Positions 1-32,000 of a stretch of DNA of 32,000 nt are shown one piece after another. Made by a program: the position numbers and the translations under genes. The notes under the pieces are model-generated. The model was not told the origin of the DNA. It was given only the letters and a program-made list of their open reading frames with translations, and did no database searches. The stretch spans positions 24,723-56,722 of the forward strand of contig CAZNTE010000007.1 of assembly GCA_964575895.1 (NCBI GenBank), in the 5' to 3' direction. The stretch's first letter is position 1. Every line of letters starts with the position of its first letter. This DNA is from an uncultured Tissierellaceae bacterium (GTDB lineage: Bacteria > Bacillota > Clostridia > Tissierellales > Tissierellaceae).

Positions 1-3000
1 CCAGAGGAAGTAACAGTAGACGAGGACTCGATAATACCAGCTGATCCAAATGTAAGAAACTTTAGCTACACTTTAGTCGAAGGTCAGGTGTATTTCAGGG
101 AAAATTCACAGATGATTAAACAAGCCCTAAAGGAAGAAGACCAGAATAGGCTAAAAGGAATGGTTGAACTTAGGGATATAACAAGAGGGTTGATAGAAGC
201 ACAGGCAGAGGATTATTCAGATAATGTAATAAAATCTATCCAAGATGCTTTAAATACTAAATATGATGAATTTATTGATAGATATGGAAGATTAAATTCT
301 AGGGAAAATGGGAAGTTATTTGATGAAGATTCTTCTTATGCCCTACTTTGCTCACTAGAAATTATGGATGATAATCAAGAGTTTAATAGAAAGGCAGATA
401 TCTTTACCAAAAGGACCATTAGAAAATATGTTGAAATTATAGAGGCAGAGACTTCAAGTGAAGCATTAGCCCTATCTATTAATGAGAAAGCTAGGGTTGA
501 TTTAGACTATATGTCAGATTTAACAGGTTTATCTAAAGAGGAGATAGTCAAAGATTTGGAGGGAATCATATTTAGAAATACTGATAAATCTATAGGTTTA
601 GAAATAGACCAAGGAATCTATGAAACAGCAGATGAATATTTATCTGGAAATGTACGGGGGAAACTAGCCTCTATAGAAAGGCTAATAAGTTTAGGAAATG
701 AAATTGGTGACTACTATGAAATAAATAGGAAGGCTTTGATAGAAGCACAACCAAGGGATTTGACAGCAAGTGAAATAACAGTAAGATTAGGGGCAACTTG
801 GTTACCAGTAAAGGATATAGAAAAGTTTATGTTTGAAACATTTGAAACACCAGGGTACAACAAATGGGACATAAATGTAAGATTTTCACCCTATACTGCA
901 AATTGGAATATTGAAGGTAAATCAGCAGACAAGGACAATGTACGAGCCTATATGACTTATGGAACTAGTAGGATCAATGCCTACAAGATTTTAGAAGAAA
1001 CACTTAATTTAAAGGATGTAAGAGTACTGGATAGGGTAATAGGCTCAGATGGTGTAGAAAAAACTATTATAAATAAAAAAGAAACTATGCTAGCTCAACA
1101 AAAACAAGAGGCTATAAAACAGGCCTTTGAAGATTGGATTTGGAAAGATCCCTCTAGAAGAGATAGACTAACTAAGTTATATAATGAAAAATTTAATTCA
1201 ATAAGATCAAGGGAGTATGATGGAAGTCATCTATTCTTTCCAGGTATGAATCCAAATATAGAACTAAGGGAACACCAGAAAAATGCCATAGCTCATACCT
1301 TATATGGGGGAAATACCCTTTTAGCCCATTGTGTCGGGGCAGGTAAAACATTTGAAATGGTAGCTTCAGCTATGGAGAGCAAAAGATTGGGACTATGTAA
1401 TAAATCATTATTTGTAGTACCTAACCATTTAACAGAACAATGGGGAAATGAATTTATGCAACTATATCCATCAGCCAGTATCTTAGTCGCCACCAAAAAA
1501 GATTTTACGCCTCAAAATAGGAAGAAGTTTTGTGGGAGGATAGCTACGGGAGATTATGATGCAATAATTATTGGCCATAGTCAATTTGAAAAAATACCAA
1601 TGTCAATTGAAAGACAGAGGTTGGAGATGGAAAGGCAAATAAGTGAAATAACAGATGGAATAGCAGAACTAAAGGATAGTAGAGGGGATAAATTCTCAAT
1701 AAAACAATTAGAGAAAACCAGAAAATCCTTAAAGGTCAAACTCCAAAAACTTAATGACCAAAGTAGGAAAGATGATGTAGTAAGTTTTGAAGAGTTAGGG
1801 ATAGATAGACTTTTTGTCGATGAGGCACATAGCTATAAGAATTTATTCCTATATACAAAAATGAGAAATGTAGCAGGTATAGGGCAAACAGAAGCACAAA
1901 AGTCTAGCGATATGTTTATGAAATGCAGGTATATGAATGAGATAACAGGGGGAAAGGGAATTATATTTGCTACAGGTACACCAATTTCTAATAGCATGAC
2001 GGAGCTTTATACTATGCAGAGATACTTACAGTATAATACTCTAAAAGAACAGGGTTTAAATCACTTTGATTCATGGGCAAGTACCTTTGGAGAAACAGTA
2101 ACAGCTATAGAATTAGCACCAGAAGGAACAGGATATAGACCAAAAACAAGGTTTGCTAGATTTTATAATCTACCAGAGTTAATGTCAATGTTCAAAGAAG
2201 TAGCTGATATAAAAACAGCTGATATGTTAGATTTACCAGTACCAGATGTGGAATATGAAACAATTGTAATAGAGCCAAGTCAGCACCAAAAAGATATGGT
2301 AGCAAGTTTAGTTGAAAGAGCAGAGATAGTAAGGGCAAGGGGGGTAGATCCAAGTGTGGATAACATGCTTAAGATAACCAATGATGGTAGAAAATTAGCC
2401 CTAGATCAAAGGCTAATAAATGAAAACCTGCCATCAGAAGAAGGCGGAAAGGTATCTATATGTGCAAATAATGTGTATAAGATTTGGGAAAATACAAGGG
2501 ACAAATCATTAGCACAGTTAATATTTTGTGATATGTCTACGCCAAAAGAGGATGGTAGTTATAATGTCTATGATGAAATAAAAAACCGATTAATTAATAA
2601 TGGAGTACCAAAGGAAGAAATAGCATTTATCCATGATGCAAAAACTGAAATCCAAAAGGATGAGTTATTTGCTAAAGTTAGAAGTGGTAATATAAGAGTA
2701 TTAATTGGTTCAACTCAGAAAATGGGTTCAGGAACCAATGCCCAAAATAAGTTAATAGCCTCACATGATTTAGATTGCCCTTGGAAGCCCTCAGACTTGG
2801 AACAAAGGATGGGGAGAATAGTAAGGCAAGGAAATGAAAATGAAAATGTAAAAATATTTAGATATGTAACAGAAAACTCATTTGATGCTTACTTATTTCA
2901 ATTGGTAGAAAATAAACAGAAATTCATATCCCAAATAATGACTTCAAAATCTCCAGTGAGATCAGCAGAAGATGTAGATGAATCAGCCCTATCCTATGCA

Positions 3001-4215
3001 GAAATTAAAGCCTTGGCTACAGGTAATCCATTAATTAAAGAAAAAATGGACTTAGATGTTCAGGTGGCAAAGTTAAACATGCTAAAATCCTCTTATTTAA
3101 GCGAAAAATACAGATTAGAGGATAATGTATTAAAAAATTATCCAAGTAGAATAAAAAGCCTCTCAGACCGTATAAAGGGATATGAGAAGGATATAGACCA
3201 CCTTAAAGAAAATACCATAATTAGTGAAAATGATAAAAGAAAATTCACTCCTATGAAAATAAATGAAAAAGTCTATATGGACAAGGAGGAGGCAGGAAAA
3301 GTATTATTAGAAACCTGTAAGACCCTAAAAAGTAGCCAACCTAAAATAATTGGTTCATATAGAGGATTTAAGATGGAATTAAGCTTTGATAGTTTTTCAA
3401 AAGAATTTAGGCTATCATTAAAAAACTCGCTAAGTCATTTCGTAAACTTAGGAAGTGATATTTTTGGAAATATTACAAGAATAGATAATATATTAGATGG
3501 TATGGAAGATAGGCTAAAAGGAACCAAAGAAGAACTGGTTAATGTAGAAACTCAACTCAAAAACTCTAAAGCAGAAATATCTAAACCATATAAACACGAG
3601 CAAGAATTAAAAGAAAAACAAATTAGGTTAGCAGAACTAGATTCATTATTAAACATGGAGACTAAGGGAGGAGAATTGGAAAAAGGTAATAGGGACCCTG
3701 AACTAGATATAGCAAAAGAATTAATTATGGATTTTATATCTATGGAATATGACGAAGAGTTACGTCCATTTAACTATACTGACCTAAAACATATAGAAAT
3801 AGCATATACGACTACAGAAGATGGAAGTCACGAAATACAAACAGAAATAGATCTGGTTGATTATTGTATAAATAAATATGTGGATGGACATTTAATCACT
3901 AGTGAGAGTTATCAAAGTTTAAATGATTTTATAGAGTATGCACTAAAACATCTGGACTTCTCAGACCTAGTTTATATCGACCAGGAAGCAATGGATAGGA
4001 TAGTTGACCCATTAGACCTAGATAGAGATAATGATGGGATTATAGACCGTTATGACGCAGATGATAAGGATTCCAGTGTATCCACCTATGGACAGGTTGA
4101 TGAAAGGGAAAACAAAAGAAAATCTATACTAGAAGACTTAAAAGGGAAAAAAGAAATGATAAGAGATAGGACAAAAACTTTCAGTGAAAGAGATTTAGCA
4201 AAAATAGAATTATAG
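1..4215 (+). CDS. C-terminal >1400 aa of a very large conjugative-element 'polyvalent' protein: SNF2/DEAD-like helicase core plus long coiled-coil and acidic tail. The 5' end lies upstream of the window.
   Basis: The reading frame is open from nt 1 ([29 protein letters not shown] precedes the GTG at 88), so GTG 88 is not the true start. Helicase motif I is [12 protein letters not shown] and motif II is [11 protein letters not shown] (DEAH codons 1819-1830). C-terminal helicase motifs are [13 protein letters not shown] and [11 protein letters not shown]. Stop is TAG 4213-4215. Confidence 0.85.
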
Positions 4216-4227
4216 GAGGAATAAATA

Positions 4228-4389
4228 ATGGCTAAAAATAAACTATTAGAGCTCTTTAATGTGCAAAATCACGAGGAACTAATGGAACATATTAAAAACA
4301 ATCCTGATGATAATAGGGTTAAAGAAATAAAAGAATTACTAGAACATTTTGAGATTAGCCTTGATAGTGAGGTGAAGGTTGATGAATAA
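4228..4389 (+). CDS. Small hypothetical protein (53 aa), paralogous to the N-terminus of the downstream RadC-like protein
   Basis: It is too short for the ORF track. SD AGGAGGA (4214-4220) lies 7 nt before ATG 4228. Its segment LLELFNVQNHEELMEHIKNNPD matches LYEQFNCSSKEELYEKVKNNDV of the next ORF at 11 of 22 positions. The stop overlaps the next gene's start. Confidence 0.45.
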   Translation: MAKNKLLELFNVQNHEELMEHIKNNPDDNRVKEIKELLEHFEISLDSEVKVDE

Positions 4390-6022
4390 TTTATATGAGC
4401 AATTCAATTGTAGTAGTAAAGAAGAATTATATGAAAAGGTTAAAAATAATGATGTGCAAGTTCAACCACTCTTAGATTTTCTGGAGTATGCTAAAGCAGA
4501 CATAAAAACTAAAAATAAAGCCATAACAAGTCCTAACATATTTGTAGACTATGTAAAATCAACCACATTACCTACAAAAGATGCAGGGACTTTTATTTTT
4601 GTAGATACAAAAAATCATCCAGTACTATTAAAAAGATCAAGACTCAGCAGGAAAAATGATTTAAAGGATGCCATTAGGGAAGGATTAATATCTGGTGGTA
4701 CCAGGACTTTCATAGGATTTAATATTGAAACACCAAATAAGAAGATTGAGGGAATTGAATCCTTATTTGAGGAAATAGGAATAAAGATAGTAGATACAAT
4801 AGGTTATAATAAAGATAAAGATTATTTTACATCAAAAAAAGCAGGGAATTCCTTTTATAATTCCAATTCTCATGAATTAGTAAGTGATGGTAATACAGAG
4901 TATTCAAAAGAAGACTTTAGTGTTAAGGAAAAATATATTGACTTCACTAGTCACTTTGCCACAAATGAATTGCTTGGATTGAATGTAATTGATAATCTTG
5001 AAAACATTAAAGACAGTTTAAAGATTGGGTTTCAACATCATCATCAGGAGATTTTAGGGATATTAGTTTATGATAGTAATGAAAAAATTATTTTAGCAGA
5101 GGAATTATTTAAAGGAACCATGGATGCCTCACTAGTAGATCCAAAGATAATAACCAAAAATATCTTGCAGTTAGAAGATGCAAAGGGGATGGCAATATTT
5201 CATAATCACCCCAGCGGTAACCCTGTACCTAGTAGAGAGGATATTATTATGACAGAAAGGGTGGCTAGGCTATGCGATATCTTAGAGGTAGAACTACTAG
5301 ACCACTTCATAATAGGAAAAGAAAAGACTCTTTCATTTTCTCAAGATGTTGAAAGTTTTCAAAGCAAAAATTATAGATACCAAGATAAAGCAATTAATAT
5401 GAAAAAAGTAAGTGAAAGGGCATCCAACTATGGAAAGGATAATAAAATAGAAGTTATCAAGATAGGGGATGTGGTCAAGACATCCCTTTCTGATTCCACT
5501 ACGGTTTTAGATGTAAGAGGGGATAATGCTTTACTATTTGACGGGAGACAATTTATAGAGGCATATGGTGTTCAAAGTAATGATGATAAGGTATTTTGGG
5601 GACAAGGTCATTATTATGACACCATACCAAGTAAAATATTTGATAATAATAAAAAAGACTATGAAGATATTAAAGACAATATAAATGATATGATAAATAG
5701 CAATTATCAAGACTTTGTAAAGGCCCTAATATCTATAGAAAAAGGTATAGAGGATGAAGATACTTTAGAAGAATTATATGACAGGTTTATGGATAATGAT
5801 GGGGTAAACCTTATAAATGATTATTTTGATGATATCATGTATGATTTGGAACATGAGAATATGGTTGGGGAATCAAAGGTAAAAGAAGCAAGCAAAATAA
5901 ATCAAGAAATAGCCAATATTAAATCAGAGCGTCAGTCAATATTAAATGAATTAAAGACCAAAAACAAAGTAATAAATAATAAAAAAGTTGAAATAATAAA
6001 AGTAGATGAAGTAACTTTATAA
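4379..6022 (+). CDS. RadC-like JAB/MPN (JAMM) domain protein with extra N- and C-terminal regions
   Basis: JAMM signature AIFHNHPSGNPVPSREDIIMTERV is present (HNHPSG codons 5201-5218). Start is TTG 4379 or, more likely, ATG 4382. RadC-like genes are typical companions of polyvalent proteins on conjugative elements. Confidence 0.8.
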   Translation: MMNNLYEQFNCSSKEELYEKVKNNDVQVQPLLDFLEYAKADIKTKNKAITSPNIFVDYVKSTTLPTKDAGTFIFVDTKNHPVLLKRSRLSRKNDLKDAIREGLISGGTRTFIGFNIETPNKKIEGIESLFEEIGIKIVDTIGYNKDKDYFTSKKAGNSFYNSNSHELVSDGNTEYSKEDFSVKEKYIDFTSHFATNELLGLNVIDNLENIKDSLKIGFQHHHQEILGILVYDSNEKIILAEELFKGTMDASLVDPKIITKNILQLEDAKGMAIFHNHPSGNPVPSREDIIMTERVARLCDILEVELLDHFIIGKEKTLSFSQDVESFQSKNYRYQDKAINMKKVSERASNYGKDNKIEVIKIGDVVKTSLSDSTTVLDVRGDNALLFDGRQFIEAYGVQSNDDKVFWGQGHYYDTIPSKIFDNNKKDYEDIKDNINDMINSNYQDFVKALISIEKGIEDEDTLEELYDRFMDNDGVNLINDYFDDIMYDLEHENMVGESKVKEASKINQEIANIKSERQSILNELKTKNKVINNKKVEIIKVDEVTL

Positions 6023-6027
6023 AATTA

Positions 6028-6069
6028 CCCATGGTAGGATCAATAGGTCTTATCATGGGATCTTTTTTT
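6028..6069 (+). terminator. Rho-independent terminator after the RadC-like gene
   Basis: CCCATGGTAGGATC / GGTCTTATCATGGG forms a 14-bp stem (3 G-U pairs) with loop AATA, followed by ATC and T7. Confidence 0.7.
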
Positions 6070-6106
6070 ATTAAAACAAATTTATATGAAATATCAAAAA
6101 TAACAT

Positions 6107-6135
6107 TTGAGAAGTCGACAATTATATAATATAAT
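6107..6135 (+). promoter_or_regulatory. Sigma-A-type promoter for the HTH-BREX operon
   Basis: TTGAGA (6107-6112), a 17-nt spacer, then TATAAT (6130-6135). It lies 36 nt upstream of ATG 6172, which has SD AAGAGG. Confidence 0.5.
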
Positions 6136-6171
6136 AATAGGTAAATAATACGATTAGAAAGAGGCGATTTT

Positions 6172-6381
6172 ATGGGAGTTACCTATAAACCCTTATGGAA
6201 ACTATTAATAGATAAAGACATCAAAAAGACAGAGATGAGCAAAGCGATTGGGATTAGTACTAGTACCTTATCAAAACTAAACAAGGAAGAATATGTTTCT
6301 TTGGATGTTTTGGTTAGAATTTGCACTTATTTAAAATGTCAATTAAGTGATATTTGTCAAGTTTTTATTGAAGAAGATTAG
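6172..6381 (+). CDS. Small XRE-type (HTH_26 / YozG-like) transcriptional regulator, first gene of the BREX operon
   Basis: 69 aa. The helix-turn-helix is KKTEMSKAIGISTSTLSKLNKEE, followed by the tail SLDVLVRICTYLKCQLSDI typical of short Cro/C1-like regulators. It ends 10 nt before the brxA ATG. Confidence 0.8.
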   Translation: MGVTYKPLWKLLIDKDIKKTEMSKAIGISTSTLSKLNKEEYVSLDVLVRICTYLKCQLSDICQVFIEED

Positions 6382-6391
6382 AGGTGAATGT

Positions 6392-6994
6392 ATGAAAGAA
6401 TTAGACTATAGTGCTGGAGCTGTGAGCAAGGGATTTTGGTTTTTAGAATTTAAAAAATATATGGAAGAATATCTTAAAGGAAAATCTCACAAAGATATTA
6501 GACAAAAACAATTAGACGAAAATTTTCTTATGGCACCATCAATTGATTACGGAAAAAGAATGGTTGGTGAAATAAAAAAAAGGATATCTGCCTTACCTGA
6601 AGAAATAATAGGCTTATTTCCTAGCTTAAATGTAACAGACCAAAAAATAATTAACCTTTTAGGAATAATGCTAACAGATAGACTTTTTTTTGAATTTATC
6701 TATGAAGGATATAGAGAGGCCCTAATTATAGGCACAAAAGAATTTGAAGATAGTCAAATACGAGTTTTTTTTAATAATAAATCAGACCAATCCGAAAAGG
6801 TTGCAGGATATACCTTAGAAGCAAAAAGAAGACTAGGTAGAGCATATAAGACCTATATGAGAGAAGCAAATTTACTAAAAGAAGAAGATGGAATTACAGT
6901 TATAAACAAAGTAATTATGGACTTAGACTTGGAAGTAATAATGAAGAAGTCCACATTACTACCCTATTTCAAAGGAATTACAGGGGGACAATAA
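6392..6994 (+). CDS. brxA: BREX protein BrxA (DUF1819-like)
   Basis: 200 aa from ATG 6392 with SD GAGGTG 6381-6386. The size and its position as first gene of a brxB-brxC-pglX-pglZ-brxL array fit BrxA. The stop overlaps the brxB ATG (TAATG). Confidence 0.85.
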   Translation: MKELDYSAGAVSKGFWFLEFKKYMEEYLKGKSHKDIRQKQLDENFLMAPSIDYGKRMVGEIKKRISALPEEIIGLFPSLNVTDQKIINLLGIMLTDRLFFEFIYEGYREALIIGTKEFEDSQIRVFFNNKSDQSEKVAGYTLEAKRRLGRAYKTYMREANLLKEEDGITVINKVIMDLDLEVIMKKSTLLPYFKGITGGQ

Positions 6995-7569
6995 TGAATA
7001 CTTTTAGAGAAAAATTAAATAAAATAGAAGATGCAATATCAAAAGAAGAGTTTTTAATAAATAGGGGAGGAGCCAATGAAATAGGCTACTATGTCTTTGA
7101 CTATGATCCAAAAGTAGAATTAGAAGTAAGGGGTCATATAAAAAGTCTAAAAGAGAAAAACGTCCTTTATTCTTTAGGCTATGAAATAATAATATTTGAT
7201 TTATATGATTTGATGATTGACTATATGGAAGAAGAGGGAATCATAGAGGATTCTATACAAATGGAAAAGGAATATGGTTTGGGGTACTTAATTTCTTCTG
7301 TAGTAGATTTTTTGAATATGGGGACAAAGGATAACTATCTTACCAACTATATCAAAAACAATACACCGGAAAAGGCTGTGGTATTTATAACAGGAGTGGG
7401 AAAGATATTTCCCTTTGTAAGGTCACATGGAATATTAAATGCGTTACAACAAGTATTTGATAGATTGCCTGTCGTTTTATTCTATCCAGGTAAATATGAT
7501 GGACAAACTTTAATGTTATTTTCAGAGTTTAAAGATGATCACTATTATAGGGCATTTCCCCTAGTATAA
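6994..7569 (+). CDS. brxB: BREX protein BrxB (DUF1788-like)
   Basis: 191 aa, translationally coupled to brxA, in the canonical second position of type 1 BREX. Confidence 0.85.
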   Translation: MNTFREKLNKIEDAISKEEFLINRGGANEIGYYVFDYDPKVELEVRGHIKSLKEKNVLYSLGYEIIIFDLYDLMIDYMEEEGIIEDSIQMEKEYGLGYLISSVVDFLNMGTKDNYLTNYIKNNTPEKAVVFITGVGKIFPFVRSHGILNALQQVFDRLPVVLFYPGKYDGQTLMLFSEFKDDHYYRAFPLV

Positions 7570-7584
7570 TAATGGAGGGATACT

Positions 7585-10500
7585 ATGTTAATGAAAGATA
7601 TGTTTGCAAAGGAAATTGATAGGGATATCAAAGGAGTAGTCAAAGTAGAGCAGGACGATATATCCATAATAGAAAATGAACTAGAAGAATATGTAGTAAC
7701 CAAGGAGCTGCAAAAGCATTTTAGAGACTTTTTTTCAGCCTATAAAAAAGGAATCCATACCAAGACAGACAAAGTAGGGGTATGGATATCTGGCTTCTTT
7801 GGTTCAGGTAAGTCCCATTTTCTTAAAATATTGTCCTATTTATTAGCCAATGAAGAAATAAGTGGAAAGAAACCATTTGACTATTTTTTAGAAGATGAAA
7901 AAATTAAAGACTCTATGACCCTAGCTGATATTGAACTTGCTTTGTCTATTTCAACAGATGTTATATCCTTTAATATAGATTCAAAATCAGAAACCTCAGG
8001 AACAAAAGATAAAGATACTATTTTAAATGTATTTCTAAAAGTGTTCAATGAAAAATTAGGCTATAGTACAAATCCCCACCTAGCTGATCTAGAAAGACAA
8101 TTAGATGATGATGGAAGATATGATGAATTTAAAAGCAGGTATGAAAAAATATCAGGGGATTCTTGGGTAGATTCAAGACATAAATTTAACTTTAGAAAAG
8201 ATAGGGTTGTAAAGACTTTGGTTGACATGGACTATATGGCTGAAGAGACAGCCAATGATTGGTCAAGGTCAACAGTTAATCCTTATGAAATATCTATTTC
8301 TAGTTTTGCCCAAATGGTTAAAGAATATTTGGATAAGAAAGAAGAAAAACACCAAATAGTATTCTTGGTAGATGAGATGGGTCAATACATAGGAGATAAT
8401 TCTGACCTAATGCTAAACCTACAGACCATAACAGAAAACTTAGGTAGCTACTGCCAAGGTAGAGCTTGGGTAATAGTTACCTCCCAACAAGATATAGACT
8501 CCATTACGGAAGTTATGGGTAGAGATTTTTCTAAAATTCAAGGCAGGTTTGATACCAGGATAAGCCTTACCTCTGCCAATGTAGACGAAGTAATCAAACT
8601 TAGGATACTGGATAAAACCCCTGTAGCCCAAGATACCTTAGAAATCCTATATGATAACAAGGAAACCATAATAAAAAACCTAATAATATTCAATGATACA
8701 GCAGAGAAAAAATTATACGAAAACAAGAAAGACTTTGCCAAGGTATATCCCTTTATTCCTTATCAATTTGATGTACTATCAAATGTTCTAACATCAGTAA
8801 GGGAATATAGCTCCTCAGGTAAACACCTATCAGAAGGAGAAAGGTCTATGCTAGCTCTTTTTAAAGAATCTGCAGAAAAGTTTATGGACTATGAAGAAGG
8901 GACAATTATCCCCTTTAATATATTCTATGATGCTCTTAGTAAGTTTTTAGACCATAGTCACTCAGTAGTTATATCAAGAGCCCTAAATAATAAAATAATA
9001 AACCCAGATGGGGAAGAATATAATTTCAATGTAAATGTATTAAAGACCCTATTTTTAATTAAATATATACATGAGATTGAAGCTAATGTGGACAATATAA
9101 CCAGCCTAATGGTATCCCATATAGATGAAGATCGTAGACTACTTAGGGAAAAAGTAGAAGAGGCCTTAAGCATCTTAGTAGGACAAACCCTAGTACAAAA
9201 AAATGGGGATATCTATATATTCTTAACCAATGATGAACAAGAAATAAACAGACTAATAGATAACCAAACTATAGAAAGCTCAAACCTAGTAGGGGATATA
9301 AGTGAACTATTGTTTACTGTTATTTACCCAGAGGAAAAGGTAAGAGCGGGGAATTATAAAAATAGATATATCTTTGAATTTAATAGATATGTTGATGGCA
9401 GACCTTTTAGGGCTAATCAGTCCTTTGATTTTGGAGTCAAGATATTTACACCAAATTCCGAGTTAAATGGACAAGATAGTAACCTTAGGATGCAGTCATC
9501 AGCATCCACAGATGTATATGTGGACCTACCCAATGACTCAGGTTTTATCCATGAACTTAGGACAGCAATGAAGATAGAAAAATTTCTTAATTCCCCAGCA
9601 TCAAGCAATATGCCTAAGTATGAAGAAATTAAAATAATGAAAAGAACAGAAATGAAGGACCATAGGGATAGGGCGCGATTATTTCTACAAGAAGCCTTGA
9701 GAGACTCCAACTTTTATATAAATGGAGATATTTTAGATTTGCCTAGCAAGGATTTTAAATACAATCTTACGGAAAGTTTGGAGCGAATAGTGGACACGGT
9801 CTACCACAAGCTAAACTATATTACTGACCCTAAAGAAGAAGTAGATATTCACAATCTATTTAGAAACCAAGGAAGTAGGCAAATAAAACTTGAGGAAGAA
9901 AAAATAGAAAATGAAAATGCCATAAGGGAAGTCATAGACTTTATAAAGATAAAAACTAAAAACCACACAAAAATATCACTAAAAGAAATAAAAAATAGAT
10001 TTCTAAAGGCTCCCTATGGATTCCTAGATGTAGACATAGAATGGATAATAGCCAAGACCTTCCTAGATGGACAAATAGCCTTATCTCTAAATGGATCTAC
10101 CATCTCCCTACTAAATGAGACCTCAGAGAGAATAGTAGACTACATAACCAAAAGAATGTATGTAGAGAAACTCTTAATAGAGGAAAAAGAAATAGTTCCA
10201 GACAATATGAAAAGAAGCCTGAAAAACATTGCTAGAGAAGTATTTAAGACTAATATAATATCAGAGGACCCAGATACTATGGTAATGACCTTTAACAGTT
10301 CGGTAGCAGGGATTATAAAAGAATTAGATTCCCTTGCTAAGGAATATGAATATTCAAGATATCCAGGAGAAAACATCATAAAAGAAGGCCTAAGTTTATT
10401 AAATAAAACCACCTACATGGATAAACCGATGGATATATTTAAATTTATAAGGGCAAATGAGGATGAATACTTAGATTTTAGGGATGATTACTCACCAATT

Positions 10501-11172
10501 AAATCTTTTTTTGAAGGATCTTCTAAAAAGATATGGGAAAAAACCCTCTATTATATAGGTGTATTTGAAGCCAGTAAATCCTATGTAGTAAATGAGGAAA
10601 TAGAAAAAATCTTTACTAGGATGGAAGAAATTATCAAGATGCCTAGCCCCTATGATAATATTTCTGAACTACCAAAGCTAAATGATGATTTTTTAAACAT
10701 CTATGGACAAATACTGGACAAGGAATTGGAACCAGTAAAAGTAGAAATTATGGAAGCAGAAAAGAGGGTAATGGAAGTATTAGAAGAATCAAAATTAGAA
10801 GATGTCTTCTTAAGTAAATTTAGACAAGCCTTTATAGACTTAAATAAAAAAGCGGAGTCTTGTGATAATGTAGCCCAGGTAAACGGATTTAGACTAGAAG
10901 CAGATAAATTGAAAATTAGATTTTTAAATGAAATAAGAGATGAAGAAGTTAAGAGAGCCGAAAAAGCAAATGATAATCCAAATACAATTACAGCAGGTCT
11001 TGACATAAAAGTAGACTTCAAAAAAGTAAAAAATATAAGCATCAAAGACATAAACAAATCGTCTTCCTGGCAAATAGAATCTAAAGAAGATATAGAAAAA
11101 TATATTAGAGAATTAAAAACTAGACTAGAAAAGGAATTTGAAGAAAACCAAATATTAAATATTGAATTTTGA
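7585..11172 (+). CDS. brxC: BREX ATPase BrxC/PglY
   Basis: 1195 aa. The N-terminal P-loop [23 protein letters not shown] (GSGKS codons 7801-7815) is characteristic of BrxC. A Walker B-like segment is [19 protein letters not shown] precedes ATG 7585. Confidence 0.93.
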   Translation: [1195 protein letters not shown]

Positions 11173-11198
11173 AAATAGAGATAAGGGGAGGAGATAGC

Positions 11199-14100
11199 TT
11201 GGATAAGTCAATACTTAGAAGTTTTGCCATATACTCTAGGAATAAGTTGATGCAGGATGTTAAAAACAAGGGAAAACTAATAGGGATAGGAGATAAGGGC
11301 ATAGAAAAACCCTTATCTGAATCAGTAGATATGTTAACTTTTGATATAAAGGCTACAGAATCTTACAAAATTCATGGTAAACAAGTTGAGCAATATAAAA
11401 AGCTAGTAGAAGAAATAAGAAGAAAAGAAAATAATTCTGACTACCAAACAGCCTATGACTCCATAGTGGAAGAAGTAGCCTATACTTGGTTTAATAGACT
11501 AATAGCCATTAGATTTATGGAGGTAAACAATTATCTACCAGATAAAATGAGAGTCCTATCCTCAGGAAGACCAGGAGTAGATGAACCAGAATTCCTTACC
11601 CACTATGATGAAACAAGCTTAGAATTTACACCAGATGAGTTAGAAGAAATTCTAGACCTAAAACTTGATGGATCAGCTAAATCCATGGAGGAAATATTCC
11701 ACCTAATTTTTATCAAGGAATGTAATAGACTAAATGACCATCTACCAGATCTATTTGAAAAGATAGATGATTATGCTGAACTTTTATTAAGCATTTCCTA
11801 TATAGATGAGGAAGGAGTCCTCTACAAACTGGTTCATGATATTCCAGAGGAATACTTTGATATAGAATCAGGAAATGAAAATGGACAGGTAGAGATAATA
11901 GGCTGGATGTATCAGTACTATAATAGTGAAAGAAAAGATGAGGTAATAAATATCTATAATGGGATAGTTAAAAAAGAAGACATACCAGCTGCGACCCAGT
12001 TATTTACAACTGATTGGGTAGTTAGATATATGGTAGATAATTCTTTAGGGAAATACTGGCTTGAAAGAAATCCAAATTCTTCTATAAAAGAATCCTTAAA
12101 ATATCTAATGCCTGGAGAGATAGGTCAAATAGATGAGAAAATATCACCAAAGGATATAAAGATATTTGACAATGCCATGGGAAGTGGTCACTGCCTAAGC
12201 TATGCCTTTGATGTCTTGATGCTCATATATGAGTCAGAGGGATATACCAAAAGAGAAGCTGCAAGATTAATACTAGAGCATAATATTTATGGACTAGATA
12301 TAGATAAAAGAGCCTATCAATTAGCCTACTTTGCTATTATGATGAAGGCGAGACAATTTAATAGGGGTATACTTAATGAGAAAGTAAAAACTAATCTGGG
12401 AGTCTTTGAAGACAGCTTAAATATAAATAAAAATCAATTAGAATATCTAGGTTTATCAATGGAACCTTTAAGTAGAAAACTTGCCCTAAATCAAATAGAT
12501 TATTTAATTGATGAATTTAAGAATGCAAGAGAGCTAGGGTCTATCTTACTTATAGATAATATAGATAAAAATTTACTCTTAGAATTTGTAAACGATAATT
12601 CAGGTAAGGGACAAATCTCAATTGGTGAATCAAATATTGAGAAGACTCAAGAAGAACTAAGAAGATTAGTAAATATTGCAGATATGCTAGGACAAAAATA
12701 TGAGGTAGTGGTGACAAACCCACCCTATTTAAATAAGTTTAGTCCAAAGTTAAAGAAATATATAGGGGATAATTATAGAGATTATAAGGGTGATTTATTC
12801 TCAGTATTTATTTATAGAAATATTGAATTAGCTAAAGTAGGTGGATATTCTGCCTATATGTCTCCTTTTGTATGGATGTTTATAAAAACCTATGAAAAGC
12901 TTAGGGAGTATATAATAAAAGAAAAACATATATCCAGTTTAATACAGATGGAATACTCAGCCTTTGAAGAAGCTACTGTACCTATATGCACCTTTGTACT
13001 ACAAAATAATAAGACTAAAGAAAAAGGGTCTTATATTAGATTATCTGACTTTACAGGTGGAATGGAAGTACAAAGGATTAAAACCCTAGAGGCTATAGAA
13101 AATCCCTACTGTGGATATTATTATGAAACAGAGCAGGAGAATTTTGAGAAGATACCAGGTATACCTGTGGCTTATTGGGTTAGTGACAGTGTTTTAAATT
13201 CTTTTGGAAATACCTTAATAGGAGAGAAATACGAGGTGAAGCAGGGTATGACCACTGCTGATAATAATCGTTTTTTAAGACTATGGTATGAAGTATCTAG
13301 CACCAAAATGGGACTAGATATTGAAAATCTGAATGATGCACAAGAAAGTAAGAAAAAATGGTTTCCTTATAATAAAGGAGGATCATATAGAAAATGGTAT
13401 GGAAATAACGAGTATATAGTAAATTATGAAAACGATGGCTCCGAAATGAAAGAATTTACATCTAAATTACCACAAGGAACTTGGGTTAGATTAAAGAGTA
13501 GAGATTATTATTTTAAGGAATCAATTACATGGACGTTTATTAGCTCTTCAAAATTTGGGGTTAGATATTCTCCAAAAGGATTCATATTTGATGTTGCTGG
13601 TTCTTCAATGTTTCCTGGAGAAGACATATATTATGTACTGGGATTTTTGTCGACAAGATTAGCTTATGACTTTATTCAAATTGTTAATCCTACTCTTAAC
13701 TATCAGGTAAAAGATATAAAGTCATTACCGTTAAAAAATAAAGAAAATATTAAAATTAACATACAGAAAATAGTTCAACAAAATATCTCTATCTCCCGTA
13801 CCGACTGGGACACCTTCGAGACCTCTTGGGACTTCAAAGTATCTCCCCCAGCAAACTTTGATCAGTACATGGAAAACTACTATGATAGCCTAGCAGACAT
13901 AGGAGTATTGGTGGATAGGGAATCTTTCTATATTCCTACCATAGAAGAAGCCTATAAGCACTATAAAGACTTCACCAACAACCAATTTGCTAAACTAAAG
14001 GCTAATGAAGAAGAACTAAATCGTATCTTTATAGAAATCTATGGGCTGGAAGATGAATTGACACCAGAGGTATCAGACAGGGATATTACCATAGCCAAAA

Positions 14101-14894
14101 TATTTGATGCTAAAGAAGAAATAGACGAGGAAATCAAGGGTAACAGATATGTCCAAACCAAGGAAGATGTAGTCAAGCAGTTTATTTCCTATGGGGTAGG
14201 TTGTATCTTTGGTAGATATTCCCTAGATATAGAAGGATTAGCTTATGCAGGTGGTGAATTTGATGATAGTAAATATAAGACTTTTATCCCTTGCAAGGAC
14301 AATATAATCTTAATCTCCGATGAAGAATATCTAGAAAATGATATAGTTGATAGATTTATAGAATTTGTAGAGGTAGTTTACGGTAAGGAATCCTTGGAAG
14401 AGAATCTAAGCTTTATAGCTATAGCCTTAGGTGGAAATGGAGAACCAAAGGATATCATCAGAAGCTATTTCCTAAAGGACTTCTATAAGGACCATGTAAA
14501 AACCTATCAAAAAAGGCCTATCTACTGGCTCTATGATAGTGGAAAACAAAATGGATTTAAGGCTCTTATTTATATGCATAGATACCATGAGGACACTACA
14601 GGAAAAGTCCGTATATCTTATCTCCATGAAGTCCAAAGATCCTATGAAAGAATAATGGACAACCTTAAATATGACATAGCCAACAATGAAAACCCAAGGC
14701 AAGTTGCCCAGGCTGAAAAGAAGCTCAATAAACTTACCAAACAGCTGAAAGAGTGCAAAGACTATGATGAAGCTATAGGTCACTTGGCCCTAGCTAGGAT
14801 TCCTATAGACTTGGATGATGGGGTAAAGGTAAACTACGAAAAAGTTCAAACAGATGAAAAGGGTAAGAAACTGCAAATATTAGCAAAGATATAG
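11199..14894 (+). CDS. pglX: BREX N6-adenine DNA methyltransferase PglX
   Basis: 1231 aa from TTG 11199, with SD AGGGGAGGAG (11184-11193) 5 nt upstream. The N-terminus MDKSILRSFAIYSRNKL resembles PglX N-termini. The catalytic motif is VVVTNPPYLNK (NPPY codons 12717-12728). The track start at 11169 overlaps the brxC stop and has no SD. Confidence 0.93.
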   Translation: MDKSILRSFAIYSRNKLMQDVKNKGKLIGIGDKGIEKPLSESVDMLTFDIKATESYKIHGKQVEQYKKLVEEIRRKENNSDYQTAYDSIVEEVAYTWFNRLIAIRFMEVNNYLPDKMRVLSSGRPGVDEPEFLTHYDETSLEFTPDELEEILDLKLDGSAKSMEEIFHLIFIKECNRLNDHLPDLFEKIDDYAELLLSISYIDEEGVLYKLVHDIPEEYFDIESGNENGQVEIIGWMYQYYNSERKDEVINIYNGIVKKEDIPAATQLFTTDWVVRYMVDNSLGKYWLERNPNSSIKESLKYLMPGEIGQIDEKISPKDIKIFDNAMGSGHCLSYAFDVLMLIYESEGYTKREAARLILEHNIYGLDIDKRAYQLAYFAIMMKARQFNRGILNEKVKTNLGVFEDSLNINKNQLEYLGLSMEPLSRKLALNQIDYLIDEFKNARELGSILLIDNIDKNLLLEFVNDNSGKGQISIGESNIEKTQEELRRLVNIADMLGQKYEVVVTNPPYLNKFSPKLKKYIGDNYRDYKGDLFSVFIYRNIELAKVGGYSAYMSPFVWMFIKTYEKLREYIIKEKHISSLIQMEYSAFEEATVPICTFVLQNNKTKEKGSYIRLSDFTGGMEVQRIKTLEAIENPYCGYYYETEQENFEKIPGIPVAYWVSDSVLNSFGNTLIGEKYEVKQGMTTADNNRFLRLWYEVSSTKMGLDIENLNDAQESKKKWFPYNKGGSYRKWYGNNEYIVNYENDGSEMKEFTSKLPQGTWVRLKSRDYYFKESITWTFISSSKFGVRYSPKGFIFDVAGSSMFPGEDIYYVLGFLSTRLAYDFIQIVNPTLNYQVKDIKSLPLKNKENIKINIQKIVQQNISISRTDWDTFETSWDFKVSPPANFDQYMENYYDSLADIGVLVDRESFYIPTIEEAYKHYKDFTNNQFAKLKANEEELNRIFIEIYGLEDELTPEVSDRDITIAKIFDAKEEIDEEIKGNRYVQTKEDVVKQFISYGVGCIFGRYSLDIEGLAYAGGEFDDSKYKTFIPCKDNIILISDEEYLENDIVDRFIEFVEVVYGKESLEENLSFIAIALGGNGEPKDIIRSYFLKDFYKDHVKTYQKRPIYWLYDSGKQNGFKALIYMHRYHEDTTGKVRISYLHEVQRSYERIMDNLKYDIANNENPRQVAQAEKKLNKLTKQLKECKDYDEAIGHLALARIPIDLDDGVKVNYEKVQTDEKGKKLQILAKI

Positions 14895-14910
14895 TTGAAG
14901 GAGAAAGTTT

Positions 14911-17430
14911 ATGGCTGAATTAGATTTAAAACAAATTGAAGATAAATTGAATGAAGAGTTTAAAGGAGATAGTAGAAGACTTGTATTTTGGTATGACGAA
15001 AAAAGAGAATTTATAGATGATATTGAGTCTTTGGATTTAATCAATGCAAAAAAGCATTACCTCACAGGAGACAACTCTTTTGAAACCAAATTACTCTTAG
15101 AAAGAAAAGATAAAAAGAATAACTATCTTATATATGCTCCCTTTGAGAAACCAGAGTCCAGGGAAAATCATTTAGCAGATACTATAAAATATTCCAAAGA
15201 ATTTTATGCAGACAGGGCATCCCTTATTGCCCTGGATTTAGGACTTGATGAAAAAGGAAAAAGAATTATAGAAAGACATATGACCTTCTTTAATGCTAAG
15301 GATAGAACTAAAAGGTTCTATGATTTAGAGGGACTTACATCTGATGAGGCTACTATAGAGATAGGTCTCTTATCTGCAACTCTTAAGCTGAAAGTTATAA
15401 ATTTTGAGGAAGTAGTTCGTATGGTTATGACTAGAGGAGATTTAAAGAATAATACTCATTTAAGTGAGTTCAAGAAATATGGTTTAGAGCATGTATTTTG
15501 GAAGCATATAGGTCATATTTTTTCATATATAGATGAAGATGCAAGTTTAGAAAAATTCCTTATATCACTTTTTATTACCTATGTGAACTTTAGTGTCAAG
15601 GGTAATTTACCAGCGTCACTGGATAAACACTTGCTAAACAAATCAGGAACAATCATAGCTTTTATGGATCAAATAATGAATAATATCCTCTATATGGAGG
15701 AGTTCGATAACCTCTCCCATAGGATATTTATAAGCATTAAGGGGGAGAACTTGTTTAATAATTTGTCTGTAGAAAGTATTATAGATTTAGATTTGTTTAA
15801 ATTTGCAGATGAAAAAATTATAGACTGGATCATAGAGAGACTCTTGGATGAAAATCTTAATTCTTCAATAGATAATATGAAGATACCAGGAATATGTGAA
15901 CATAGGGAAAAGTTACATTTTGGTAAGAGTTTTAGGGCAGAATACCATCTATTAAAATACGCCTACCATGTAATTTCCAAGGTTAATTATGACCCAGCTA
16001 GTGATATTATTTCCATGGTAGATAGATATGATAAGGAAGATTATAAGATAGATACTTATTATAGAAAATTTAATTATTATTTAGATAATACAGGGAACCA
16101 GCATAAATTTGATAAGTTGCAAGAATTAGTAGAAAGTATTTATACAAATAAGTTTTTAAATAAATTAACTAAGGAATTTAATGATAAATTCTCCTTTGAT
16201 GAATTACAGGGAAGATTTAAATTTCAAAGGAATTTTTATAAAAATTATGTGGAGATAACCAAGGAAAGCTTAGTAGTTATTGTTTCTGATGGATTTAGAT
16301 ATGAATTAGCTAAAGAGTTAGTTGAAAAGATGAACAGGGACAAAAAATATGAAACAGTAGAAATAGAACCACAAATTGGTATTATTCCAACTTACACTAG
16401 GCTAGGAATGGCTTCCCTCTTGCCTCATAAAGAACTTACTATAAATGATAACTATGATGTCTTGGTAGATGGAAAAGCTTGTACAAATCTCTTGCAAAGG
16501 GATAGGATTTTGAAGGATACAAACCCTAGTGCTGCTGCTATAAATTATGATGATATAAAAAAATATAAAAGGGATGAACTTAGAGAGTTCTTTATAGGGA
16601 AATCTCTAGTTTATATCTATCATGACCAGATTGATAGTAGGGGGGAAAGTTCTGAAGATGAAGTTTTTACTGCCTGTAAGGAAGCTATAGATGAACTAAT
16701 GGATTTAATGGTTAGGTTAACGGATTCCACCTCAAGGACTAGATTTATTATAACCAGTGATCATGGCTTTATCTATAAAAGAAACAAGCTGATTGAAGCT
16801 GATAAAATTGATTCCTTCTTCTCTAAAGAAGATCAACTAAATAAAAGGTTTATAATATCAGATGAAAATTATGATGTAGTAGGCACAAGGAATTTTATGG
16901 TGGCGGATATATTAGGGACTTATGATAAAAGAGCTGTAACTGTACCCCTTACAAGCAATATATTTAAACTTGCAGGAGGGGGACAAAACTATATCCATGG
17001 AGGGACATCACCCCAAGAAGTATTGATTCCTCTTGTCCAAGTTAAGACCATAAGAGGTTTCAAGGAAGAAAAAAATGTAGCAATATCTTTAATATCTATG
17101 TTATCAAAGGTAACTGGACTTATAATAAACCTAGATTTTATCCAACAAGAACCTATTTCAGATGTGATTATTCCTACGGATTATAAGATAGCTTTTGCGA
17201 ACGACAAGGGAGAAATTATATCAAATGAAGTAAATCACTCTGCTGACAGCAAGGAAAAAGAGTCAGCTAATAGGATATTTAGGTTGCAATTTACTCTTAA
17301 AAATCAAAAGTATAATAGGCATGACAAATATTATTTGATAGCTCTAGATACTAAGACAGGGATGGAGATTTTCAGGCATGAAGTAATTATAGATATAGCT
17401 TTTTCAGATGATTTTGGTTTTGATTTATAG
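14911..17430 (+). CDS. pglZ: BREX alkaline-phosphatase-superfamily protein PglZ
   Basis: 839 aa in the canonical position after pglX. The PglZ-domain-like C-terminal half includes IVSDGFRYELAKEL and ITSDHGF. SD GAAGGAG is present. Confidence 0.9.
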   Translation: MAELDLKQIEDKLNEEFKGDSRRLVFWYDEKREFIDDIESLDLINAKKHYLTGDNSFETKLLLERKDKKNNYLIYAPFEKPESRENHLADTIKYSKEFYADRASLIALDLGLDEKGKRIIERHMTFFNAKDRTKRFYDLEGLTSDEATIEIGLLSATLKLKVINFEEVVRMVMTRGDLKNNTHLSEFKKYGLEHVFWKHIGHIFSYIDEDASLEKFLISLFITYVNFSVKGNLPASLDKHLLNKSGTIIAFMDQIMNNILYMEEFDNLSHRIFISIKGENLFNNLSVESIIDLDLFKFADEKIIDWIIERLLDENLNSSIDNMKIPGICEHREKLHFGKSFRAEYHLLKYAYHVISKVNYDPASDIISMVDRYDKEDYKIDTYYRKFNYYLDNTGNQHKFDKLQELVESIYTNKFLNKLTKEFNDKFSFDELQGRFKFQRNFYKNYVEITKESLVVIVSDGFRYELAKELVEKMNRDKKYETVEIEPQIGIIPTYTRLGMASLLPHKELTINDNYDVLVDGKACTNLLQRDRILKDTNPSAAAINYDDIKKYKRDELREFFIGKSLVYIYHDQIDSRGESSEDEVFTACKEAIDELMDLMVRLTDSTSRTRFIITSDHGFIYKRNKLIEADKIDSFFSKEDQLNKRFIISDENYDVVGTRNFMVADILGTYDKRAVTVPLTSNIFKLAGGGQNYIHGGTSPQEVLIPLVQVKTIRGFKEEKNVAISLISMLSKVTGLIINLDFIQQEPISDVIIPTDYKIAFANDKGEIISNEVNHSADSKEKESANRIFRLQFTLKNQKYNRHDKYYLIALDTKTGMEIFRHEVIIDIAFSDDFGFDL

Positions 17431-17445
17431 TAAAGGAGCAATGCT

Positions 17446-19491
17446 ATGGAGAATTCAAATAGGGAGCTTATATTAGATAAATTAATAGACTATTTTCCAG
17501 GGAAAATAGTTAGAAAAGATTTAACCAAGAAGATTAAAGAAGGGGCAAATGTACCAGTTTATGTTTTGGAATATTTGCTTGGTATGTATTGTTCTACTCA
17601 AGATGAAGAGGCAATTGAAAAGGGAGTAAAAAATGTAAAGGATATACTTGCAAAAAACTACGTAAGACCAGATGAAGCTCAAAAAATTATCTCGAAATTA
17701 AGGGAACAAGGATCCTATACCGTCATTGATAAGATATCGGTAAAATTAAATTATAGAACAGATACCTATGAGGCTGAGTTTTCAAATTTAGGACTTAAAG
17801 CTGTGCCTATTTCTAGCGCTTATCCTTCAGAATATGAAAGGCTGCTTGCAGGTGGTATATGGTGTATTGTTCAGATGGAATACTACTATGATGAAGAAGA
17901 TAGAAGTAGAGTTCCTTTTATAATTAATAAATTAACTCCAGTTCAGATGCCCGGAATAGATATGGAAGAGCTAAAAAAAGCTAGAAAAAATTTTGAAAAG
18001 GAAGAATGGATAGATATAGTCCTTAGGAGTACAGGAATGGAACCAGATAGTTTTAATGCTAGGGAAAAATGGTTGCACTTGGCAAGGCTTATCCCCTTAG
18101 TAGAAAACAATTATAATTTTTGTGAACTAGGTCCTAGAGGAACTGGAAAGTCCCATATTTATAAAGAGATAAGTCCAAACAGTATTTTAGTTTCAGGTGG
18201 ACAAACCACTGTAGCAAATCTTTTCTATAATATGTCCACTAAACAAGTTGGCCTTGTAGGTCTATGGGATTGTGTTGCCTTTGATGAAGTAGCTGGGATT
18301 ACCTTTAAGGATAAGGATGGAGTCCAGATTATGAAGGACTTTATGGCATCAGGATCCTTCGCCAGGGGCAAAGAAGAAAAAAATGCAACGGCTTCCTTTG
18401 CCTTTGTAGGTAATATTAACCAATCTGTAGATGTTTTATTGAAGACATCCCATCTATTTGAGCCTTTTCCAGAAGCTATGGGGATGGATACTGCATTTTT
18501 AGATAGGATGCATGCCTATCTACCAGGCTGGGAAATACCTAAGTATATGCCTACCTTTTTTACAGATGATTATGGATTTATTACTGATTATTTGGCTGAA
18601 ATAATGAGAGAGTTAAGAAAAATATCCTATGGAGATGCTTATGATAAATATTTTAAATTAGGTAGCCAACTTAACCAAAGGGATACTATTGCAGTAAAAA
18701 AAACCATATCAGGCATGGTAAAGCTTATATATCCTGATGGAGAATTTGATAAGGAAGGAATTGAAGAAATTTTAAGATTTGCACTTGAGATGAGAAGAAG
18801 GGTCAAGGAGCAATTAAAGAAAATAGGTGGGATGGAATTTTATGATGTTAATTTTTCTTATATTGACTTAGATAGCTTTAGTGAAGAATATGTTCCAGTA
18901 CCAGAACAAGGTGGTGGTAGTCTTATACCTGAAGGTATAGGAAAGCCAGGCCATATATACCATGTTTCAAGGGGTAAGTCTGGTATGCTTGGAGTATTTA
19001 AGCTGGAAACTCAAATGACTGCTGGAAATGGAAAGTTTGAACGAACAGGGCTGGGTTCAAATTCAGAGGCTAAGGAAGCTGTGGATACAGCCTATAAATA
19101 CTTAAGGGCAAACAGTAAGTCTATAAGTGGGACAATAAGTACTACTACTAAAGATTATCTTGTAAATGTACAAGACTTAAATGGCATAGGTATGACTATT
19201 GACCTAACGCTTTCTACCATGATTGCAGTATGTTCAGTTGCACTAGGAAAGCCATCTATATCAAGCATGGTAATACTTGGTGATATGAGTATAGGTGGGA
19301 CTTTAATAAAAGTAGAGGAGCTTGCTAATACTCTTCAAGTCTGTTTAGACAGTGGTGCAAAGAAGGTTCTTTTACCATTATCATCAGCTGCGGATTTAGC
19401 ATCAGTACCTCCAGAATTAGTTGGAGCTTTTAATTTAATATTCTACAAGTCACCTGAAGATGCAGTTTTCAAAGCTTTGGGAGTAGAATGA
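17446..19491 (+). CDS. brxL: BREX Lon-like protease BrxL
   Basis: 681 aa. It has the ATPase P-loop GPRGTGKSH, a Walker B-like segment VAFDEVAG, and a C-terminal Lon-protease-like domain (GDMSIGGTLIKVEELANTLQ). It is the last canonical gene of type 1 BREX. Confidence 0.9.
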   Translation: MENSNRELILDKLIDYFPGKIVRKDLTKKIKEGANVPVYVLEYLLGMYCSTQDEEAIEKGVKNVKDILAKNYVRPDEAQKIISKLREQGSYTVIDKISVKLNYRTDTYEAEFSNLGLKAVPISSAYPSEYERLLAGGIWCIVQMEYYYDEEDRSRVPFIINKLTPVQMPGIDMEELKKARKNFEKEEWIDIVLRSTGMEPDSFNAREKWLHLARLIPLVENNYNFCELGPRGTGKSHIYKEISPNSILVSGGQTTVANLFYNMSTKQVGLVGLWDCVAFDEVAGITFKDKDGVQIMKDFMASGSFARGKEEKNATASFAFVGNINQSVDVLLKTSHLFEPFPEAMGMDTAFLDRMHAYLPGWEIPKYMPTFFTDDYGFITDYLAEIMRELRKISYGDAYDKYFKLGSQLNQRDTIAVKKTISGMVKLIYPDGEFDKEGIEEILRFALEMRRRVKEQLKKIGGMEFYDVNFSYIDLDSFSEEYVPVPEQGGGSLIPEGIGKPGHIYHVSRGKSGMLGVFKLETQMTAGNGKFERTGLGSNSEAKEAVDTAYKYLRANSKSISGTISTTTKDYLVNVQDLNGIGMTIDLTLSTMIAVCSVALGKPSISSMVILGDMSIGGTLIKVEELANTLQVCLDSGAKKVLLPLSSAADLASVPPELVGAFNLIFYKSPEDAVFKALGVE

Positions 19492-20498
19492 TGCAAGGGG
19501 AGAAGGTTATGGATAAATTCAAGGAAGAATTAATAAAAATTAAAGATAGCATGAGCCAGGAAGATTTTGATGACCACAAAACTCAATATCCTAAAAGAAA
19601 TTTTGAACAATTAATTGATTCATTAGAAAAGAAAGGTATTAAATTCAACAATATTACAAAAGAGGAAGCTTTATTAATTCTTAGGGATATAAATTATTAT
19701 TATAAAATAACAGTATACAAAAGAAATTTTAAAAGAAATAAAGATAAGAAGTTTATAAATTTAGATTTTTCATATTTAACTGATCTAGCAAGTATGGACA
19801 TGCAATTAAGATATTTGCTTTTGACAGCAACATTGGATATTGAACATTCGTTAAAGACTTTTCTTATTACCAAAATTACTGATAACAAGCATGAGGATGG
19901 GTATGATGTAGTTAAAAGTTTTTTTCATTCAACCATAGGTTCCTTTAATGAACTGGATAAGGATACCATTTTAGAAAGTGCTAGACATAAAAGCCATTAC
20001 CAATTCAAATTGTATGAGGCTCACAAAAAAGCGCCACCAGCATGGGTTCTTATGGAAGTTATCAAATTTGGTGATTTTTTAAGATTTTTTGAATTTTATT
20101 TTAGCAAGTATCCAACAGATGAATTTAAGATAGATTCTTTAATGGGAGTGTTAAGTAGTGTTAAAAGAGTTAGAAATGCCTCAGCTCATAATAATGTATT
20201 TCTATTCGATTTATATCATAGTGATATAAACATCCCTAGTAATTATATAAAAAGATATGCCAAGGATAGAAATATAGGAGAGCTATTTTACAAATGTAAC
20301 AAGATACATGATATTCTATGTGTATTTTATATACATGAGTTTTTTGTAAAAGGAAAGGGATCAAGACAGCATAGAATCGATGATTTCAAGGAACTGACAA
20401 GAAAGTTTATTGAAAGATTATCATATATGGCAAAAGATAATGACATTCTATATTTTTTGAATATATTAAATTTGGTTCTTGACAAATATGAAATATAG
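19488..20498 (+). CDS. Abi_2-family (AbiD/AbiF-like) abortive-infection protein
   Basis: The N-terminus NFEQLIDSLEKKGIKFNNITKEEALLILRDINYYYK and the motif VKRVRNASAHNNVFLF match the Abi_2 pattern (YYR...RNxxAH). ATG 19488 overlaps the brxL TGA (ATGA). An alternative start is ATG 19509 with SD GGGGAGAAGG. Confidence 0.8.
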   Translation: MMQGEKVMDKFKEELIKIKDSMSQEDFDDHKTQYPKRNFEQLIDSLEKKGIKFNNITKEEALLILRDINYYYKITVYKRNFKRNKDKKFINLDFSYLTDLASMDMQLRYLLLTATLDIEHSLKTFLITKITDNKHEDGYDVVKSFFHSTIGSFNELDKDTILESARHKSHYQFKLYEAHKKAPPAWVLMEVIKFGDFLRFFEFYFSKYPTDEFKIDSLMGVLSSVKRVRNASAHNNVFLFDLYHSDINIPSNYIKRYAKDRNIGELFYKCNKIHDILCVFYIHEFFVKGKGSRQHRIDDFKELTRKFIERLSYMAKDNDILYFLNILNLVLDKYEI

Positions 20499-20583
20499 CT
20501 ATATACTTATAATTGATGAAAGGACGGTTCGACCGTTCGGCATTAGGGGATTTATTCGCTAATGTTTACTTTAAAATTATATG

Positions 20584-20613
20584 AATGACCTAGCTTCATG
20601 AAGCTAGGTCATT
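20584..20613. terminator. Bidirectional terminator between the convergent Abi_2 and relaxase genes
   Basis: Perfect 30-nt palindrome AATGACCTAGCTTCA/TGAAGCTAGGTCATT, flanked by T/A-rich sequence on both sides. Confidence 0.75.
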
Positions 20614-20633
20614 CTTTATATTTGTACAAGTTA

Positions 20634-22007
20634 TTAATGCTCTCTCTTCCCATGAATACCAGGTTCTTTCCATTGCATATAAGTCTCTAGATTAGATTTT
20701 AAGAAATTTAATTGTAAGACTTTTTCTTTTTGTTTTTGATAATTGTGGTAACTTTCATTTTTCCTATATATTTCATTTTGAAGGTTTGCTCTCATCATAG
20801 GAAGGTCTTCCAGGCCTTTAGTATCAATATCTTTTAAGAATTCTTTTGAAGCCTCAAATAAAATTAATTCCTTGCTATATGCCTTGTGAAAATTAATTTT
20901 ATCTTCAGAGTTAATATACCTTGAATATAGAGGTTCTAGCCTATTGTAGTTTTCAATATTTTTGATTTTAAGGCTCATATTTTCTATATTATTTTCAATA
21001 GATTTAATATCCGATGCAATATTAGTTAATATCATATTTTCTCTTTTTAATATATCATAGAGTTCATTTTTAGAATTTATTTTATGGATAGACATTAGGT
21101 TAAGTGTCTTGGCCATATTCTTCATATTATGCTGTTTTGCCCATATTTCATAGCCTTTAAATTCTTGAACTTTAGCATTGTTTTTCAAATTAATAACTTT
21201 TCCAATACCGGAATCTAATACAGGCTTATTGTTATAGGACTTAGTCTTTTTATTATATTCTTCTTTTCTAGAAGCCCTATCTTTTAATCTTCTCTTAATA
21301 CTTTCTTCGGTATAATTATCTCCTATAGTTTTTGCTCTAGTAAATCTTTCCTGATCTTTGGCTCTAAAGGCAATATGCTTACCTTCCTTAATTTCATATC
21401 CCATAGAAGCCATTAATTTAAGGAAATCTTCCCAATCATTAGCTCTTTTAATAGCGTTGTCTATTGAGTATTGAAGCCTTGCTTTCCAGCTCTTACCCTT
21501 ACTTCGTTCTTGATATTCTTTATAAGATTTTCCTTTCTCCATACCTGGGTTTTCAATGATAGATAAGCCATATTCTGTGCATAATCTATCGCTAATATTA
21601 CGAATTTTATGGTAGGATTTTTTATTAGAATTATAGGCCTTACCATCTATATAGCTTACATTATTAAATAATATATGATTGTGGATATGGCCTTTATCTA
21701 TATGAGTGGTAAGTATATATTCATATTTTCCATTAAGTATATTATTCACTAAATTTAAGCCAATTTCATGGGCAATATCTGGAGTTAATATATCATCTGG
21801 GTCAAAGGATTGTATTAGATGTCTAGCAAAATTTTTACTAGAACTATTCCATGATTGTCTAGTCATTTCAAATTCTAAAGAAGCTGTTTCATGCCCACAG
21901 GCATGGGTAGATATTAAAATTTCCTCATCAGTTTTATCTGGATTACAAATATATTTAATACTTAAATCTAAGGTAGTTTTGATAGGATGGATTTTTGTAA
22001 CTGCCAT
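20634..22007 (-). CDS. Relaxase/mobilization nuclease (MobA/VirD2 family)
   Basis: 457 aa. The N-terminus MAVTKIHPIK...ARHLIQSF and the histidine triad HIDKGHIHNHILFN are typical of the Relaxase (PF03432-like) family. The C-terminus is coiled-coil. Confidence 0.9.
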   Translation of the reverse strand: MAVTKIHPIKTTLDLSIKYICNPDKTDEEILISTHACGHETASLEFEMTRQSWNSSSKNFARHLIQSFDPDDILTPDIAHEIGLNLVNNILNGKYEYILTTHIDKGHIHNHILFNNVSYIDGKAYNSNKKSYHKIRNISDRLCTEYGLSIIENPGMEKGKSYKEYQERSKGKSWKARLQYSIDNAIKRANDWEDFLKLMASMGYEIKEGKHIAFRAKDQERFTRAKTIGDNYTEESIKRRLKDRASRKEEYNKKTKSYNNKPVLDSGIGKVINLKNNAKVQEFKGYEIWAKQHNMKNMAKTLNLMSIHKINSKNELYDILKRENMILTNIASDIKSIENNIENMSLKIKNIENYNRLEPLYSRYINSEDKINFHKAYSKELILFEASKEFLKDIDTKGLEDLPMMRANLQNEIYRKNESYHNYQKQKEKVLQLNFLKSNLETYMQWKEPGIHGKREH

Positions 22008-22297
22008 AGGTCTTTCATCATCTCCTTTATTTCCTCTAGATCTTCAGCATAGATATTGCTTGTAGAATTAACTCTTTTTGCTATTTGATTCATATTGATA
22101 GAGAACCGTGTCATATTAGTATTCATTTCCCTGAGGGGCATATTATCTAATATAAATATATGTCCATCTATGGCCATCTTTCTTAGATATGCACCCATAT
22201 TTTTTATATTTGCTTCTTTCATATTATCTTCAATCAAGTTTTTTTCTTCATCATTTACATAGAATTTTATTTGTAGATTTCTTTCACGATTTGCCAC
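21968..22297 (-). CDS. mobC: MobC-family relaxosome accessory protein
   Basis: 109 aa. The motif FSINMNQIAKRVNS is MobC-like (NLNQIAr). GTG start with SD AAAGGAG. It overlaps the relaxase start by 40 nt. Confidence 0.85.
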   Translation of the reverse strand: MANRERNLQIKFYVNDEEKNLIEDNMKEANIKNMGAYLRKMAIDGHIFILDNMPLREMNTNMTRFSINMNQIAKRVNSTSNIYAEDLEEIKEMMKDLWQLQKSILSKLP

Positions 22298-22431
22298 AGT
22301 GTGTGCTCCTTTCTTTTGGGTTTTAACAGGGGATTGGGGATACTCCCCAACAAGCTATCATCTATTTTTCAAATAGGAAAATAGGGGATAAATCGGAAGT
22401 GGGTACTCACTTCCTGTGCTTGCTAATATTC
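22298..22431 (-). other. Candidate oriT region (three short inverted repeats upstream of mobC)
   Basis: The inverted repeats are TTGGGGA-TAC-TCCCCAA (22334-22350), CTATTT-TTC-AAATAG (22362-22376) and GGAAGTG-GGTACT-CACTTCC (22395-22414). A position just upstream of mobC/relaxase is usual for oriT. No nic site could be assigned. Confidence 0.3.
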
Positions 22432-22749
22432 TTAAAACCAAAAGGCAAGACCCCTATTTATCTGCCTATTAATCATTCCTAATGTAGTAGGGAAGAATGA
22501 TATTATAATTCGTATTAGGCCTAAGAATAAAAATAATATTAAGACGCCTATAAAATCTAATGTGGTATATGGCCTGGTAATAAGCTGATAAATAAACAAG
22601 AAACCAAAGATTGTAGTAAATATATTTAGAAAAACATTGCTTAATCCACTTAAGATAGAAACTATAATATTGAAACAAAACAGTAAAATAAGAAGTAAAA
22701 ACATAATCAATTTTATTGGTAAAAGAAAGATATTCCCAATTAATTTCAT
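22432..22749 (-). CDS. Small hydrophobic membrane protein (about 3 TM segments), first gene of the mob operon
   Basis: 105 aa and almost entirely hydrophobic (LLPIKLIMFLLLILLFCFNIIVSIL, FTTIFGFLFIYQLI, IGVLILFLFLGLIRIIISFF). SD AAAGGGG lies 9 nt before the ATG. Confidence 0.6.
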   Translation of the reverse strand: MKLIGNIFLLPIKLIMFLLLILLFCFNIIVSILSGLSNVFLNIFTTIFGFLFIYQLITRPYTTLDFIGVLILFLFLGLIRIIISFFPTTLGMINRQINRGLAFWF

Positions 22750-22780
22750 CTATATCAGCCCCTTTCTATATCTTAATTTA

Positions 22781-22809
22781 ATTTTACTAGATAATAATAT
22801 ACAAGTCAA
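22781..22809 (-). promoter_or_regulatory. Sigma-A-type promoter for the membrane-protein/mobC/relaxase operon
   Basis: On the minus strand: TTGACT (22809-22804), a 17-nt spacer, then TAAAAT (22786-22781). Confidence 0.45.
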
Positions 22810-22869
22810 TATAATAAGACAAAGCAATGTCCAGTTAATTGCAATCTACTATTATGACCCAAAGATTAA

Positions 22870-22898
22870 TGGACAATAATATGTCCGTGATTTATAAT
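22870..22898 (+). promoter_or_regulatory. Promoter of the WYL-regulator operon with an overlapping inverted-repeat operator
   Basis: TGGACA (22870-22875), a 17-nt spacer, then TATAAT (22893-22898). The inverted repeat GGACA-ATAATA-TGTCC (22871-22886) covers the -35 and spacer. A third TGTCC half-site lies at about 22828-22832. Confidence 0.45.
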
Positions 22899-22923
22899 AT
22901 ATTTAAGGAAGGAAGTTGAATTT

Positions 22924-23511
22924 ATGAAGACTAATCGAATGTTTGAAATAATTATGATATTACTAAACGAGGGCGAAGTTAAGGCTAAGGATTTAGCAGA
23001 AAGGTTTAACTGTACCACCAAAACAATATATAGGGATGTAGAATATATAAAAGACAGCGGGATACCAATTATAAGTGAATTAGGGCGTAATGGAGGCTTT
23101 AAACTAGGTGCAGGATTCTCAAAGAATAATAAGAACTTAAGCCTTAAGGAACAACATACAATTATAAAAGTCTTAAAAGACCACGGTAGGATTCCAGAGG
23201 AACAATTAGACGAGATTATGACAACTATAGAAGGCCTCTTTAAGGATGATAGTATAGATTGGATAGATGTAGACTTAGGAGACCCTAAGGTAAATGATTA
23301 TTTTGAAAAGCTAAGGTATGCTATTATAAATAATATCTTGGTAGAATTATACTTAGGAAATAAAGAAGATAATTCCCAAGTAATCAAAGCAAAGCCAGAA
23401 AGGATTTTAATTAGAAGAGATGGAATATATTTGGCTTTTACTAATTTGGCAGATGAAGAATTAGAGGGAATAAAGCTTGGAGAAATTAAATATGTAAAAG
23501 ATATTAAATGA
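22924..23511 (+). CDS. YafY-type HTH + WYL-domain transcriptional regulator (short form, no WCX extension)
   Basis: The N-terminus NRMFEIIMILLNEGEVKAKDLAERFNCTTKTIYRDVEYIKDSGIPIISELGRNGGFKL is a classic HTH_11/YafY head. The C-terminus KPERILIRRDGIYLAFTNLADEELEGIKLGEIKYV fits the WYL-domain pattern, with IYL in place of WYL. Confidence 0.85.
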   Translation: MKTNRMFEIIMILLNEGEVKAKDLAERFNCTTKTIYRDVEYIKDSGIPIISELGRNGGFKLGAGFSKNNKNLSLKEQHTIIKVLKDHGRIPEEQLDEIMTTIEGLFKDDSIDWIDVDLGDPKVNDYFEKLRYAIINNILVELYLGNKEDNSQVIKAKPERILIRRDGIYLAFTNLADEELEGIKLGEIKYVKDIK

Positions 23512-23571
23512 AGATTATTAACATAAGGTAATGATATTAATAAATATAGGGTACTTGAAGGAGGAAATGTA

Positions 23572-25368
23572 TTGGATATTGAGAAAATAGCGACATCATG
23601 TATTAAAATGTTGTTATCTAGAAGTCCTTATCTTCAACCAATAATAGATGATAACGATAAGACACCAGTTTGGGATGGTGATATTTTTGTATATAATACC
23701 AAAGACAGATACAAGAAAAATGAAAATTTGATTGGAAGAGTTCCAGTTCAAGTGAAGGGGCATGAGGTTGAAAAGGTAGATAATAATGATAAAATAGAAA
23801 CTATTAAGTTTAGGGTAAAGATTGAAGATATAAAGAAATTTTTAACTGATGGAGGAGTAATCTATTTTGTTGTACATTTAGACAAAAATAATCAGAAGAT
23901 TTTTTATAATTCTTTGTTGCCTTTAGATTTAAGTCGATTAATAAAAACATATAGTGATCAGAAAACTTTTATGCTTGAATTTAAAACCCTACCACTTGAA
24001 GAGAAAGATTTAGCGGATATATTTTTAGATTTTATTAGAAACAGAGAGAAACAGCAAGGTACATTAGTTACAGATATTCTATACACTCATGATATTGAAA
24101 AGATAAGAGATGAAATAGAAGGGTTTAGTTTTAGTTATAGCACTGTAGAACCTAGCAAATCCATTCCTTTTAGAGAGCTAACTACTAGGGATTTCTATAT
24201 ATATGCTAAGCCTAAAGGCATAGGAAATCCAATCCCAATTGAAAAAGTAACTAATGCAACAATCGATTTTGAAGAAAAATTCAAAATATCTATAGGTGAA
24301 AAACTTTATTATAATGATGCTTATATACAGTGGAAAGAAGGAAGAGCTAATATTATTTGTGGTAAAGCAATAAAAATTAATATGGGTGAAACCAATGACC
24401 AAAATATTGGCACCTTTAATATTAATATTAAATTTAAGGGGACTTTGAATGAACAATTAAATGATTTATATTTCTTAGAAGGATTAATTACAAATAAACA
24501 ATTAATTATTGACGGACATATGATCCCTTATGGCAATTTTAAATTAAATGATGAAGATCGAAATCTTTTTGATAGAATAAAACAACTAGAATCTTTAAAA
24601 CAGTGCCTAGAATATTATGGTGTAAAAATTGATTTGGACCTTGATTCCATAACTGAAAAAGATGATTTTAAAATAACTTTCTTAATGGATAAAAAACCAT
24701 CTACAAAAAAATACAAGATAGATTTATCTAATGTAGGTATTTTAGGATTAGACATTGCGAATATTAGGATTTTATTATTTGTGGAAGAGAATAAAGAAGG
24801 AGAGTTTTACAAGGTTAAAAGTTTTTTCAAGGGGACTTGGAAAGTTAATTATATTTTATACGAAAATAATGAAAAAATAAGAGTGAGTCAGTTTTTAACT
24901 TTGGATAAAGAATCTTTGTTAGTGGACAACATTAATTCTGAAAGTATAATTGCAGATATAAAAAAATATCATTCTGGGAATAAAAATCTAGAATTTGTAA
25001 ATTTATTTTTGTTGGAATCTATTAAGGCATATGATGAGTATAGTAGTCAACAAATTGAACTCAAAAATTTAATATATGACTTATCAAGATGGCTTTATAA
25101 CGAAAGTAAAGAGGATTATATTTTCTTAAACTTAGCTCAAATAAAATATCGAATGGGTACATTAGATAAATATGATATTGATAAGATAATAGATATTGGC
25201 AAATTAAATAAAGATAATATAGAAATACAAGTAGGCGTATCAATTTTGTTAAATAAAAAAGAGGATGCGGAAGCATTAATAAAAAATATGAATCCAGAGC
25301 TTAAAGACTTATTTATTTCTTATCCCATTTATCACCTATTGGAGAATTGTGATATACAGAATATTTAA
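23572..25368 (+). CDS. 598-aa protein: DUF4365-like PD-(D/E)xK nuclease-fold N-terminal domain plus a long C-terminal region I cannot assign. Candidate defence effector.
   Basis: TTG start lies 7 nt after SD GAAGGAGG. The N-terminus DKTPVWDGDIFVY...GRVPVQVKG...VKIEDIKKFLTDGGVIYFVV (motif codons about 23674-23757) matches the D-G-D...Q-x-K plus 'yw...pvylv' pattern that I associate with DUF4365. I saw no recognisable motif in residues about 170-598. Confidence 0.7.
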   Translation: MDIEKIATSCIKMLLSRSPYLQPIIDDNDKTPVWDGDIFVYNTKDRYKKNENLIGRVPVQVKGHEVEKVDNNDKIETIKFRVKIEDIKKFLTDGGVIYFVVHLDKNNQKIFYNSLLPLDLSRLIKTYSDQKTFMLEFKTLPLEEKDLADIFLDFIRNREKQQGTLVTDILYTHDIEKIRDEIEGFSFSYSTVEPSKSIPFRELTTRDFYIYAKPKGIGNPIPIEKVTNATIDFEEKFKISIGEKLYYNDAYIQWKEGRANIICGKAIKINMGETNDQNIGTFNINIKFKGTLNEQLNDLYFLEGLITNKQLIIDGHMIPYGNFKLNDEDRNLFDRIKQLESLKQCLEYYGVKIDLDLDSITEKDDFKITFLMDKKPSTKKYKIDLSNVGILGLDIANIRILLFVEENKEGEFYKVKSFFKGTWKVNYILYENNEKIRVSQFLTLDKESLLVDNINSESIIADIKKYHSGNKNLEFVNLFLLESIKAYDEYSSQQIELKNLIYDLSRWLYNESKEDYIFLNLAQIKYRMGTLDKYDIDKIIDIGKLNKDNIEIQVGVSILLNKKEDAEALIKNMNPELKDLFISYPIYHLLENCDIQNI

Positions 25369-25394
25369 AAAAGGGACTAACCAAAAGGCTAGTC

Positions 25395-25973
25395 CTACCA
25401 TTTCTTACTATAACCCAAGTCAAACTGGTCTTCAATCCATTGAGGAATGTTTTTAGAATTCCTTTCAGTGGATTTTTCTTTTTCCCGTCTTTCTTTTGCT
25501 TCTTTAGACAAATCCCTGGTTTCAATGCATATACCATTTTCAAATATAAACTCTTCTATATACTCATAATTATAGGGATGATGAAATCCCATATGGACAT
25601 ATAATTCATCAATAAAATTGTCACCTATAAGAAAAGAACCTGTATAAGAGATTGGCAAGTTTATATTTTTATATACTAGATTACCGGCCAATGCATAATA
25701 ATTATCCTTCCAATCATTGATTTCAAAGGCTTCTACGCCATTGAGTATAGGTGGATTTTCACTATCATGAGATGTGTAAAGATCCTTCAGCATTAGATTA
25801 TTATTTTCATCTATAGCAAAGATGGCGATATATCCTCGCCAACAGGCACTACATGAAACAATAGGATTTAATCCAAGTTTACTGAAATCAAAAAAGTTTT
25901 CAGGGTCCTCTATTGCTACTATATCTAGGTCACTTTTGTTAAAGCTTAATTTATCATTTATTTGGGCAGTCAT
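25395..25973 (-). CDS. Hypothetical 192-aa protein, third gene of the XRE-ImmA operon
   Basis: Strong SD AAGGAG lies 6 nt before ATG 25973, which is 29 nt downstream of the ImmA stop. I recognised no family. The tail is charged (KEAKERREKEKSTERNSK). Confidence 0.7.
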   Translation of the reverse strand: MTAQINDKLSFNKSDLDIVAIEDPENFFDFSKLGLNPIVSCSACWRGYIAIFAIDENNNLMLKDLYTSHDSENPPILNGVEAFEINDWKDNYYALAGNLVYKNINLPISYTGSFLIGDNFIDELYVHMGFHHPYNYEYIEEFIFENGICIETRDLSKEAKERREKEKSTERNSKNIPQWIEDQFDLGYSKKW

Positions 25974-26002
25974 ATCGGTCTCCTTTATAAAATAATTTTA
26001 AA

Positions 26003-26530
26003 TCAAGGTCTAATTTTTTTAAAGAAATTACCTTTTGGAGCATGTCTTAAATTATAGTTAGCTCCATATCTATTCATCTCGTTCATTTTAAATATCAAAA
26101 GATTTATATTTACATTTAAAATTCCTGCTATTTCTACATCCGTATGATTATCTTTTGCAAGTTCTGTTATTTCACTATCATCCAACAAAAGATGTGCTGC
26201 GAAAATATTAGCCTCATATTCTGGTTGAGAGGTTATATCAAATAGCTCATATTCATGAAAAGGACTATTTTTAGTTAAGTGTCTATGAAGAACATCATGA
26301 CCAAGCTCATGAGCAAGAACCATTCTCATCATATATTCATCCATTTGATTGTTTAGAAATATAAATCTTTTTCTTTCAAAAACAGCATATACACCTAATA
26401 AATCTTCAAGATCGTTAAGATATTTGACTGTAACATTAGACTCACTTGCTATTTGAAAAGGGTCATTGGTACCAAATTTATTAATAATTTTCTTAACCCG
26501 TTTATGAATTAAAGAGTTGTTGGAATCCAT
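26003..26530 (-). CDS. ImmA/IrrE-family (M78, COG2856) zinc metallopeptidase
   Basis: 175 aa. HEXXH motif is LAHELGHDVLH (codons on plus coordinates 26297-26311), with a downstream EYEANIFAAHLL motif. It lies immediately downstream of an XRE repressor gene. Confidence 0.88.
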   Translation of the reverse strand: MDSNNSLIHKRVKKIINKFGTNDPFQIASESNVTVKYLNDLEDLLGVYAVFERKRFIFLNNQMDEYMMRMVLAHELGHDVLHRHLTKNSPFHEYELFDITSQPEYEANIFAAHLLLDDSEITELAKDNHTDVEIAGILNVNINLLIFKMNEMNRYGANYNLRHAPKGNFFKKIRP

Positions 26531-26555
26531 ATAGCACCTCCAAATGAAACTTTAC

Positions 26556-26972
26556 TTATTTATCCTTATCCTTAAGATATTTTTTAGGAGTATATTTCTT
26601 GTTTTCTAGTTTTGCTTCAAAAAAGGCTTCCTGTAGGGCATCAAAAACTGCCTTCTTATCATTTTCTGAAAGTTCCCCACCTGCGAATAAAGCACGTGCA
26701 TCAGTAATTAATTCTTGAGCCCCTTTCATACCACGATATCCATATTTTTCACCAGCTGTTAAAACAAAGTCACTGCCTTCAGTTAGTAGATAATTCACAT
26801 CCACATCAAATTCTTCTGCAATTTTATGATAAATTTTTCGATATCTGGGCAATGTTTCACCAAGTTCATAGGACTTTAATGTTCGTAAAGAAACTTTAAT
26901 GCGATCGGCCATTTCTTGCTGGGTTAAATTTTCTAGTGTTCTTATTTCTCTTAGTTTTTCACCGAAAGTCAT
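26556..26972 (-). CDS. XRE-family HTH repressor (ImmR-like)
   Basis: 138 aa. The N-terminus FGEKLREIRTLENLTQQEMADRIKVSLRTLKSYELGETLP is a canonical Cro/C1 HTH. SD AGGAGGAGG lies 5 nt before the ATG. Confidence 0.88.
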   Translation of the reverse strand: MTFGEKLREIRTLENLTQQEMADRIKVSLRTLKSYELGETLPRYRKIYHKIAEEFDVDVNYLLTEGSDFVLTAGEKYGYRGMKGAQELITDARALFAGGELSENDKKAVFDALQEAFFEAKLENKKYTPKKYLKDKDK

Positions 26973-27023
26973 GGTGTCCTCCTCCTAGGGTGCAATACAA
27001 ATGCACCAAATTTTAAGTTTTAC

Positions 27024-27053
27024 TTGACAAGTGTATTTTAAATACACTATAAT
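27024..27053 (+). promoter_or_regulatory. Rightward promoter with an embedded 19-bp palindromic operator
   Basis: TTGACA (27024-27029), an 18-nt spacer, then TATAAT (27048-27053). The spacer is the perfect palindrome AGTGTATTT-T-AAATACACT (27030-27048). An extra half-site AATTACACT lies at 27071-27079. Confidence 0.55.
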
Positions 27054-27080
27054 TCAATTATGGGCGATTGAATTACACTT

Positions 27081-27109
27081 ATTATATAATGAGTTGCACC
27101 TTAAGTCAA
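27081..27109 (-). promoter_or_regulatory. Leftward promoter of the XRE-ImmA operon, positioned face-to-face with the rightward promoter
   Basis: On the minus strand: TTGACT (27109-27104), a 17-nt spacer, then TATAAT (27086-27081). The spacer contains GGTGCAA. That motif also occurs as the inverted pair GGTGCA-N7-TGCACC at 26988-27006 in the leader. Confidence 0.55.
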
Positions 27110-27190
27110 GAAAAAGGTTAAAGACTAAATTTACCAATGTAAAGAAAAACTTATAACAAATGGGGGGAGATTAAAATTGATATTAATAAT

Positions 27191-27487
27191 TTGATATTTG
27201 AACCATGTCAGGTTAAGGATGTTATAGGGTTAAATGGTTTTAAAAATAAAGGTCTGGTTAGCTTTGTTGCAAATGATAGTAAGGGAATACTTCCACACGA
27301 AATACCAAATGGTAGTTTTATATTTGTTAGGCCAGAAGATGATTATAATATTGGTGATTTCATAGTTGTTTATAAAAACGAACCCTTAGATAAAGATTTC
27401 AAGATAAAAAAGGCAGAAGAAAAAGAACCCTTATATTTTGGACGGATTATAATGACTGCTAAAAGTTTTCTCAAGGAAGATTTATAA
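27191..27487 (+). CDS. Small protein, paralog 1 of a tandem pair. Possible LexA/UmuD'-like (S24) beta-barrel.
   Basis: 98 aa, about 35% identical by eye to the next ORF (shared IG.N.FK..LV, GSF.FV, KIK.A and YFGR..M). VANDSKGILPHEIPNGSFIFV...GDFIVV...FKIKK loosely parallels S24 GDSM...DGD.v.v...Gdivv...vKrl. The start is unusual: the TTG is 21 nt from the SD (see findings). Confidence 0.6.
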   Translation: MIFEPCQVKDVIGLNGFKNKGLVSFVANDSKGILPHEIPNGSFIFVRPEDDYNIGDFIVVYKNEPLDKDFKIKKAEEKEPLYFGRIIMTAKSFLKEDL

Positions 27488-27529
27488 AAAAAAATATTTA
27501 AGATGTAGAAATGAAAGGGGAGCTTTTGA

Positions 27530-27856
27530 TTGAAAGATAAAAATTCATGTCATAAGCCTGTCTTTTCAGATGATATCATTGGTTTTAATGATTTTAAATT
27601 CAATAATTTAGTCTGCTTAATTGCTGATGGGGATTTACCACAGGGTATAGTGGACGGTAGTTTCTTATTTGTAGAAATAGGAACCTCTTTTAAGAAAGAT
27701 GATTTAATAATCATCAGATCTAAGAGTATGCCATATGAATATAAAATCAAATATGCAGATAAGATAGAGTCTGATTATTTTGGCAGGGTACTTATGGCAA
27801 CACAATTATTTGCCAGGGAGGAACCTAGTTATGAATATCAGAGAATTGAAAAATAA
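27530..27856 (+). CDS. Small protein, paralog 2 of the tandem pair. It lacks the Ser position seen in paralog 1.
   Basis: 108 aa. TTG start lies 8 nt after SD AAGGGGAG. It aligns with paralog 1, but the NDSKG segment is replaced by DGD. Confidence 0.65.
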   Translation: MKDKNSCHKPVFSDDIIGFNDFKFNNLVCLIADGDLPQGIVDGSFLFVEIGTSFKKDDLIIIRSKSMPYEYKIKYADKIESDYFGRVLMATQLFAREEPSYEYQRIEK

Positions 27857-28400
27857 AATAGATATACCATATGAGATAGATAAAGAATTAGAACACAATG
27901 TTAAAATATTACTAAAACTTTATAGGAAAGTAAATTTTAGGGTTGAGGAAAGAATTCAAGATTTGGAACTAGAGACATATGAATCAAAAAGAAAACATTT
28001 AGAGGAATTAGTAATATCTATTCTAGAAATAGATACTACTATTAATTATGAAAAGATTGAAGATCAACTCATTAGTGTCAGTGAAAGTTTATTCTTACTA
28101 CAAATTATGGACAAGGCTCTGGAGAGATTAAAGAATTATCCAGATAATGGTGAGTTGTATGGAAATATATTAGAGTTAAGATTTTTTAATAAAGAAATAT
28201 ACAGTCATGATATTATTATGAGAAAAGTAAATATGTCTAGATCATCATACTATAGACACCTAAACAAGGCAGTCCAATCTTATAGCACAATGATATTTGG
28301 CTATGCATTACCAGAGGTTCGTGCTATTGTTTTTAATGAAGATTTGGATATAAATTGTATAAAAGTGGCTGAAGGTAATAATGATTATTTTGAGGATTGA
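27831..28400 (+). CDS. ArpU/RinA-like or sigma-70 region-4-like transcriptional regulator
   Basis: 189 aa from ATG 27831, with SD GGGAGGAA upstream. The C-terminal HTH-like segment is IIMRKVNMSRSSYYRHLNKAVQSYSTMIFG (the S.S.YYR..kA pattern of ArpU-type late regulators). It overlaps the previous gene by 26 nt. Confidence 0.6.
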   Translation: MNIRELKNKIDIPYEIDKELEHNVKILLKLYRKVNFRVEERIQDLELETYESKRKHLEELVISILEIDTTINYEKIEDQLISVSESLFLLQIMDKALERLKNYPDNGELYGNILELRFFNKEIYSHDIIMRKVNMSRSSYYRHLNKAVQSYSTMIFGYALPEVRAIVFNEDLDINCIKVAEGNNDYFED

Positions 28401-28407
28401 GATTAAA

Positions 28408-28490
28408 TTGGTACTAATATGAAACTAAAGTGATACTGGGTTAGTACTGTAATGGTACTTTTAACCATATATACTATCCATACTGGGTGA
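28408..28490 (+). repeat. Cluster of six RRTACT-like motifs, three of them at exact 11-nt spacing, plus a 9-nt direct repeat
   Basis: TACT occurs at 28412, 28434, 28445, 28456, 28472 and 28481, in the contexts GGTACT, GATACT, AGTACT, GGTACT, TATACT and CATACT. ATACTGGGT is repeated at 28433-28441 and 28480-28488. Confidence 0.35.
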
Positions 28491-28493
28491 ATT

Positions 28494-28521
28494 ATCCCTG
28501 CTTGACGGCGGGGATTTTTTT
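28494..28521 (+). terminator. Rho-independent terminator 1 downstream of the ArpU-like gene
   Basis: ATCCCTGC / GCGGGGAT forms a stem (one G-U pair) with a 6-nt loop, followed by T7. Confidence 0.65.
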
Positions 28522-28542
28522 ATACCCAAATTTTAAGTGCAT

Positions 28543-28579
28543 AGGCTATGCGACTAATTAAAGTCGTGTGGCTTTTTTT
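28543..28579 (+). terminator. Rho-independent terminator 2 (tandem)
   Basis: AGGCTATGCGACT / AGTCGTGTGGCT forms a 12-13-bp stem (4 G-U pairs) with loop AATTAA, followed by T7. Confidence 0.55.
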
Positions 28580-28598
28580 ATGCCCAAATGGAGGGAAT

Positions 28599-28637
28599 AT
28601 GGTGAGAAGTGTAAGAGCACCACCAGTTTCCTTATGA
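28599..28637 (+). CDS. Candidate 12-codon leader peptide MVRSVRAPPVSL (RAPP motif)
   Basis: SD GGAGGG (28590-28595) lies 3 nt before ATG 28599 and 6 nt before the in-frame GTG 28602. The stop TGA 28635-28637 lies inside the left arm of the downstream SD-sequestering hairpin. Confidence 0.25.
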   Translation: MVRSVRAPPVSL

Positions 28638-28666
28638 ATTTAAGTAAATTTTTAAAATTCATAAGG
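28630..28666 (+). promoter_or_regulatory. Hairpin sequestering the SD of the sigma-like gene
   Basis: Perfect 12-bp inverted repeat CCTTATGAATTT (28630-28641) / AAATTCATAAGG (28655-28666). The right arm overlaps SD AAGGAGG (28663-28669) of ATG 28677. Confidence 0.55.
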
Positions 28667-28676
28667 AGGCTTAACA

Positions 28677-29111
28677 ATGAAAAATAAGAAGGAAAGGGAA
28701 AATTATTATTTGCCTATTGACGGAAAATTAATACCAGTATCTAGAGAGGTTTATGATAACTATTATACCCTAAAAAGAAGAGAACGATATTTAGAAGAAA
28801 ATGACATAAGTAAGGGACTTTTATATTTTAGCAACTTTGATACAGAGGATGGTAATTTTATAGATAATGTTGCAGATAAAACGGTAAATGTAGAAAAGTT
28901 AGTAGAAACAGGAATGATGATAAGGGAATTATACAAGGCTTTAAATTCTTTAAATGAAGATGAAAGAGAATTGATAGAAAGAATCTTTTTTGAGGAAGAG
29001 GCTATCAGAGAAATTGCCCGTAATGAGAAAGTTAGCCATGTAGCAATCCAAAAAAGAAGAAATAGGATACTAAACAAATTAAAAGAAATTCTAAAAGAAT
29101 TAGAATACTAG
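28677..29111 (+). CDS. Sigma-70-family (region 4) RNA polymerase sigma-like factor of mobile elements
   Basis: 144 aa. The C-terminus LNEDERELIERIFFEEEAIREIARNEKVSHVAIQKRRNRILNKLKEIL is a typical sigma region 4.2 HTH. Confidence 0.8.
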   Translation: MKNKKERENYYLPIDGKLIPVSREVYDNYYTLKRRERYLEENDISKGLLYFSNFDTEDGNFIDNVADKTVNVEKLVETGMMIRELYKALNSLNEDERELIERIFFEEEAIREIARNEKVSHVAIQKRRNRILNKLKEILKELEY

Positions 29112-29119
29112 GTTACCAG

Positions 29120-29159
29120 CCCCCTTATTTTTCGGCTTATAAGTAAGGGGGTATTTTTT
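29120..29159 (+). terminator. Terminator after the sigma-like gene
   Basis: CCCCCTTA (29120-29127) / TAAGGGGG (29144-29151) forms the stem, followed by TA and T6. Confidence 0.6.
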
Positions 29160-29374
29160 ATCCCAAATATTTGTACATTGAAAATTTAATAGACCAAGCA
29201 GATACATTCTGTTCAGTATGAGCCTAGAAATAGAGAAATACTTATAATTATTTATTCTCTTATAACTACACTGTGGTACTAGAAGAGCCACAGGCGAAGA
29301 TGTACTGGCAGGTTAAAGATACTTCCGTATAGCCACAGCACGAGCGTTAAAAGCGTCCCACGCAATGGGTACGG

Positions 29375-29394
29375 CTCCTCATAAGAATGAGGAG
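29375..29394 (+). promoter_or_regulatory. Anti-SD hairpin in the leader of the recombinase module
   Basis: CTCCTCAT-AAGA-ATGAGGAG is a perfect 8-bp stem. The right arm overlaps SD GGAGAGG (29391-29397) of the small ORF that starts at 29403. Confidence 0.4.
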
Positions 29395-29402
29395 AGGTAG
29401 AA

Positions 29403-29498
29403 ATGCCTATGGAGTGGTTCTCTAACCATCGTCTGCAATGTCAGAAAACTTATTTACATATTAAGAGAATAGGCAATTTCAATTGGGAGGAGAGATGA
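29403..29498 (+). CDS. Candidate 31-aa ORF (MPMEWFSNHRLQCQKTYLHIKRIGNFNWEER)
   Basis: SD GGAGAGG lies 5 nt before ATG 29403. The stop TGA 29496-29498 overlaps ATG 29495 (ATGA) and lies 3 nt before ATG 29501 of the next gene. It is too short for the ORF track. Confidence 0.3.
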   Translation: MPMEWFSNHRLQCQKTYLHIKRIGNFNWEER

Positions 29499-29500
29499 GA

Positions 29501-29749
29501 ATGAATAAAAATACAAAGAGTCTATTTGAAGATGTGGATTTAACTATAATACCAGATATAAAGGATATTCATATTGATCCCTTACTTCCAATAGAAAAAA
29601 GGATAGAAAAATACATTAAACAAAATCCTTATCCAGAGATATTAAAGATAGGTGATTACCATGTTAAATGTTCATATAGGGAAGGGGCAGGTAGATTAGA
29701 AAATAGATTAGATGAATATTTTAATTATTTGGCTGGAAAACAATATTAA
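29501..29749 (+). CDS. Small conserved protein of the kind found upstream of large serine recombinases in Clostridia-type elements (DUF6870-like, from memory)
   Basis: 82 aa from ATG 29501, with SD GGGAGGAG (29485-29492) 8 nt upstream. IKDIHIDPLLPIEKRIEKYIKQNPYPEILKIGDYHVKCSYREGAGRLENRLDEYFNYL resembles the '...D..LPkEeRi.dfi.q..NPYcf..G...VK.sf......LedrL..yf' pattern. The track's TTG 29483 start would include the SD itself. Confidence 0.65.
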   Translation: MNKNTKSLFEDVDLTIIPDIKDIHIDPLLPIEKRIEKYIKQNPYPEILKIGDYHVKCSYREGAGRLENRLDEYFNYLAGKQY

Positions 29750-29787
29750 AACAACACTTGAATAATAGGACATTATATTGTACAATT

Positions 29788-29817
29788 ATAATCAGGATAG
29801 AGCTTCTACCTGATTAT
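29788..29817. repeat. Perfect 9-bp inverted repeat between the small protein and recombinase genes
   Basis: ATAATCAGG (29788-29796), a 12-nt gap, then CCTGATTAT (29809-29817). Only a T4 run follows, so it is a weak terminator or attenuator, or a protein-binding site. Confidence 0.35.
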
Positions 29818-29854
29818 CCATTTTGCTCGAATAGATGATTGGGAGGAAGCGTAG

Positions 29855-31498
29855 ATGAAAAAAATAAATGTAGCCCTTTATCTTCGTCTATCCAAGGATG
29901 ATGGAGATGAAAGCAGGCAAGAAAGTAATAGTATCACCAATCAAAGAAATTTATTAAGGACGTTTGTAAAGTCCCATGAAAATATGGTTATCTATGATGA
30001 ATATATAGATGACGGATTTAGTGGGGCTAATTTTCAACGTCCTTCTTTTATTAGAATGATTGCTGATATGGAATTAGGACTTATTGATTGTGTCATTACT
30101 AAGGATCTTTCAAGATTTGGAAGGGATTATATTGAGGCTGGAAGGTATATCCAAAGGATATTTCCTAATTATGGAGTTAGATTTATAGCTGTAAATGATA
30201 ATTATGACAGTGCTACAGCTGACCAGGCAGAAGCTAATTTAGTCTTACCAGTTAAGAATTTTGTAAATGATAGTTATTGTAGGGATATATCAACAAAGGT
30301 TAGAACAAGCCAACATATTAAAAGATTAAATGGTGAATATATAGGAAGTTTTCCTGTGTTTGGATATAAGAAGGATCCAAACAATAAAAATCAACTTATT
30401 GTAGATGTAGAGGCATCAGAAATTGTTAAAATGATTTTCCAATGGAAGTTAAAAGGATTTAGCTCAAAGGCAATAGCTGATAAATTAAATGTTCTAAAAA
30501 TAGATTCGCCTCTAACATATAAAAAACGAAAGGGTAGCAAATTTAGGACTAGCTTTAATGATAATAAAGAGACAAAGTGGACAGCTGTAAGTGTTGGTAG
30601 AGTTCTTAGTAATGCTGTTTATATAGGAATATTGGAGCAGGGTAAATCTGCTAAAATTAATTATAAACTTAAAAAGGAAGTTGACAAACCTAAAGAAGAC
30701 TGGATTATAGTTGAAGATGCCCATGAGACAATAGTATCCAAAGAAATATTTGCTAATGTACAAAGATTACTAAAAAGAGATTTAAGATTAGAGGATAGTA
30801 AGAAAAATCCTCATATATTTTCTGGGATGTTATTTTGTTCTGATTGTGGCAGAGCATTAATTAGAAGAGTCAATAACTATAAAGGCAATAAGAGGGTATT
30901 TTATATTTGTTCTAGTTATAACAATGGGAAATCATGTACCCGACATAGTATATCAGAGGATGTGCTAATAGAAATTGTATTATCAGCTTTAAACAAGCAT
31001 ATATCTTTGACTGAATATTATTGGGAGGAAGTAAATAAATTAGCAAATAACAATTTTTCAGAGGAAGATGCTTTAGAGTTAGATAATAGAATAAGATTAT
31101 TAGAAGAAGAAAGAAAAAAATATGAAGCTTTAAAATCATCTTTATATGAAGATATGAAGGATGGATTAATAGATGAAAAAGAATTTGCTAGCTTTAGGTC
31201 AAACTACACCTTGAAAATAGATGAAATAAAACGAGCAATGAAAAATCACCAGGAATTAATCGGCAAAGTGTTCAAAAAGGGAATAGATTCTAAAGAAAAG
31301 ATAAATAACATACTACAATTTAAAAATTTAACAGAATTAGACAGAATGAGTATGGTCTTATTTATAGACAAAATTATAATTGGTGAGAATAAAGAGATAG
31401 AAATAGAATTTAACCATGAAGACGAATTAAATATAATAAGCAAAATTTTAGATGAAACAGATAACTTTATACCACAGGCTAAGAGAGAGGTGGTATAA
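29855..31498 (+). CDS. Large serine recombinase (resolvase N-domain + recombinase domain + zinc ribbon + coiled coil)
   Basis: 547 aa. The catalytic-Ser motif is VALYLRLSKDDG. VITKDLSRFGRDY is also present, and a Cys cluster (CSDCGRAL...YICSSYNNGKSC) forms the zinc ribbon. SD GGGAGGAAG is present. Confidence 0.93.
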   Translation: MKKINVALYLRLSKDDGDESRQESNSITNQRNLLRTFVKSHENMVIYDEYIDDGFSGANFQRPSFIRMIADMELGLIDCVITKDLSRFGRDYIEAGRYIQRIFPNYGVRFIAVNDNYDSATADQAEANLVLPVKNFVNDSYCRDISTKVRTSQHIKRLNGEYIGSFPVFGYKKDPNNKNQLIVDVEASEIVKMIFQWKLKGFSSKAIADKLNVLKIDSPLTYKKRKGSKFRTSFNDNKETKWTAVSVGRVLSNAVYIGILEQGKSAKINYKLKKEVDKPKEDWIIVEDAHETIVSKEIFANVQRLLKRDLRLEDSKKNPHIFSGMLFCSDCGRALIRRVNNYKGNKRVFYICSSYNNGKSCTRHSISEDVLIEIVLSALNKHISLTEYYWEEVNKLANNNFSEEDALELDNRIRLLEEERKKYEALKSSLYEDMKDGLIDEKEFASFRSNYTLKIDEIKRAMKNHQELIGKVFKKGIDSKEKINNILQFKNLTELDRMSMVLFIDKIIIGENKEIEIEFNHEDELNIISKILDETDNFIPQAKREVV

Positions 31499-32000
31499 GT
31501 GGCTAGAACTGCAGATAGATATTTAAAGAAAGATAAGAAAATAGAATATGAAAAAATAGAAAAATTCCATGCAGGAATTTATACAAGGCTATCTTCAGAT
31601 AAAAGATATGGTGAAAGGAAACCATCAGATTCTATAAATGGGCAAATTAATATAGCTATGGAGTATGTAAAGGATCATCCAGAAATCATAATACAAGAAG
31701 TGTATACAGACTATGAATATTCTGGCACTAATTTTGAAAGACCTGCTTTTAAAAGGATGATGGAAGATATAAGGATTGGTAAAATTAATTGTATTATTAT
31801 AAAGGACTTGTCCAGACTAGGAAGAGAATATTTAGAAGTTGGGTCTTTAATAGAGAAAGTATTTCCATTCTTAGGAGTAAGGTTTATTTCAATCAATGAT
31901 AGTTTTGATACTCTTAATCCTCCCAGTGATGGAAAATCTCTAGAGGTGACATTGAAGAATATAGTTAATGATATGTATGCTAAGGATATCGCTAAACGAA
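31499..32000 (+). CDS. Second large serine recombinase, N-terminal 167 codons (3' end beyond the window)
   Basis: It is absent from the ORF track because there is no stop in the window. GTG 31499 immediately follows the TAA of the first recombinase. I translated the frame by hand and it is open to nt 32000. Motifs are AGIYTRLSSDK, IIIKDLSRLGREY and VRFISINDSFD. Confidence 0.88.
   Translation, partial: MARTADRYLKKDKKIEYEKIEKFHAGIYTRLSSDKRYGERKPSDSINGQINIAMEYVKDHPEIIIQEVYTDYEYSGTNFERPAFKRMMEDIRIGKINCIIIKDLSRLGREYLEVGSLIEKVFPFLGVRFISINDSFDTLNPPSDGKSLEVTLKNIVNDMYAKDIAKR

Follow-up and report, generated by a model that had tools for sequence, protein, structure and literature searches.

Does a short regulator gene followed by a large nuclease-like gene represent a conserved two-gene defence module, or is the regulator a repressor of changing defence cargo and the larger gene a candidate that stands on its own? 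The question arises from a locus within a 32,000-nucleotide stretch of DNA, referred to here as the window, from an uncultured Tissierellaceae bacterium. Upstream of the locus, the window annotation includes BrxA/B/C, PglX, PglZ, BrxL and Abi_2, with a MobC/relaxase operon on the opposite strand separating the BREX genes from the gene for a 598-aa protein. Downstream are a 192-aa ORF, ImmA, XRE and a serine recombinase (29855-31498). This context agrees with a preliminary description of the DNA, in which the regulator and the 598-aa gene were proposed to form a defence module of their own. The reading favored here, held at a probability of roughly 55%, is that the locus is a slot of an integrative mobilizable element, in a Tissierellales-like genome, whose cargo is controlled by a repressor, the cargo here being a stand-alone anti-phage or anti-MGE nuclease made of a single protein.

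The regulator ORF (22924-23511, plus strand) begins with ATG and encodes 195 amino acids. It is followed, after an intergenic spacer of exactly 60 nt (23512-23571, plus strand), by the DUF4365-family ORF (23572-25368, plus strand), which encodes 598 amino acids from a TTG start. Since homologs open with the same N-terminal MDIEK as the 598-aa protein, the TTG start at 23572 is supported. The ribosome binding site of the larger gene, GAAGGAGG (23557-23564, plus strand), lies inside the spacer, no terminator-like site was found between 23512 and 23571, and the two genes are probably co-transcribed across it. Ahead of the regulator is a sigma-70-type promoter (22870-22898, plus strand) consisting of TGGACA (22870-22875), 17 nt and TATAAT (22893-22898). 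It scores 11 of 12, the joint best in the interval 22300-26000 with an intragenic site of equal score at 24923-24950, and both its -35 and -10 elements are kept in the L001 ortholog. Past the 598-aa gene, a terminator-like hairpin (25374-25395, minus strand; 9-bp stem with five GC pairs and a T-run on the minus strand) is placed between that gene and the convergent 192-aa ORF, where it could terminate transcription in both directions. No tRNA was found, nor any RNA family in the interval of the regulator and the 598-aa gene. All of the sequence features named in the preliminary description, namely the two ORFs, the 60-nt gap, the TGGACA-17-TATAAT promoter, the GGACA-N6-TGTCC repeat over the -35 element and the WDG...QVK motif of the larger protein, are present.

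Two palindromes accompany the promoter. The proximal operator palindrome, O1 (GGACA-ATAATA-TGTCC, 22871-22886), overlaps the -35 element and the promoter spacer, and a distal operator-like palindrome, O2 (GACA-AAGCAA-TGTC), lies at 22818-22831. The 32-kb window has exactly two copies of their core, GACA-N6-TGTC (22818-22831 and 22872-22885), both of them in this intergenic region. Since the chance expectation is 0.14 copies in the window and none of 100 shuffles reached two, the core is present more often than chance would allow. Among 14 fetched loci, representing seven distinct regulator orthologs and three kinds of cargo, every orthologous regulator gene has the same core approximately 50-67 nt ahead of its start codon, whatever the cargo. 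A single copy is present in L102/L103, and two copies spaced 32-55 bp apart are present in L001-3, L015 and L095-L101. GACA-N6-TGTC thus appears to be a conserved putative operator of the regulator family.

The regulator was originally described as a YafY/WYL protein, an assignment that holds in part. Residues 5-58 form an HTH_11 winged helix (Pfam E 6.5e-14), followed by a C-terminal domain that resembles WYL but is divergent. With the PADLOC 'WYL' model, the regulator gives E 2e-18 over model positions 1-170 of 229, and hhalign of its C-terminal half with canonical WYL proteins yields P 0.0014 across 64 columns. An ortholog at L015 reaches E 1.3e-3 against Pfam WYL (19.2 bits, cut-off 21.8; model positions 3-68 of 70), and alignment of the regulator with HTH-WYL-WCX proteins extends to where WYL ends. 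These comparisons support homology to YafY/BrxR/CapW-type (wHTH-WYL-WCX) regulators. The part in need of correction is WYL itself, for which the signal is weak: Pfam WYL (PF13280) has no match at E <= 0.1 in the window regulator, and the WCX dimerisation domain (PF25583) is absent. With WCX missing and WYL marginal, signal sensing by the regulator is uncertain. BrxR of BREX and CapW of CBASS are established wHTH-WYL-WCX defence regulators (PMC9122601, PMC9122589, PMC9122588, PMC11662680). Like them, the window regulator combines HTH_11 with WYL-region homology, has varied defence genes directly downstream in its family and carries a palindrome over its own promoter. Unlike them, it stops at the end of WYL where canonical relatives run about 100 aa further, and the WYL of the window copy is too divergent for Pfam.

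The preliminary description had also asked whether the WYL gene is recurrently adjacent to homologs of the 598-aa gene. Across about 86 family loci, the Tissierellales mobile-element lineage of the window is alone in having a related regulator immediately ahead of the family gene. Two further loci, L061 and L070, have HTH_11-WYL genes elsewhere in the neighbourhood. Overall, an HTH_11-type neighbour within 10 kb is present at 3 of 87 loci, and only in the window lineage does it sit upstream on the same strand at the head of the operon. A WYL regulator as a family-wide partner was rejected on this count. No regulator lies in the 750 nt ahead of the L012 copy. The regulator, for its part, keeps varied company: in sister elements GajA and GajB (Gabija) lie between it and the DUF4365 gene, which follows directly after GajA-GajB, and elsewhere the regulator family heads GmrSD or a GIY-YIG protein. 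Comparison of the intergenic DNA of the window with that of the Gabija-containing sister elements revealed no deletion scar, the spacers being too divergent. With linkage limited to one lineage and cargo that varies, the sequences are better described as a defence-cargo repressor with a stand-alone single-gene candidate behind it than as a conserved two-gene module. A short, WCX-less WYL-type repressor with a GACA-N6-TGTC operator would then mark a Tissierellales mobile-element slot that holds different defence genes. Useful by itself, the combination of regulator and operator offers a simple handle for finding further cargo.

Turning to the 598-aa protein, its first 165 residues (23572-24066, plus strand) constitute a DUF4365/DREN PD-(D/E)xK nuclease domain carrying E4, D29, W34-D35-G36 and Q60-x-K62. 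In the AF2 model of the protein (pLDDT 88.6), the ten best Foldseek matches in the PDB are SPARDA DREN-APAZ chains (E 5e-4 to 2e-2, probability 1.0, approximately 140 aa aligned). Pfam DUF4365 (PF14280) matches the window copy over residues 35-117 at E 1.2e-3 and 19.3 bits, below the cut-off of 24.3. The same model is matched in 19 of 34 family members at E <= 0.01 (best 1e-6), one relative has a precomputed PF14280 match, and some members are named 'DUF4365 domain-containing protein' in their sources. Among 84 relatives, D35, Q60 and K62 are invariant (100%), and E4 and D29 are kept in 99%. Moreover, Q60 and K62 correspond to the active-site pair Q62/K64 that was mutated to inactivate the DUF4365 protein TmuRE (PMC10810196). 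The fold matches, the family-wide DUF4365 matches and the invariant E-D-D-QxK residues support a DUF4365/DREN PD-(D/E)xK fold, as first suspected, and predict nuclease activity. The motif reads W34-D35-G36-D37...Q60-V61-K62 in the window copy, and D37 had been put forward for mutation. It is not a conserved catalytic residue, being kept in only 20% of the 84 relatives, and is thus a poor mutagenesis target.

The resemblance to SPARDA extends beyond the fold. The DREN-APAZ effectors of NbaSPARDA, XauSPARDA and TmuRE-Ago have an N-terminal nuclease of about 150-165 aa placed ahead of a larger non-catalytic part, the arrangement of the 598-aa protein, and the QxK motif has nearly the same position in TmuRE (Q62/K64) and here (Q60/K62). 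The differences are considerable. No Argonaute gene is nearby, the window neighbours being the regulator, the 192-aa ORF, ImmA and XRE, and the most frequent Pfam families of adjacent genes at 80 loci include none of Argonaute type. There is no APAZ: the nuclease domain alone aligns, the isolated middle domain has no PDB match, the C-terminal 430 aa are unrelated, no sequence-level match was obtained to any SPARDA chain, and the 598-aa protein appears to act alone. Another parallel in organization is Divona, reported as a single-gene anti-phage cassette of Vibrio chromosomal integrons, which joins DUF4365 to crr6 (bioRxiv 10.1101/2024.07.02.601686). Both are single proteins in which an N-terminal DUF4365 nuclease is fused to an unrelated C-terminal domain; however, the Divona partner is crr6 (PF08847), which has no Pfam match here. 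The likeness is judged on the DUF4365 domain.

The remainder of the protein was initially noted as having no assignable motif, and residues 166-455 (24067-24936, plus strand) indeed have no Pfam, NCBIfam or PADLOC match. This beta-rich middle region, with invariant Y211, P222 and N453, is modeled with confidence (pLDDT 88.9, pTM 0.80), and Foldseek against the PDB gave no match (best E 0.32, probability 0.16 or lower). Residues 456-598 (24937-25368 with the stop codon, plus strand) form an all-helical, TPR-like domain, with helices spanning 456-596 in the AF2 model and weak Foldseek matches to TPR proteins. Across 84 members, L481, D488, N520, Q523, R527 and P585 of this domain are invariant, giving a polar cluster N-D-N-Q-R composed of N453, D488, N520, Q523 and R527. 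Sequence searches of the PDB with the 598-aa protein and the family profile produced chance-level matches only. A profile of the middle and C-terminal part retrieved, among the matches listed, only full-length family members and no other N-terminal effectors. An N-terminal nuclease effector ahead of a C-terminal helical-repeat region recalls the Avs/STAND NTPases, but the 598-aa protein is much smaller, has no Walker A motif or NTPase family by Pfam, NCBIfam or PADLOC, and has strictly invariant residues in its helical domain instead of a variable sensor surface.

At 50% identity, the family comprises 3,314 clusters, nearly all of 580-610 aa, from Bacillota, Bacteroidota, Actinomycetota and others. 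The window protein has no match at E <= 0.1 in PADLOC-DB 2.0.0, including its HEC and PDC models, and a search of 34 members against the same database returned two isolated weak matches only, to AbiGii (9e-4) and PDC-M02A (7e-3). The family was not found in NCBIfam, and the literature searched for DUF4365 contains SPARDA, Divona and unrelated mentions. The earlier impression that the protein belongs to no named system therefore stands with respect to PADLOC 2.0, NCBIfam and the PDB.

The genomic company of the family was surveyed at about 86-87 non-redundant loci, with Pfam families of immediate neighbours tallied from 80 as raw counts. Neighbours vary between loci, many being RM, BREX or mobile-element genes, and a PADLOC scan of them again returned chiefly Type III methylases. 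At approximately 13-15 of 86 loci, the gene sits between DUF4391 and the Type III methylase inside SNF2-DUF4391-Mod-Res operons. These embedded copies fall in at least three divergent subclades that also hold non-embedded members, with pairwise identity down to 26%. Elsewhere the gene comes after BrxL (L005, L012 and L071), follows MmeI (L007) or, at L004, is flanked by a Type IV REase-like helicase and GmrSD. Further copies adjoin SEFIR in a C. botulinum phage, lie next to an integrase in C. difficile phages, and occur on plasmids, in prophages and ICEs, and on a Bacteroidota conjugative element. This recurrence bears out the defence-island and mobile-element setting first proposed for the window. 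Embedding of a defence gene in another system's operon has experimental precedent as a guide to function (bioRxiv 10.1101/2024.01.29.577857), and the embedded BrxU/GmrSD and the HEC/PDC candidates of that study share the habit of sitting as solo genes within BREX and RM operons or at their ends. The 598-aa family is nevertheless distinct from them, with none of 34 members having a meaningful PADLOC 2.0 match.

Such company also invites the reading that the protein is a restriction-type enzyme cutting invader DNA directly, most likely as a Type IV modification-dependent enzyme whose C-terminal two-thirds read DNA or its modification. Type IV enzymes, BrxU/GmrSD for example, are typically located inside or beside methylation-based systems such as BREX and Type I/III RM. 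The gene's repeated sites, within Type III RM operons and closing BREX and MmeI loci, are the niches of GmrSD and BrxU, the PD-(D/E)xK fold is suitable, and the invariant polar cluster might serve to read nucleic acid at a fixed site. However, no SRA, EVE/PUA, YTH, DUF262, McrB-N or other known reader domain was matched by Pfam, NCBIfam, PADLOC or, for the middle domain, Foldseek, although a reader of new fold is possible. In addition, pI values of 5.3 and 4.9 make the middle and C-terminal domains acidic, and the characterized proteins closest to the nuclease domain are collateral nucleases dependent on activation. On balance, direct restriction is unlikely.

The exact, recurrent position between DUF4391 and Mod at 13-15 loci, in subclades so divergent, together with the copies directly after BrxL, raises another prospect: the protein may be an accessory or guard of the SNF2-DUF4391-Type III RM operon or of BREX, non-autonomous and firing upon inhibition of that machinery. 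A strictly conserved binding site would suit a conserved host partner. Against a guard, such an operon is missing from the vicinity of about 80% of loci, the gene is also carried by phages and plasmids or adjoins unrelated genes, and in the window itself the opposite-strand mob operon stands between BREX and the gene. Embedded and non-embedded members intermix in clustering, on which ground the Type III RM operon was rejected as an obligate partner, and a guard role is very improbable. No better placed is a role in serving the element itself (inter-element competition, exclusion, addiction, or IME or prophage DNA processing, silenced by the element's repressor), for which the relaxase, MobC and serine recombinase of the window's IME, the conjugative, integrase-adjacent and plasmid copies, and a GC content of the gene of 26.4% against a window average of 31.3% might speak, but defence genes share exactly that distribution, the genes alongside belong to RM, BREX, Gabija and GmrSD and not to replication or transfer, and no consistent tie to one recombinase or relaxase family is seen.

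The 598-aa protein is thus plausibly a single-gene defence candidate under a defence-cargo repressor, and a mechanism may be sketched for it. The 195-aa HTH_11/WYL-like protein would bind the two GACA-N6-TGTC palindromes, one of them over its own -35 element and spacer, and repress both its own gene and, by way of read-through of the terminator-less spacer, the gene downstream. By analogy with BrxR and CapW, the latter responding to ssDNA or DNA damage, repression would be lifted once the WYL-like domain senses a signal. The 598-aa protein so produced carries a DUF4365/DREN nuclease domain with an intact E-D-D-QxK site. Isolated DREN is a monomer that is inactive alone and is activated by tetramerisation (PMC12205087). 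If SPARDA is a guide, the nuclease would remain inert until brought into tetramers and only then act as a collateral DNase. The middle domain and TPR-like C-terminal domain may provide the sensing and assembly part, with an infection cue at the invariant N453/D488/N520/Q523/R527 site driving oligomerisation. The oligomer would in turn switch on DNA degradation, such that the infected cell is killed or arrested or the invader destroyed. The gene would act alone throughout, its presence in RM and BREX operons reflecting the known embedding habit of defence genes. The low GC content of the gene relative to the window also suits this reading.

Several observations count against this explanation. 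A strictly invariant polar cluster is unlike what would be expected of a fast-evolving sensor of phage proteins, and the modeled middle domain offers no structural analogue for a sensing role. The DUF4365 match of the window copy lies below the Pfam threshold. Most family members lack a dedicated regulator, from which it follows that regulation is probably not integral to function. A bolder extension would make the 600-aa family an unrecognised, very widespread class of autonomous immune nuclease, in which a new-fold sensor and the N-D-N-Q-R pocket detect a conserved signal, as opposed to a variable phage protein, and assemble an active DREN oligomer, as an Argonaute-free counterpart of SPARDA backing methylation-based immunity. 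As a whole this extension is distinctly unlikely; candidate signals for it could include a small molecule, a peptide tail, or Type III RM or BREX machinery that has stalled or been inhibited.

If the favored single-protein reading is validated, more than 3,000 clusters (50% identity) would be added to the catalogue of single-gene defence systems, and a new sensor fold would be available for study. The DREN/DUF4365 collateral nuclease, already exploited for nucleic-acid detection, would in that case be a reusable effector module beyond the Argonaute systems. P0052/53 combine this N-terminal domain (36-37% identity) with canonical TPR repeats, and in P0051 it precedes a different C-terminus.

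The 598-aa protein is best read as a candidate stand-alone defence nuclease under the control of a cargo repressor, an overall reading with a probability of about 0.55. The match of the protein to the Pfam DUF4365 model is below threshold (E 1.2e-3), and the model is matched by 19 of 34 family members. An AlphaFold2 model built with 34 relatives as input (pLDDT 88.6, pTM 0.76) has three parts, the first of which is an alpha/beta domain comprising residues 1-165. The ten best PDB fold matches of this domain are all DREN (DUF4365)-APAZ chains from short Argonaute (SPARDA) systems, with E values of 5e-4 to 2e-2 and a probability of 1.0 over approximately 140 residues. Among 84 members with identity down to ~21%, residues E4, D29, W34-D35-G36, Q60 and K62 are invariant at 99-100%. 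In TmuRE, the DUF4365 protein of one SPARDA system, Q62 and K64 are the proposed active-site residues and a Q62A/K64A mutant has served as the inactive control (PMC10810196); Q60 and K62 form the same QxK motif at practically the same position. Fold matches, invariant residues (D35, Q60 and K62) and the Pfam matches within the family thus bear out the N-terminal DUF4365-like nuclease of the preliminary description, except that D37, which it proposed as a site for mutation, is conserved in only 20% of members.

The remainder of the protein had been described as lacking any assignable motif over its C-terminal ~430 aa, and database searches agree. Neither NCBIfam nor PADLOC 2.0 gave a match to the protein, PDB sequence searches with the protein and the family profile returned nothing, and no Walker A motif was found. 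In PHROGs, there is a full-length match to phrog_9827 (function unknown; E 8e-71). Residues 166-455 are beta-rich and reach a pLDDT of 88.9 and pTM of 0.80 when modelled alone; a PDB fold search with this part alone gave no match (best E 0.32). Residues 456-598 are stacked helices with weak fold matches to TPR proteins. Both parts are acidic. In the helical part, L481, D488, N520, Q523, R527 and P585 are 100% invariant among the 84 members, as strict as the nuclease residues, and the same holds for N453 in the adjoining linker.

A word-indexed search returned 53 relatives and an exhaustive profile search returned 3,314 representative clusters at E <= 1e-3, including 1,874 at E <= 1e-30. Since the best 150 of the 3,314 clusters are nearly all 580-610 aa in length and matched end to end, the family is large with a single fixed architecture. 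Its members are labelled in databases as 'hypothetical' or 'DUF4365 domain-containing protein'. By sequence comparison, the nuclease domain is also found on other protein bodies: two relatives (P0052 and P0053) have 36% identity over residues 3-169 followed by canonical TPR repeats, and a third (P0051) combines a similar domain with yet another C-terminus. When the middle and C-terminal parts were used together as a search profile, the matches listed were all full-length family members. With respect to known systems, the protein has neither an Argonaute nor an APAZ and is not a member of SPARDA. It also lacks the crr6 domain of Divona, a single-gene defence in which DUF4365 is joined to a different domain (bioRxiv 10.1101/2024.07.02.601686), and the NTPase of Avs. 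Its mode of action would be most like that of an Argonaute-free DREN effector. What is apparently new here is a known effector domain in a very common new architecture, the middle domain of which matches no solved fold. Candidate defence families are common; this one stands out for being so large and uniform, for its invariant but unexplained C-terminal site and for its clean regulator/operator system.

How such a nuclease might be controlled can be outlined tentatively by analogy, as activation by assembly, a mechanism rated less probable than the overall reading. DREN alone is monomeric and inactive, and tetramerisation in SPARDA filaments leads to collateral DNase activity (PMC12205087). 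In the 598-aa protein, the C-terminal two-thirds may keep the enzyme inactive, and the binding of a cue at the invariant C-terminal site could bring about assembly and, in turn, DNA degradation. The regulator would repress its own promoter and, via read-through, the nuclease gene. wHTH-WYL-WCX regulators are reported to repress defence operons, and one of them, CapW, to be released by ssDNA (PMC9122601, PMC9122588, PMC11662680).

The 195-aa regulator ORF (22924-23511, +, ATG start) and the 598-aa ORF (23572-25368, +, TTG start with GAAGGAGG upstream) are on the same strand with the 60-nt gap reported previously. No terminator-like site was found between them; a hairpin (25374-25395) lies between the 598-aa gene and a convergent 192-aa ORF. 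A promoter, TGGACA-17 nt-TATAAT (22870-22898, +), scores 11/12, the joint top score across 22300-26000 together with an intragenic site at 24923-24950. The palindrome GGACA-ATAATA-TGTCC (22871-22886) spans the -35 element and part of the spacer, in keeping with the inverted-repeat operator proposed previously. Its GACA-N6-TGTC core occurs exactly twice in the 32-kb window (22818-22831 and 22872-22885), both times in the intergenic region upstream of the regulator; the chance expectation is 0.14, and two copies were reached in 0/100 shuffles. The same core is located ~50-67 nt 5' of the start codon in every locus with an orthologous regulator (L001-3, L015, L095-L103), and most of these have a second copy 32-55 bp farther upstream. 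The evidence for a conserved putative operator at the regulator promoter is strong. At 26.4%, the GC content of the 598-aa gene is below that of the window (31.3%) and that of BREX (32.6%), which fits separately acquired cargo.

Of the HTH-WYL assignment made for the regulator, the HTH_11 domain (residues 5-58) stands and the WYL similarity is weak. The regulator matches positions 1-170 of 229 in the PADLOC WYL-regulator model (E 2e-18) and has no match to Pfam WYL; its Senegalia ortholog reaches 19.2 bits, short of the 21.8 cut-off, with nearly the whole model covered, and hhalign of the C-terminal halves gave P 0.0014. The regulator family (183-214 aa) aligns with canonical ~300-aa HTH_11-WYL-WCX proteins through the HTH, linker and WYL region, after which the short proteins end. 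The regulator is a truncated relative of BrxR and CapW, from which it differs by the missing WCX.

The genes that follow the regulator vary among its orthologs. The DUF4365 protein follows directly in the window and L001-3, and comes after GajA-GajB in Gabija sister elements (L015 4121-10565; L100 2437-8989; L095-L099), where GajA is 663-664 aa (OLD-TOPRIM/AAA_21) and GajB 602-606 aa (UvrD); in L095-L099 an opposite-strand IS (DDE_Tnp_1) has inserted after the regulator, ahead of gajA. Elsewhere, the cargo consists of two small ORFs, an ADP-ribosylglycohydrolase/DUF6508 protein and a 989-aa GmrSD/DUF4268 protein (L101 6001-12269), or of a DUF6884/GIY-YIG protein together with a 365-aa ORF of no assigned function and a WYL protein of canonical type, 321 aa in length (L102 565-4694; L103). 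Because the cargo differs, the regulator is, as judged from these loci, the predicted repressor of a variable defence-cargo slot and is not dedicated to the nuclease, and the two-gene module originally proposed does not hold as a conserved unit.

Gene neighbourhoods were taken from 14 loci obtained by exact-protein and phage look-ups and from one-genome-per-species contigs (best 80 of 211 relatives); genes were called and clustered with custom scripts, and ~86 loci were counted. Immediate neighbours are heterogeneous, with genes of RM, BREX or mobile elements making up many of them. Family genes are found directly 3' of BrxL in L005, L012 and L071. In L007 the gene overlaps an MmeI-type enzyme at the latter's end and has HEPN/MNT pairs beside it, and in L009, a conjugative element of Bacteroidota, its neighbour is an AlbA_2/Schlafen protein. 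Other copies are beside PLD, TIR, AbiJ, McrBC and MTES_1575 genes, and the one in L004 is flanked by a PLD-helicase of Type IV REase-like character, a DEAD helicase and GmrSD. Direct or Type IV restriction by the 598-aa protein is considered unlikely.

The only recurrent arrangement, in about 15-17 of the 86 loci, is an operon of an SNF2 helicase (about 1,075-1,209 aa), DUF4391, the 598-aa-type gene, a Type III methylase (N6_N4_Mtase), a variable insert and Type III Res (ResIII + RE_endonuc), as in L018 (6071-17878) and in L029, L043, L044, L048, L057, L062, L064, L073, L077, L080, L086 and L087. Genes embedded in defence operons have often proved by experiment to be defence genes (Payne et al., bioRxiv 10.1101/2024.01.29.577857); the HEC/PDC models from that study, included in PADLOC 2.0, do not match the family. 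At least three divergent subclades are represented among the embedded copies (pairwise identity down to 26%, median 37%), and these subclades contain non-embedded copies too. Such a pattern is what a preferred site of insertion would give, more than an obligate partnership. That the protein is a guard or accessory of RM or BREX systems is rated improbable. The operon has two variable insertion points, one after DUF4391 and one in the Mod/Res gap (e.g. YhcG/DUF1016). DUF4391 is scarcely mentioned in the literature searched, so that what the SNF2/DUF4391 pair does seems not to have been described.

In agreement with the neighbourhood described earlier (BREX/Abi, mob operon and XRE-ImmA), the pair lies among the cargo genes of an integrative mobilizable element. 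A 1,375-aa SNF2-family helicase and a 547-aa RadC/JAB protein (88-6022) lie 5' of BrxA on the same strand and are followed by the full type 1 BREX set (BrxA, BrxB, BrxC, PglX, PglZ, BrxL); an Abi_2 gene is also present. RadC is the -1 neighbour of the DUF4365-family gene in 4 of the 80 other loci. Ahead of the pair is an opposite-strand MobC/relaxase operon with a 105-aa membrane ORF, and a large serine recombinase is encoded at 29855-31498. The closest relatives are from Tissierellales (Sporanaerobacter, Tissierella, Senegalia). In phages, family genes adjoin a SEFIR protein (C. botulinum phage D-1873) or the integrase (C. difficile phages), and 19 plasmids from Bacillota and Actinomycetota carry further copies. 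A function that serves the mobile element is rated improbable.

Beyond the pair, XRE (26972-26556, -), an ImmA/IrrE metalloprotease (26530-26003, -) and the 192-aa ORF (25973-25395, -) probably form a single operon, since they run head to tail with gaps of only 25 and 29 nt. ImmA and XRE also match capP/capH-type models of PADLOC; the 192-aa protein has no match in Pfam, NCBIfam, PHROGs or PADLOC, and its ORF is whole in L001 and split in L002/L003. A pemK RNA motif (Rfam RF02913; 29313-29412, +; 43 bits, gathering score 34.8) sits 5' of an 88-aa ORF (29483-29749) and the recombinase gene. Every sister element conserves the 105-aa multi-pass membrane ORF (22432-22749, -), which is transcribed divergently from the regulator. 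Since the distal operator (22818-22831) adjoins a minus-strand promoter-like site, TTGACT-17-TAAAAT (22809-22781), the regulator might also affect the membrane/MobC/relaxase operon.
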